From positions 19,864,560-19,928,559 of the forward strand of contig NC_134027.1 in assembly GCF_964204645.1 (NCBI RefSeq): a stretch of 64,000 nt of DNA. The letters are read 5' to 3'. The position numbers and the translations under genes are program-made. Under the pieces are notes generated by a model. That model had not been told where the DNA came from, searched no databases, and worked only from the letters and a program-made list of their open reading frames with translations. Shown here in pieces: positions 1 through 64,000 of this stretch. This stretch comes from Tubulanus polymorphus (lineage: Eukaryota; Animalia; Nemertea). Each line of letters opens with the position of its first letter. The first letter of the stretch is position 1.

Positions 1-809
1 ATACCTTTAATAGATCTTCTTGGGAAGTTAATATTCTCATTAATTATTTCATCATTTGCATTAATAGTTACGGTTTTAAATTTATCAATATAATCATATA
101 ATAATGAAAACCCTTGATTGTATTGGGTTTGAATTATACTTGAAATATTTTCATCAGTTACTGTATCATATTCTAAACATATATTCGATAATTTATAACT
201 CATATCTTTAACAACGCTAGATAATACAATTTCATTTACAGGAGCAAATGTTATCTCAAATATAACATCTTCTTGAATTGCGTATTTATATAAAGGTGCA
301 TTATTATTTATCAATTCAAAGTCTAATGGAATTTTATATTTGCTTCCATATATACTTTTTATCAATTTATCTACATCATTTGTTAATATTGCGCTATTAG
401 CTTCTGATCTTAATTTATTTTGGTTTTCTGATTGGATTCCTTGAAATATCATATTATTTCTATTTTCTTTAGTTAACCATAAATCTTTATAATGCATAAA
501 TAAATTACAATCATCTAATGAGAAAACTGTTTCTGGACCAATCTTTATTGTTAACTTTTTAATCAAATATCTTCCAACATTATCAACAACATAATTATTA
601 TTATTACCGATTACTTTTATATCAGCTGATAAATAAATACTGTTTGGAACATAAAAAGTATTTTGTGTTAATCTCGGAATTCTAACGTATAAAGTTTCAT
701 CGGGATTAATATTTGAAGGGTTATGAGTAATTATATGATGTGATCTTTCTGCTTTAATAGCATTAGATATTCTATGATTCTTAGAAGGATTGATATAACT
801 TCCACTCAT
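1..809 (-). CDS. Major capsid protein (double jelly-roll type), 3' end beyond the window; absent from the ORF track
   Basis: Open frame from ATG at 809 to the edge: MSGSYINPSKNHRISNAIKAERSHHIITHNPSNINPDETLYVRIPRL...NVGRYLIKKLTIKIG...YKDLWLT...YKIPLDFELI...ITFAPVNEI...YKLSNICLEYDTV...NINFPRRSIKG. The motif pattern matches the MCP of marine-invertebrate Polinton-like elements as I recall it. Confidence 0.8.
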   Translation of the reverse strand, partial: MSGSYINPSKNHRISNAIKAERSHHIITHNPSNINPDETLYVRIPRLTQNTFYVPNSIYLSADIKVIGNNNNYVVDNVGRYLIKKLTIKIGPETVFSLDDCNLFMHYKDLWLTKENRNNMIFQGIQSENQNKLRSEANSAILTNDVDKLIKSIYGSKYKIPLDFELINNNAPLYKYAIQEDVIFEITFAPVNEIVLSSVVKDMSYKLSNICLEYDTVTDENISSIIQTQYNQGFSLLYDYIDKFKTVTINANDEIINENINFPRRSIKG

Positions 810-850
810 TTATTTAACAAAAAAATTAATTATTTATTTTTAATCATGGT

Positions 851-2526
851 TTACTTGATATTTTTTGATATCATATTCACTAACCCAAAAATAATAGCAC
901 TTACAACTGTGATTAAAAATAAAATAATATGTTCAGCAGCAAAGTTAAGAATATTACCTGCAGATTTCAATATAAAACCAACAATTGAAGCAATAACTCC
1001 TGGTAATGCTGCAGCAGATTTTTTAGATAGTTCCCATAAATATTTTGCTAATTTCTTTAAACCATCTTTAACTTTATCTTGTATAGAATTATTGCTTGGG
1101 GGTTTATCTGGTTTATTGGGAGTGGGAGTAGGAGTAGATTTCAAAGCATTTGATATAGCTAAACCAATTGTTGTAAATAACATAGTTACAGCTGTTAGAA
1201 TTGAAAGAATTGTTATTCCTTCTAATTTAAATAATAACTTTATTCTGTCTTTTAATGATATTTCAGAATTCGGTTTAATCAACAAATCTTTAAAAATAAC
1301 TTTTAATCTATTAATATTATAATCATATGATTTTAATAATAATTTAATTTCTTCTTTTTGTACTTCTAAATTATCTTTTAAATTATTAATTTCTTTTTCT
1401 AAACGTAATTCTTTTTTTCTATGTTCTATTTCATCAATTACTTGATGATCTAAATCAGACTTTAATTGTTCTATTTCTTTATTTTTATCAGTTCTATATT
1501 TTTCTAAAAATCTAATTTTAATATCTCTTTTACTTTTTTCATGCGCAATTTTATCAGCTGATTCTTGCATACCTTTAATTTATCTACGTGTTTGTTCAGG
1601 AAATGCTTCTAATTCATCATCAGTTAAATCAGGGAAGTGTGATGACACACAGGGAAGTGTGATGACACTCATCACACTTCCCTGGTTAAATCAAATAATC
1701 CTTTTTCTAGTAAAGATTGTATTCGATTTATTCCAGTTTCAGTACCGGGTGTATCTAAAATACTATTCATCTCTTCGTCAAATGAATGAATTACATCTAA
1801 CATGCTATCAAAATGTTTTCCTAATTGTAATTGACTTGAATCATTATCAATTTGTTGAGTGTCTCTTCTCGATGTTTCAGGTGTTGAAGATCTCAATCTA
1901 TCTCTATTCTCTTCCATTTCCGTTTCTGGTTCTAAATTATCATAGATTTTGTCAAATAACTCATTAATTCTTATTTTAAATAATTTTTTATAGTAATCTA
2001 TTTCTTCTTTTGTTACATCTTCTAGTTTATTATTATAAATAATTTTCTTAATTCTATCTGGTTCTAACTTAAGCAAAGTTGATTTTGCCAATATTTTGTT
2101 TTGATTTTTATAAGAGATATTAATATAATATTCACCATTTAAATTATCACCATCCAAATAATAATAATATTCACCATCTAAATATTTTAAATCTTTTACT
2201 AAAAGTCTAGCGCCTCTATCATTTATATTATAACCAGATTCTTCAAATAAAGGTTTAAAATCATAAATAAATTCATTATATTCTAATTCTTGTCTTGCTA
2301 AATCTGGATTTTCATTTTCAGTATTTATTCTCTTTCTATTTGTTCTATCAAATTCATCTGTTGATGGGATTTTAGAACCACTATCTGCTAAATTAGAATT
2401 ATATGCTGATTCATCATCATTATCAATATTAGTTCCATTAAAATCGGGTTGTGGTTCATCATCAATATATCCCTCATTATTATTTCCCATTTCTCCCATT
2501 TCATAATCTTCTACTCCTTCTGCCAT
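851..2526 (-). pseudogene. Single viral coiled-coil/membrane protein gene (about 537 codons) split into two ORFs
   Basis: Removing the 62-bp insert+TSD at 1630-1691 puts ORFs 1672..2526 and 851..1570 in frame (...GLFDLTDDELEAFPEQTRR*IKGMQES...). One TAA remains at 1580-1582. Acidic N-terminus, coiled coil, TM helix (GITILSILTAVTMLF), Pro-rich linker, then ALPGVIASIVGFIL and a C-terminal TM helix. Confidence 0.8.
1623..1691. repeat. DNA-transposon excision footprint (P-element type) inside the viral gene
   Basis: GTTAAAT [CAGGGAAGTGTGATGAC aca CAGGGAAGTGTGATGAC ac TCATCACACTTCCCTG] GTTAAAT: 7-bp TSD around 17- and 16-nt inverted ends. Confidence 0.75.
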
Positions 2527-2542
2527 TTACATAATAAAAAAA

Positions 2543-3844
2543 TTAAAATTTAAAATATAATATTCCTCCGATTACAATTCCTATACAAGTTATAGCTAAC
2601 TTAGTATTTTCATGGGATTTATTATCATCATTTAGTTTAATTATATCATGTTGAATTTTATCAGTTCTATTATTTTCCGTAGTATTATAATCTTTTATTT
2701 TAGAATCATTATTTAATTTAATATTCTTAGTTTTAGTTTCAGTTGATTGAATGTGTTTTTTATTTTTTTCACCTTCCATTAATTTTGGAGCAGTAATAAT
2801 CTTTTTATTTATATCATTCAATCCAAATGAATTATTTATTGTTGCAGTTTTAATTAGATTATTATAACCAATTATATTTCCCATCTTCAATACTAAATCA
2901 TTAGAAATAATTAATAGATTAGGGCCTATACAATAATTAAGTCTTACATGAGATTTATCTAAATAATTTTGATATCTTATAATGTTTTTTGGAATCGATC
3001 TATTTTTATCATTATGAATTGAATCTTCAAATAAAACTTTAAACTGTTTCTGCGCATCGAATGAAGTGTTATCATTTCCAATTATTGGGGATCTTGTTTC
3101 AACTTGAGCGCCTAAAATACATATCAAATAAATTCTAATAGATTGATTTATTCTTTGTATACCTGATTTTGTAAAACCTTCACCATTTTCTAAAATGAAA
3201 TTAACCCAACCATTATTATTATCAATTTTATGATTATGATAAGCTCCAATTCTATGCATATAATCAATTCTTTTTATTTCATACTGTTCACCAACACCTT
3301 GCAATTTACCATGCGCTCTAAAATCGGAATTAATATTTATATTAAATTCATTACATATTTTATAAAACTTGGATATATTAATATTATTATCCAATTCTTT
3401 AAAATATTTAGACCCGGGTAAAGGACATTCTAATTCATTTAATATTATTCTGATTTGAAAATATGTGTGAAATCTAAATATTGTGTGAATTAATTTTAAA
3501 TCAGAATACTTCAAATTTTTATCTAAGTTATTTAAATGATCATTCCAACTTATTCCACATCCTGTTGTTGCACAATAAACAGCAAAATTTAATTGATTCT
3601 GCCAATATTTCATATTAGATTTTACTTTATATATATGATATTCATCTCGAGTAAAAGTAACTTCATATGTATTAAATATATTTTCCATTTTAGAAATAAA
3701 AAACTGTGATTCATTAACATAAATTTCGAAATTAGTTAATGAATTTAAAACTATATTTCTATATGTAATATTTTTCTTAAAATCTATTGCTGGAATATTA
3801 TATTTAATTGATTTATTATATCGGAAAGCTTTTGGAAACCCCAT
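2543..3844 (-). CDS. Conserved unknown viral protein, 433 aa, C-terminal membrane anchor
   Basis: Intact ORF with YWQNQLNFAVYCATTGCGIS, FRFHTYFQIR, KICNEFNI..DFR and RINQSI..Y..CILGAQV motifs, recalled from related elements. Hydrophobic C-terminus LAITCIGIVIGGILYF. Confidence 0.85.
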   Translation of the reverse strand: MGFPKAFRYNKSIKYNIPAIDFKKNITYRNIVLNSLTNFEIYVNESQFFISKMENIFNTYEVTFTRDEYHIYKVKSNMKYWQNQLNFAVYCATTGCGISWNDHLNNLDKNLKYSDLKLIHTIFRFHTYFQIRIILNELECPLPGSKYFKELDNNINISKFYKICNEFNININSDFRAHGKLQGVGEQYEIKRIDYMHRIGAYHNHKIDNNNGWVNFILENGEGFTKSGIQRINQSIRIYLICILGAQVETRSPIIGNDNTSFDAQKQFKVLFEDSIHNDKNRSIPKNIIRYQNYLDKSHVRLNYCIGPNLLIISNDLVLKMGNIIGYNNLIKTATINNSFGLNDINKKIITAPKLMEGEKNKKHIQSTETKTKNIKLNNDSKIKDYNTTENNRTDKIQHDIIKLNDDNKSHENTKLAITCIGIVIGGILYFKF

Positions 3845-3860
3845 TTATATAACTAAAAAA

Positions 3861-4295
3861 TTAATAATTTATTAATTCTTTTAATAATTTATCTTGTTCT
3901 TCAACTGTTATATGACCATTTAAACTTATTATATAATCTAGTGTGTTCTTTAATTTATTAATTTCTTTTATATTAGTTTTAATTTTTTCTTTATTACTTT
4001 TTATATTTAATTTTGAACTTATACCAGTTAAAACACTTGGACTTAATCCTAATACACCAATTGATATAGCTAAAGGTGTTAATGGGCTGAATATTGCTAG
4101 AAATGTTATTACAGAACTAATTGTAACCGAACCACTTATAATCAAATAATATATAATTTTACTTTTTAAATATTTTTTCTTTTTTATCTTTAAGTCACTT
4201 TCAAATTCTAATATTTGTTTTTCTAAATATGTTTTTAATTTAGTTTTATTTATATCATGAGGAATAATATCAATATTATCAACTTTATCTTCCAT
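3861..4295 (-). CDS. Viral two-TM helical protein, 144 aa
   Basis: Intact ORF: basic coiled coil, two hydrophobic segments, C-terminal NGHITVEEQ..LL..L..Y motif. Confidence 0.8.
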   Translation of the reverse strand: MEDKVDNIDIIPHDINKTKLKTYLEKQILEFESDLKIKKKKYLKSKIIYYLIISGSVTISSVITFLAIFSPLTPLAISIGVLGLSPSVLTGISSKLNIKSNKEKIKTNIKEINKLKNTLDYIISLNGHITVEEQDKLLKELINY

Positions 4296-4314
4296 TTATT
4301 TAGAATAAAAATTA

Positions 4315-4737
4315 CTAATTAGTAAACTTATAAGCAACAAATATAACAATAACTGTTCCACCTAAAATCCAAATTATTTCATATTTCTGTTGTTCTTTAC
4401 TCGGGGTATAATAATCTGATAATTTAGGTTTGTATAGATGTAATTTTTCTTTATTTGTTACTGCGTTATATAAACTCATTGCATCATCAACTGATTGAAA
4501 ATCTCTATGTGAAATCTTCTGATTATATAATTCTTTATTGATGTAATCCATATAGTTTTGTCTCTTTTCTCTATATTCTTCTGCAGCTTTATTGTATTTC
4601 TCTAACGCTAAATTATGTCTTCTTTGTTCTCCTAATGAACTATTTTTATCAATATGTTTAAATAAATAACCACCACCAGTAAATGCTAAAGCGTTAACAA
4701 TTGCCGATCCTATAATAGTTATAATTGCAGAAGCCAT
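4315..4737 (-). CDS. Viral membrane protein, 140 aa
   Basis: N-terminal hydrophobic MASAIITIIGSAIVNALAFTGGGYLF, an E.RRH.LA.E coiled coil, P.LSDYY.PS..Q and a C-terminal TM helix. Confidence 0.85.
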   Translation of the reverse strand: MASAIITIIGSAIVNALAFTGGGYLFKHIDKNSSLGEQRRHNLALEKYNKAAEEYREKRQNYMDYINKELYNQKISHRDFQSVDDAMSLYNAVTNKEKLHLYKPKLSDYYTPSKEQQKYEIIWILGGTVIVIFVAYKFTN

Positions 4738-4983
4738 TTATTTAGCAAAAAAATTATGCATTTTTATGGGAGGAATATATTTTTGTTTTTCCAAATAATC
4801 AATAGTTAAATTAGATAAAGTAACTGCTAATGTTAATTTTAAGATATCATTTATATCAAATCTATCAACATTAACACTTCCCATTTTGAATACTTTTTTT
4901 AATACCATTGAATAACCAACCGTTCCAACTGATAGTAATGCGCCATTATATAATCCAGTTATTATCCACTTATTATCACTCAT
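4738..4983 (-). CDS. Small hydrophobic viral protein, 81 aa
   Basis: Intact ORF abutting its neighbours via TAAATG; two hydrophobic stretches. Confidence 0.8.
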   Translation of the reverse strand: MSDNKWIITGLYNGALLSVGTVGYSMVLKKVFKMGSVNVDRFDINDILKLTLAVTLSNLTIDYLEKQKYIPPIKMHNFFAK

Positions 4984-5340
4984 TTATTTATCAAAAAAAT
5001 TACTATCATCAAAATATTTAGTTAACTTATTTATGATTATTTCAACATTTATTTCATTACTAGTTTCATTTGTATATATTTCAATTATTATTTTTTTAAT
5101 ATCATCGATGATAAAATCTTCATCTAATTCATAAAATCTTAAAGATTCTCTAATTAAATTAGTAATCTTTTCTACATTTAAAGTTTCTTTATCTATTGTT
5201 GTTTCATACTCAAATGTTGTTTCATTAGAAAATACAACATTTTTGATTTGTGTAATTACATCATTAATGTTAAATTTCATTTCTTTCTCACGTTTAAAAT
5301 CAAATCCAAAACATATACTCGGTCCAACAGTTATATTCAT
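4984..5340 (-). CDS. Unknown acidic viral protein, 118 aa
   Basis: Intact ORF in the packed array, carrying the shared upstream motif. Confidence 0.7.
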   Translation of the reverse strand: MNITVGPSICFGFDFKREKEMKFNINDVITQIKNVVFSNETTFEYETTIDKETLNVEKITNLIRESLRFYELDEDFIIDDIKKIIIEIYTNETSNEINVEIIINKLTKYFDDSNFFDK

Positions 5341-5356
5341 TTATATAGGTAAAAAA

Positions 5357-6112
5357 TTACTCTTTACATCTTATAACTAATTCATAAATTACAGGAAAGT
5401 TATTCAAATCAATTAAGTATCCATTGTGATTTCTTATTTCTAACTTAAAATTATTAAATTTTGGAATACAAGGTTTGAAATCACAATCTGTTAAATTATA
5501 ATTTATTTGAGTTCCAAATTGTTTAACATTTTTTAATGGTAAAATATTTAGTATACTAGAACTACAAATTGTTTCTTTAGTTGCTTCGAAAGTTTTTGTA
5601 GGCTCGATTAAATTGCAATAAATATAAAAGTGTGTAAAAGGTATTATATTTGAGCTGCCTTCTGCGTTTTCAGTAACTGTAAGCGGTTTAATTCCTAACA
5701 TTTTAGCCAGTGGTTTGTTTACCATATATTTATGTTGTTCATTAGATATCTTTATTCTAATTTTATTAGTACTATCAATTTTATTAAATTTAATTTCAAA
5801 TAAAGAAGTGCCCCCGATTTTCAACCGCGCTCTTCTATTAATTTCCTGCGCTAATGATTCTAAATTATATAATCCTGGTTTTAAAAATATATGAAACCAT
5901 TTATCTTTATTTCTCATATAAATCATAAACCCTCTATGTTCAAAAGTTTTATCCGATATATTATAAAAAGAATTACATAAACTTATATTTACTAATTTTA
6001 AATCAACACAATTCTTAAATTCTCTATCTAATTGTACTAGTAAATTATGTGATTTATAATTTGTAAGTTTTCTAGAATCAACAAATATTCTGTATTCTTT
6101 TAATTCCACCAT
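5357..6112 (-). CDS. Minor capsid protein (penton, single jelly-roll)
   Basis: Typical Polinton mCP pattern: IFVDS...LKLVNISLCNSFYNIS, PGLYNLESLAQEIN, FYIYCNLI, ILNILPL, LEIRNHNGYLIDLNNFPVIYEL. Confidence 0.8.
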   Translation of the reverse strand: MVELKEYRIFVDSRKLTNYKSHNLLVQLDREFKNCVDLKLVNISLCNSFYNISDKTFEHRGFMIYMRNKDKWFHIFLKPGLYNLESLAQEINRRARLKIGGTSLFEIKFNKIDSTNKIRIKISNEQHKYMVNKPLAKMLGIKPLTVTENAEGSSNIIPFTHFYIYCNLIEPTKTFEATKETICSSSILNILPLKNVKQFGTQINYNLTDCDFKPCIPKFNNFKLEIRNHNGYLIDLNNFPVIYELVIRCKE

Positions 6113-6129
6113 TTATTTTACATATTTTC

Positions 6130-6471
6130 TTATTCGAAATCTATTTCATGGTGCCCTTTTTCATTCTTACCTTTGTATACGAAATAGAAATCTCCAGAAC
6201 ATAATTCTTCTAGATCTTCACTTGATAATCTATGAAATCTATCTGGTAAATAAGTTCTGAATTTATATTTATTTTCTTTTAATCCTTCATATTCTAAATG
6301 AATTACTAATTTATCTCCATATTTATTAGTAATTGTTTCAATGTTAGTAATTAAATATTTCTTGTGAATTGTTAACTCAGTTAGTTTTTTAAATTTATAA
6401 TCTACAGATTTGACGCTTGAAGTATCTTTAATTCTATCTAAGAATTCACTGTGTACTTGTTTACTCTCCAT
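6130..6471 (-). CDS. Small Polinton-associated protein, 113 aa; putative OB-fold ssDNA-binding protein
   Basis: KKLTEL..HKKYLI....T.KYG..L...TYLPDRF...FVYKG pattern, directly downstream of pPolB. The fold is an inference. Confidence 0.6.
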   Translation of the reverse strand: MESKQVHSEFLDRIKDTSSVKSVDYKFKKLTELTIHKKYLITNIETITNKYGDKLVIHLEYEGLKENKYKFRTYLPDRFHRLSSEDLEELCSGDFYFVYKGKNEKGHHEIDFE

Positions 6472-6501
6472 TTATTATACAAATTTTTATTAAAATTGAT
6501 T
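6469..6501 (-). promoter_or_regulatory. Second viral promoter-like motif, AATCAATTTTAATAAAAA, upstream of the 113-aa gene
   Basis: 18-mer at 6484-6501 is identical to the one at 10531-10548; they start 30 and 31 nt before the respective ATGs. Confidence 0.65.
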
Positions 6502-9500
6502 AACACGCTAGAATCCTTTTCATAATCTCATTTTCTTTTGTTTCTTCTCTTTTGAATTTTATATATTCATCTAAATTGCAACCATAGGCGACTGTGTGGA
6601 TTCCATCATCTAAAATATATCTTTTATCATCAAATGGGTTTAGACTTATCTTCTCTATCTCTTCAATATACATTTCATGATCTTCAGATCTTAAACATTT
6701 CATCTTATGTTTTCTAACTTCTTCTTTAAATATACAATTGATGTAATCTTTGAAATGAATATTTTTTTCTACTACACTTTTGGTTATTCCTTTTAACTTT
6801 TTAGCTTCATGTTCTTTAGTTTTATATGAATACATTTTAGATCTAATACCTATGAACTCTATCATTTCTTCACCACCTAATTCATCCTTAAACTTCCCAG
6901 GAACTTTTTTATTATCATTGCTAAACAATTCATGATTTTTTGGATAATTATTGAAATCAAAATGATGTTTTAATGTTTTTAAATCATCTGTTATGTTATC
7001 AGTTTTTATCTTTAATATGTAAGAATCTGTATCAAAATATAATATTTCTATATTCTTTTCTCCAAAATGATGTTGTAATACATTATAATAGAATTCATAC
7101 ATCAATAGCTTTGAAATTTCTAAAACTGCAGCTCCAACATAAATCGGTTTGTTAAATTTCATACTTGTTCTTCTCATTTTAACTGCAGCTAAATTTTCAT
7201 TAAATATTTTGTTACCTATAAATTTAGGATATGTTTGTAAATGCCTTATCCTTTTGCTATTACTTACTAACTCAATATCATTTCTATTTCTTATGTTTTC
7301 ACAAGTTTTTCCATAAAACGCATTATTCATTAACTTAAAAAAATCCTTCTCAAAATCAGTTTTAGATTTAGTTCTCTGTGTAGTATTAAAATCTATATAT
7401 TTTTCTAACCACTTAGATTGACTGAATGAAATATATCTATGTACTTTTTTTAATATCATTCCTTGTCTCAAATAAAACTTTAACATTCTATAATGTACTA
7501 CATAATTATATTTATCTTCTTGAGTTACCATTAACTTTTCAGTATGAATATGATTATCGGGTTTAATTCTTTTTTGATAATTTGATAATTCTTCATGTTT
7601 AACAGTTTTATGTTCGGGACAATATGCTAGATTTCTAGATTTGAATTTAATATTTTCAGGGTATTCTAAATCTACAACGAAGAAGTAACCAGTATCTGAA
7701 TCATCTGCAATATCTAGGATTCTTTTCTTCCAATCAAATTTATCAATTTGTAAAACTTCAGTTATTTCAAACATCCCATAAGGTTGTGGTTCCATCATTG
7801 CCCAACCATAAAGATTATTTGCATCTATGTATAATAATTTATATCCAGGATTATCATTTACATTGAAATATCTATCACCCAATACACCTGAAACACCTCC
7901 TCTTATAGATTTTTCAAATCATAGTAATTGATCTATATTTGTTAACAAATCCATTTTTATATCTGTAAATTTTAATCCACAATCCCATGTTAATCCTGGG
8001 CTAGAATAACAATGACATGGATCAATATTAAAATATTTTAGGTTTACATCTCTAAACCTTTCGAATATATCGGTTAATAATAATACATCTGATTTTAAAT
8101 ATAAATCTACTAATTGCCCGTGATTTTCTATTTCGAAATGATTCCAAATATTCAATGTTCTATTATAGACTTCATCTTTAACATATTCATTTTTTAATTC
8201 ATCATAGAATTGTTCTTTCAATAATTCAGTTATTTTAAAATCATTATGTGATTTATAAAATGAATATGGAATTGCTCCTTTATATCTCATTAATTGAAAA
8301 TCATCATAATTTGGGTAATATTCTTTTAATATCTTTAATTCATCATCAACTAATGATTTTGATAAGTTATCTAATGAACTATTTAAAAATCTATATGAAT
8401 CTATAAATCTTAGGCAACCAAATTGGAATGATATATAATTCTCAGATGTTTTAGCTAACATTCTAAATTTATAAGTTGGTATTTTATCTTTTGATCTATT
8501 TGAATTTAATATTTCTATTTCATTATTGATTTCTTCTATTTTATAACATAGCTGTTTGATAAATAAATGTGCATCATATCCTGATAGATTATGAAATATA
8601 ACTGGTACAAAATTAATTTTCTTAGCTTGTAAGTTACAATTCTCATGTGCAGCGCCTCTAAACTTTCCATTCAAATGATCATGGTCTCTTACTTTTTTAT
8701 CTTTATAATTAAATATCTTTTCACAATAATAACATTTATCAGCAAACTCAAATTCTTCTTTATCTTCTTCTGTCATTATAATTTCTATATTTGTATTCAA
8801 TAATTTACTAAATTTTATTTCATATTCAATTAATAAGTCACAAAAATGATTGATAACATTTTCATTTCTATAATTATAATATTCACTTTCAATTAGTTCT
8901 GGATAATCAGATTTAATATATAACCCGAAAGCTGCAGCTGATTGATGAATCTTTTTAATTGTATTTGTTATTGGTGGTTCATCTGAATAATCACTTTCAT
9001 TAGAATTTAATTTCTTTCTTTTATAATATATATCTTTTCTATCTTTATCTGTTAATTCTTTATTTAATGATTCAAAATCTCCATATATTACAAATGGTAC
9101 TTTATTTTTGTAATCATATTTTTTGAATTCTAATATTTTATCCTTTTCATTTGGTAAAACTAATTTACAATAATCATGATTATCACATAGTTGTTTATGA
9201 TTTAATAATGTACTTTCATTACTAAATTTATGTAAACATTTTCTACATAGATATATTTTATGGTGATCATTTTCTGATTTGAAAAATAAATCTATTTGTT
9301 TAATCCACATATAATGATTCTCATAATATAGTATATCTATAACATTATTTGAATCATAATCTTTTGATAGGTATAAAGGTTCTAATGTATAATGTTTAAT
9401 ATTATTTCCTTTTGTATTTGGTAATTTAATTAAATCAAATACATTTATCTTTAAATTATTATCTCTTTCTATTTTTGGAATATTTTTAATTCTAACAGGA

Positions 9501-10517
9501 TACTTATCTATCTTATAATTATTTTCAAATTGTTTATAATGAGTTAATCTACAAATATTATAAGTTGCAGGATGTAAACAACTTATTATAGCCCATATAA
9601 AACATTTTTTATCAAAATTTTGTATATTTATTACTGCTTTTGTTGTAAATGGTAGTTTAATATAACTTGTTCCATTTATACTATCATCTTTATAATATGA
9701 TAAATTATTTTCATCAATTGGTTTTGATTTAGTTAACTTATTATATTTTGTGTTATAAACATGTAAAGTTATAAATATTATCTCATCAAATATTAAACCA
9801 GATCCTTCAAAATATTTCTCTTCTATTTTAGTTTTTATTTCATTATAACATTTATTTAATTTATCATCTATATGTTGTTTTGAAATAATATGTTGTGAAT
9901 GAGAATTTATATTATATATTGGTTTATCTTCAGATTTTATGAATTTAACTTTAACTGATATACTAATTTTAGGATATTCAACATCTGTAATTATTTTTAT
10001 TATTTCTTTCATATTTTCTAAATGTTTTTTATTTTCTTTTAATGTTTTACCTTTATGAAATTTAAACTCGATAGCTGCTGGGCCAATATCACTTTTAAAT
10101 GCTTCGGTTATCTCTATATCTTTTTTCTAATGAATTAATATAATTTCTTACATCTTCCATGTATGGTCTTTTATTGTTTAATTTATTTTTTATTCTTTTA
10201 ATTGTCTTCTGTTTCTTATCGTTATCATTATCAAAATAATCTTCACCTAAAATATCATTATTCTTATTTCTAATATGACTTATAGATTTTAAATGTTCTT
10301 TATAATATCTTTTATCACTGAATGATTGATTACATGTATCACATTTGTATGTTTCTTTTTCATTCTTTAATTCTTCTAATTTAGTTTCTAATATATCATC
10401 TTTATATTCTAGTTTCAATTTATTCTCTAAATGTGTTATAGTTTTATTGTGTCTTGCTTTTTGGGATTTAACTATATCGATATTACATGTTGGGCAGTAG
10501 TACTTATTTGCTTCCAT
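6500..10517 (-). pseudogene. polB: Protein-primed family B DNA polymerase (pPolB) with N-terminal C2H2 fingers and an EndoVII/HNH insert; two lesions
   Basis: Exo I VIYGDFESL, Exo II FHNLSGYD, Exo III YLKSDVLLL; Pol A YIDANNLYGWAM, Pol B KLMNNAFYGK, Pol C YFDTDS; EndoVII C..C...VRDHDHLNGKFRGAAHENCN. ORFs 7919..10012 and 6500..7882 are in the same frame, separated by one TGA (IDQLL*FEKSIRGG). ORF 10095..10517 joins through a frameshift in the 6-T run at 10121-10126 (LEK/DIEITEAFKSDIG...ENMKEII). Confidence 0.92.
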
Positions 10518-10548
10518 TTTAATACTATATTTTTTATTAAAATTGATT
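10515..10548 (-). promoter_or_regulatory. Second viral promoter-like motif upstream of pPolB
   Basis: AATCAATTTTAATAAAAAATATAGTATTAAAATG; same 18-mer as at 6484-6501. Confidence 0.65.
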
Positions 10549-10599
10549 TTAGAAGTTCAATGATTTAAATGTTATTCATATATATATGAATATTTTAAG

Positions 10600-10865
10600 A
10601 GTAATAGGGATAATGGGCTTTCGGGTTAAAGGTTGAACGGGCGGGTGAGTAAAAATGAAAAACATAAAAATAATAACAATTTCTACTTGAATTAGGAGTG
10701 AAACTCATAAAATGAAAAATAAATTCGAGCGTGTGAGAATTTATTTTTCATTTTTATGAGTTTCGCGAGTAATTCAAGTAGAAATTGTTATTATTTTTAT
10801 GTTTTTCATTTTTTACGAGCTCGACCGTTCGACCTTTGATCTGAAAGCCCATTATCCCTATTACT
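10600..10865. repeat. About 266-bp imperfect palindrome in the terminal region of the viral element
   Basis: Arms AGTAATAGGGATAATGGGCTTTC...AAATAAATTC and GAATTTATTT...GAAAGCCCATTATCCCTATTACT around the loop GAGCGTGTGA (10727-10736). Confidence 0.9.
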
Positions 10866-12787
10866 AAACCAAATGATATTTTAATTTTCGTATAGTAATT
10901 ACAATTGGTCGTTTGATTCAATTGTTCATTTTCTTTAAAATAGAAACCCTTATAGAACTCAGATGGAAAATCCACTATGTTAATCCACTAGTTTAAGCAA
11001 GTTTCGTTTTATCTAAATAATATGTTCAGTGAGTTTCGATCACAATGAGTTAAATTAGATATGATTATCATTGTTATGAGTATGAGCCAATTAGATAAGA
11101 CTTATGATTGAACGTTCCGGTTTCATACAACAAAACAAATAGAATGGATATTCTATATCATGAAAATATATCAAATAATATGTGAAACATTTCACATTGA
11201 CACGATGCAGTGATATTAGTGAGCTATTTGTTCTATTGACGTTGACCATGAACATGAATGAATGAACTTGTACCAGCAGAACAATTTTTGTCAGAACAGT
11301 CTTTGAACAGTTGAGTTACCTCCAGTTGAAGAATTAACTTTAAAGTATTTGAAAAAATGGATTTTAACGCCTGATTCATAAGTCCTCATTTAATATCTTC
11401 TGATATCGGTCTCATAATCGGGCAACGCATATGGTATAGGAACAAACCTCACGGGTTTCAAAGTCCTGAAATAGGCTTTTGAGATCGGAATCGCTGTCGT
11501 CACATAATAGTGAAATCGATCAGTCTAATGCGACACAGATTAAAGGTATCGGTAATGAAAACTAGTGTATGAAAAATAGGGTGTGAGTGCTGACTCCTAC
11601 ACCCTAAATTCTAGTAAAGAAATTATTTTTTCATGTGGTCCAACCAGTATTTGATAAATCTATGCCAATGAACCTACAGAAAGATCGCATAGGAGACAGT
11701 TTAGGTGATGGTCTCACTGTATAAACTAATAGGGTTGCTCGTTCAGCCGCTCTCAAGTGCTCTCAAGAATACTTAGTTCTAATCCATCCCAAAGTAAATT
11801 GGGCCATTTCTATTTGAAGCCTTTTATCTTATACAAAAACAAGAGGATATCGCCATAGTTGCACCATGGGCTCGCTATAACAAAAACAACTGAGGAGGTC
11901 AATAGTCAACGGGATCCAATATCCAGTACTCTGCTTTGCAATTAAAATGGACCTACGAAAATCCGAATACATCTCTACATTTTGTTTCATGTCTTTCGAG
12001 AAAATAGAAAAAACCACACTATCAAAAACGATGATATCTAAAATGTGCAATGAACATCTTTAGGCAAATACTGACCTTCAAATTCAAAGATTGTATTTAT
12101 AGATTAATAATACACGATATACATTAATAGACATAATTTAGTTATCGAGCCCATTGCAGGTCTATGCAATCTGATATTATTTGAATATGTATTTATCGAG
12201 TAAGATAACGCATTAATACGGTTGTTGATTTATAAGCGTGAGTCTATCCGGGTAACGGGTAATAATCCGCCACATAAAAATCTAGCCCTTCCAAATTGAA
12301 TTTCATAACATGTTAATCGATGATTCTCATCTTGATTAAGAAAAACATTTATCGATGTTACTATTTCTAGTGAGCACTAGATGATCGACAGTAATCCCTT
12401 CAAAGTGTACTGCGAACGCTAGCGAAGCACACGAATCATTTTAAGGAATGATAACTTGAGGATATTTTGATTCTAGGAGTACGAGTTGTTGATTAGATTC
12501 GAACCTCAGCCCATAGAATAAGACAATTGGCTAATAAAGGTCACGTGAAAATGAATAATGTCTATCTGACATAAATTAAATGATTTTACATATATATATT
12601 CCTTAACACCGTTGTAAAAAATTTTATCTAAAAAATTTCTAAAATATTGCATGTTTCCACTGTTTCACAATCTCAGTATGCAATCCTAACTTCGAATTAA
12701 ATACTACGATCAGAATTACAATTTCATAACCTTGTTTATCGACTCTAGGTGACAGTGATCAAATGATAATTGAGAATAATAAAGAAT

Positions 12788-12817
12788 ATTGTTTCTGAAG
12801 TATACTTCAGAAACAAT
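12788..12817. repeat. Perfect 30-bp palindrome
   Basis: ATTGTTTCTGAAGTA|TACTTCAGAAACAAT. Confidence 0.85.
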
Positions 12818-14844
12818 TTTGCTAAGGGTATGCTTTTCGATTGAATTCGATTAATTCGCCATATAAAACAAAAGCGATCAGACCATTTAGTACCCCGATA
12901 ATACGGATTTAGGCACGGGTATTTGTGCGAGCATCATCATCTCCATATACATATGATAAATTATCGCTGGAGATTTATAATATAAGTCAAAGCACTGATG
13001 CAGCATTGTAGTAAAGATTGACTGTTTATTTCCTGACGCCCGTTATTGCCTATAGGCCTACACAAGATTGGAGATCAGATGAAATGTAGTCCTGTCATTC
13101 AACCAAACGGATATTTAATTAATTTCGTTAATAAAGAAGCAAACAAAACTAAAGAAATAAAATCATTTCTTTGACAGAATTTGAACGTGGACCTTGACTG
13201 CTTTGTTTTGCACACACCCAGCTACTAACAAAATAAACAACGGTCTGTATTGCCTATTGATTCATTGCGCATGCAGTGACGTCATTGTAGTGTATAATAC
13301 TATTTCTCGTGGTTTTTATTGGAGGTTGGAAAATAAATGCGCTTACACTCTGCAAATATGTTTTACACTCTATCAAGCATCAGAATTTGATAAAGTAACT
13401 TATCTATAATAATTGTGACTCTCATAATTACGGAACTTTGTTCCAGGTTTTGGAACCTAAAACTTCGATTGTTGTTATAAAAAGATGTATAGCGTACAAC
13501 CTACTGATTAATGAGGTTTCAATTTAGGTTTATATGTAGTGGACTTGACAATAGTAATATATAAGATAGAATAGTTTTTTGGGAGTTTTTCTTTATTTCT
13601 ACTTGATTTAAATTCGATTCCCTGGCAGGTTTAAAATGTTTAATGCCGCGTTAACTCTCAGGTCCGTAAATCAGAGTATTTGACCCTATTGGGCCATTAG
13701 AAAGACGGAAAATTATCGAAGGCTGGGATTCCGACATTCCATGTCAAAATGAGTTCCCGGAACTCACTGTTGCTGGGTTTCTGGAAACGCTCGCCACCGA
13801 GGATGAGAATTTGATTATACTGGTGTCCGTTTTGTGCAAATCAATGACATAATAACCCAACATCGCCTATTCTAAGCCGGCTTGAAAATGAGGTTAAGTG
13901 GTTCCCGTGGCTTCAATTCAAAGAAAACAGGTTTTCATCTACTTCAAATTTAAGCCGAAAACAGGGAAATTAACTGTATTTTCCTTATTTGTCGCATACA
14001 TGCTTAATTGGATTCATTGTTATCATGGGATGATAATTCACGAGCATCAAGAGTCCTACGATATACCCTTGATATGAAGCTTTTAAAAGTTTATCAGAGA
14101 CTTGTTGAACCGAATAGCCCTAAAATTCCAATTCCACATGGCTTAACGCTCGGTGTCTTTGCTCTGCGAGACAGTAGTAATGACACGACAAACGCACGAT
14201 TTAAGTATTTATTATACTTTCTTTCACTCCTCTATTATATTACATAACTGAGTAATTCTTACATCAGATAATACATAACTGAGTAATTCTTACATTAGCT
14301 TAATTACAGAGATGGAAAGAGGTCAGATGGCATGAAAATCGACTGTGGCTGACTATTTGAAGCGCGCAGATAAAGCGTTGAGGTTTCAAAAGATGTCGCC
14401 AAAATGCTTGTATCATCAGGGGTAGACAAATTATCCGAAGATAAATGAAAACTCCACCTTGTTGATTGTCAGTTGATTTAGCTGTAATTATTTCGTCTGG
14501 ATCAATCGACATATAATTCATTTCAAAATCTGTGTTCAGTAGAATTTCTTTCAATAAAATAGGAATCTATTTGACTAATTTTTTACTAATGTATTCAGGA
14601 GTGAATTTTAATTGATCTCAAAACCAAAGAAAGCATTCTTCAAAAATTTAGAAAATCCGAGACTCATAATGAATTCATTTAATAATTCAAAAAGTCATTT
14701 AAGGTCTTTTGCTCGAATCAAGCCAAGGGCTCAGGTGGCTAAAATCCAATTCCTCACTGTCCTATAATGCCGAGTACGACGGAGTTTACACACTGAAAAA
14801 CGTTGCGCTGTGTAAGTGTAATTTGAATAAGTCAGCAATATAAT

Positions 14845-15409
14845 GACGGCCCTGCCCCGCGCGCTCCATCTGAGACATAAACAAGTTGGACTGTATTGCT
14901 TCGATGCCTTAACAAATGTACTCCTAATATCCACATATTATCCAGCATAATGTTGACCCAGGTTGCGCTACTTGGCAATAGTCATATGTTATGGGCTAGA
15001 ATTATTTCGATGAAATCTTCGTACGCTTCCCAGTTCGACATATGAACCAATTAGGCAGAAAGCCGTTATCGCTGCTATGCAGCGGAAAAGTGGACGCCTC
15101 AAAATGGCGCCAGGTAACTGGAAACTTCCCTATAGCCTGCTGAGATCATCAGATTACTGCTTTTGTTGTAGACGGCCCTGCCCCGCGCGCTCCATCTGAG
15201 ACATAAACAAGTTGGACTGTATTGCTTCGATGCCTTAACAAATGTACTCCTAATATCCACATATTATCCAGCATAATGTTGACCCAGGTTGCGCTACTTG
15301 GCAATAGTCATATGTTATGGGCTAGAATTATTTCGATGAAATCTTCGTACGCTTCCCAGTTCGACATATGAACCAATTAGGCAGAAAGCCGTTATCGCTG
15401 CTATGCAGC
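14845..15409. repeat. Near-identical 239-bp direct duplication with templated filler
   Basis: 14845-15083 is repeated at 15171-15409. The spacer 15084-15153 copies 15657-15726. Confidence 0.9.
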
Positions 15410-15415
15410 TATATT

Positions 15416-15550
15416 TGTATATATGTTGTTTCATATCAAAGGTTGAAGGGTTGAGTGAATGAAATAAGAATAAATTCGAGCCGGCGAGAATTTATTTTCC
15501 ATTTTATGCGCTCGACCCTTCGACCTTCGGTATGAAACAACATATGTACA
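15416..15550. repeat. 135-bp hairpin related to the viral terminal palindrome
   Basis: Shares AAAGGTTGAA..., AATAAATTC-GAGC....GA-GAATTTATT and GCTCGACC.TTCGACCTT with 10600-10865. Confidence 0.8.
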
Positions 15551-15722
15551 GTTACTATTGAAGCATCTTTAAAAATTCCCAAAATAACTGAATTCCGTCT
15601 AAACCCTGAACAGTAAAAAAATGTATTCGTTTTCGAGTCCATGGACGGACGCCGGAGGAAAAGTGGACGCCTCAAAATGGCGCCAGGTAACTGGAAACTT
15701 CCCTATAGCCTGCTGAGATCAT

Positions 15723-18456
15723 CAGAGGCGGATCTAGGGGGTGAATAAGGTGGCTAGCCACCCCCTCAAAAGCCTTCCAAAAATTTTTTATAAGGTGCTT
15801 TTTCGTATAAATAGCCTTAGAAGATGAAATAAGAATGTTAGCTGCCTTAGAATCAGAACTAACAGTAGCGTTGCGACTAAAGATCAAGTAGCTCTTAATT
15901 TGTCAAAATGGTTATTTTGATCTCATTCAATAGTTTACTAACCCATAAAACAGTACAAAATGTTATTTTTTCAATAAACACAGAACTTTAATAGATATCT
16001 GAGTTTGAAAAATAGGCCCAAGTCGGATATAGCATAGTATAGTGCCTTGGCGTAGAGTTAATAAGTTGTGCGGTTAATTTATCAGCGCATTAATACATTG
16101 GCGCATGAATACATTGATAATTGGGTATTAATGCGCAGCAAAGGAACAGTTCATGTACAGGTTGACCGACGACTGGTGACAGTTTTGACTACTGTTGGCT
16201 GTTTGTTGGTGGCCCATTGGAGAGATGATAGAGTGCATATCTCACCCGCTGGTTGACGGTCGACGGATGACACGATGCAATGTTGTCGCCAATTTATGTA
16301 CAAGGATATGTACGATAGAGTGCATAGACCTATATCATCCGCTGGTTGACGGTCGACGACGGACGACACGTCGCAATGTTGTCGCCAATGTATGTACAAG
16401 GATCGTGGGTTGACTGGTTGACGGGTGACCACAAAACACAATCAAACAAGAGAAGTAAATAAACAACGTATTAATGTATTAGGTTTTCTTTACGAAATGA
16501 TTACACAATAAAATTTAGTTATCATCGTCATCGTTGTTATCAGTTTCGGCCTCAGTTTGCGCTGCCTGAGTCAGTATATCTCTCAGAAGCTCTATGTGAG
16601 GATGTTCAGCTATGCATAAGTCCATTAGTTGATTAGTTGGTCAGACACCCCAGGGGTATCCTAGAAGTTCGCGGTATAAGTGTCCTGATTTATTCCGATA
16701 CTTTTAAGCTGCGTCGCACCAGGTGCCAATGTCTCCGGTGCCGGTTTATGGAAAATGTGTCGAGTAGCGTTGCGCATTTTGCGGTTGGTATACTTACCGA
16801 ATCCCGCACTCTCTTGTGCTTGCAGTTCAACTGTAATTGAAATAACGCCGAAATAACGATACTGTGGTCAACATAATAATGTGGATAGCTTAGATTAATT
16901 GCGATTGTTGTAAAATGTAAAATAACAATCAATTTGAAGTAGCATAGCGTACCTATAATTTGTTGAGCTAGAGAGCCTTTTGTATGTCACTGTATTTGGC
17001 GGCTGTCGACTAAAGGGCCTGGTGTTTGGTCACGTGGTGTGTATGAGGTTAATATATCGTTAATAGTTAATTTGTTGGTTGGTAGATACGTCGACACGTT
17101 GACTGACACATGGAATGTTAATGGCTGGCGATGTGAATGTGTCGACATGCCAACTTTCTTTGGGATACACATAAACCGAACAACGCAGTAAGCATTCGCG
17201 GAGGAACTAAACTATGCAATACCCTACTTGAGCCGAAAAAGAAACTAACAGGTGCGTGAATTTCAGAGCGCGCACTGACTATTAGCTATGCGTGTGACGT
17301 CATTGGGTCGACGATGAATACACAGTACACTGTTAACACGTTAGTCAGTATAAGTTTTATTGGTTTCTAACATACTCATACTCTTACAATGTTAATATCT
17401 ATAAAAACATTTTCATGATGTTTGTGATTATTTATATATAATCAAGAAATTACTCAAATGTTTACCTTTAATCAGTGCAGTAGCGAGGTATTCGACAACA
17501 GGTTATAACACGACTACCAATATGAGTAAGTTTTAACCTTATCAGTAGAGTTTTCCCACTGAGATATGCCACTCCATACTGATGTTTGTACTATACACAA
17601 AAAGCAGGTCATGCAAGATTAACGGGGACAACTAAGACTTGGGGTACCATAAACACCTATATGTAAAAAGGAGTTCACGCTGATGGAAATACAGCGTATA
17701 AACCGTATTGCATCATCACCAGCGCCATCTACATGGGTATCAGATGAACTACGCGCTGTAAAAATGCCTTCAAATTTACACTTTTCAATCGTTCATATTT
17801 CAGTAATCCATCACTCATTATACAGCTAAAATTTCTCATGAAGGATTGTTAAGTATCAATGTAACATAATCTATTGTTAAAAACAAAAACTATTTAAGCG
17901 CTACTTGATCTTTAAATGTGTTACCTATTGTATGACGCTGTGTGCTACGAGCAATCATCGAGATGATTGCTCGTAGATAATCATCGAGATGATTGCTCGT
18001 AGATAAGTTAGTGTATCTCCAGCTGTTCCGCTAGGCCGTATATGTATCCGGTAAACGGTCGCAATTTTCCCAATCAAAACTCTTTGACTTTTTCCCCAAT
18101 CTGTGTCAAAAAATTCCCAAAACAGTACCATGACAAATTGTTAATTATGATCAATGCTTAAGAAATTACCTGCTTCCCCCAATAATCTCATTAAAGTTAT
18201 CAACACCTCATCCTGGCCACTACGGCTCAGCAGGTTGTCATAATTTCACGGAAACCATCGCATAAATGCTCTCAAATTCCACAATTTTCCCGATGATTTT
18301 TCAAAATTTTCTTAATGTTGAGGGGGACACCCCTTCGTGCCACTCCCTGTCTTGCGACCATTGGTCGCTCGGACCTCGCCGCTGTGTGGCTCGCTGGTCG
18401 CAGTCTCTTCATTATGTTTCTCGTCAGCCACCCCCAAAATCCTAGATCCGCCCCTG
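15723..18456. mobile_element. Non-autonomous hAT-like element with 5-bp TSD, containing a nested element
   Basis: Ends CAGAGGCGGATCTAGG...CCTAGATCCGCCCCTG with inner GGTGGCT/AGCCACC motifs, flanked by ATCAT on both sides. Confidence 0.55.
15881..17911. mobile_element. Kolobok-like non-autonomous DNA transposon (nested)
   Basis: TIR AGATCAAGTAGC(T/G)CTTAA at both ends; flanks CTAA and TTAA fit a TTAA target with RR..YY termini. Confidence 0.55.
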
Positions 18457-20222
18457 ATCATGATAGACTGATGGCCATTCACACGCTGATCAATCGTACT
18501 ATGGTATCAAACGCTTCTTTGGTAAGCGTGAGAGTAACAGTTTTCCAGGCCAAACACACAAAATATCGGTCGGTTTGCCCGGGTCAACAGTAATGTTATT
18601 GTGGCTTATGAAATTGTATCCAATCCGGCAATATAAATTAAAATCCCACGGATGGATCCGGAGTTAACCTGACCCACAACTGCGAATCCAGACCCAAGTT
18701 GAACCCAGTGGGACTGTCCCAAATTCAAATTGCTAGCTGGCCATAAAATTGTTTCCAGACTCAAATGGATACACACTGCGACACTGCGGATTTAGATCTA
18801 CACTGGATTTTTGAACCGATTCTTACGGTGTAACTAGATTCCAGAAAACGTTCAATATACAAAATAAGTAAGCTTTTACTTACTTCCTGTTCACATCAGC
18901 TTGTGGAATATGTGTATGGTATGTGTATGCGTATGTAAAACCGTAAAAAGATCCCATGACCTCAAATGATTAGCGAGTGCGCTGTGCGTACCGGTACATC
19001 GTTTTAGTGTCAACATAGTTATAACGGTAAACACCGTACGATCCACTGATAATATTCATATTAAATAGCTGCGAAACTGACATTATATTTACCGAAGCGC
19101 AATACTCCAATACTTGTTTATGTTAACAAAATACCTCGTCAAATATCGCTCGTGTGTATATTCATAGTTTTCTTTTACTTTATATCACGGCAGCTGTAGC
19201 ACGCATTATGAGTTTTCCGGTTTGCTCGGCTACCCGTACTGGCGGGGTAGTCTAGATAGGCAAATGAAAGCTCCGGTTTGCTGAACTACCCCTTTTATGC
19301 GGGAATGCGGTGTGATGTTTGATCTGACAGTTACAAGTGGTTAATGGGTGTTTCAAGACTGAGACGGCTTTTTCCAGGTATGGCATTTTTTCGGTTCCAC
19401 ATGTTCCATTTGAGCTATATACAATGGTGACAATGGTGACACCATGATGGTCAGTAACTGACCAATTGAGATATCACCGAATCTGAACACTTGAACACAC
19501 GAATTTCGGAAATTTTTCAAGTCATGTTTGTTTTCAAACTACTAATGAATCGTCATTGCAAATTAATCACTGACCATCACTGACCACCACAGACCAATTC
19601 AAATTTCTCGAATATGAGAACAAAATACCGCGTTATGGTGTCAAACTAGAAAGGATTCGCCATTGAAAATTCATGTATAAAAGCATTTGTTTATCGCTAG
19701 GTTTGATTTTGTTACACGTCACGAGTCCGATGGTTCACGAGTTGAGCTTATTAAACCTGCGCCTAGTTATCATATCTTGCCGGTGTGGGGAAAAGTCGTG
19801 CAACTAAACCCACAAAACTGTGGAACTGAGTCTTTATAAGTTGATTGAAAATAATGATAAATTGAACTTAAAAACCGTTTGATATATAGAGTTGATTGCA
19901 ATTACGTGGTACCGTACTGAATAATACATGGCACCAAATGAATTGATTCGTGAAAATAGATCATCGTCGCATTTATTATTGATAATGAATATACCCTCCT
20001 TGCGATCCAATTATTCCAAATTCACAAATGCATGAATTTTGCTTTTTGATCCAACACCGAAATTGCAAGTTGCATCATTAGGTAAAAATTGACGTGGAGC
20101 AACGCACGGTTTATGGAGTTTCGCACGAAATGTAAGTCCCTTTGTTAATGGTTTATATGAACATTGGACTTCCGTTCAGTGGATTTTTTTGAATCACAAA
20201 TTATCGAATTCTATCAAGCAAG

Positions 20223-21597
20223 ATGGCCTCACGGAATTCTATCAAATGCGTTGTGTTTTGTGTGGTGTGTATAATTTCACGATTGTTCACAATTCAAGTG
20301 GTAAGTGGTAAGTTGTACGTGAGTTCGCAGATACCAGCAGATCAGACACCATTCAAAACCCGTCCCTCGGAATCTTTAATCGATTGTGCAGTTTTATGTT
20401 CACAAGAATGGAATCTCTGTCTCGGAATACGTTTCGAAAACCCACGCATCTGTAAATTGTACAACTGGTTAGGGCCTAATGATGGATTCATGTCGCCTGG
20501 TGAGACGTTCGTCAAAGCAGATAAAGGTGCGCATATCAAGCAATCGGTTATCTTAACTTCAATCATGGGTTTTTTTTAAATTTACTCTAGATCCATTTCT
20601 ACAGCTGTGAGCTAAATTTTTCTCCCGGCCAAGTTCAAAAGTGTAGCCTTCATTTAACTCTGAAGCCATTTCCACAGCTGATGTGGGTTCAATTTTACTC
20701 AGGATCAACTTTAACAGTAGTGGATGGGCGCAGCAATTGAAATAATTCTTCCATTTCGTTACCTGTTTCTCGTTTCACGATCCACCGTTTTCGGCTAATG
20801 AAATAACTGTTCTTTTTTAGTAAAATTCTGCCCTGATGGATTCAAACAGGTTATCTATAACTGTTATAAAATGATTCTTGACCTGAAGTCATCAAACGAT
20901 GCACGTAACTATTGTTCCAGCATTGGGGCGAAACTGGCCGAACCGAGGACTAACGTTGACTTACGGGGTGTGAGAGCCTATCTAAAAAATAGATATTCAC
21001 AAGGTTAGAGGATCAAATTATTTTCCATACCTAAACACGTGTAGCCTATAAGACCTAATTCAAATTTTGCTTTCCATCAGTGTTCTGATTTAATTTGAAT
21101 CTGAACCCAAGTCAATTAACGGTTGAATTTTATTCTAGGCCCAGTTCCAGTTGTAGCTTTGATTCGGGTCAGCATTCCTGTTCTCCTTAAGTAAAATAAT
21201 TGTGATGTATCGCATATGATTCTAAGTATGGCAAATTATCTTACCCTCATTCAAGTCCTCTCCCGGCTACACCGATGCTTGAAAATCATTTTCTCAGTGA
21301 TTCATAAAAAAAGTTTTTTTTCAAGTGATTTGATCAAAAGAGTGGATCGAAAGAATATATTCAAAAAAAGAAGTGTCATTTTTTTCAGAACGACCGATCA
21401 TAGGTGGTCATGACACGCGGGTAAGCAACCCGGGTGGATCATGGGTCTGGTTGAGCGATAATTCATCTATTGCTTATCTAAACTGGACACACATTCAGAC
21501 GAAGACTTGTCTACAGATAGAATCAATGTTACAGAAACAGGTCTTAAACGCAGTTTCCTGCTCTCTGCCGTTTTCGTTCTTATGCGAAGCATTTTAG
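20223..21597 (+). CDS. Secreted PAN/apple + C-type lectin domain protein, 231 aa, 3 exons (20223-20526, 20821-21003, 21389-21597)
   Basis: GT-AG introns with matching phase 1. Signal-like N-terminus; SLIDCAVLCSQ...C.GI.F...CKLY (PAN); CPDGF....NCYK...DARNYCSSIGAKLAEP...IIGG.D...WVW.SD...NW...C...C..P.SFLCE (CTLD). Confidence 0.88.
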
Positions 21598-22500
21598 ATA
21601 AACGTGCATGCGGAAGCGTCCCGGGGACCTCGCTTCCATTAATAGTTTGTTCCATTAAGTCACTGGACTACTATGAATCTCCATAATGTAGCGCGGTAGT
21701 TCGACTGTAATCGTATAGCTGATTCATGTATTAGTACGATATCTCAATATTCATAATAGTCTAATTTGTTCCACCTGATGATAGCTGGTAGCCAAAAGCC
21801 AAAACGTTGCGGTTTCATGACAAATCTTATCGCAAAGAATTCGATCGTGGGATATTTCTTTATTTATGTTTAGATCAAGTAGGACCACAGTTATGATTCA
21901 AATCTGACTCTCGTGAATATTATGAATATCTATATCATGAAAAATTGACAAATTCTATCCTGAAAATAACTTAACTGAACTAATGCAACTGGATTCGAAT
22001 AATGAGAGTTTTTTTTCTACAATATAAATCATTTATCTATTTGTATTAATGTAGTCGACTGTGACGAATGTAGTCATTATATTGTGGTTTTAATGAATGG
22101 CTGTAAATCATTTATCAGGCCTGTATTAATGAATTAATTATATGAAATTACAAGGGACCATTCTCAATTAAGCTTATTTTTCACGAGGCGGGCGTTGGGC
22201 GTTGGCGGGTGTTCTATTCCAACCAAACGAAGCGGGAAACCCGGCCGCATTTTCACGATTGATTCCCACCTCTCTTAATACATCTCGAGATGCTTCACCA
22301 ATCTTTTTTTTCTCTATCAATTGTTTACATGTCATTTCCTGTCTGCATATTTACTTTTTCGTTTTTATTTCTTCCTCACACGTGACGAAAGTCTTCATTG
22401 AGAGACCGAAAATTCTTGTGTCGGTTTCAAATTTTCAATACCGTTTATGCAGCAAGAAAAATCGCTACACGTAACTGATTCGGGGAAAAACGGCTCCGTA

Positions 22501-22921
22501 TGGTGGCTGATAAGGGCCATAGGGTAAAATTCCTGGTATGCAAATCAGGGCGCCAGAACGCCAGAACGCCAAAACGAAAAAAAACGTCCAATTTTCTCTA
22601 AAAGTCAGTTTTGGCGCGCCGAAACAAAGAATATTCCGTTTTGGCGCCCCCGCCAAAAGGCGCCAAAACGAACTTTAATTTTGGCGCCCCCGCCAAAACA
22701 AAATTTCAACCACGTAAATTAGTTCTATATATGCAAATTTAAACCAATTAAACACACGCCAAAAACGCCAAATTGAAAAACAATTTTACCGTGGTTGAAT
22801 GTTTGTTTTGGCGGGGCGCCAAAAGGGAAATAACCACGTTTTTTCGTGTTGGCGTTCTGGCGTTTTTGGCCCCCTCCTTTCCATACCAGTAATTTTACGC
22901 TATAGCCCGAATCAGCCACCA
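22501..22921. mobile_element. MITE with about 40-bp TIRs and TA TSD (Tc1/mariner type)
   Basis: TA|TGGTGGCTGAT...CTGGTATG ... CATACCAG...ATCAGCCACCA|TA; internal (G)CGCCAAAA repeats on both strands. Confidence 0.7.
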
Positions 22922-24149
22922 TAGCTCCGCGTCCCGGCCACCTTCCGCCTGCCGCACCTGTACTGTGGAACGGCAACAAATAAACTTACTATTAAAAGGT
23001 GAATCCTAGTCATTCACGGAAATAATGCCACCAGAAACAATTTTTGCAATCACGTAGCATATAGAGGCCACTTTTTGCACTGGAGGAAAAAATGCCACCA
23101 TGAAAAGAATTAATTTTCACAAGTGAATTTCAGTTAAAATACATTGTTACTTCTTTCGATGTAACTGTCAACTTGTATGCGCTTTTATATGTTACCTAGT
23201 TGCTCTGCTTTAAATTGGTTTAAATTTGTGATTATTTCTGCTGCAATTTTTTGCTGTATATTTTGTACACTAGTTTGCATCAAATCTTTTAATAGAGTGT
23301 GCTTAATTAGATTTCATTATTCAATTATAATTACGAAAAAGGGGTTTATGGGCTATTCCTAGTTAAAGAAAATTTGCAGAATAAAAAAAATGATGTCAAA
23401 TTCTTAAATGTAATTTATAATTAGTAGTTAATAGTACTTTGAACATGCATAAAATCTCGATTAAAGATGTCTGTAAATTGTAACGTACTAGTATTAATGC
23501 AATTAACTTGCACCGACACTCATGAAAATAAAATTTCTATGGGCTAGAAATTATATGAATAACCAAATATGTCTAAATAAAGATTTTAAAAAATTATATA
23601 TCTATTCTTATTCCAAATGGAATTTGTAGTAAGTAATTTATCTCCTATTAGATCGAAGAAGTCGAAAATAAACTTAAACGTTTCATCTTTATCATTTGTT
23701 TTCATGAAAAAAATCGTTGGTTGCATTTTTGAGGTTGCTAGGATGCCGTAGTTAAGAGACGCGGACAAGTTTGTGCTCCACAAAATAACGAAATTAATAG
23801 AGAACACTGAGAACACCACCATGAAATTAGGCACAATTGAAGAACATCTACTCAAGACTAGAATGATAACATAGTTTATAGATTAACGAGCAACGGTCGT
23901 ATTTGTTCCTGAATATATTTAAGTCTCAAAGATAAGTATAGCAACCAAAAAAATCATGGCTGACCAGAAGATGACAACCGGTTACCAAGGGAAGAAACAA
24001 GAATGTTCTACTCCATATCCAAGAAATCAGAGACAGTAAACCCAAGAGGATTCTTGGAATCGAAATAGAAAACCATGGAAAAGAGAAGGGTACACAACTT
24101 ACATGCCATCAGTAAGCAGTTGGTCGAGAACTGAAAATGATTAATCTTA

Positions 24150-24800
24150 CCAGGACACAGAGTTAGTTGAGTTAAGGGAGTTCAAGAAATATGCTACCCA
24201 TGAAATATCGGAGTTGAAACATAGACTAAAATCACTGGAAGATAAACTTAAAGCAAATTCTCAGCTCGTAGAAAAGTACGTCTCACAACAAGTAGAATTA
24301 GATCTGCGTCATACTGTTATTACTGAGGACTTGTCTCATGTCATCTCTGACGAAATCAAAAACATGAATAGAAATTGAATCGAGCAATTAGAAAAATTCA
24401 AACGAGATTTAGAAGAAATAAGCAAGCGAAAAACACACATCATAACACACAATGCGAAGGAACCTGAAATTACTAACAGTATCGATCGTGAAAACTCTGA
24501 ATTGCATATCATACAATACATAATAAAAGTATTAGGACTTGAAGGAAAATGCACAAACCCATGTAACACGTAAAGACCATGGTACCCCAAGACCTTTACG
24601 GGTGATTACTAGCACCACCACAGAAAAACAAAGAATTTTGCAGCTTACCTTTGAACTACGCAAATGCAAGGATTGTGAATTTAAGATAAAAATAACTCCG
24701 AATTGGACACAAGAACAAAGATGCCAATAGAAACAACGAAAAAGTGCTAGAGAGGCATGTCTAATCATCAACAAAAGTCTGAGAGATGTTAAAGAGAGGT
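24150..24800 (+). pseudogene. Degraded LINE (CR1/L2-like) ORF1 remnant
   Basis: Interrupted translation: coiled coil, then KRK.HIITHN.KEPE, PRPLRV and KIKITP.WT.EQR. Confidence 0.5.
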
Positions 24801-27800
24801 ACTTTAAGTAGGCCTACTTATATCAGAAAGGACACTTAGAATCTAAACTAATGAGGCATGGGCCTATGGCCGTCTTTGATGGTGAATAATGATTGATATG
24901 ATATATGATATGATATGATATTTTATTCCACCGTAACTTTTACCGTTGACATTTTTCCGTTGTCATGTTTTCCTACAATCTATTTACAAATCGCTTATAA
25001 GCCGAAACGAGCTTAAACTGGCCACTCCGAAATAAGCTGGATTGGACTGGTTATACCGAGATTAGCTTGGGCTTTGGTCACTGTAACACGAGCCTGGCAC
25101 GAGCTAGGACTGTTCGTCATAAAAGGAGCTTGGACTGACAAGTCCCAAAAATGATAATACAGATATCAAGGCTATGAAGGATATAAGGATAATCTAGAAA
25201 TCAATGATATGACTGATCTAGTTATCGAGGCTTGTTTATCAAGTTGTATCATTCCACAATATACTTGAAATAAAAATTTGTTGTTGTGTTCGATTTTGTC
25301 ATTGCGACAAAATAACGTTGATACTTTTATTAGTTACTTTCCTTTTAATAAACATATATTCTTAATTGTAGACGTTTTATTTCATTCAATCAATAATTGT
25401 CTTCTTTTTTTCTTTTAAATACTCATCCAGGGCGTGATGCCTTCTTCACATTCCCAGTGGAAAAGAGTCGCCGCATCCTTCAAACGTTTATCTGGACCGG
25501 CTGCGCATGTGCACGTGTCGCCGTTTTTATCGGTAGCCGCGTCTCCACCTTTGACGACGTTCTTTTTGTTGACGGGATGTCGACATCCTACAGAAGAATA
25601 TGGCAGTACCAATGATAGGTTTTTTGGTAAAAAAGTGAACTAGACATACGTATCTTTGGTTTCAGTTCCAGCGTTTTTGGTTAACATTGAGTCAAACGTT
25701 TCAATTTCATAGGCTGGGTAACTACTTTCAACCAAAACTCTGACAAAAACGAAGTCTCCGATTCCTTCTCATTACTTATATAACTTAAATGCGATGTTCT
25801 GTCGTTCCGTGAAACGGTTCCCTCGTCAAAGACATCAGAATTTGAGAGCTTTGTACTTTAAACTTTAAAGGCACTTAATTTCTATAAATTCAAGACTTCG
25901 GCAAATAGCACTTTCTGTAAGAAAAAGGGCACAATCTTGCTGAAGCTAAGATTTTTCAGAAGGGTATTTTCCTATTAAAAGGGCACTGTCAATATGCTCA
26001 TATGACCAAGAAATATGATAAGATTTCCCAATGGATCCGCATCTTGTTGATTAAGTTAACTACACGCGCCATGGCAGTCGGGTTTCCTACGCTGAGGCTG
26101 GTTTCACAATTCCTGGTTTAAATTTAAGAGCTGGATGATGGTCTGTTAAGTAAATAATGGTTTATGAAATGACATATTGTATATAACGGCACAACTGTGG
26201 AAATCATAAGAACAGTTAAAGGTTTATTTTTTTCTGCGTGTATGATTTAAAATGAAATTAAAGTTTTACTACCATTTAGTCGGCAGTAGCGTAGAGCCGG
26301 GAATGGTGGTCCGTACATCGGTGGTGGAATTGGCGAGGCAATGAATTGTCTTAAATACGCGCAACGACACAATTTTTGGGCTTCTGTCCACTTTTCCGTG
26401 TATGTCCGGACACCTCCCTCCGAATCGTAGCAATCTTGATGAAAAAGAAAAAGCTATTCTTAGTAGGGGAACTTAAGTTCGACAGTTAAGAGGAAACTAA
26501 GCAGAGATAAGGACGTAAAATGGGTGCATTATGTATATACGCACCACCATTGAGTGGACAGTCTGTAATTTTAGCGCAGCCTTTTTCATCGACTTTGACT
26601 TTGCAGCCGCCATATTCATAGATACGCATTCCCTTCGTTCGATAGGGGATACAACTAAATATAAATGAAAAAAACATGTATATTGTTAAACAAGTATATT
26701 TCTTCATAAGATCATACGTTCAGATCATTGTAGAAAAGCTCTTAAATGATTAATCTCCCCGGGACGATTTTCGCACTAATTTCTGATCGCAAACATCTTT
26801 GTTCGCAACTTTGATCCGTCCAAAATACGTCTCACAAAACATTTTAACATTATCTCTCAAATCTATGAGTACAGCTGTTGTAAGTTTTAGAGTTACTCTC
26901 CCAGACTTATGTTTAGTGCTTAAAGATTTAAACTTAGCAAAGATCTGTAAAACTTACTCGTATGAACTTAATTTGACTGATCCGCTTCTAATAGGACACA
27001 AATGTCCAAAAGTAGTCTTGAAACCGGACTTATACGAACGCAATGGCCCACAATTCTAATCTTTGACCGGGCCCATGACCCTTTTATTTTTTGCTTCGAG
27101 TAACAAACTGTTTTCTTGCTATAAGCCAGAATAAAGAGGAACGCATACGATTGGCCTACCTTTTGCCTAGTATCATCCCTGGAGTCGGGTGAACCCCCGC
27201 TGGGGGTCTAACTGTGATTCTTTTTGGAGGGGATCGACATTCCAATATACACAAAACCATCGAAAATATCACGACATTGGCGATTAGACCCATCATGAAT
27301 TTTCTGTCGGCCTGTACCATTTTAAATGAAAAATTGATAGGTATTCAAGTTAACTTTTGTAGTACATATAAAAATTAAATTAAAAACAACTGCAGAACCA
27401 CCGCTAAGACCTCGAAATATCATAAGCTATTGTGTGATATTTCTAATAATGACTAAAAATAATAGTTTCATAAGCAGAATTAATGTCTGAATAATGTATA
27501 CTTACGGATAGATTTGAATCGACCTTAGGCGAATTCTGTACCAATGTTGAATGTTGAATCCGACTGCTTTTATGTATGTATATACAGGAGTTAATTATCA
27601 TAAACATCGGCCATGCAAACCATTTACGTAATTTTCGAATAAATGATACACTTTTTGGGTCGTTGCTGTCATTACCGGGGATCCTTTTTTCAATCTCGTC
27701 ACATCATATTATATCATTATTTACCATCAAAGAAGGCCATAGGCCTATGTACAGACAGTCTAATTAAGTTTAGATTCTTAATGTCCTTTCTGATAAAAGT

Positions 27801-28699
27801 ACTTAAAGTACCTCTCTTAAACTGTACTTTATGAGGGTGCCGCTGCATAAAGTTAGTCCTACGTAACGTCTCAAAGATTTGTCTAAAATTTTCTCTTTAA
27901 ACTTTAAACTTAAAGATTGAGTTAAAGATTAAGATTAAGATTAAGATTTAAAAACTTTAAAATTTAATCTATAAACTCTGTTATCATTCGGCTCAACTCC
28001 AGAACAGGTAAAAGTAGATCTGTGGGTCCAACATTTTCACTGAGAAAAGTATCAATACGCGCAGATCGATAGAAGTAGGCACGTGAAGTAATTTTGCACT
28101 TACGAAAATTACCTTGCGATCTTTTTATCGTTTCTTCATTCCATAAAACCGCTCTACAAAGGGTATACTTCTGGTTATGGGCAAAGAGATCGCTGCAAAG
28201 AGGTGTTTGCTATTGAGAAGTTTGATATTTCACTCCAACCATGAACTTTTGGTCTTACCTACCACCTAGTGGTCTGTCAAGTGACCAATTTTCTAAATTC
28301 CTATATGTAAATACGCCCATCGTAACACATCTATTTGGTCAGAATGCTCGACGAAATTCACGCATGCCCGTGTCATACCCAGGAACCAAGCAGCCTACTA
28401 ATCCTCGGAAAGGCAACATTTTCAGAAGATTTCGAGACACGCTCATAAATGCATCCACCATTTCAACTAGGAATCGACATGGACCTTATAAGCCCACCTG
28501 GTGAAATACTTAAAACTAAGATCCGATTACATTTTCCTCATAAAACGTGTTTCTATCTACTTTTGATATTTTCCTTCAAAAAATCTACGATAAAGGTAGC
28601 CACCGTCTGCATTACGAACGACTGATAAAAACCCTGTCTGATATGTTTAGGATCTTTATCTAAAATATACCCGTCACGGATTTCAATTTAACAATTGGC

Positions 28700-29001
28700 A
28701 GAAGGAAGCCTCAGAACTACTTTGATCTTCCGCAAAATGACCTTTGGCGCACAAAAAAACGCCACAGGGCGGCCATCTTGCTGATTTCAGGGAACAACAA
28801 TGGCCACCTTGATCTTGACTGGGCCAGTCTCTGGGTTGCAGATATGTCTAGGATAGATACATGCATCACTCAAATATCGAGATAATCCATCAAAACGTAT
28901 TGAAAAATTCCTGAAATAACTGGTTTCTGTCTACGACCGGACGGACGATGGACGGAATGTGATCACAATAGCTCGCTCGGACTAAAGTCCGAAGCGGGCT
29001 A
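28700..29001 (-). repeat. Truncated copy of the Helentron/HINE-like family
   Basis: Same GTCTAGG.TAGATAC, AAATAACTGG..T..GTCTACG and terminal TAGC.CGC..GGACTAAAGTCC..AG.GGGCTA hairpin as at 41200-41360. Confidence 0.65.
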
Positions 29002-30017
29002 TGAATTTTTCGCCGTCAAAAAACACTTCAGATGATAAATGGTATTAGCTCGTAAAACGTACAAATATATGCTTATATCCCATTCAATACATTATGGTAA
29101 TTAAGTGATAAATATGTCAAAGCAGTCGTATAATTCTCATCATACAGGACAGTAATGCCAGATACGTAGATACGCGATGAAATAGTACGTTAATTAGTCA
29201 ACATCCTAGTCATTAGTGGCGATACATCGGTCACAATCCTCTCCTTAGTCGTTGATTAATAAACGCGTTGATAGGTCCCTGGCGAGAGAACGTGCCCGTG
29301 CACAAACCCAAGTAAAAACTAGAATGCCGGAAATTTGACTGAATATAATAATAGTAAAACGAAATTTATTTACTTTGATAAGTAATCTAAGCTTTCCAAT
29401 TAGAACACAATCCAGATCCTAGCCCTTAAAATGATTTCTAGCCTACTCTCCTGTTGGTAACCGTTTTCCCGAACAAAACTCTCTAAACGAGGTCTTGAAT
29501 ATAACCTCCGAATCGATCTTCCGCACCCCTTTTATAGAAAGAATCGGCATTTTTAAAATAACAACTCTCCCACTCGTCTTTTGGCAAGGAGCAGCAACCT
29601 AACTGTCATGATTGTTTTGGTCATGTAGAATTTAGCCTTAATGATTCGCTGATCTAGAATTATTTTCAAAACTGATTTGCTAAACTAACTTTTCCTTCCA
29701 ACCCTCGTGTCATGACGCCGAATGATTTACTCACTCCTTGCTTATCATCGTTGAGAGAACAGCTATTCTTTGCGAATTAACAACAGACGTATACAACAAG
29801 AGAAACTTTAGAGAGCGAGTATTAACATTTAACACAAATTAATTTTTCCTAAAACTTTAGCGATTATAGAGATTTTGTACTCATCCAGGATACTCAAGTT
29901 AATCATATTTTCGAAACTTTAGTATTCGTCTCAAATTACGGTACCACTCATTGTTTCTTTTTGAATTATTATAAATACTTTTGCTTCAGAACTTCATTAT
30001 GATCAATTATCCATAAT

Positions 30018-30919
30018 GGTGCGATATTTCTGAACAGCAAGAGGAGCACTGAATCGCAGTATTTATTGCTATTCTTGCTATTCTACAAAACCTTACGATA
30101 GCATAGAATAGCAAACGTCTTCGCTATTCTATGCTATTCTTGCTATTCTACTCTCCTAAAAGAACAAAGAATAGCATGCTTTTCTTGCTATTCTTGCTAT
30201 TCTACAAAACCTTACGATAGCATAGAATAGCAAACGTCTTCGCTATTCTATGCTTTTCTTGCTATTCTACTCTCCTAAAAGTACAAAGAATAGCATGCTT
30301 TTCTTGCTATTCTTGCTATTCTACAAAATCTTACGATAGGGCTAAACAAAAATGATACCTTGTTTCTCCGCAGCGGCCGGGTAATTTTTGTAAAATATGA
30401 TAAAATTTATAAACAGTTCATTTCTATACCAGCCGGGTCTGTTATGGTAAAATTGATCACGATTTTTAAAAAAGTAATATATAGGGTAGACAGGCGGCCG
30501 GCCGGGTCAACATTTAAGCTCAGCAGAGCGGAGAAACAAGGTATCAATTTTTTTTAGCCTAGCATAGAATAGCTAGGGTTTAGAATGGTTAGGGTTTAGA
30601 GGGTTAGGGTTTATAGTTATTTTTGTTCACTCGTATTATTAGGGTTTAGAAGGTTAGGGTTTAGGGGGTTAGGGTTGAGGGTTTGAGGAGCACAATAGCA
30701 CAGGAGCACGCGATCGTATTGCGATCGTACGCTAATCTTACGATCGTTAGAAAAGCACTTCCGTGCTATAATAAAGAGGAGCACAGTAACATTACAATAG
30801 CAGTATAAAAGCATAGAATCGCAAAATTGTACAATAGCACATATTTTTTATAGAATAACGTTTATAAAAGCAAGAACATCAAATATAATGCTATTCTTGC
30901 TATTCAGAAATATCGCACC
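30018..30919. mobile_element. TIR element with GCTATTCT microrepeats, a roughly 119-bp tandem duplication and TTAGGG-like tracts
   Basis: GGTGCGATATTTCTGAA.AGCAAG ... CTTGCTATTCAGAAATATCGCACC; no clear TSD. Confidence 0.65.
30340..30559. mobile_element. PIF/Harbinger-type MITE nested in the previous element
   Basis: TAG|GGCTAAA...GATACCTTGTTTCTCCGC ... GCGGAGAAACAAGGTATC...TTTAGCC|TAG; the 3-bp TSD interrupts the host unit ACGATAGCATAGAATAGC. Confidence 0.75.
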
Positions 30920-33576
30920 TTTCTCCAATTATCATTCTTAAAATCATTCTATAACTGTTATACTAATTTTATCACAATACGGGATAAAGCAAAACAACGA
31001 TGTCTCCCCATACTTCCGTTTTTCTTTTTATAGAAAGTACTCGGGAGTATCAAGTAACAGCGTGATCCTTTCACCAGCCACATTATTAATGCACCCCATT
31101 GTTCCGACCCAACCAAACCCGGTTCCGTCTATTCTTAAGTTTATAAAAAGATTTCTGAATGTTTGCCAGATATCGCAGCAGAAGAACTGAGGAAGAATTA
31201 TTTTTCACCAGGCTGATTTATCGTCAGCGCCGATAGAATAAAGCATCAAACAACAACTTGCTTACTACATCGTTTGTTGTCTGACAACCATTAACCACCA
31301 ACATTACAAACATTTTCTAGCTACTACGAAATCTTGCTGCAGATCAGTGGGCACCCTAAGTCATCGCTCGAACGTTTACTGATTCTCGGCTTATATGTCT
31401 TTGCCAACTTCCCTGAAACAAACTGCTCTTAGCAAGAACAACTTCTTCCAACAGATCACGAAGAGCCCCTGTAAAATCAAGCCATTAGTACAAAGTACAT
31501 GTATACCCATTCTCATAGTTCCGAATACTGATTTCAGCTCCAATAACAGTCAAACTTTCGATTGTTATCCCGATTTTGGGAATGACTCATACCTCCAGAT
31601 CCACTCTACCTCAAATCCCACAACTATCTTTGTCACTACTCAACGATGGCCGTACCCAGGAATAAAGACACTCTAAATATTTGGATATATGAAAGCTGTG
31701 GGTACTGTAGTGTGTAATGAGTAGTGTAGTGTGATCTGTGTGCATTTGTGGCCAGCACACAGATCACATTGTTCATTGGGGTTTGGTCCAGGACTTGCGA
31801 GATTTTCAACAACACGGAAGTAACGTGTAATAAATGATGACTTGAATTGCATGACTACCTACCACCCCTCATTATTGTTGGAAAACTAAACGTTCGGCAC
31901 TGACTAAAAATTGGTAATAACATTTTAGAAATGGCCAGAATTTTAACTTAGGTTCTATCTCATTTTTATTTCACAATTGCGATTGGTATAATTTTTTTTA
32001 AACGGCCGTTAAGGCTTCATGTTTCGTCTGCAATTCACTGCAAATAGTTACGCAACTACGCACATTTCAGTGTTTTTGGCAGCTGTACACTCAATCGGCA
32101 CCGTTCGTGACTAGCTTCACTGCGGAATTATATTAATTAACATCGCCATATCACATCATCAACTTATATTGTGCCTTAAAACCCTAACAGCCGAAATAAT
32201 TGAAATGCACACACGATTTCTATCATTGAAAATTGAGAGAGTGGCCATGTTTGTGTTTGCTGCTTCGCGTAAATCCCGCGCGGTGGCGCAACCGCGCGGA
32301 GTGGGGCCGATACGTCTAGCACTTAAATGTTCGGGGGAGAACCCTAAAAGAGTACTTTCAAGGAGTCAGACGCCGATAAAACGAGTGTTCATATAAACCC
32401 CAACTAAAACTCTGTTCGGCCCATAACATAATGCTCGTCAGTCCCAGAGAAGGATTCCACATCAACTGGTCATATAAATAAAACTCCATAAGATTTTCAT
32501 AAAGGGCAAGAGCAAGGTACAAAAGGTGTACAAGGTACATAGATACTGATTTAGATGGAGAATTGTCTATTTTCGAAAAATAAATTTCAATTTTCCGCAG
32601 AATACTTTTTTGTTTAGTCATCTGGAAGCACGTATGCACGAATCTTTGGTGTCCATCTTTATTTAGACGTTTTGTTATGACATTTCCTGTAGGTGATCTA
32701 CTCATGAAGAAACGCCAACACCAATGTTTGTTGTTTAGAAAAAGCCGCAAAACGAATAACCAAGAAAACTAACTTAGTAATTATTGACGCCTTGAAAAAT
32801 GAAATACATTGCATAATTTTACTGAGAACGAATATTAAATGTGTATAAGATAAACACGTATGTATCCTAAGAATCAATAAAATGATTTAGAATATGAATA
32901 TGCGCATCAACAAGTGAATTGAATTGGCCGGTACCGGTCTAGCCGATTGTGACCACTCAAAAATTCGTTCTGAAAAATGACATGAACATTGCCATTAAAT
33001 GGAAAATTAGTCATGAAATTCATCTCATCAAAAAATAAAAGCAAACTTTGCTAATTTTAAGTTGTTCATACAGTGGTTATCAATAACTATATAAATGTTG
33101 TTATAACGGTTTAACAGAACTACGAGAGTTTGTGACGTTTTGACTAAACACATGGTAGTTCTTTAATTCCCCTTGTTTCCTCTCACCCCTCTGCGTGTGA
33201 TATATAGAAACTCAACCACAGTGGGTTCAAGAGGGAACCTTTAACAGCCCAAATGCAGAATTTTGATTCACCCGAATGTTACTAGCGTCTTTTTTGCTCA
33301 CACGGATTTTTATGTCGATAGTCAGTATGGTGTAAGAAGTGGATTAAGGGGCGAGTTGATCGGTAAGAGGAGGACCAGCCAGACCGCCACCTGTTGAACG
33401 GTAATTAACGGTAACCAGCAAAAAAAATTACACAGATTTATCACTTCACTCCTGCGTGCCAGGGTCATTTCTACCCGAACCAGACATGCTTTCAGATACG
33501 AATCTGTACATTTTGGCATAAGTCATCATTATCGTAGCGAGTATACATGCCAGTTATGAAACTTAACAGATCAATT

Positions 33577-33998
33577 AACTGTCTTGCAGACATAATACAC
33601 CCAGATCAGAAATGTAGCGTAAAGGGACGTCGAATCCAAGACAACGGTCATATAATAAGAGACTTAATTGATTACGTTAATAATAGCCGCGATCACGCGA
33701 GCATTTTTGGCCAGGGCCAAATTTGGCCTGAACAAAAACGTCGGACCAGGCCCGAGCCTAATTTTAGCACCAGACAAATGATTGCGTTTGAATTGCAACT
33801 AGCACCGGAAATGATCCACTTAACTTTGTTTGAGCATTGTTGAGTATCGAGTGAATGGTTTGCGTGTGAACGCGCTCTCTAATTAGGCACGGGCCAAATT
33901 TGGCCCGAGCCTGATCGGTGCCAATTTGGCCCGGGTCAAATCGGCTCCGTTTAGTACTGGTAACCATTGACCAAATGAAAGCTTTTGATCGCGTTGAC
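33577..33998 (+). pseudogene. L1/Tx1-type reverse transcriptase fragment interrupted by a GGCC-rich insert
   Basis: LADIIHPDQKCSVKGRRIQDNGHIIRDLIDYVN, resuming after about 33950 as TIDQMKAFDRVD. Confidence 0.75.
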
Positions 33999-34047
33999 TT
34001 TTGACCAACTTTTGTCTGGTGTTGAGTTAGCTCCTGGGTTAAAATTA

Positions 34048-34183
34048 GCCGGTTGCATAGTCATGGCTTAGACTTAAGACCAGTCTAAGACCAACTTAGT
34101 TCTATAGCCAATCTAACAACTTAAGACCGATCTGAAGATTTAAGACCACTTTTGGACTTAAGTCATGACTGTGCAACTGGCCC
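34048..34183. mobile_element. Short palindromic MITE; second copy in the opposite orientation at about 49302-49439
   Basis: GCCGGTTGCATAGTC...GACTGTGCAACTGGC ends with internal CTTAAGACC repeats. Confidence 0.7.
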
Positions 34184-34789
34184 CTGGTATTTCATGAGTT
34201 AAGCCATTTTCATGTGGTGGTTGTAGTGAGAAAAAAACATGACTGGATATACTGTGTATTCATGATGGTTATGTACATTGAGTCATTTAAGTGCGCGAAA
34301 TGGATTTTTAGCTATTTATGGGGTTTTTTCTTTGAACTTACACCTGAATTTGTGGATATTCAGTGTCACTGGCTTAAGAACTGACACTTGACAACTGCTC
34401 ACTCAACTCAACTGCTCACTCACTTGACACTTTAGAGATCGTTCTATCAATGAATTATGTCGAAGCAAACGGTTATTACTGATCTTTTGTTTAGCAAGGG
34501 AGCTGTTGGCAGCAATCGTTCTGACAATATCGACTCTGTCGACAATACTAATAGTGGTATGTAACAAGAAAACTTAAATCAACAAGAACAACTAAAACAA
34601 CCAGATATTCAACCAAATATTCACCCTACTAATGCGAACACTACTGATAATAATTAAGATAGAGAAGTTTTTACCGATCCTGAGAGTTCTAGTGGGTCTC
34701 GCGCCACTCAAAGAGGGCTCCTCCAACTAAAAAACGCAAAGAAAGAAGTTCAACGATCGAAGATTTAGAACCGGAGAGTACCTCTAAAC

Positions 34790-35200
34790 TGTTCAATATG
34801 ATGCGCGAAATGACAGAAAAAATTGACTCCCTTGCTAACATGAAACAAGACATAATGGATACTTAAAATGTACGGCTCGATAGTCTCACTAAAATGATCC
34901 ATAATTTGATGCATCGTACTGAAGAGAGACTATATGACCTGGAACAATCAAATAAAGCCAAAATTACAGAAATTACAGATCTGAATTTCCAACACACACG
35001 TGATGTTGCTGAATTAAAACGTGAAATGGAGCAACAAAGCCAGTTGAACGACTTCAAAGATATGCTATTGAAAATAACCAATATTCGAGAAGGAATCACT
35101 TAGTAGTGTGTGGAATACCCGAGAAACAGGACGAAAAATGTACTAGGCCTAATTTAATTGTCGAAACACTGAATAAAAGACTATCGTTGGAAACACCAAA
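34790..35200 (+). pseudogene. Degraded LINE ORF1-like coiled-coil remnant
   Basis: Interrupted heptad-rich frames ending in ...VCGIPEKQDE, a typical ORF1 N(L/I)xxxGIPE-type motif. Confidence 0.4.
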
Positions 35201-38200
35201 TAAAATCTCTAATGATGATATTAGTCCCATAGACTCCGTAGTTTCTAACGAAAGTTATCGACTCCCCAAGCAAGTTATCAATCCGTGTGATAGCAATATG
35301 GGCTTGCAAGCATGCAAGCCCTTGATTACCGATAGTAAAAATTCTGTAGTAGTTCGTTCTATCGCAACTACCATCCGTTCCGATACCCTTTTTTCTTCGA
35401 AGGATACATGTAGTTCTTTCAAGACAAGACCATCCTCAGAAACCTTGCCGAAAGAAAAAGACGAACTCAACAGTTAATTCGATTTCAATTTCTTTTACTC
35501 GTACATGTGTAATATGTATTTCTCAAATCACAAAATGGTAGTACATAATTTAGAAGAATGTACACGATAGGAGATCTGAAAAGCTAAGCTCCATTTAGCT
35601 AAAATAAACAACATCAAGCCTTCACAAACAAGATGCGCTTCTTGAAAATAACGATATACTTAATACATTGTACTAATTCGACCTAGTTCAGAAGTACGTG
35701 TATCAAGAATATTATAAGAGAAAAGACTCAGAGTTCATTTCAGTCCTCCAAACCATCTAATGAATTAGGACTTTACTGTTGAACCGAAATGGGGCAGGTC
35801 TCGTTACATTACGGTATTCGAACGCACTTAGTATGGAATCTATCTCAAGAAAATCTGTGGGCCCAGAAACATTTGGCCTACTTGATGAAATTATTGAATG
35901 TCCCCCGAGTGAACTAATACGGAAACCAACATTTTTGGACTCACCACAATCATAACATTTCATGAGCTACATGTACAACTTAAGAAATGATTGTTGTAAT
36001 AAAATATGCACAGGCACCAATACAAATAGACAAAAATCCAATATCAAACTCCCCTATTGGGGGGAACAAAAAACTAGTTAATCCTTATGTTTACTATTTT
36101 TCAATTATCAAGCCTGTTAGTAAAGCCCGTTGGTATTTTACTTCTTTTTCCATATGGTGAGGCTAAAATGGCCACAGATTGTTTGACAAGCAACTGATTG
36201 AAAAACCTTTTTTCATATGTAAAAGATACCTTTCTGAAGTAGATATATCAAAAATCCCAATTAAATTAGCCTAACAGTTTCAGAAAAGCTAAGCCCTCAA
36301 AATTCAGACCAAAAATGACCTCTTTGGCAAAAGAAAGGTCACAGCCATCTTCTGTCTGAGTGACCCGATTTTTCTAATGATTATGGGCTCTCCGGGTCTC
36401 CTTATACATATCAAACATAAAGATAATTGATCAAAGCATCTTCAGAATTTCCCTTGAATTCTTTGAAAATGTAGGATAATGTTAAATTAACATTATTATA
36501 TGCTAGTGCGCCACATTAGTCACATTTGAATTCCTATCAGGCCACTATTGGGCTGAGATGTGTCTAGGTAAGATACATTATTACATCAACACCATATACC
36601 GAAGCGTGTTGGTAACTTGAACTTTGATTTCCTCTCTACGGACAGTCAAAATGTGAATGCAATAAAATGTGAATGCGAAAAACTGAATGAATTAAGATCA
36701 GATTTAAGATATAAGCCTCCTTCTGCTGATTGTGTAAAAAAGGAAAAGGTTAAAATGAGAGAAAAATAAGTTTGACTTCTCATCCAAGTAAGCCCAATTT
36801 CGTACAAATCGGATATACAGTGTGATGTACAACCCTGGCACACCACGTCCAGGTCAATGAAGTTTAAAAGTCTGGATTAATTTCTAATTCTCTAATTCGA
36901 TTTTTGTACGACCAGGCAACAAGCCCTGTTTCAATGAAATAAGTTTAAGCAGTTATAAGTTAATTAACAGGATACCACCGAACAACACAAAGTAACACAA
37001 CAAAACTGATACTTCTTCATAAAACCGGACACATCTTTACTACTACATGTAGTTTTTAGCGAATGATTCCCAGCTTGAAAAAGGCGAGTGCAACCGATAT
37101 GTAAAAAGTGATAAGAAATTCAACCACCGGCAGAGAAAAGAGACGCATGAATTCCATTGGAAGTAAGACAAGTGCTCGCTATACAATATTCACGATTAAG
37201 AAGTTTTGATTTTTAGGAAGATACAAGTACTGTTTGTCAACTTAAAGCGACCCAAATGTAAAAATATTTTTTTTTAAACATTACCTATGACACCCGTGTC
37301 AATGCAGACTGGACCGACACCCTCATACATTGCAAACTTTTTCAAAATTCTTCCAATTTTTATCCTTCAGGACGCAGTTCCCTAATCTCAGCAGAATTTG
37401 ACTCTAGTTAAAATTAGTTAGATAGTTTGGCCTTAGAATTAAATCTAATTCAGGACTGGATATGTATCCAGATTTCAGTGTTCAGTTCTTCATCATTTTT
37501 TAAAATGAAAATGAACTTCAGGCGCCATTAGTTCACTTGTAATCAGTACACTTTCTAAGTGATTATCAAAACTCCATACTAAAATGGTGAATAACTGAAG
37601 AGCATGGTTACAGGCTGTAAATAATGGCGAAAAAAACCTTCCGCATGAATCCCTACTTAATGCATTCAGAAAACTTTAGAATAGAAACAAATAGTCTTCA
37701 GAGGCTCAAACCCAGAATTAAAATAACCAAAAAGTTATTCAAAACATCAGAGAAGTTAAGATTGATTAAAAATCCAAACTTTCGGTTTTACACACCATTT
37801 TCAAAGAGTATCCTAGAAATAAATTGCTCATGAGCAAAGTGTGGTTTATCTTGAAAGCTAGAGGTTGTTTGGAGTAAGGGCATTGCTTGAAAAACCTTTT
37901 TAATTCGTGACTTCAAAGTACTAGAAGTTTATCTTGTATTTTATCTTTCTTTAAGAATTATTTTGTAGTCAAATAAGACCAAAGATAAACATTTGTTTAT
38001 GGTCTACGTCCAAAATTTCGTAGGGTACAGGTAGGCGCGGCAGGGAAACTATTTTATATTTTCGAAAAAATATTTTTCACAATATAAAAAAATATTCAAA
38101 TAAAATTCATATGATGTCACATCAGAGAGTGGCTGAATATTGAGTCTTGGAAACGAAACCTCTTCCAATGTATGGCCGCGGAAGCTAAAGTTCCCTTCAC

Positions 38201-39364
38201 TTCAATCTCAATCAACACAAACACTAAAATGAAACAATACCTATGGCGATATGTGAAATAGTTTTATTCTCACCAGCAACGAACATTTAAAATTCGAACA
38301 TATACAGCACCTAGTCCAATGAAACGTTCGCCATTTATGGCTTTCCCATAATTATTTTAGTAACGCCGAAAACAGCCAATCACATTCGCTCATAGAGACG
38401 ATGCCCCCCAATCGAGGTCATTGCAATTTTATACGCAAGAGCTAAGAATTTTTCCGCCAAAAACAGTTTTTCATTGAATTTAAACAAAGTTGACCATGTC
38501 ATCGACAGAGGTTCGTCATGTCTTCAATCGCATCGATTATACCTCGTTTAACCCGAGAACCAATGAAAAAAATGCTCACATAAAAAAACGTACCGCGATT
38601 TTAGATGAATTGGCTCAATGCCAACCTCATACTGCTGACAAAGGTAAACAAAAAGTTTTCGTATATAACCTAAAATTCGGATTCTTTATAAATTCTAACA
38701 TGTCAATGTTTCAAAATAACTTTCCAGTTATTTTGATTCTTGGTTTGAGACTTCAGTCATCATTGGCAACACATTATGAATATCTACCTTGTCAGTCTTT
38801 TATTTAAAAGGATTCAGTTCTACATATTATCAATAAAGTTCGACTCCGAAGCCAATACTACAGGACCAAGTTCCACAGATCTTTTGCCTCTTTAATTGTT
38901 GATGTTTTACCTGCGAAATCAAATTCTAACCAAAAACTCAGGAACTGGGTCCTGCAGTTCCATTTCACCTATTACAGTAGAAGACAAAACTCAAAACTCT
39001 GGAACAGAGTCCTTAACTACAACAATCTCATTTCGATATAAAAAAAAGTTTAAATAAATTCGTGCAATTTTTTCATACATTTAATATGTATCAATGGCTC
39101 AAACCTGTAAGAACGGTATGGGACTGGGAGGACCCACACCTCCAACCTACTTTTGGGAACCTCTTTTCAAATGTTCATAAATAGAATGGAACTTCATTAT
39201 GATAATTTTCTGGTCCATTCTTAACCCTCCCTCAGCTCCACTTTGATACATGTTCTTACAGGCCTGCAATTGGTATAATACTACACAGATCAAGTAGCCG
39301 GTCTCTTGGATTACTAAGCACGTACATGTACATGTAGGATTATCACATTCCATATCAGTCAGTT

Positions 39365-42300
39365 TTAATCATCTTTCTTATCGCCATCTCCTGCGCCTTC
39401 TAATGTAGCCAATTTCCTCTACAAAAATCAAGATTCTTAAAATTCAAGCATGTTTCATGTTGCAGTAGCATCAGAAAGATCTAGGGCAAGGGAATAACCT
39501 TGATTTCTCAACCAGAAGGGCATCACTCAATTATTCACCCATAAACGTTATCTCAAAAGTAAGGCTCGAGAAGTACCATCGACCAAGAAAATCAGGTCTT
39601 ACAAGAGATTCAAACCCATGGATCATGAAACTCGTAAACGTTCCTTAGCAGGGGCTGCACAATTTAGCTGATTTTGAATTTTTGCATGGATGCCGCTTCC
39701 CCTGTGCAGGGTGGAAAGTCACCTGAGAAGAAAAATTCGAAAAATGAATCCAAAACCACATTGCAAGCGCCGAAGGCGCGAAGCAAATCTGGGGGGTTGA
39801 GGGCCCTCCCCCAGAAAATGTTTTGAAATTAAAAGCGTTTTCCGAGCACTTAGAGCGATCTTAAACCAATCACGAATGATCCATATTTTGAAAAGTAATG
39901 TCTATTTCCAATGCGGTACATCCACATTTCACTAACAATCAACATCTCAAGCAGTATAGGTCGAACCCCTAAATAAGTGAACATTGCGCGCTGCGCACTG
40001 CGCTACCCGAATGACTTGATTGAGTATAGACACTCGAAACACGATGCATATAAGACAATATATACATATGTTTTCTCACTATATGTACTACTACTGGTGG
40101 CTATAAATAGACGTAACCTAACAACCATCAATCGCTCACTCCATGAGGTCACACAGATGCACTTTTCTCGCAATAAATCGCAACAGAAGGAATTTAAATA
40201 CATTTCAAACAAACAGTTTAAGAGTAATCGCTGTGCTGAAATGAATGTCGTCCAGTCTGCGACGCTTTTATGGCCTACCAGTTCCGATAACTTTCTCAGC
40301 GTTTTTAGGCTTTTCAGAAGTAGGGGTCCAGGGACACCAAGCCCACTTGGGAAGTGGTTTCAAATGCTCAACAATCTAACAATTTCAATATTCAACGCCC
40401 CCTGGTGACCATTTACAAAAACCAACGACCTTGAAACTCACCACAATCATAGATACTGTCAGCAGCTACGATTTTGTAATTGATTGTGATAACAAAATAT
40501 GCCTCGTTACCAATTTAATATGGAAATACTAAGTCATTCTACTATTCAACGCCCCCTGGTGACCATATTCAAAACCCAATGACCTCGAAACTCACCACAA
40601 TCATAGAACATGTCATGAACTACAACTTTGCAATTGACCATGGTAACAAAATATGCCTAGGTACCAATATAATAAGGAAATACTAAGTTATTCTACTATT
40701 CAACGCCCCCTGGTGACCATATAGAAAAACTAATGTCCTTAAAACTCGCAACAATCATAGATGATGTCATGAGCTACAACTTTCCAATTGATTGTGGTTA
40801 CAAAATATGCATAGGTACGAATATAATAAAGAAATGCTAAGATATTGTATTATTCAATGCCCCCTGGTGGCCATATACGAAATCCAATTACCTCGAAACT
40901 CACCACAATCATAGAACACGTTATGAGCTACAACTTTCTAATTGATTGTGGTATCAAAATACGCTTAGGTATCAATATAATGTGGAAAAACTTTTTCCCA
41001 CTTACGAATGAGTACTGGTGACACAAAGATGGCCGCCAATTGCGTCATAATTGGCTGATGAAAAATCATCCGATCATCAAAATGATCCGAAATTTCCCTC
41101 AAAAAGTTCAAAAATGTGTAAAAAGTGCTGATTTTGGCGAACATCAATGGCTGCTAGCCGGTCATCTTGATTCTGACCGGGCCAGTTTTTGGGCTGAAGA
41201 TGTGTCTAGGGTAGATACATGTGTAACCCAAATATCAAGACATTACCTTGAAGCGTCTTCAAAACTTCCCAAAATAACTGGATTCCGTCTACGGACGGAT
41301 GGACGACGGACGAAAAGTGAACGCAATAGCCCGCTGGGACTAAAGTCCCAAGTGGGCTAAAAATGACCTAGCCAGACTTTCCTCCCTGCCTGTGGTATCT
41401 TTTTTTGTAATCTTGAGCAACTGAGCACCATTACATTCATGATGATACTAGAGTTCTAAGCATTATTAAATACCATGATAACAAGTTTCAATGTTTAATT
41501 TTTCCTACAAAAGGCTTGGTTATCAATAATCCTAATAAACATAAAACATCCAATTAAACAGCGGTTACAGTGATCGTGGTTGCCATTTTATTATTACCTG
41601 TAAGATTGAATGTTCATCCATTAACCTATCGTATTCTTTATTGGTACTCTGAGCTTGTCTCTGCATTGTTTCCAGATCCATTTTCGAATGGTGCAACTCT
41701 GCAAATGATAAAGAGGTCATCGTTATAACAATGAAGAGTACACAAGATAGAACTGTATTTTGCCTGGGTTTTTAAAATCAAACTAAAAATCAGCGCCATT
41801 GACATTCCTTTTCATTCAGGGCTGAGTTTCATAGGTCTGAGGGAAAAAATCCCAGGGTCGGGTTTTACGAAAAATTCAAATTTTTGTTTTTATTGCAATT
41901 AAGTCCAGAAGTGTGAGTGTGCATAAAAGGTTAAAGCTTGGCAGCAGTCTTTTCTTTAGAAAATAGGAACCTCAGTTTTCAGAAGTGAGAGTGCACTGTT
42001 TTAGCCCACTTAGGACTTACATCCCAGCGCGATATTGTATTCACTTTTCCTCCACTTTCGTCCGTTCATCTCTAGACGGAATCCAGTTATTTTGGGAAGT
42101 TTTGAAGACGCTTCAATGGATTGTCTTGACATTTCACTGATATATGTATCTACCCTAGAAACATTTTCAGCCCAAAAACCCGGCCCGGTGAGAATCAAGA
42201 TGGCCGAATGGCGACCATTGTTGTTTGTAAAATCAGCACTTTTTACACATTTTTAAAGTTTTTAAGAGAAATTTTGAAGACGCTTCAATCAATCATCTTG

Positions 42301-45300
42301 GTATCCTCCAAGGGTCGATCAGCATAAGAAAAATTGGGTAAGACTCAAGTTGGCCATCCCATGACCTTTTTTGAGCCCAAAAAGGTCAATCTTGGCATGA
42401 TGTTCGAGACCTGTAGCTTCCTACTGGTAGGCAATATTCTATTGAAATTTGTGATCGGTATTCTTTGATAAAAGACCTTAGCATATTAGCAGGGTTTTGC
42501 GATCAGTCAATTATCACGCACTTGGCGGCCATCTTAGTGTCATCAGTACTCATTCATACATGGAAAAAAGTTTTTGAGAAAACTATCAATAGGTTTGACT
42601 TGATAGTTGATTATTATTAGAACTGTTATAGGATAAATCACATCACATGGAATATAGGATCACCCAATATTTTGTTAAGTATTGAATCATATACAATTTG
42701 TCTATTCACGTTGGTACCTATGCACATTTTTGTAACCACAATCAATTGTGAAGTTGTAGCTCATGACATCTATGATTGTGGGAAGTTGGTTTTCATTGGT
42801 TTTTGCATATGGTCACCAGGGGCGTAGAAAAGTGGAGTATCTAAGTATCATATTGGCACCTAGGCATATTTTGTTGCGACAATCATTTGAAAAAATTGTA
42901 GCTCATGAAAGTTTTATAATTGTGGCCAGTTTGAAGGTCATTGGTTTTGTAAATGGTCAACAGGGACATTGACTAGCGGAATAACTCAGTATCTCCTTAT
43001 CATATTGATACCTAGACATATTTTGTAACCACAATCAATTGCAAAATATCAGCTCATGACATGTTTTATGATTGTGGTGAGTTTCAAGGTCATTGGTTTC
43101 AGTTTATATTCACCTGGGGGCATTGAATATTAAAATTGTCGGATTTTTTAGCATTTCAAATCACTCACCGAGTGGGCATGGTCTTCCTGGACCCATAGCT
43201 CTATTTTTGTCTTGTTGCCACAGTTTTGACGTTCTTAAGGCGTCAAAAGTGTATAATTGTGATATTCAATGAATTGGACGCTGCTCAATGGAATGAAAAG
43301 GTATTTTTGCTATGTTTTTGAATGCGTTTGATATCCATAAATACTGATATAAATTAACGTGAAAAAAGTAAAATTCTCAGTTTTATCCCAAACTAGGGGC
43401 CAGGGACACCATGCCCACTTGGGAAGTGGTTTCAAATGCTCAACAATCTAACAATTTCAATATATAACGCCCCCTGGTGACCATATACAAAAACCAATGA
43501 CCTTGAAACCCATCACAATCATAGAACATGTCAGCAGCTACGATTTTGTAATTGATTGTGATTACAAAATATGCCTCGTTCCCAATTTATCTGGAAATAC
43601 TAAGTTACTCTACTATTTGACGCCTCTTGGTGACCATATGCAAAACCCAATGACCTTGAAACTCCGCAATCATAGCACATGTCATGTACTACAACTTTGC
43701 AATTGATCACGGTAAAAAAATATGCCTAGGTACCAATCTAATAAGGAAATACTAAGTTATTCTACTATTGAACGCCCCGTGGTGACCAACCATATAGAAT
43801 AACTATTGTCCTTTTAACTCACCACAATCATAGACGATGTCATGAACTATAACTTTGCAATTGATCATGGTAACAAAATATGCCTAGGTACCAATCTAAT
43901 AAGGAAATACTAAGTTATTCTACTATTGAACGCCCCCTGGTGGCCATATAAAATAACTAATGTCCTTAAAACTCTTCAAGATCATAAGAAGATGTCATGA
44001 GCTACAACTTTGCAATTGATTGTGGTAACAAAAAATGGTACAAATATAATACAGAAATACTAAGTTATTGTAATATTCAACGCCCCCTGGTGGCCATATA
44101 CAAAAACCAATGACCTCGAAACTCACGAAAATTATAGAATACGTGATGGGCTACAACTTTCCAATTGATTATAGTAACACAATATGCTTAAGTATCTATT
44201 GAATGTGGAAAAACTTTTTCCCACCTACGAATGAGTACTGATGATACCAAGATGGCCGCCAATTGCGTCATAATTGGCTGATCAAAAATACCTGTTCCAG
44301 GTATAAAACATCCCTTTTCAAAGAATACCCATCACAAATTGCAATGAAAAATGGCAAACCAGTAGGAAGCTACAGGACCCAGAATTCCGGCCAAAATTGA
44401 CATTTTTGGGCACTAAAAAGGTCATAGGACGGCCATCGATCGACCCAATTTTTGTCATGCTGATGGGCCCTTGGTAGATTCAAATAGGGCCTATATACAG
44501 AAGATCAAGGTAATTGATCAAAGCGTCTTCAAAATTTCCCTCAAAAACTTCAAAAATGTGCAAAAAGTGCTGATTTTCGTCGACCATCTTGATTCTGACA
44601 GGACCAGTTTTTGGGCTGAAGATGTGTCTAGGGTAGATACATGTATGAACCAAATATCAAGACATTACCTTGAAGCGTCTTCAAAACTTCCAAAAATAAC
44701 TGGATTCCGTCTACGGACGGACGAACGGACCGACGACGGATGAAAGGTGAATGCAATAGCCTGCTGGGACTTAAGTCCCGAATGTGGGCTAAAAATGCCA
44801 TGTTTATCACAAGTTACTTTCTAGCCATTTTAAGCATAAAGTTTTTCATGAATCCGGACCCTGAATTGTTGAAACTTGTCAATCATTACCATGGTTTCTC
44901 ATTGTTACTATGGCATTTGTTGCCCATATTGAGGATTTACCCCTAAGGGCAACTTTGATACCCAGTCTATGAAACCCGACCCTGATGATTTCATTAGCTA
45001 ATACCTTCACGAGTTTTCTCCAGATCGAGTAGAGCCTGGTCAAGTTCTTTCTTAACATCAGCTACTGATTTCGCAGCATCAACCACATTAGTCATTGCAG
45101 CAGCACCTTTACCGGTATTTTCCTCTATAGCCTGAAATAATTGAAATGGACCCCTTAATCAAAATGATATCCAAATGAAATCTTCTGCATAGGTGACATT
45201 TAAAAATCTAATACATAGGGTTATGCAGCTAGCAATCTGCTGTCTGTGTCCACCAACTCAGGCAATCGACTGCTATCACCATGCTACAAAAACCAGGGAT

Positions 45301-47972
45301 CTACACAAAAGGAATCTAAATTCCTGATATTTCCCACACATTTGACCAAAATTTCATGATTGAATCATAAGGTATCAACGGCGGAGACTGTTTCTTCTCA
45401 TGAGGTTCATTCAGTGTTACTCATCTACAGGCAGCAAGAGCAACAAGACATGAAAATTCAAATTCCTTGGACCCAGTTCCACAGTTCTGAGTAAAGATTT
45501 GTCAAAATCAGCCATGTTCATTTGGTAGACAGAGTCGACCTAAAATCAATTTGGTCTGCCATTCGTTATTAGGGAAACATAGTTGATCAACTCAGATGGC
45601 TGTTTTCCTGGGAGAAAGAGTTAATTCAATCAATAAACCTATAGGCCTACTTACTACTATCACTAATGTTCTCTAAACTTACCGAATTATCTTTGTTTTC
45701 CTTTTCTTCAAGAAGTCGTTTGGCAGTTTCTGAAGCGCTTTTAGCTTGTTTCAGAGCAGCTTCCTGCTGAGCGTTCAACACAGCCGTACTGCAGATTAGT
45801 CCGACCAATCGCTTCAATACCCTAAAAATAATCACAGAATGCAGAACTAGATGAAAGCCAAATTCATAAGGACACCATTCTACCAGAACGTCAATTGTTT
45901 CCAATAGCCGATCTTTCATGTGATAGTGAGCTCCAAGGGGGATGAATATATAGAATTTTTTTCAATCGGGGATCATTCATGGAAATCTTGCATTTTATTT
46001 GATGGCCTAGATGGCATTGGTCACGTGATAAAAGCACATGGCCGAAATACCTTAAACCTATCAAGGCCCAGGAATTTTGCTATGTAGGCCTAGCATCTAT
46101 TACTCCTCAGAAAATTCAAGGGAAAATCCAAATTTATCATTATACAGAATAGCTTATTCAGTTTATTTTCAAGTATTACAAGTTCCTGTTATTTTATAGT
46201 AAACAGTCAAGGCTTTCACATGAGATAAGATTTGATGACGTAGACCACCAAATCGTGTCCTTTTGCCCCCCTACCGAAATTCATCCAAACCTACTTGGAT
46301 TTGAAGTGGGCGCTCAGATATGTCATATTCATCCTCTAAATACTCGAGAATTTAAAATAGGAAGATCTTGATTCCTGTACAGTATTCTGAGGAGTTTGGT
46401 GCCAAGTTAATCAAGCTACTGGGTTCGATTCCCATTATGACAATTTTTGTGCAGCAGACAAAAAAAGTGTCAGGGTGGCATTTGGCGGCTTGAGGAGTAA
46501 TAGGCAGAGTAGATACAAGTGGCTAGATTGCTAATGGGTCAGTATACACTGCGATGCATGAAACATGAAACTATGTAACAGTCGCCTTGGAGAAATAATG
46601 GGCTTTGAAATTTGGATTGGGAGTCAATCATTGTCATCAGGGTTTGGTGATCAGGACAGAATGAAGAATTGACTGGAACAGCAGAAGTCAGCGTAACGTT
46701 TTACTAAGATTATTAATTGAAATATTCTGACTATGAATAATATTTTGCCACAACAGACTGATTACCGCTTCATTTGATATTTGGTGACCGGGTTTTCAAA
46801 TCATTATTTACAGTTCTTAGTTAATTTCATCGCTCAATGTGAAAATGCTAATCATTATCATATTTGGTAAGAATATGATTGTAGTTCATTTCTAGAGATT
46901 GTTGCAATTTGAGTTTTTGTCTCAATTAGTTTTTTTTTTCTTTCTGAACCCACGCCAATACCATCAGCAAGTTGGTTATATACATACGTACGCCTTACAT
47001 TAAAACCATTGCTCGAAGCGTCTTCAAAAATTCTCAGATTTTGGCAAACAATGATGGCCACCAGTCAGCTATCTTGATTCTGATTGGACAAATTTGTTGG
47101 CTCTTTATATGCCTAGGGTAGACATCACGACAATCTTTAAATCACATAAAACCTTGTCTAAATAACTTGATCCTGTCTTCCGATGGATGTCTCATGAAAA
47201 GTGAACACAATAGCCCACTCAGGGGCTATGCCTCAAGTGGGCTAAGAATAAAGTAAATCATTTCTGTAGATAAACCAAGGACAAATCAATTGGAGTTTAA
47301 TTACTCAGACTTTGTCCTGGACTCTGCATACCTTTCAGACACCCGTTACAAAATTAATAGGAGGGCTAGGGACAGCAGGACCTAGACTGGAGATTGATAG
47401 CTGTGATAGTGGGACAGATGTATGAACAACTTACAGCCACAAGAACAGCGCAAAACCAGCAATGTAGAAATTCCTCTGAGCGCGGAAGAGTTTCATATGC
47501 ATCATTGTCTCAGCTTGTGGATGGTGGGCAGCCTCCACGGGGTCGATTGCACTTGAATAATTTCTCACATCACGAATTGCATCTAAAATATAATACAAAA
47601 CTACCAATACTGCCTGTTATCCAGAGAATAACCAATTTTGACCAAGGTGAGTTCTCAATGTTTCTTGTTACATTCACTAAACATACCATGGAACATCTCA
47701 CCCGCAGCCTAAATGGAATAACATGGTTTTTGAAAGAACTCATGCCTAAACAGAACTGAAGAACTTTTTAAGAACTTACCCATGAACAGAATAACGAGAA
47801 TAACGATCAATATGTTGAAATATAAATGAGAGTGACTTTCTAGATTCTTCAGCAGGCGTGATTTGAAGATTTTCTGCCATCTTGCAGCTGAAATCCACGG
47901 CACCAGTAGTAAGATGACGAAGAAGATCTCTGTGTAAAGAAACGTCGCTACAAATGTCCACTGCAATGACAT
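39365..47972 (-). CDS. BCAP31: B-cell receptor-associated protein 31, 253 aa; coding exons 47972-47780, 47582-47435, 45821-45683, 45131-45005, 41698-41598, 39418-39365
   Basis: MSLQWTFVATFLYTEIF..LLL.PWIS..RWQKIFKSRL; DAIR.V; MKLFRAQRNFYIAGFALFL; A.LKQA.SAS; M..QA.ST.KEYDRL..EH; C-terminal KKDD ER-retrieval signal. All introns are GT-AG with consistent phases. Confidence 0.95.
39707..41388. mobile_element. Non-autonomous hAT-like element with 6-bp TSD, in the last BCAP31 intron
   Basis: CCTGTG|CAGGGTGGAAAGTC ... GACTTTCCTCCCTG|CCTGTG; contains HINE copy A. Confidence 0.65.
40320..41362 (-). mobile_element. Helentron/HINE-like element, copy A, with an internal 154-bp satellite
   Basis: Subterminal GCCCAC/GTGGGC, terminal hairpin, A/T-run flank; satellite units start at 40390, 40544, 40698 and 40852. 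Confidence 0.75.
42000..43198 (+). mobile_element. Helentron/HINE-like element, copy B (inverted relative to A and C)
   Basis: TTTTAGCCCACTTAGGACTT...; reverse-complement satellite units; ends GTGGGCATGGTCTTCCTGGACCCATAG. Confidence 0.75.
43393..44794 (-). mobile_element. Helentron/HINE-like element, copy C, with five satellite units
   Basis: AACTAGGGGCCAGGGACACCATGCCCAC start (a CTAG end on the minus strand) and GTGGGCTAAAAA end; unit cores at 43468, 43621, 43773, 43931 and 44081. Confidence 0.78.
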
Positions 47973-48299
47973 CGTGGTCGAGAAACTACAAATAAAGAAG
48001 AAAAAAGATATCATTTTTGAATTAAAGGTTTTTAGTAAGAATGCAGTTAAGGTGTCCAAGGAGTAGTGGTGTCCTATCCAAATGAGTACCAGTAACCAGA
48101 ATGAGTATCAGAATGTTTAGCTGACTGGACTGGGATCAAGAAAAAAGGTATTAGTAAATAATTTGCAACCAGCGAAGTGGTTGATCTTTCTAGTATCTAG
48201 AGGTGTTCAACTATATTCATTTGATAGCTTTCACTCGCATGCAGTTAGAAACTGTCCATAAATAACATCCGCATGAAATAGCTAAATTTTGACACGTTC

Positions 48300-48588
48300 A
48301 TGTTCAAGGAATGTAGAGAGAATCCCACAATTATAACGAAAAAGTCCGAAAATGAAACTTCGAGATAGTAGTTTATTTCAACGTTTCGACTATATCCTAA
48401 CAGTCATCTTCAGGGATAAATTCTCTTCATTATTCCTGAAGATGACTATTAGGATATAGTCGAAACGTTGAAATAAAATACTATCTCGAAGTTTCATTTT
48501 CGGACTTTTTCGTTATAATTGTGGGATTCTCTCTACATCGTGTCAACACGGATATAGTGTTCTATCAATCGTGATGTTCAAGGAATGT
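48300..48588. mobile_element. Penelope-like inverted pLTR remnant with a 15-bp flanking direct repeat
   Basis: About 103-bp near-perfect inverted arms (48311-48413 and 48435-48538), flanked by ATGTTCAAGGAATGT at 48300 and 48574. Confidence 0.75.
48430..48476 (+). ncRNA. Minimal type I hammerhead ribozyme motif (mirror copy on the minus strand at about 48373-48419)
   Basis: ttattc-CTGAAGA-tGACTAt..aTAGTC-GAAAC-GTT-gaaataa: CUGANGA core, stem II, GAAA, palindromic ACGU stem III and a GUU site. Confidence 0.55.
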
Positions 48589-49606
48589 CCACATTCCACT
48601 GAACCCCTCCCCATAGTCCATCAGATAAAAAAGCAATTAAGGACATTGAATATCCAGTCATGCAAAATAATGTTTTTTCATTCAATTAATCATTGACTGT
48701 GGAACACTGTTTGTTATTCCTTACATTATCTTGAAAACACACAGGCCTACAAGTGAACTATTTCTCCTCTTATTTGAAGTAATCATCCATGTAATGCACT
48801 AAGTGATTTGTTCTGGCTTACAGGACCTTAGATGTTGACATCCAACCACCCGTCCCTCCTCATTGTCCACAAAAGCCCAAAGTTCACAAACCCCTCCCCC
48901 TTGACCTCGGATGTCTTATATGGACGGCCCCTTAGAGGTTTGGTTTGGAAATTTCCAGAAAACTCTTAGGGTTCTGGAAGCATTATACAAAATTTGATAT
49001 GGCTGCGTTTTTGCAATTCTGTCAGCAGCTATAATTTTGCAATTTGTCAAATACCAGGCCTGTTGCCGTGGCACTGCTGTAACCGGCTCGTTGTTGTATC
49101 GGCAGGCTGCCTGGGGAATTAGCATTTACACCAGCGGTACAGGATTCCATCCATCAGGAAGAACAAGGCATTTAAACCTTATATGTACAATCTTTATTGC
49201 ATCCCAGAATGAGAATGGTTATCATAACTTTACATAGTCTTTATATACAGAATCGTGAGTATGACGTGAGGACTAGGTGTCAGTCAAGTTGTATACATCA
49301 GGGGCTAGTTGCACAGTCGTGACTTCAGTCCAAAAGTGGTCTTAAATCTTAAGACTAGTCTTAAATTGTTAGATTGGCTGTAGAACTAAGTTGGTCTTAG
49401 ACTGGTCTTAAGTCTAAGCCATAACTATGCAACCGGCCCCGGGACTCACAAACTAACACCTAGTGACATGTTTGAGAGACCTTAATTAATTATCGATGGG
49501 CACTGACTATAGCTAATTATCTATATAGCTAATTAATATTAAACAAGAATAATATCTGCATTGGCATCAATGTCAGTTCAAGTTTAAGTCCGAATCCGTA
49601 ATTTAC

Positions 49607-49645
49607 ACTCCCATCATGCACCATGAAAAGCCGCCATATTTGTTA
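49607..49645 (-). promoter_or_regulatory. Possible BCAP31 TSS / non-coding first exon
   Basis: YY1-like AATATGGCGGC on the minus strand followed by a possible GTAAAT donor at 49606. The first coding exon has an acceptor at 47986-47987, so an upstream exon should exist. Confidence 0.3.
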
Positions 49646-49995
49646 TGTTGCTTCACTTCAACTGTTTTTTGAGGTGACTAGTCAAAAGTTTGAGCTACTA
49701 CGATCATCAAAAGCCACTTAGGATTACAAATTTATGCACAAACAATAGTTAACTTCCATCTGATTAGTCAGTTTGAGGTAAGTTGATGGTGTTTTAAGGG
49801 GTGAAATAGATGCTCAAAGCCTCGTCCCTCAAAATGAGGAATGAAAATTAACCTTATATGAGCACTTTCGCCCTAGACGTTGTTTGAGGAACAACGGCTG
49901 GGTACTAGACTACTGTCTGTCACACCTGCTCTTCGTGCGATGTTTTGATCCGTTATTTCGTTAATAAACTGTTGATTTACCTTTATTATGCATTG

Positions 49996-50333
49996 ATTTG
50001 TTCAGTAAGGAATTTGCATTCAGAATTAAACAACGATTTTCCCTAAAGATGTTTTTGTTTTCATTTATGAGCGATAGTTTACTCAGCATACGATTGCGTA
50101 ATGCTTAAAAATCCGCTCCGCGGACGCTCGGAATCGTTACAGCGACGTCATCAGCTGCTCATTAGCATAACAAAATACAGTAGGTGGCGCCACGTGACGG
50201 GCCGGAAAAGCCGTTTTTCAGCATTACGCGAGCATATGCTAGGTAAACAATCGCTGATACCTAAATGAAAACACAAACAAATTTATGCCAATTCATAATT
50301 TATTTCTGAATGCAAAATCCTTATTGAACAAAT
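49996..50333. mobile_element. Foldback MITE, about 338 bp
   Basis: ATTTGTTCA(G/A)TAAGGA.TTTGCATTCAGAA.TAAA inverted at both ends, with further internal inverted matches (GCGAT.GTTTAC, CGTAATGCT). Confidence 0.7.
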
Positions 50334-52669
50334 TGACGGTCATCCTTATTACCGAGATGAAGTATTTTACCGAGATGAACCGAGATCAACCGAGATGAAA
50401 TGAAATATAACATATTTATATATTCCTAATCGATTTTAACAATTGAAATCATATTATATTAGTAATAAATGCCTGCTGGAGTCATATTTTACATATTTTG
50501 TTGGATATTTTTGTAGAAAAATAACTTAACTTTACCGAGATGAGATCGTCGATCAATCAAATTCAATGAAATTTTATTGCTAACCGAGTTTACGTATTTG
50601 AAGCCAAAGTCAATTCAGTACATTGCCATTGGCTAATTTTAAGATATCTTCAGAAACAGCGTTTTAGCTTAGATAGTTTTACAGGTACTATTTATAGTGC
50701 TTAGTTCGATGGGAGTCCCTATTATGACATCATCGCTTTTCTGCTGGCATACATTTGTATATTTGCGCCGAAAAATTAATCTCATTGATCCATTCCAGGC
50801 TTCAAGAAAGAATTAAATATAAATGTACGGGTTTCCGATGGCAAATGTATTTGAATTCTGTTCTTTCTGTATACCTGTATTCTATGTAATAAATATATAC
50901 ATACATGTATCCCAAATTGTTTCGAAAATGTTTGTTTTATTTTGAAATGAATCTAGATACAGCTGTATTGATTTTGAGTGTTGTAACGTCATCGGCCACC
51001 AATTCATTCAATCACTACCCATCACAAGTCCAATTAGCTGGGAGGCATCATAATTACCTTCAATTAACCAACATCATATGCAGTCCAATATATCCCTCAA
51101 CCATTCTATGCTTTATTAGGCAAGATAAGACCATGGGCAAAACTTAAAACTAGATTTTTGATACACTAGTTTATACATCCATGATTGATTTGTCTTATGA
51201 GAACGATAATTATAATAACAATTTTATTTTTATTTTTAACATATAATATTTACACATCCGTTCACCTCAGCAAATTAATTATTTTATTCCGAAAAAAAGT
51301 ACCGTGTAGACACTAGGGAAAACGTCTAAGCGGGTGGGGGAATCCTCATTTATAACAAGTGGACTGCCAATAATGGCTTAATAGTTTATGATTATAAAAC
51401 TAGCTACGCCAAAAACGGCGGAATACGCCAGAAATGGCGAATGTTTTTATGTGTACCCATGGCAACGTTTAATTGAAAACTTTATAATAGTTTTTAAAAC
51501 TAGTTCCCAAATTTATTAAATTAACAAAAATCATGATTAATGAACTTGTTTCATGCTGTAGTAGTTTTGAGAGTTTTCCCGGAGTTTTTGGGCTGCATAT
51601 GACGTAATCATTTAGAAAAACGTGAATTTGACCACTTTACCTAGCTCAAAAATTTCCATCCTAGTGTCATATGAAAGCTTATCGTCTGCTCGATATTATG
51701 ACATAATCGGCAACATGCGCTAATTTGATCGGAAGTGCGCAAAAAACTTTAAAGCAAAACTCAAAACTTAGTGAGCTGAAACTGGCTGATTAAGCCATAA
51801 ACGGCTGTAAAAGTTTCAAAACTGAGTGATCCATAAACGGCTGATTCTGCCGTTATTGGCGGAAAATTCGCGTTTTCAAAGCTGGAAGATCGTATGGATT
51901 AACGAAACAACCGCAATATCCAGAAAGTATAGAATGTTTTGCGCATTTGAAGCCCTCGATCATCAAAATCGGTGAAGGATTTCGTGTCGAACTCAACGTT
52001 TTAAATTTCGAAATCGGCAAAAACCGGCGTCATTGCATTTTCAGTCCAGGCGATTTCGGCCCTAATTTCGCATTCAAAGACATATAATTCACGAACTATT
52101 CATCGGAAATTGACGGGATTAGTTTCGTTAGAAGCAGGAAGGTATTAGCTTTCATATCATGCCTGGATTATCAAAATCGGATGAAAAATAACAAAAAAGT
52201 AAGCGACTGAAGTTGAGTAGTTTGTGAGCGTCGTTAGCCCCCTTGTTATTTTATATATACTATATACATTGGATTAACACATTATCGTTTTTACATTACC
52301 TACAACTCTGATACGAGCCCCTGTGGAATAAGCCGTTTTTGGAAAGTGTTCCTGACGGGTCATACTAAACACCATAAGACACCATCAGGAACCGTCAGAC
52401 ACCGTCAGGAAGACCGTCAGACACCGTCATGAACTCACGGGTTATACTAAACGTGACTGATTAATAAATTGCAAACTGGGTCTGTTCCATATTCCATGTT
52501 TTCGTTCCTACGCAGATAGAGAAACGTGTTCCTTTAAACTGGACTAATAATAATTGCGAAAGTACCGTGTAGATTGTATGGTTTGTTGGGGTTTTCTCTA
52601 ATATCTCACATAGAAATCATCGTTTGAAGTGAAAAAAACGACCATTTTGCTGTCCACCATAGAATCGGT

Positions 52670-53289
52670 GGCGCTATTGCACTTTCGTACCCCCCTCCCA
52701 AAAGTTTTTATTTCAGCATATTTATTATCAGGGAGGTCTGTAGAGTCAAAATAAATTACTTTTGACCAAAAAGAATAATTTTTTCCAAGCCAAAATTCTG
52801 ATAATTTGGGGCCGATTTCCTCGATTCAAACCGACGGGTCGGCCATGTTTCCGCACTAATTACCACCTAAAAACATCTGAATAAATATATCTCAATAAAT
52901 GGAATTGAATTGACATAATTTCGTTTTTGGGTACATAACTTTTCTTCATCAGGACATCTTTAAATCAATAGCTTAGTATGAAAATAATGCAATCATACGC
53001 GTTATTTTCAGAGATGGTTATGTTTGAAAACATGGTTTTTGCAAAGTTTTTATGTCATGACATTTCAGTGGAGGGTTAGCAACTTTGATTGACATCCAAT
53101 ATGGCGTTGTTGACGTCGCGAATCGGCGAATTTACACGCGATTTAGGGCCCAAAATAACAAAATTTTAACCTAGAAAAAGTAAGTTTTTTGGGTCAAAAG
53201 TTACTGATTTTGAATCTCTAGACCTCCCTGATAATAAATATGCTGGAATAAATATTTTTGGGAGGGGGGTACGAAAGTGCAATAGCGCC
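52670..53289. mobile_element. MITE with about 105-bp TIRs and 8-bp TSD (Merlin-like)
   Basis: GAATCGGT|GGCGCTATTGCACTTTCGTACCCC ... GGGGTACGAAAGTGCAATAGCGCC|GAATCGGT. Confidence 0.85.
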
Positions 53290-54401
53290 GAATCGGTAGA
53301 CCTCCATTTTGAGCTATCTCTCGTCAAAAAAAGGTGATTTCGTAGTGAGATAATTGTCGGAGAGTGGTGGTTAAAGGCTCGTTCGAAGCAGAAAGTCTTC
53401 TAGGTTGTATTAAAGCTTATTTCATGTGAATCGGTTGAGAATTTTTGGAATTACAGTCGATTGAAGTGGAGAAGTCATTGTCAGATTGAAAATTTGTTGC
53501 CACCCTTGTTATTTTATTATACAGTTGCAGGGATACTGGTACCCCCATCATCATTGGTCTCATCCATTATCAATCGTGACAAGTGCCTGTGACTGGGGCC
53601 AACATTTTTGTGAATCAGAGCAATCATAAATGGACACGTACCTGTTCTGAGCGAGCGCTAAAGACGGTGGCTGACTAAAATTAAAAACTAATAATCGGGC
53701 AAAAGGTTGAAAGCCTGTTTTGGTCGATGGCGAGTGACGTCACTAGTACAAATTCCGAGCGGTTCGAATCCCACAATACGCCAAAATCACTACGGCCGCT
53801 CTGAGCGCACATCGCATTTCAACGTTGCCGTTCAATAATTGTAAAATAACTAATAATAGTTTAAGTTTTATAAGGGTTAGAAGTACATTGTATTTACTGC
53901 TAGTGTATGTATATATCATGTACGGTTGCGAGAAATCCCTGCCCTGGTTAAACAGTAAGTCCACTAAATCTTTAAATTTTAAGTTGTTTAATGAAACTAT
54001 TATTGTTTTAAATTGTTAAAACTGCAAACTATGGTTGTCGAAGATGCACCTTCTTCACATCCTTTGAAATCCTGGATAGCATCGCTATCGGCAAAGACCT
54101 TCAGGTCTGTCTTCAACGGCACATCGCTTTGGAACAAGCGACTACTGTGTTATCAAATCTGAACTAGGTAAAAAAATGTTCCCCAAAAATAAAGACAAGT
54201 AAACGGATTAATTTGAGGTTTGAATGTTTTTGTTTATTTGTTGGTTCAAATCGAACCCTCGTCATCCTGATCTCCATAAATCTAAGAAAAGTATTCGCAC
54301 ACTTAAAACAATAAAATACGAGCAATAAGCAATAACATCAGACTGGAGTAAGTAACTTTACTTAATTCACAGATACAATCCTACACAAAACAATAGCTAT
54401 T

Positions 54402-54642
54402 CAGTGGCGGATCCACCCCTCTATTTTTACCGATGTAGCCGCAAATCTATGCGTTACTGAGTAAAAACCGAATGAAATCTTTCTATTAAGTAATGCTCAG
54501 AATGCACCTGCTTGCATCTATTTTTCCAAAAAATTTTTAGGGAGGGTCTTCGCGTTATCGGTGCTTGCTCTGGAATGGCTTACAGCCATCTGTTGTTGCT
54601 TTCATTTGCCCCCCCCCCTTCAAAATGCTGGATCCGCCCCTG
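54402..54642. mobile_element. CAG(T/G)GGCGGATCC-ended MITE nested in the MULE
   Basis: CAGTGGCGGATCCA ... TGGATCCGCCCCTG; TSD not evident. Confidence 0.55.
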
Positions 54643-54769
54643 AGTGCAGACAAAATGATCGACAAAGACATACAGAACTCTAAAACAACAGTTAACAATT
54701 TAAGCAACGATAGACAAAACAGATAGCTGATTACTTTACAAACCTGTTGTCAGAACCTTAATTATTTTT

Positions 54770-55810
54770 ACATGTACATACAGAGGACTGTTAACAATTC
54801 AACCAATGAAATTGCGATAGAGATACAGAACATACAGCTTTAACAGTAAACAATGCAACCAATGAATTGCGATTAACTAAGACCTACGAGCAATTATCAA
54901 GTTTGATAATTGCTCGTAGCTAAGACATACAGGACAAACAGGACTAACTTAATTGCGATAGACATACAGGACATACAGGATTAACAGTAGACAATTCAAC
55001 CAACGAATTGCGATTAACTAAGACATACAGGACTAAACCACAGGACATACAGGACTAACAGTAGACAATTCAACAACCAATGAATTGCGATTAACTAAGA
55101 CATACAGGACATACAGGACTAACTTAATTGCGATAGACATACAGGACTAACAGTAAACAATGCAACCAATGAATTGCGATTAAGTAAGACATACAGGACA
55201 TACAGGACTAACAGTAGACAATTCAACAACCAATGAATTGCGATTAACTAAGACATACAGGACATACAGGACTAACTTAATTGCGATAGACATACAGGAC
55301 TAACAGTAAACAATGCAACCAATGAATTGCGATCGCGATCACAAAGACATACAGGACAAAACCACAGGACATACAGGACTAACAGTAGACAATTCAACCA
55401 ATGAATTGCGATTAACTAAGACATACAGGACTAAACCACAGGACATACAGGACTAACTTAATTGCGATAGACATACAGAATATACAGGACTAACAGTAAA
55501 CAATGCAACCAATGAATTGCGATTAACTAAGACATACAGGACATACAGGACTAACAGTAGACAATGCAATCAATGAATTGCGATTAACTAAGACATACAG
55601 GACATACAGGACTAACAGCAGACAATTCAACCAATGAATTGCGATTAACTAAGACATACAGGACATACAGGACTAACTTAATTGCGATAGACATACAGGA
55701 TTAACAGTAAACAATGCAACCAATGAATTGCGATTGCGATCACAAAGACATACAGGACAAACAGGAATAAACCACAGTAAATTGCGATAAAAAAGACATA
55801 CAGGACTAAC
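54770..55810. repeat. Complex minisatellite inside the MULE
   Basis: Shuffled modules GACATACAG, GACTAACAGTA(G/A)ACAAT(T/G)CAACCAATGAATTGCGAT and TAACTAA. Confidence 0.9.
54877..54926. repeat. Second P-type excision footprint
   Basis: CTAAGAC [CTACGAGCAATTATCAA gt TTGATAATTGCTCGTAG] CTAAGAC: two 17-nt arms with a 7-bp TSD. Confidence 0.8.
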
Positions 55811-56556
55811 TGCAGTAAATATATAGGGCCTTAGGAATGCAAAATACATTCATTTTGTCGAATTTAAACATTCCACAACTTATTTCATTATGTCATTTCC
55901 AGTTTTCAAAGGGAATTTTCTTAACTTCAGATGCCTCGAGGACATAAACATATAGAAAGATCTGTCCCAAAAAAATGTCAAGTGTCTTTCATAGTGCAAT
56001 GGGCCCTGGTTTCCACGTTTATATATCACATATAAAATTCTACAGAAACAATCAATGAATAAGTGAAAATTTACGAATAACAAACAAGACATTCAAGCAG
56101 TTGAGTAAGTTAAAATGGGACCAATCTATATATATTATATATGGATTATACAAGGACAGCCTTGAACCGAGGTTGATGTGTCCATACACTCTCTGAACAT
56201 GCATGTATGTATACTGCTGCCAATTGATGATAAGTCAAGGATGTTGAAGTTCTAGACATGGTCAGAATCATCCAGAGACATCGGCACGCATCACAATAAC
56301 TGATGATTTTGCAGTAACCTGTAACATAAAAAATCAAGCGGTAATCTATTCACAAAATATATTTTCCTGAAAGAAAAAACCTGAAATAGAGCACTATAAA
56401 CACCAGTGCATATACATCGCTTCTTAACCTTATATGTAATCGAGTAAATATATAGGTGACTAAGTGACGGCTTCTACGTTCACCATGGGAAATGAAAATA
56501 TTTCTAACGTCAGGGATTCATTCGAAACCCGATCAATAATATTCAATACAAACTAT

Positions 56557-59500
56557 TTAGGAAATCGGGTCACAATGAAAACAAAACCACCTGATATGTT
56601 CAGGAGGAGCCTCATTGATTGGAGCACATTTCCAATGATACCATCTATGGCAATTATCACATTCAATTGAGAATGTGGACTTTTTCTTAGGATTAGCATT
56701 GCAGTTTTTGTGGCAGACAGGGCAGGTTTCAGCAACTAACTGAGGAGGGGTTTTTTCAACTTTTGATGGCAAAAGATTATCTAGTTTCAATTTTGCTAGG
56801 TTTTGGAGGCCTGCATTTCCAGGTTGATCTATAAGAATTTCTAATTCTTTTTCAGTATTGGAATTATTGATTTCTGTAATAGGAGAACTGTTGAGATAAT
56901 CATCTCTATTATTATAATCGATTACAATAGATTTTTTCTTATGATGATTATGTTCAATACGAATGTGCTTTTGAAGGAATGTTTCACTTGCATATGAATT
57001 AATAACCCCATCTGCCCAACAAATAGCACATGAGATAGGTTTCAAAGATGAATGAGAAGTGGATATGTGCCTATCTAGTTCCCTGCGACATGAACAAAGA
57101 TATGGAGGATTTATTTTGTCTTTAATACAAAAGGAACAGACAATACTTTTTTCAAATAAAACAGACTTCGAGTCATTTTTAACAACTGGTTATGACTTAA
57201 TATCTTTTGGTTTGGTATCTTTTGATTTTTTCGGTAAGGATGATTTATTCTGACTTAAAATATCTGCTGAAAATTCGATATCATTGCCAGGATCTGGATC
57301 AGTGGAGTCTATGGTTTCAATTTCTGATATTTTAGCTTTTTTAACCTAGTTTCATAGCAGCATTTTCAACCATAGCAGAAAAGGATACACCTCTGTTAGC
57401 AGGTCTAATTATCTTTCGCCCTCCGTGTCTTGCATTCTCAGCATCTTTAGGCATTGTAACCTTAGGGCAGTAAGGGTCTATCACTTCAAGTTCAGGAAGG
57501 TTTATGGCAACCTGATTGTCCTTGATTGGACCCTCAGCACGCCTATGAGCCATATTGTGAGGTTGTCGTTTGGCAGGTCGTCCGCTTATTAACTTAATTC
57601 CACAGTGGCTTTCATTATGTAAAATACTTAGAATGTGCCCTTTCCGAGCAGCATTGATATCATTCGAGCTAGCAATGTGGGAATGATCTTTTAACTTATC
57701 AATGAGGGTAGATGAAACAGAACTATTTTGTCGAGTAAAATTGTAAGTTGGCAGAGGCTCCACAATGTGGAATTTATATGCATCAATTAAAGCCTTCGTT
57801 GTGGTTATATTGTTTTTTTGGGCAAAACAGGCAAAAAGATGTTTGCAAAAATATGGTTGTCCAATCATTATAAAAGCTTCACAAGTACATATACCTAGTT
57901 TCAAATTGATTAAATGGCAATTACCATCTACGTATGAAAGACAATTTTCAGGAACGATTGTAATAACGTAATTGAATAAGATACGACTGGATATTGAATC
58001 TAAATTTCCTATGTACCTTCGGCATTTTTTTGAAATGTCATATGAATGTTCCTCGGATATTGATACTTTATCGGGGAATCTTTCTTCTAAAACATCAAGC
58101 TGATTGAATGTATATTGAGTATCACCATTGAAAAATTCTACGTACATTTCATCTTCATCTTTCAATAGCAGTAGTTCCATTATCCTGTTATTTATGAACT
58201 GATTTCCCTTACGGCTGGGGTGTAACAAGTCAGTCCTAGATCACAAAATTTAGAAAAAAACAAGTTAGTTTAAATCGCGAAAAAATGCACATAACCTACT
58301 GGGCTTATTAAAATTAAACGATTACTTACGGTGAAAGGAGATCTCTTGAGAAGTGAAAATCAACGAACTTTACACCAAGTGTAAAGCATTCGCGGTGCAG
58401 CATTTCATTGTAATGAAATATCTTTGTGTCAGCATCGAAACTTTAAAAAAGAAAGAAATTTAAAAATCATAACATCGATCATAAATATAGTATTTCAAGA
58501 AAAATCTATTCTTGATACTTACTCATCACATCGAGGAAAAAGAGCTGGTACAATGATGGTCCCAGTACATTTATAGAGCAACAATCGAATTAATTCAACG
58601 TGTCTTCGCAGAACAATCTCAAGCGGGACATCACGCGTCATATTATTTGTTCCAACATGGACGATTAGTTGTTCCACATTCAGCATCTTCACTTTTTCAA
58701 TTCTGTAATATACAACTAATCAGTAACCCAATGAAAATGAACAATATAAATCAGTACTGAACCGAGAAATTACCTTCCATCAATGTTTCAATGGTTCCTC
58801 CGGGGCACACGATCCTTGTCCATTCAAATAAGCCTACACCATCTAGCCCAGCATACTTTAAAATGCTGTCTGCTACGAGACCAATACGCTACAAAAAAGA
58901 TTATTTGTCAGTCTCAGGCCAATATCACAGGGAGGTGTGAGAGAGCACACTGGTTACTGTAAGACCCTACTATATGCAAAAGAAGTGACACATATATGTA
59001 TATCAATGTGATAGAATTGATTGAAAAAATTGTGCATAATAGTAGCTAGTGCCCAAAAATAGAACACAGTGTTATTGAAGTGAAAATTTCTAAAATCCTC
59101 TGAAGCGGTGCTTATTTGGTAGCTACATGGGTATTCTAATTGAATAAGCATAAAGATAAGCGTGCACACACAGTAGCCTATGCATAAACAAGGGCCAGTT
59201 TCACCTTCACCTAAAAGTCCTGCGGTGTAAAGACTAACTTGTTCACCTAAACCACCTCTACCAGGCTGTGGAAGGCCTAACATCAGGCACTAAATTAAAA
59301 GATTCCTCTAAATCAAATTATCTATAAACATCCTCTTAATTGCTGGCAGACTGATTCAGGGAGGGGTGCAGCCCAAAATAGGGCATAGGTATCAGTATCA
59401 TATATAATTAAAAATCAAAAGGGCACCAGATCATCAGAAAACATAATACCTATATTTTGGAAGTAGGCCTACAGAGAACATGTTTTGGAATATAAGCTTT

Positions 59501-60399
59501 TTAAAAATACTTGTTGATATTTTTAATTTTCCCTTTAAATTTCAGTGCAACTTAAAAGTTTTAAGGGGTGTACACCCCTGTATACTCTCCTGATCTGCCC
59601 CTGAATTGCCACTTAACAAAATTTCTCAGCTTAATTGTTGGCTAACTAGCTCAGTGAAACTGGGACCAGACCTAATGCATACACCCTCAGTGGCCAGGGC
59701 CAGGATTAAACAGTTAGGCTACGTATATAAATAAAGGAATGAAAAGTACTTATCCTGAAATTGGTTAGGCTATCTATCTGCAACAAGAAATACATTTTCA
59801 TTGACTCTGAATACAGGGAACTACCATTCTTCTGTTTCGATGCCTTAAAATTTATTGTTTATTTTTTGTTGCTGGATTTGGAATGGTTGTTGGAATATTT
59901 AAGGCCTAGTAGGTGGTGACTGTGTACGGGCAACATAGGCCTATACCCAGTGGCATGGCAATGGCATGCCACTGGGTACCCACTACTGCACTATAGTATA
60001 CTGCCTACGGCTACTGCGACTGGTGGTTCGGTTGGCAGAAATTACTTGTTAACATGGGGGGGGGGGAGGGGGGAAGTAAGCGTGGATGAAGACAAATTAA
60101 TTTAGCCGAGTAAGTAGCAAGTAAAGTAGTGGCAGTACAGTAGGCCTAGCGACAATGTGAGTGTGGTGGTAACGTGGCCGTGGTGGCAATAACAAGACTC
60201 CAAAACTGGCAAAAGCCAAAATTAAAAAGCCCTGCCGCCGCGCGGTCGCGACGCCTCGCCTGCACCACCGTGCACGATGCTCGCGGCGTTCACCAGTGTT
60301 ACCCAGTGAGTTTTTTATAATCTTGCAATCTACCTCTTTTTTCAAACCAATATACCCACCAACTGGTCCGGAGACAAGCTTAACACGTTCGGAAAACAT
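56557..60399 (-). pseudogene. Spliced MULE gene: SGNH hydrolase - SWIM - 2x C2H2 - PHD (decayed)
   Basis: Exons at about 60399-60303, 59843-59755, 58888-58774, 58702-58523, 58440-58330 and 58235-56557. Motifs LVADSIL, CPGGT, HVGTNN, TDLLHPSRKG; CTC...FCKHLFA; CSFC...HISTSH and CAIC...HIRIEH; CPVC...IECDNCHRWYHWKC...WFCFHC. Stops and frameshifts near 59770-59825, 58695, 57345 and 57192. Confidence 0.75.
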
Positions 60400-61798
60400 G
60401 ATTCACAATCTTTTAATCAACAGCCAGCAAGAATACACTTGACAGCAAATTCAAATTCAGCGGTTAACCGTCAAAAGTGAGTTGTTTAGCTGTGGGAGTA
60501 ACAAAAAGGCGATCTTGATGACGTCACTAGCCATCGACCAAAACAGGCTTTCAACCTTTTGCAATAATCGGAGAGCGAAACTAACTTCCGGGTTCCCCTT
60601 ATGGTGTAATGTACCGTGTCAAAACCACAAATTTCAATCTGAGGTCGATTCAATTAAAATCTAGTATATTTGATCGAAACGATCGTAAACATTCAAACCA
60701 GCTGATATACCAACGAATTGAGTTTTTTTGCGCAAAGATTTAGGAGCAAAAAACGACCTTAGTAACAAAATAACTGTATAAATCAGCGCTAGGCGCTAGT
60801 CAGTAACCTGACTGTGGTTTAGTTTCACGATCGGATATTTTCACAAACCACAGTCAGGAATGGGAAGGTCATTTTTGTATGAAATCTTCGTCAGCCAATT
60901 TGACTGACGAGTTATTTGCCTGGCATTTCATTGTCTCTTAAGATATCTGTCTCATTTTTGTTGTAATCGACGCACAACAGATTCGTAGTTTGTCTGATAC
61001 CTATAACACCTCACCTGACGATCTTAATCCATGTGCAAATCGGCCGTAAAGTGAGAGTAAATTTCCGTCCAGTCAACAGCTGCCATTTTGAAAATTACTG
61101 GAGGTGCTGGCACCTGTGGACTGAGGCCAGGACAACAGCACAAACTAACAAAGCGAAACGACGAAATTTAAAAAAATTAAAAAATCAACACTTATTCACA
61201 TTTTTCTTTTACCAGAAACTTATTATTTCATTATTTATTATGGAAAACACGAAGACTTGAAATAAAAGTTGGAAAACCATCAAAAATAAAAATTGTCGTT
61301 TCGTCTTGGAAGTTTTATATAAATCCTTGTAGGTCCCCTTGTCTTATCATGCCACATGTGCAATACAGAGAAATGGCGGCCAATGGCGAAATTTGTGGAG
61401 AAATTAATTAATTTCTCAAAATAATGTTGATTAATCACTCGAAACATACATAAAATTGGATTATTTCGAAAGGTACCTGTGTTAGTTTGTGAATTAAGCC
61501 ATTAATTGTGGACTGAAGTGAATAGAAAGTATATTTTTGAAGTGTTACTTTTTTCAACCGTGTTTTGGTCCTTGTCATCCCTAACGTTGGTATAAGCCCA
61601 TCCGATTATAAAAAGCTTACCACCAACGATTAGGTAACTAACTACGCTAGGCGCTAGCTAATAATAATATAAGGTATTCGAAGTCAAGAAGAAAGGCCGG
61701 GCCGGGCCTAAAGCCCTAGTCTAGTACTAGCCGTTGGTTCCTGAAACAGTTGTAGGGAACCGTAACAACGACTGGTATTCAGACTAGGCCGGGCCGTG

Positions 61799-63138
61799 TG
61801 TAACGCCTAACGGATTCCGTGGACACGGTAACCAAAATAGCTTCTCGGTCATATTTGGATTTCGCGGGTGACAAGCAACTCCTGCGCAGCTGTGCTTGCC
61901 CCGCCTCCGCCCCACTTGGGCCTCACACGGCCCGTATCCTCTCGGAGCGTCCCTAATCTCTTCGTGCCTCATTGGCGGCTACGTCCGGGTCCGCCCGTCC
62001 TCCTCTTGGAGGCGAGTAATTCAGCTGGAACCCTCTGCCGGTTAAAATATCGGTAGCGTGACTCCGGCCTCTCTTCAGCTAACCGGATTCCTCGTGCCCT
62101 TATTAAAAGCTATGACTCTGACTCTCTTCCTCACTCCAAACGTCCACGACAACTCGAACGGCATTCTTAATTTGAAATAGTAAATGTGTACATTGCAGAC
62201 GGATTAAATCCGGCGTTGTACCTCACGATAATTTCTAAATATACATTATTATTATATATATGATCACGGTCGTTCTACATCTTAACTATTTACACTAAGC
62301 TCCCGGTCAACGAATCCGCGGGTTCCGGGGACAACCACGTCCGCCGGGGACAACGTCGACCGCGGGCCGGACATCAATAAGCAACGAACCCGGGGACAAT
62401 GTCCGGGCGGCAAATAACCTATTTACAAGTTCTATCGCAAGGCGAGCATGCGCGGACGATGGTTCTTACATTTTGACTTAGCTGGAAAGCGTAACTGATA
62501 TCGACCTAGCGTTCTATTCTGGTGGCGCTTGAAGTAGCCCGGACAGTCTGAGTGAACGGTTTGTTCTTGCATCTCGCGCTCCGCGTGCCTTTTATAACCC
62601 GCGATTGTCCCCGCCGCGCTCTCATTGGCTGGAACAAAAGCCCAGGGACACGCGTGATTGGTTACGCGTGTCACGTGACTTCGAGGTTGGCTGAGTTCCA
62701 GCGAAAATGAACGGAGGCGGGCAACAGCACGCCAGCTGCAAAAGGTCACGGCGGACACGAGAAGATACGTTAAGAATAGTTAAAATATATATAAATATCA
62801 CAAAGGTAATAGTATAATATACATGAGCGACAAATGTTCTTAAGTAAAAACGAGTATGAAAGGGTTCGAACCCCGCACTCAGAAGATATACGTAATAATT
62901 ACAAATCCAATTCAACCAGAAGGGTTAAAATGAATCAACGCGGACCCAGAACAACCAGTCGCGAAACATCGACCAATGTACAAAACACGGACATTGATAA
63001 AATGATACAGCACGGTCTCGCCGAATAAATACAGCTAAAAGACATTAAGCAGGATAATATACAAAGATAGGAGCAGAGCGGTGAATTCCGGGAGAAGCTG
63101 ATTTTTAATGTACGGCGAAATCCGCTAGTTTCGCTACA
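61799..63138 (-). mobile_element. 3' LTR (1340 bp) of an LTR retrotransposon, probably Gypsy
   Basis: On the minus strand: PPT GGAAGGGGGTGA (63150-63139), then TGTAGCG...CGTTACA, with two CCAAT boxes and TATAAAA at 62596-62590. Confidence 0.8.
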
Positions 63139-64000
63139 TCACCCCCTTCCAGCTTTCACGCGCCCCGCGTGAAAAATCGAAGTTTCTCGTAGACGGACAA
63201 TCGTTCGACATTTCAATGACAGACGCTCATCGTAATCTTCTAAAATAGACGGACATTCGAGTTTCTCGCGGACGGACAATCGTTCGACGTTTCGATGACA
63301 GACGCTAATTGTAATCTTCTAGTAAACACGCTACGCAGTCGATCAGCATATCGTCGAACCCGAAGATGATCATGTCCCCTGTCTCGAGTGGATGGACGTG
63401 GACTTCCGAAAACGGCTGCGATGAGTTTCGTGCTGGAGGCGTCCAGATCCCCGAAGCGCGGGCCATCTTTTGACAAAACGGGCATCGAACGGGCACTCCC
63501 GGAACTTCCCGGAAAATAGCCGGGCGGCCATGGACGGTCGGGTGTACATGCGCGAGCACCCTTCACGATTCTGGGTAACATCTATTCTCTTTCGCCGGCC
63601 GCGGCTCGTCAGCATTGAGTATCGCGAGCTGTATGGGGGCCGGGACATCGGCCTTCGGTAAAGGCTTCTCGATCGCTGTATGCTGGGGTCTGGTTCCCCC
63701 ACCAATCCTGAAATTTCGTGCCGAGTACTTCCGGCGAGTACGCTGGCACGCTCTCCGGCTCTCTCGTTCCTTTCTCCAAGCGCTGTATTTCTTCTCTCCG
63801 TTTCTCTTCTAGCCTCCTTCTCTCTCTCTTCTCTCTTGCCTCCTCTTCTACCCTCCTCCGCTGTTCGACTGCCGCCATGCGCGCCTCTTCCGACCTCTTC
63901 TTTTTTCCAGCTCGTCTCCTTCTCTCGCGCACCGGCTAAGTTCTAGGCTCCACTTTATCATTAGTTTTCTCCTTTTTCCGTAACTAATTCTTTCGAACAA
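63139..64000 (-). mobile_element. Internal 3' region of the LTR retrotransposon with a disrupted accessory ORF
   Basis: GC-rich region upstream of the PPT; E/R-rich coiled-coil ORF 63609..63932 and Cys/His-containing ORF 63305..63559; short tandem repeats at about 63180-63325. Confidence 0.6.

Follow-up and report, generated by a model that had tools for sequence, protein, structure and literature searches.

A Polinton-type element of Tubulanus polymorphus from a lineage that keeps a constant set of predicted membrane proteins and has no detected adenovirus-type protease

The 64,000-nucleotide stretch of Tubulanus polymorphus DNA analysed here (the window; GCF_964204645.1 NC_134027.1:19864560-19928559) begins with a virus-like element in which a run of predicted membrane-protein genes accompanies the capsid genes, which raises the question of whether its particles contain a membrane. 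Inner membranes occur in bacterial jelly-roll viruses and giant viruses; adenoviruses, virophages and Polintons, which are thought to link the two, are usually regarded as lacking a membrane and as maturing through a protease. Our preferred reading is of a Polinton-type virus without an adenovirus-type protease, whose particles would enclose an inner lipid membrane in which an unvarying group of predicted membrane proteins sits; we hold this reading to be evenly poised between right and wrong. That the element belongs to a distinct lineage with a fixed gene core is very probable.

Extent and gene content of the integrated copy

Positions 1-10865 hold the right-hand portion of a Polinton-type element that is integrated and present in many copies (Table 1); its left part lies outside the 64-kb window. 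An earlier note had recognised the element but placed its right end at 10989, which the reads rule out: at 10865 their depth falls from ~1,500 to ~100, and 1,335 reads continue beyond into mixed sequence (agreement 0.34). The flank is joined from 10865 to 259 other letters in contigs of 3/3 contig runs, and GC content is 0.18-0.26 in the element versus 0.30-0.52 elsewhere in the window. The 266-bp terminal hairpin has a fold z of -26, with equal stability in 0/200 shuffles. Polinton terminal inverted repeats begin 5'-AG, and the element terminus reads 5'-AG on the minus strand. The hairpin likely lies within a terminal inverted repeat with its inner limit near 10563, before which 436 reads share one common loose end; the relative L060 is flanked by 181-nt inverted arms. 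Given that this host has many copies of the element family and that other samples seem to lack an insert at this site, the family has been mobile recently.

Table 1. Features of the element, in window coordinates
Feature	Position	Strand	Description
Gene-start motif example	807..835	-	T-run, short spacer, TAA directly preceding ATG
MCP	1..809	-	double jelly-roll; first 269 aa, window edge cuts rest
Coiled-coil protein ('Cah')	851..2526	-	2-3 C-terminal hydrophobic helices; broken in this copy
Hairpin insertion	1623..1684		62 bp, 16-bp inverted ends, target duplicated
433-aa protein ('Titinmem')	2543..3844	-	~350-aa folded domain, flexible linker, C-terminal membrane anchor (predicted)
SLATT-like protein, 144 aa	3861..4295	-	two TM (predicted)
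140-aa protein ('Fus')	4315..4737	-	hydrophobic Gly/Ala-rich N-terminus, coiled coil, C-terminal TM (predicted)
81-aa protein ('Nispumem')	4738..4983	-	conserved, small, helical, moderately hydrophobic
118-aa acidic protein	4984..5340	-	non-hydrophobic, near clade only
Probable penton (minor capsid protein), 251 aa	5357..6112	-	family membership
113-aa protein	6130..6471	-	35% to an L003 ORF
pPolB	6500..10012	-	exonuclease and polymerase motifs by eye; PF02945 match
C2H2 zinc-finger protein, 140 aa	10095..10517	-	zf-met E 2.3e-4, above cut-off
Terminal region	10600..10865		266-bp near-perfect hairpin reaching element terminus

The previously proposed minus-strand order (pPolB, 113-aa, penton-like 251 aa, 118, 81, 140, 144, 433 aa, coiled-coil/TM, MCP) was confirmed, and the listed genes stand, with the zinc-finger ORF at 10095-10517 as one that had been missed. 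The 113-aa protein, likely a single-stranded DNA-binding protein, matched no Pfam family. This copy is broken in two genes, the coiled-coil gene and pPolB. The latter carries one premature stop and falls below PF03175 detection, while homologous pieces in L060 match PF03175 (E 6e-7); candidate Cys and His motifs for a possible N-terminal OTU domain on PolB were seen by eye. The coiled-coil gene, described earlier as one of roughly 537 codons, does encode a coiled coil and predicted TM segments, but it lies in pieces: the ORFs at 1672-2526 and 851-1570 both match a single 485-aa ORF in L003, and a 62-bp hairpin insertion and a premature stop disrupt the frame. Exactly 62 bases are skipped by 44 reads, with 9 letters fitting either side, and the insertion is particular to this copy.

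The membrane-protein block and its conservation among relatives

TM-like segments were called where a Kyte-Doolittle 19-mer reached at least 1.6, a simple hydropathy window rather than a topology predictor. Five of the six block genes had been expected to encode proteins with hydrophobic or TM segments; by this measure the 140-, 144- and 433-aa and coiled-coil proteins pass, the 81-aa protein is borderline (1.16) and the 118-aa protein lies well below (0.41). The 118-aa gene was found in only 3/80 loci (80 of 501 confirmed loci being listed) and, being neither hydrophobic nor conserved, is ruled out as a core member. Across the families, two to three TM-like segments were predicted in 15/15 coiled-coil members, two in 19/21 SLATT-like members and at least one in 13/14 of the 140-aa members, while only 2/19 of the 81-aa family passed the threshold. 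Amphipathic helices are predicted in the 81-aa protein and in the coiled-coil C-terminus (moment 0.45). Pfam SLATT was matched weakly by 3/21 SLATT-like proteins (best E 2.5e-4, under cut-off).

The 433-aa family is large (3,356 clusters at 50% identity), and its members look tail-anchored and without a signal peptide. A C-terminal TM-like segment was predicted in 89/105 homologues of a close set and 62/96 of a wider set, with a median tail of 2 residues, and an N-terminal hydrophobic segment in 0/105 and 0/96. This layout accords more with an inner membrane than with an envelope acquired by budding. The model of this protein (pLDDT 80) gave 0/300 rows at E 0.001 against BFVD (best E 0.53), 0/302 against PDB by Foldseek (best E 1.3) and a best Z of 3.9, to isolated helices, with VIA-align over 48,161 chains; as the whole model of more than 400 residues was used and not the domain alone, these misses do not establish a new fold. 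A trimer prediction of its domain, made without an alignment, scored 0.00, which speaks neither for nor against a trimer. Profile searches of PDB sequences returned nothing significant for the 433-aa, coiled-coil, 140-aa, C6, pPolB and MCP families or for the ATPase (best E 3e-4, a Cdc6 protein), and no significant homologue of iridovirus VP88 or of poxvirus L1/A16-type anchor, zip or fusion proteins emerged from the fold and profile searches. In line with the earlier expectation that the block would not map onto described Polinton core genes, no significant Pfam or PHROG assignment to such genes was obtained.

The block was also expected to recur in related elements, and it does. All nine tested families (433-aa, MCP, penton, coiled-coil TM, ATPase, C6, 140-aa, 81-aa and SLATT-like) occur in 10/11 loci of at least 10 kb, the eleventh missing only a 140-aa match; since the loci were picked by the 433-aa protein and the profiles come largely from the same loci, this co-occurrence is partly circular. 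The core is kept across GC contents of 0.20-0.54, ~30% identity, inversions and varied gene order, and with either of two unrelated replicases, one being pPolB and the other a long fusion that includes a superfamily 1 helicase. At the level of gene content, nine families are shown to be inherited together with the capsid, ATPase and integrase genes, and because the core genes stay with the capsid while the replicase swaps, they are most simply read as virion genes. The placement of the block between penton and MCP holds for this clade (L003) only, the same genes being rearranged in other clades. Another small TM family adjoins core genes, relatives carry fibre-like genes (cluster C11), and Bcl-2 and a nucleoside kinase occur as cargo in one locus each. 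Scans of viral_contigs confirmed none of the candidates obtained with the single 433-aa sequence (0/25), its profile (0/178), MCP (0/97) or ATPase (0/45), and a search of a phage collection gave no match.

The suggestion that integrase, ATPase and protease lie left of the window was borne out in part. An integrase and an A32 ATPase lie past MCP in colinear L003, an rve integrase and an A32/FtsK ATPase occur in other loci as well, and the A32-type assignment was obtained in 19/19; a protease was not found in relatives. Pfam recognised an adenain protease in 0/128 leftover frames of four loci, among them one with inverted repeats at its ends, an absence that rests on Pfam sensitivity and on one decayed locus (L060) and three incomplete ones, and a protease family in 0/33 ORFs of 11 loci. 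Peptidase_C5 was touched by 1/17 C6 proteins (E 0.031). Adenain is likewise not among the 13 genes given for Meld6842 in the PMC11071296 supplement. From gene content, the lineage likely matures without an adenovirus-type protease.

Capsid proteins, a possible inner membrane and competing readings

The claim that the MCP is a double jelly-roll protein was upheld through a full-length relative, the 415-aa L003 MCP, which is 77% identical to that of the window. Its model (pLDDT 83) matches the PBCV-1 capsid chain with Z 26.9 and rmsd 3.4 over 343 aligned residues, and the PBCV-1, faustovirus, EhV and ASFV capsid chains span Z 26.9-21.7. Capsids of inner-membrane viruses (Z 26.9-20.9) rank above virophages (19.5, 18.3) and adenovirus (12.0), in a PDB set that showed no Polinton capsid, so that the modelled ranking lends an inner membrane weak support; an adintovirus capsid protein was also matched at E 2.4e-13 (rank 30, 11% identity). 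The product of 5357..6112 is probably a penton or minor capsid protein. Its family occurs in 54/80 of the listed loci, and similar proteins carry the label Penton in the PMC11071296 supplement (compared by eye), while direct matches are weak (DUF5901, E 0.002; PBCV-1 P1v1, E 0.36 in the profile search of PDB sequences, not significant).

On these gene-level data an inner membrane in the virion is, in our estimate, a proposition with equal weight on either side; the membrane assignments rest on hydropathy, and the lineage is known from genes rather than from particles. Under the inner-membrane reading, pPolB would copy the element from its terminal repeats and the rve integrase would insert it, and late genes would be expressed together upon activation. 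The tail-anchored 433-aa and coiled-coil proteins would then enter a host membrane, probably the ER, with their large domains cytosolic, and would recruit and curve it beneath the growing MCP/penton lattice, in the manner of the anchor, zip and tape-measure proteins of iridoviruses and chloroviruses. The A32 ATPase would pack the genome into the membrane-lined shell. After uptake and uncoating, small proteins would fuse with or pierce the endosome, candidates being the 140-aa protein, with its hydrophobic N-terminus and TM anchor, or those with amphipathic helices. Inner-membrane proteins of iridoviruses are described as anchored, facing the cytosol and situated between membrane and capsid (PMC10090177); the predicted 433-aa topology corresponds to this layout, unlike that of the nematode signal-peptide fusogen, which counts for an inner membrane. 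Membrane-active proteins are also present in Polintons thought to be non-enveloped, which counts against it.

A virion without a membrane, in which internal lytic core proteins comparable to adenovirus VI or adintovirus PLA2X and GasderminX are combined with non-structural remodellers of host membranes for assembly or exit, is possible but clearly the less probable account. Adintoviruses carry membrane-active virion proteins with no envelope proposed (PMC8502044), the coiled-coil gene is classed by Buck et al. as 'Cah', a hypothetical capsid-surface protein (PMC11071296), and the amphipathic helices described above would suit lysis. It would nevertheless be hard to fit a folded domain of ~350 aa with its terminal anchor, together with several TM helices of full length, into a core that lacks lipid. 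Lysis of the protein VI type requires maturation by a protease, yet no protease was detected in the scanned relatives. Entry proteins of the poxvirus mature virion have no signal peptide, are anchored at the C-terminus and contain conserved cysteines. An outer membrane displaying the block as a comparable entry-fusion complex, in which the jelly-roll protein would form the shell or a scaffold, is suggested by the conservation of C91 and C96 (105/105) and C164 (99/105) among close 433-aa homologues. We consider it improbable: C91 and C96 are less kept in the wider set (81/93 and 78/93) whereas H126 is invariant (95/95), so a metal or catalytic site fits as well as disulfides, and the penton and fibre-like genes indicate an exposed icosahedral shell. 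The Buck label 'Ayleven' for C6 hints, by reading of the name, at poxvirus A11; C6 as A11 is unsupported, with no Pox_A11 match in 17 C6 proteins. Least probable of all is a role for the block as accessory cargo that manipulates the host and has nothing to do with the virion. Its SLATT-like member belongs with a family named as effectors, and SLATT-like proteins are found in many small DNA viruses of unrelated kinds, so that this gene need not be structural; the Bcl-2 and nucleoside kinase genes show that relatives do carry cargo. True cargo is patchy, however, whereas nearly all loci have the block, its genes interspersed with those for MCP, penton and ATPase.

A further alternative concerns this branch alone, namely that it is a virophage-like parasite relying on a poxvirus-type helper to transcribe its late genes, with some TM genes acting against helper or cell; we regard it as unlikely. 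It draws on the start motif of Table 1, which also precedes the genes starting at 2526, 3844, 4295, 4737, 4983 and 5340. TAA stands immediately 5' of ATG at 9/11 gene starts versus 15/254 other ATGs (p 4e-9), and together with an upstream T-run at 7/11 versus 0/254, and TAAATG is the late start signal of poxviruses (PMC3061580); the motif was chosen after inspection of the sequence, two of the nine are simple junctions of a stop and a start codon, and an ORF caller favours an ATG following TAA. Polinton-like parasites of entomopoxviruses exist (PMC11296320), and L006 has a weak VLTF3-like gene (E 6e-4). Identity with these entomopoxvirus-associated elements was rejected: all of them encode a protease, which sets them apart from this lineage and weighs against a helper. 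The motif is confined to one side of a quick tree of 59 rows, preceding 54/70 starts in 25 loci below 42% GC versus 4/153 in 40 loci above, though the TM core is common to all. An early promoter of mimivirus type was considered upstream of the zinc-finger gene and the 113-aa gene and was rejected, the promoter word lying in reverse orientation. The most comprehensive statement, which we offer tentatively and with less confidence than the inner-membrane reading itself, is of a very large, unnamed, protease-less animal Polinton lineage with an inner membrane of PRD1/giant-virus type, built by five to seven proteins of its own and led by the tail-anchored one with its unassigned fold, a lineage of which this AT-rich branch, with poxvirus-type late starts, may parasitise a large cytoplasmic animal DNA virus.

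Relation to known systems

The constancy of the core, the missing protease and the poxvirus-like T-run/TAAATG start motif in one branch are new. If the inner-membrane reading is true, the lineage would be a membrane-containing eukaryotic preplasmivirus, an abundant group of animal elements of 13-18 kb equipped to build a membrane would serve as a minimal system for membrane recruitment, and a possible missing step between bacterial jelly-roll and giant viruses would be at hand. Inner-membrane double jelly-roll viruses (iridoviruses, chloroviruses, ASFV; PRD1) give the best structural matches to the modelled MCP and share the A32-type ATPase, and the anchored minor proteins that face the capsid in such viruses (PMC10090177) have predicted counterparts here; in contrast to these viruses, the lineage is ~13-18 kb, integrating and pPolB-based, and homology between its TM proteins and theirs is not established.

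The description of the lineage as poorly characterised stands insofar as a literature search, with most subscription journals outside it, found no paper describing it, but two genomes had been deposited with their genes named. In the PMC11071296 supplement, Meldvirus sus6842 (BK066732) and MeldLC027333 (abalone) have the same gene set (Hexon, Penton, PacK, Integrase, PolB, Titinmem, Cah, Fus, Nispumem, Slatt, Ayleven, Lardeb), as judged by motif text search and by eye rather than by alignment, and their gene order follows another clade, unlike the window. Five of Titinmem, Cah, Fus, Nispumem, Slatt and Ayleven are in the window, and Ayleven (C6) is in L003. Meld23486 'Hexonrif' was rejected as a member, its sequence being unlike by eye. 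Buck et al. 2024 use gene names as arbitrary labels and file these relatives under Meld, not Adinto (PMC11071296). Titinmem, Meld6842 and LC027333 have 0 occurrences in its main text, and no lineage definition, membrane hypothesis or missing-protease remark appears in the parts consulted.

The premise that Polintons are not noted for membrane proteins had to be softened, since PLA2X, GasderminX and cupiennin-like proteins (PMC8502044) and a nematode fusogen (10.1101/2022.07.12.499685) are known. Adintoviruses and animal Mavericks-Polintons share pPolB, an rve integrase with chromodomain, an FtsK/A32 ATPase, hexon, a probable penton and inverted repeats with this lineage, and SLATT labels stand on some of their maps (PMC8502044); their membrane-active genes are the three just named and not the present TM set, and they have adenain, which was not detected in the relatives scanned here. 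The survey of Starrett et al. 2021 used adenain as bait (PMC8502044), and the 433-aa family is a clean marker for elements that such surveys would skip. Nematode Mavericks with MFUS-1 (10.1101/2022.07.12.499685) are likewise proposed to form membrane-bearing particles, but through one captured glycoprotein of class III, which bears a signal peptide, whereas a multi-gene, signal-less core is found here. The word 'membrane' has 0 occurrences in the text of the 2026 PLV framework (10.64898/2026.06.19.733378), which covers Group 2 Maverick-Polintons; in these animal elements helicase-polymerase fusions frequently take the place of pPolB, a swap also seen in the loci L017, L050 and L066, and the same work also has octocoral, hydrozoan and bivalve outliers.

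A widespread Polinton lineage and its earlier records

The membrane-protein block is not confined to a single odd locus but belongs to a widespread Polinton lineage in which the membrane-protein core is constant and adenain, the adenovirus-type maturation protease, was not detected. The window part of the element comprises eleven minus-strand genes, ordered as zinc-finger, protein-primed polymerase (pPolB), 113-aa, penton-like 251-aa, 118-aa, 81-aa, 140-aa, 144-aa (SLATT-like), 433-aa, coiled-coil/TM and major capsid protein (MCP, first 269 aa), and positions up to 10.9 kb are AT-rich, with GC 0.18-0.26 vs 0.30-0.52 elsewhere in the window. Metagenome contigs searched with a 433-aa family profile yielded 501 confirmed loci, of which 80 were examined. 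The near relative L003 is colinear with the element and continues beyond MCP with an rve integrase, an A32 packaging ATPase, C6 (a protein of 206 aa) and one small protein with a TM segment. The earlier note's suggestion that integrase and ATPase may lie left of the window is matched in this relative, while the protease named with them was not found in the relatives.

All nine families tested (433-aa, MCP, penton, coiled-coil TM, ATPase, C6, 140-aa, 81-aa and SLATT-like) occur in 10 of the 11 loci of at least 10 kb, and the eleventh lacks a 140-aa match only, these loci having been picked via the 433-aa gene and the profiles built partly from them. The block is conserved, except for the 118-aa gene (3/80 loci). 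Gene order varies among clades, and so does the replicase: some loci carry pPolB, others a helicase fusion. The 433-aa family falls into 3,356 clusters at 50% identity, individual clusters reaching 445 members, on megabase contigs. Patchy cargo was also observed (see table).

Protease families gave no match in 33 ORFs from 11 loci, nor in the 128 frames left unassigned in L003, L017, L050 and L060, the last of which has inverted repeats at both ends, though decayed. A weak Peptidase_C5 match in one of 17 C6 proteins (E 0.031) was taken as noise. Since the lineage shows most Polinton features and the protease was not found, it is not filed as a canonical adintovirus.

The lineage has been catalogued twice, without interpretation in the literature examined. 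Buck et al. 2024 (PMC11071296) deposited Meld6842 (BK066732, 13,310 bp) with this gene set and re-annotated the abalone record LC027333 likewise; in the available text the gene names are arbitrary, with 0 occurrences in the main text. The survey of Starrett et al. 2021 (PMC8502044) was baited with adenain, a gene not detected here, and the membrane-active genes in its available text are others. The elements of Barth et al. (PMC11296320) encode a protease, whereas none was detected in the present lineage. The accessible text of a coral survey (PMC11131425) reports frequent unknown proteins and uses the word "membrane" 0 times, as do those of a 2026 framework (10.64898/2026.06.19.733378) and Krupovic et al. 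(10.1101/2024.03.18.585575); the available parts of PMC6260650 and 10.1101/2025.02.07.637071 hold nothing specific on the lineage. No description of it came up in literature searches, and the supplements of the Starrett, Buck and bioRxiv papers may contain more members or labels.

Capsid, membrane proteins and the form of the particle

The identification of the MCP was confirmed by the full-length L003 MCP (77% identical to that of the window), which was modelled at pLDDT 83 and matches double jelly-roll capsid proteins: PBCV-1 (Z 26.9, rmsd 3.4, 343 aligned), faustovirus (Z 23.8), EhV (22.6) and ASFV (21.7), with lower scores for Sputnik (19.5), mavirus (18.3), PRD1 (14.2) and adenovirus (12.0). 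A BFVD search was concordant, with adintovirus and MELD capsid proteins among the matches at 11-12% identity. The 251-aa protein is tentatively a penton, for which direct support is weak. MCP homologues filed as Bartonella proteins (cluster P0187) lie on short contigs and are likely carried-over host DNA.

Hydropathy gives clear TM segments in four of the six unknown genes, where the earlier note saw hydrophobic or TM segments in five; the 81-aa family passes in only 2/19 members. The coiled-coil family has two to three TM segments (15/15), the SLATT-like family two (19/21) and the 140-aa family at least one (13/14). The model of the 433-aa protein shows a confidently predicted domain of ~350 aa, followed by a disordered linker and a helix at the terminus; a C-terminal anchor is predicted in 89/105 homologues and, among more distant ones, in 62/96, where the median tail is 2 residues, and neither set contains an N-terminal hydrophobic segment. 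Within residues 84-164, H126 is invariant (95/95 distant homologues) and Q84, C91, C96 and R132 are highly kept, suggesting a possible metal or catalytic site.

The core genes keep company with MCP, penton and ATPase even where gene order and replicase differ, and are most simply read as morphogenesis genes; that the block is cargo appears highly improbable. With a signal-less, tail-anchored layout the large domains would face the cytosol, the site of jelly-roll lattice assembly, and the minor proteins with TM segments of grouper iridovirus are located between its inner membrane and its capsid, one being ER-targeted, according to the available text (PMC10090177). For a budded envelope, a glycoprotein with a signal peptide would be required, such as the nematode Maverick fusogen in the part of that report available (10.1101/2022.07.12.499685), whereas the 433-aa family has no signal peptide. 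These considerations favour an inner membrane, to which we give an even chance; an outer membrane is improbable. A lipid-free particle, with membrane proteins that would be partly lytic and partly non-structural, we consider somewhat unlikely.

Termini, damage and gene-start motifs

Raw reads labelled as this species (~12% of one run) place the element terminus at 10865 and not at 10989, the end given in the earlier note: depth drops from ~1,400-1,500 at 10411-10627 to 50-100 past 10876, and 1,335 reads run past 10865 with mixed sequence. The depth near the terminus suggests, as a rough figure, 15-25 copies with 90% identity or more; in coding bins depth ranges from 40 to 995. In contigs of three runs (two samples, one study), the flank from 10865 adjoins 259 letters of other sequence, the pattern expected at an empty insertion site. 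The terminal hairpin shows many length variants among reads.

The window copy is broken. Its pPolB has one premature stop, and its coiled-coil gene has another, at which most reads differ, as well as a 62-bp insertion skipped by 44 reads. This insertion, presumably a miniature hAT-type remnant, has no second copy of its end within the window. Separately, 83 reads connect 6488 directly to 10540, reflecting either a polymerase-less derivative of the element or mis-joining at the shared upstream word, which is possibly an early promoter.

TAA directly precedes ATG at 9/11 gene starts vs 15/254 other ATGs, and with an upstream T-run at 7/11 vs 0/254. Among relatives, the motif marks 54/70 starts of 25 AT-rich loci vs 4/153 of 40 others, and in a quick tree (59 rows) the bearing loci all fall on the same side. 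TAAATG is the late start signal of poxviruses in the available text of PMC3061580; helper dependence in this branch is doubtful, and the motif may be a private promoter.

Coordinates of features in the window and in related loci
Feature	Location	Remark
T-run + TAA/ATG motif	807-835, 2524-2551, 3842-3873, 4293-4321, 4735-4763, 4981-5005, 5338-5366	late-type gene starts
Hairpin insertion	1623-1684	16-bp inverted ends starting CAGGG, tandem partial repeat, short target duplication
Second shared upstream word	6472-6501, 10518-10548	before 113-aa and zinc-finger genes
Terminal hairpin	10600-10865	266 bp, one near-perfect hairpin (predicted fold, z -26)
Host Bap31/Bap29 gene	45647-48107	exon-like pieces (E 3e-16)
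PHD-finger ORF and adjoining second ORF	56557-58240	
Virion core with 1,100-aa replicase ending in superfamily 1 helicase, not pPolB	L017 9967-13404, L050 9279-12458, L066	
Patchy cargo	L006 7433-7843 and 3242-3748, L003 10340-10981	Bcl-2 (E 2e-18), weak VLTF3-like gene, deoxynucleoside kinase (E 2e-31)

The flank of the element is eukaryotic host DNA with the exon-split Bap31 gene, and the relatives point to an animal host. Further along, the PHD-finger ORF and its neighbour, which we take to bear a SWIM-like motif, are probably a DNA transposon remnant.

Follow-up and report, generated by a model that had tools for sequence, protein, structure and literature searches.

Introduction

Small integrating viruses that share promoters with a larger helper virus are known from protists (PMC8547959; 10.1101/2022.07.28.501842). 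Mavirus and the EMALEs with CroV (PMC8547959), PgVV Gezel-14T with PgV (10.1101/2022.07.28.501842) and the Tetraselmis PLVs (10.1101/2025.10.09.676808) are reported to be integrated and to carry polymerase, capsid and integrase genes, a gene set also found here when relatives are included, and their upstream motifs match the promoter of the large virus and differ by lineage. The helpers in those systems are Mimiviridae-type or algal viruses, the motifs are TCTA or AAAATTGA, and dependence was established by experiment. The element described here differs in having a poxvirus-type motif and a host that is likely an animal.

In animals, polinton relatives have been tied to poxviruses through their presence in entomopoxvirus occlusion bodies (Barth et al. 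2024, PMC11296320). These PLVs encode an adenain-type protease and have no rve integrase, and two of them are placed as divergent lineages within the mavpol2 capsid clade. The words 'promoter', 'motif' and 'transcription' are absent from the accessible text of that report, and a search of the supplement gave only two TAAATG, both in repeat sequences. The Maverick/polinton/adintovirus group (10.64898/2026.06.19.733378, PMC8502044) shares with the element a protein-primed polymerase (pPolB), double jelly-roll capsid, penton and integrated multi-copy state, and with its relatives an rve integrase and A32 ATPase; 'promoter' occurs 0 times in the available text of the first source, and no promoter analysis was found in that of the second. 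Coral samples contain transcripts of polintoviruses of the wider family, and the text available names no helper (PMC11131425).

Two further systems bear on the start-codon motif. In vaccinia late promoters TAAAT(G) is described as overlapping the start codon, preceded by a conserved T at a distance of ten bases (PMC11980589, PMC5294985). The yeast pGKL cytoplasmic linear plasmids likewise replicate with a pPolB and have a TAAAN initiator that is poxvirus-like, but are reported to use their own poxvirus-like RNA polymerase, supplied by one plasmid, to lack a capsid and to have an early-type upstream element (PMC6211774).

An integrated polinton at the start of the window

The window, the whole 64,000-nucleotide stretch from Tubulanus polymorphus that was analysed, begins with an integrated, multi-copy Maverick/polinton (Polintoviricetes). 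This identity follows from the double jelly-roll capsid and single jelly-roll penton folds, the protein-primed polymerase pieces and a defined end at 10865 that is found at many host sites (Table 1). At this end 1318 reads depart into unlike flanks (agreement 0.34), read depth over the element reaches about ten times that of the flank, and the flank is eukaryotic with a Bap31 exon. A sequence-only reading had described the element as virophage-like; an integrated viral element it is, but it is a Maverick/polinton and probably not a virophage by descent.

Table 1. Genes, motif copies and terminal feature of the element (positions in the window)
Feature	Position	Strand	Remark
Major capsid protein, double jelly-roll	3..809	-	77% identical to P0002/L001; window edge cuts gene
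Motif, T-run + TAAATG, promoter-like	807..828	-	Start codon of major capsid gene
Long gene, hydrophobic C-terminus, two ORFs (1672-2526, 851-1570)	851..2526	-	Interrupted near 1570-1690 in this copy
Motif	2524..2545	-	Heads interrupted long gene; first TAA is stop of upstream gene
Conserved 433-aa protein, hypothetical	2543..3844	-	Family of 11 ORFs
Motif	3842..3863	-	Heads conserved 433-aa gene; first TAA is upstream stop
Four small genes (144, 140, 81, 118 aa)	3861..5340	-	140- and 81-aa genes conserved in wider family
Motif	4293..4314	-	Heads 144-aa gene; intergenic, immediately past upstream stop
Motif	4735..4756	-	Heads conserved 140-aa gene; within upstream ORF, encoding its NFFAK* end
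Motif	4981..5002	-	Heads conserved 81-aa gene; within upstream ORF, encoding its NFFDK* end
Motif	5338..5359	-	Heads 118-aa gene; first TAA is penton stop
Penton (minor capsid, single jelly-roll)	5357..6112	-	Model pLDDT 68; top Foldseek match mavirus penton, E 3e-9
A-run variant AAAAT-N8-TAAATG	6110..6135	-	Heads penton gene
113-aa protein, hypothetical	6130..6471	-	Orthologue present in L001
A-run variant AATCAATTTTAATAAAAA...TAAATG (family D4)	6469..6501	-	Heads 113-aa gene
Protein-primed polymerase pieces, Endonuclease_7 match	6500..10012	-	BLAST to L023 protein, E 2e-102 and 3e-93
C2H2 zinc-finger ORF adjoining polymerase	10095..10517	-	Domain search
A-run variant, 18-mer as at 6469..6501, TAAA|ATG	10515..10548	-	Heads zinc-finger ORF of polymerase region
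Terminal imperfect palindrome, about 266 nt	10600..10865	.	-107 kcal/mol (DNA parameters); element end at 10865

The structure model of P0002, the capsid protein of the relative L001, matches iridovirus, PBCV-1, Sputnik and mavirus capsids, with higher scores for the first two, which is a ranking and not a test of membership. The search made in IMG/VR returned no relative of the capsid. Both ORFs of the long gene match one 485-aa L001 protein, the N-terminal match being weak (E 5e-4), and the earlier description of seven consecutive genes holds if these ORFs are one interrupted gene. The 433-aa protein has no Pfam match and its L001 orthologue no Atlas match; the Atlas likewise returned no match to a host protein. 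The polymerase gene is also interrupted in this copy; its pieces match an L023 protein that is itself a DNA_pol_B_2 hit, and the zinc-finger ORF is possibly part of the same gene.

Only one element end lies in the window, the far side past the capsid gene being outside it; in L001 and other relatives that region carries the rve integrase and an A32-like ATPase. The homologues of the L001 kinase are all unnamed. In the subset of polinton ORFs that was scanned, the window element being incomplete, no Pfam match to an adenain-type cysteine protease was found, and none to RNA polymerase families. Read joints between motifs (4281-4734 and 6488-10540) have only 20-22 letters on one side and were taken as mis-mapping.

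A motif of fixed geometry at the gene starts

A pattern search of the whole window found seven exact copies of TAATTTTT-N8-TAAATG on the minus strand, each fused to a start codon. All seven strings listed by the sequence-only reading are thus present, its positions being those of the A of ATG, with the first T at -19. Its expectation of enrichment over AT-matched controls is borne out, since the exact motif is expected by chance 0.02 times on average (maximum 1) in 100 window shuffles and 0.013 times (maximum 1) in 300 resamples with the AT-rich element as sole background. When gap lengths of 3-15 between TAATTTTT and TAAATG were allowed, matches occurred at 8 only. The spacing, said never to vary, is constant within the window but not in sister host copies, where one-base insertions lie beside two motifs (94/767 and 104/563 reads).

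Within the element all sense-strand TAATTTTT octamers (7/7) stand at gene starts, and three further copies are antisense. T occupies -9 to -13 in 7/7 motifs; of the internal sense TAAATG, 0/15 have five T at -13..-9. TAAATG covers the start codon at 9/11 main ORF starts in the window, including those at 6471 and 6112, where an A run precedes it, while the start at 10517 has TAAA|ATG. Among the 40 of 154 variant sites listed for the host copies, none falls in 24 TAAATG positions, one in 32 octamer positions and five in 32 spacer positions, a distribution that is only suggestive of conservation.

The similar protein ends NFFAK* and NFFDK*, previously offered as a sign of selection on the DNA, are real in the window; the L001 orthologues end otherwise. 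The proposal that TTTTTNT acts as a poxvirus early terminator fares worse and was rejected as the main role: that string lies within 5/7 motif sites only, and AAAAT or AAATT stands at the place of the T run in many relatives.

Conservation among relatives

The start-codon-fused signal is common to a clade of Maverick/polinton viruses. At conserved-gene starts TAA|ATG was found in 41/50 cases in 15 close (core) relatives and in 8/8 in three deeper ones, compared with 0/69 in 13 outgroup loci and 0/29 in the AT-rich outgroup loci; support for the core clade in the tree is 100/99. The exact TAATTTTT octamer occurs at only 4/70 relatives' starts. The predicted conservation thus applies to the layout, which is clade-wide, and the octamer is local to the window element.

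What the relatives conserve upstream is a run of A followed by T, the last base of which stands 9 bases from TAAATG. Counted from TAAAT, T stands at -9 in 86% of the 70 relatives' starts against 31% of 108 internal TAAATG, a control drawn from coding DNA, in contrast to the mostly intergenic starts. The corresponding figures are 71% at -10, 19% at -15 and 33% at -6, so that with the window excluded the T peak lies 9-11 bases before TAAAT, and it persists in loci of 33-44% GC (19/23). These 70 starts come from 26 related loci chosen as TAAATG-bearing and are therefore not independent. The upstream T excess is partly generic, as T also stands there in 17/29 starts of the AT-rich outgroup against 42/50 core starts (p 0.017).

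Ten head-to-head gene pairs were informative about the level at which the motif acts. Nine of them have TAAATG on both genes, in agreement with the earlier suggestion of selection on the DNA, and in five a gap of 28-30 bases holds a single central core that is correctly spaced for each of the two genes. A sister element, L018, has an ASFV-like TATA in place of TAAATG and encodes a VLTF3-like protein (E 3.6e-5, just under the Pfam cut-off); searches of the window and of the TAAATG loci gave no VLTF3 homologue.

Several comparisons were less decisive. Tests of poly(A) signals, TTTTTNT and CpG against codon-shuffled ORFs did not separate the clades. Poly(A) hexamers are not avoided in the coding DNA (43, O/E 0.98), nor are they in the AT-rich outgroup (1.04), so the hexamer test does not distinguish the models, and depletion of T5 runs is common to all five groups. 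Capsid starts have more T than ATPase starts (3.8 vs 2.0 of 5; 17 and 6 starts; p 0.007). A strict late-versus-intermediate split is nevertheless not supported, since orthologues of two small genes change class between the window and L001.

Candidate promoter mechanisms

The previously noted likeness to the poxvirus late initiator is upheld, as both the TAAAT(G) over the ATG and the T about ten bases upstream fit vaccinia (PMC11980589). As in vaccinia and mpox late promoters, the initiator is fused to the start codon, mostly followed by G (55/79), and the T peak of the clade lies at -9 to -11, a comparison made with text descriptions and not with poxvirus sequences. A second, A-rich class in the element and its relatives resembles vaccinia intermediate promoters. 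Unlike vaccinia, the element is small and integrating, and the ORFs scanned gave no RNA polymerase match; unlike in the vaccinia late class, the motif stands on nearly all genes, integrase and ATPase included.

We consider it fairly likely, on these sequence comparisons, that the motif is a post-replicative promoter for the RNA polymerase of a co-infecting Nucleocytoviricota helper with poxvirus-type late initiation. Helper factors would attach to the A/T core that lies 9-15 bases upstream, transcription would begin in the AAA of TAAATG with one message per gene, and slippage would make a 5' poly(A) leader. The integrated copy would be mostly silent until a helper infects the cell, after which the element would replicate with its own polymerase and package itself, as mavirus does with CroV.

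A compact core promoter for nuclear host RNA polymerase II, acting alone or with a small viral factor and resembling or descended from a poxvirus-type promoter, is the strongest alternative, although an unlikely one. It would suit an element that is integrated and multi-copy in the nuclear genome, and the VLTF3-like protein of L018 could be such a factor, but no homologue was found in the window or in loci with the TAAATG starts. Host TBP reportedly targets vaccinia intermediate and late promoter elements. Coral polintoviruses are also described as expressed (PMC11131425). However, the canonical TATA/BRE is placed some 24 bases ahead of the transcription start (PMC7163114), whereas the core here ends 12 bases before the ATG, leaving no room for a leader under that spacing. 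The start-codon context also counts against host polymerase. A purine at -3 favours translation, yet the unfavourable T at -3 is retained in 42/50 core starts, while 48/69 outgroup starts have A. A poly(A) leader made by slippage would, we propose, make the favourable purine unneeded.

An RNA-level role for the motif, as TAA-ATG stop-start coupling on polycistronic messages or as a U-rich and AATAAA 3'-end signal of the upstream gene, is very improbable. The genes of the element in the window do lie closely packed on one strand, the upstream stop is the TAA of TAAATG in 2/7 motifs or that of the octamer in 3/7, and AATAAA lies within 4/7. Across 79 TAAATG starts, however, the upstream stop is that TAA in only 6, and 18 stand opposite a divergent gene, where no upstream message exists to be terminated; TAAATG on both partners of head-to-head pairs excludes stop-start coupling or poly(A) signals as a general cause. 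An AG for a trans-splice acceptor is also missing.

Little can be said for a promoter read by a polymerase of the element itself or of a companion element, for which the yeast plasmids, with their TAAAN initiator and poly(A) leaders, are the precedent (PMC6211774). The far end of the element is outside the window, but L001 spans integrase, ATPase and kinase past the capsid gene with no RNA polymerase match in the ORFs scanned (not every ORF), and the yeast upstream element ATNTGA differs from the conserved core here. Equally hard to credit is that the repeats act in recombination or gene conversion, having homogenised the gene heads and serving cassette shuffling, and have no promoter role: gene order and orientation vary widely among relatives and the octamer is unusually uniform in the window element only, where gene conversion may be the cause, but relatives retain the geometry as well as TAAATG, with exact letters that vary between genes, which is not the outcome expected of sequence homogenisation.

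Search for a possible helper

If the motif is read by a helper polymerase, that helper may be sought by its own gene starts. Two IMG/VR motif scans, one of 26 loci and a divergent-pair scan of 48, returned no virus with TAAATG at most starts (0/48 in the latter). A similar layout was seen in one of 26 loci, L070, an unclassified giant-virus bin that is not linked to this host. Against the helper reading, other loci had TAA|ATG at up to 5/12 starts, one of them having been selected by the search pattern; these loci resemble prasinoviruses, which are not known to have an RNA polymerase. The layout of L070 and the ASFV-like TATA of L018 suggest that the helper need not be a poxvirus.

Significance for animal Mavericks

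The proposed promoter bears on the expression and spread of animal Mavericks. To our knowledge, dependence on a helper has been demonstrated in protist elements only. Among the papers listed by the literature searches, which did not extend to subscription papers and preprint supplements, none reports this motif in polintons. Virions of animal Mavericks are reported not to have been observed. The relatives in the TAAATG clade are likely carried by animals, and the comparisons above suggest that these elements would probably be activated by a co-infecting large DNA virus and not by the host cell. A clade-wide poxvirus-type promoter would give a sequence handle for locating that helper.

More tentatively, and with doubt outweighing confidence, a large branch of animal Mavericks might be endogenous virophages that exploit large DNA viruses, poxvirus-like ones among them, with gene starts that record the helper of each lineage: TAAATG and a T run here, an ASFV-like TATA with a VLTF3-like gene in L018, and neither of these in outgroup loci. 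In that case the motif would serve as a barcode of unknown large DNA viruses that infect marine invertebrates, and the many integrated copies could be an inducible antiviral defence; an antiviral benefit is, however, an unsupported further step beyond the promoter reading. If the helper reading is true, the mavirus model of integrated, helper-triggered elements would reach animals.

Element identity and the motif in the window

The element occupying bases 1-10865, with a GC content of 18-26% compared to about 30-52% in the remaining window, is a Maverick/polinton. Its closest relative, the metagenomic locus L001, matches it in gene content and order; beyond the capsid gene, L001 also encodes an rve integrase, an A32 ATPase and a deoxynucleoside kinase (L001:10340-10981), the last of which carries the motif; as a nucleotide-supply gene, the kinase would suit extranuclear replication. 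An independent DNA run with the same organism label covers most of the element at several to ten times the flank's depth, with reads that are mostly 90-99% alike, and 1318 reads exit the element at 10865 into unlike sequences; this indicates an integrated family of many copies whose end is sharply defined. A Bap31 exon in the flank shows that the host is a eukaryote, and the known range of the family points to an animal (10.64898/2026.06.19.733378).

Features of the element and of the host flank (window coordinates)
Feature	Position	Observation
Capsid ORF	3-809	77% identical to a 415-aa protein modelled as a double jelly-roll capsid
Region of low read depth	1402-2335	Depth (90% likeness) at or below flank level, several-fold higher in rest of element; the N-terminal part of a long gene thus varies fast among copies
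Interruptions of two genes of the window copy	1570-1690 and near 7900	
Short duplicated and inverted sequence	1624-1690	
Penton ORF	5357-6112	Fold resembles mavirus penton
Protein-primed polymerase, two pieces	7919-10012 and 6500-7798	
Starts with an A run replacing the T run	6112, 6471, 10517	18-mer common to two of the three
Terminal hairpin	10600-10865	Near-perfect, 266 nt; length variants inside it in reads; may be a replication origin or fold-back end
Small ORF	20223-20579	Secreted, cysteine-rich, PAN-like by eye; no Pfam match
Second Bap31-like piece	near 45700 (within flank region 45647-48107)	By eye; no Pfam match
Bap31 exon	47709-48107	Host flank
PHD-finger ORF beside ORF resembling SWIM-type transposase remnant	56557-58240	Latter by eye

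A pattern search for TAATTTTT-N8-TAAATG returned seven matches, all on the minus strand, and no other in the whole window, compared to a mean of 0.02 in window shuffles; limiting the null to the AT-rich element (mean 0.013, maximum 1 in 300) left the result unchanged. The strings that the sequence-only reading had placed before seven viral genes are therefore real and enriched over their AT-rich background. When gap lengths of 3-15 were tried, matches occurred at 8 only. The claim of invariant spacing holds for all seven window sites, but sister copies in the host reads differ by one base at two sites. Within the element, TAATTTTT occurs on the sense strand at these seven sites and nowhere else, and the 24 sense-strand TAAATG comprise nine ORF starts and 15 internal copies, none of the latter with five T at -13 to -9 (unless otherwise stated, negative positions are relative to the T of TAAAT). 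The similar protein ends NFFAK* and NFFDK*, taken earlier as a sign of selection on the DNA, are present in window ORFs and missing from the L001 orthologues, which fits a DNA signal overlaid on coding sequence. TTTTTNT is the poxvirus early terminator; that part of the reading was not borne out, as only five of the seven sites contain it.

Conservation among relatives

Sixty-one metagenomic loci were fetched with a capsid alignment and their ORFs clustered; start counts took in conserved families with an intact N-terminus, and short fragmentary loci were excluded from the groups. The midpoint-rooted capsid tree (33 rows of at least 260 aa, shorter pieces excluded) contains a core clade of 15 rows including the window (support 100/99) and an outgroup of 13 (100/100). 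TAA immediately precedes ATG at 41/50 starts in 15 core relatives (L013 was included by similarity and is absent from the tree) and at 8/8 in three deeper loci, compared to 0/69 in the outgroup, including 0/29 in its AT-rich members; loci L015, L018 and L020 have 0/13. The TAAATG label requires three changes on the tree versus 11.3 for shuffles and, together with the AT-rich outgroup count, this shows that TAAATG is inherited along a lineage rather than arising from AT richness.

Upstream, 70 de-duplicated TAA-ATG starts from 26 loci picked as TAAATG-bearing (window excluded) have T at -11, -10 and -9 in 69%, 71% and 86%, versus 31% at internal TAAATG, with the reservation that these internal copies lie in coding DNA and that the loci are mutually related. 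A reaches 67% at -15 and -14, and T falls to 33% at -6. Some T excess at this place also occurs in AT-rich outgroup starts (17/29 versus 42/50, p 0.017). The exact octamer TAATTTTT is found in only 4/70 starts, so what is conserved is TAAATG with an A-then-T core ending at -9, of which the window is an unusually uniform version.

The sister element L018 (47% GC), placed weakly near the TAAATG clade, encodes a VLTF3-like protein and has TATA no more than 22 bases from 6/7 conserved starts versus 25/331 ATGs (p 1e-6); L015 and L020 group with it in this observation. TATA is also seen beyond this lineage, at 5/6 starts of the AT-rich outgroup locus L017. In ASFV, late genes initiate at TA(+1)TA, and switching of start motifs with helpers has been proposed for EMALE types (PMC8547959). 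If such switching occurs here, it would give the L018 pattern, which is clear at one locus.

Alternative readers of the motif

The motif could be read by host polymerase II, either alone or together with a viral factor, and coral polintoviruses are expressed with no helper named in the available text (PMC11131425). However, the core ends 12 bases before ATG, whereas canonical TATA/BRE elements lie about 24 bases upstream of the transcription start (PMC7163114), and the third base before the ATG is T at 42/50 starts versus A at 48/69 outgroup starts. Given this poor fit, we consider host transcription unlikely.

RNA-level coupling is considerably less probable. The upstream stop serves as the TAA in only 6/79 TAAATG starts (window included), 18/79 face a divergent gene, and both genes carry TAAATG in 9/10 head-to-head pairs of the TAAATG loci. 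Five such pairs are separated by a 28-30-base gap, in which a single central core is correctly spaced from both starts. A stop-start or 3'-end signal cannot account for this sharing, whereas a promoter can. Poly(A) hexamers in coding DNA are avoided neither in the TAAATG clade nor in the AT-rich outgroup. In L008, L011, L012, L036 and L038, divergent genes share a 34-36-base bidirectional element, CATTTA-N8-core-N8-TAAATG. Reading by an own or companion polymerase, or a role as a recombination site, seems very improbable.

Likeness to poxvirus and giant-virus promoters

In vaccinia late promoters the start codon is overlapped by TAAAT, mostly with G as the next base, and ten bases upstream a conserved T stands within a T-rich stretch; intermediate promoters have TAAA without that T and with more A upstream (PMC11980589; similarly PMC5294985). 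Compared with these text descriptions, the seven window sites match the late class, and the three starts with an A run look more like the intermediate class; as class is unstable between orthologues, a two-stage programme is not claimed. All post-replicative vaccinia messages have poly(A) leaders linked to TAAAT (PMC7163114; PMC6211774). TAAATG also exists in an aquatic poxvirus, since many genes are so marked in the salmon gill poxvirus gene table (PMC4542343).

The signal is not exclusive to poxviruses. An unclassified giant-virus bin, G001 (L070, found through the motif itself, L088 and L089), encodes VLTF3, RPB5 and topoisomerase II and has (A/T)AA before ATG at 20/29 ORF starts versus 49/1011 other ATGs, with TTT-N8-TAAATGG 11 times versus 1 in the control. 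The layout is thus similar, but its T run lies 11-14 bases upstream, about two bases farther out; the polinton peak (-11 to -9) agrees better with the vaccinia description than does that of the bin (-13 to -11).

Implications for expression of the element

Helper-matched promoters are already known in protist virophages and PLVs (PMC8547959; 10.1101/2022.07.28.501842), as is a poxvirus link for a few insect PLVs; entomopoxvirus occlusion bodies contain polinton relatives, although the available text gives no promoter analysis (PMC11296320). A search of the open-access literature yielded no description of poxvirus-type promoters in Mavericks, and no helper emerged from two motif scans of IMG/VR. 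The sequence-only observation is confirmed and its helper-virus interpretation partly supported. The late factors and polymerase of a helper virus probably read the core, in which case transcription would begin in the AAA of TAAATG and yield a separate message, headed by a poly(A) leader, for each gene. The element would then stand to its helper as mavirus does to CroV (PMC8547959) and Gezel-14T to PgV (10.1101/2022.07.28.501842), and would be expressed mainly upon helper infection of the cell.
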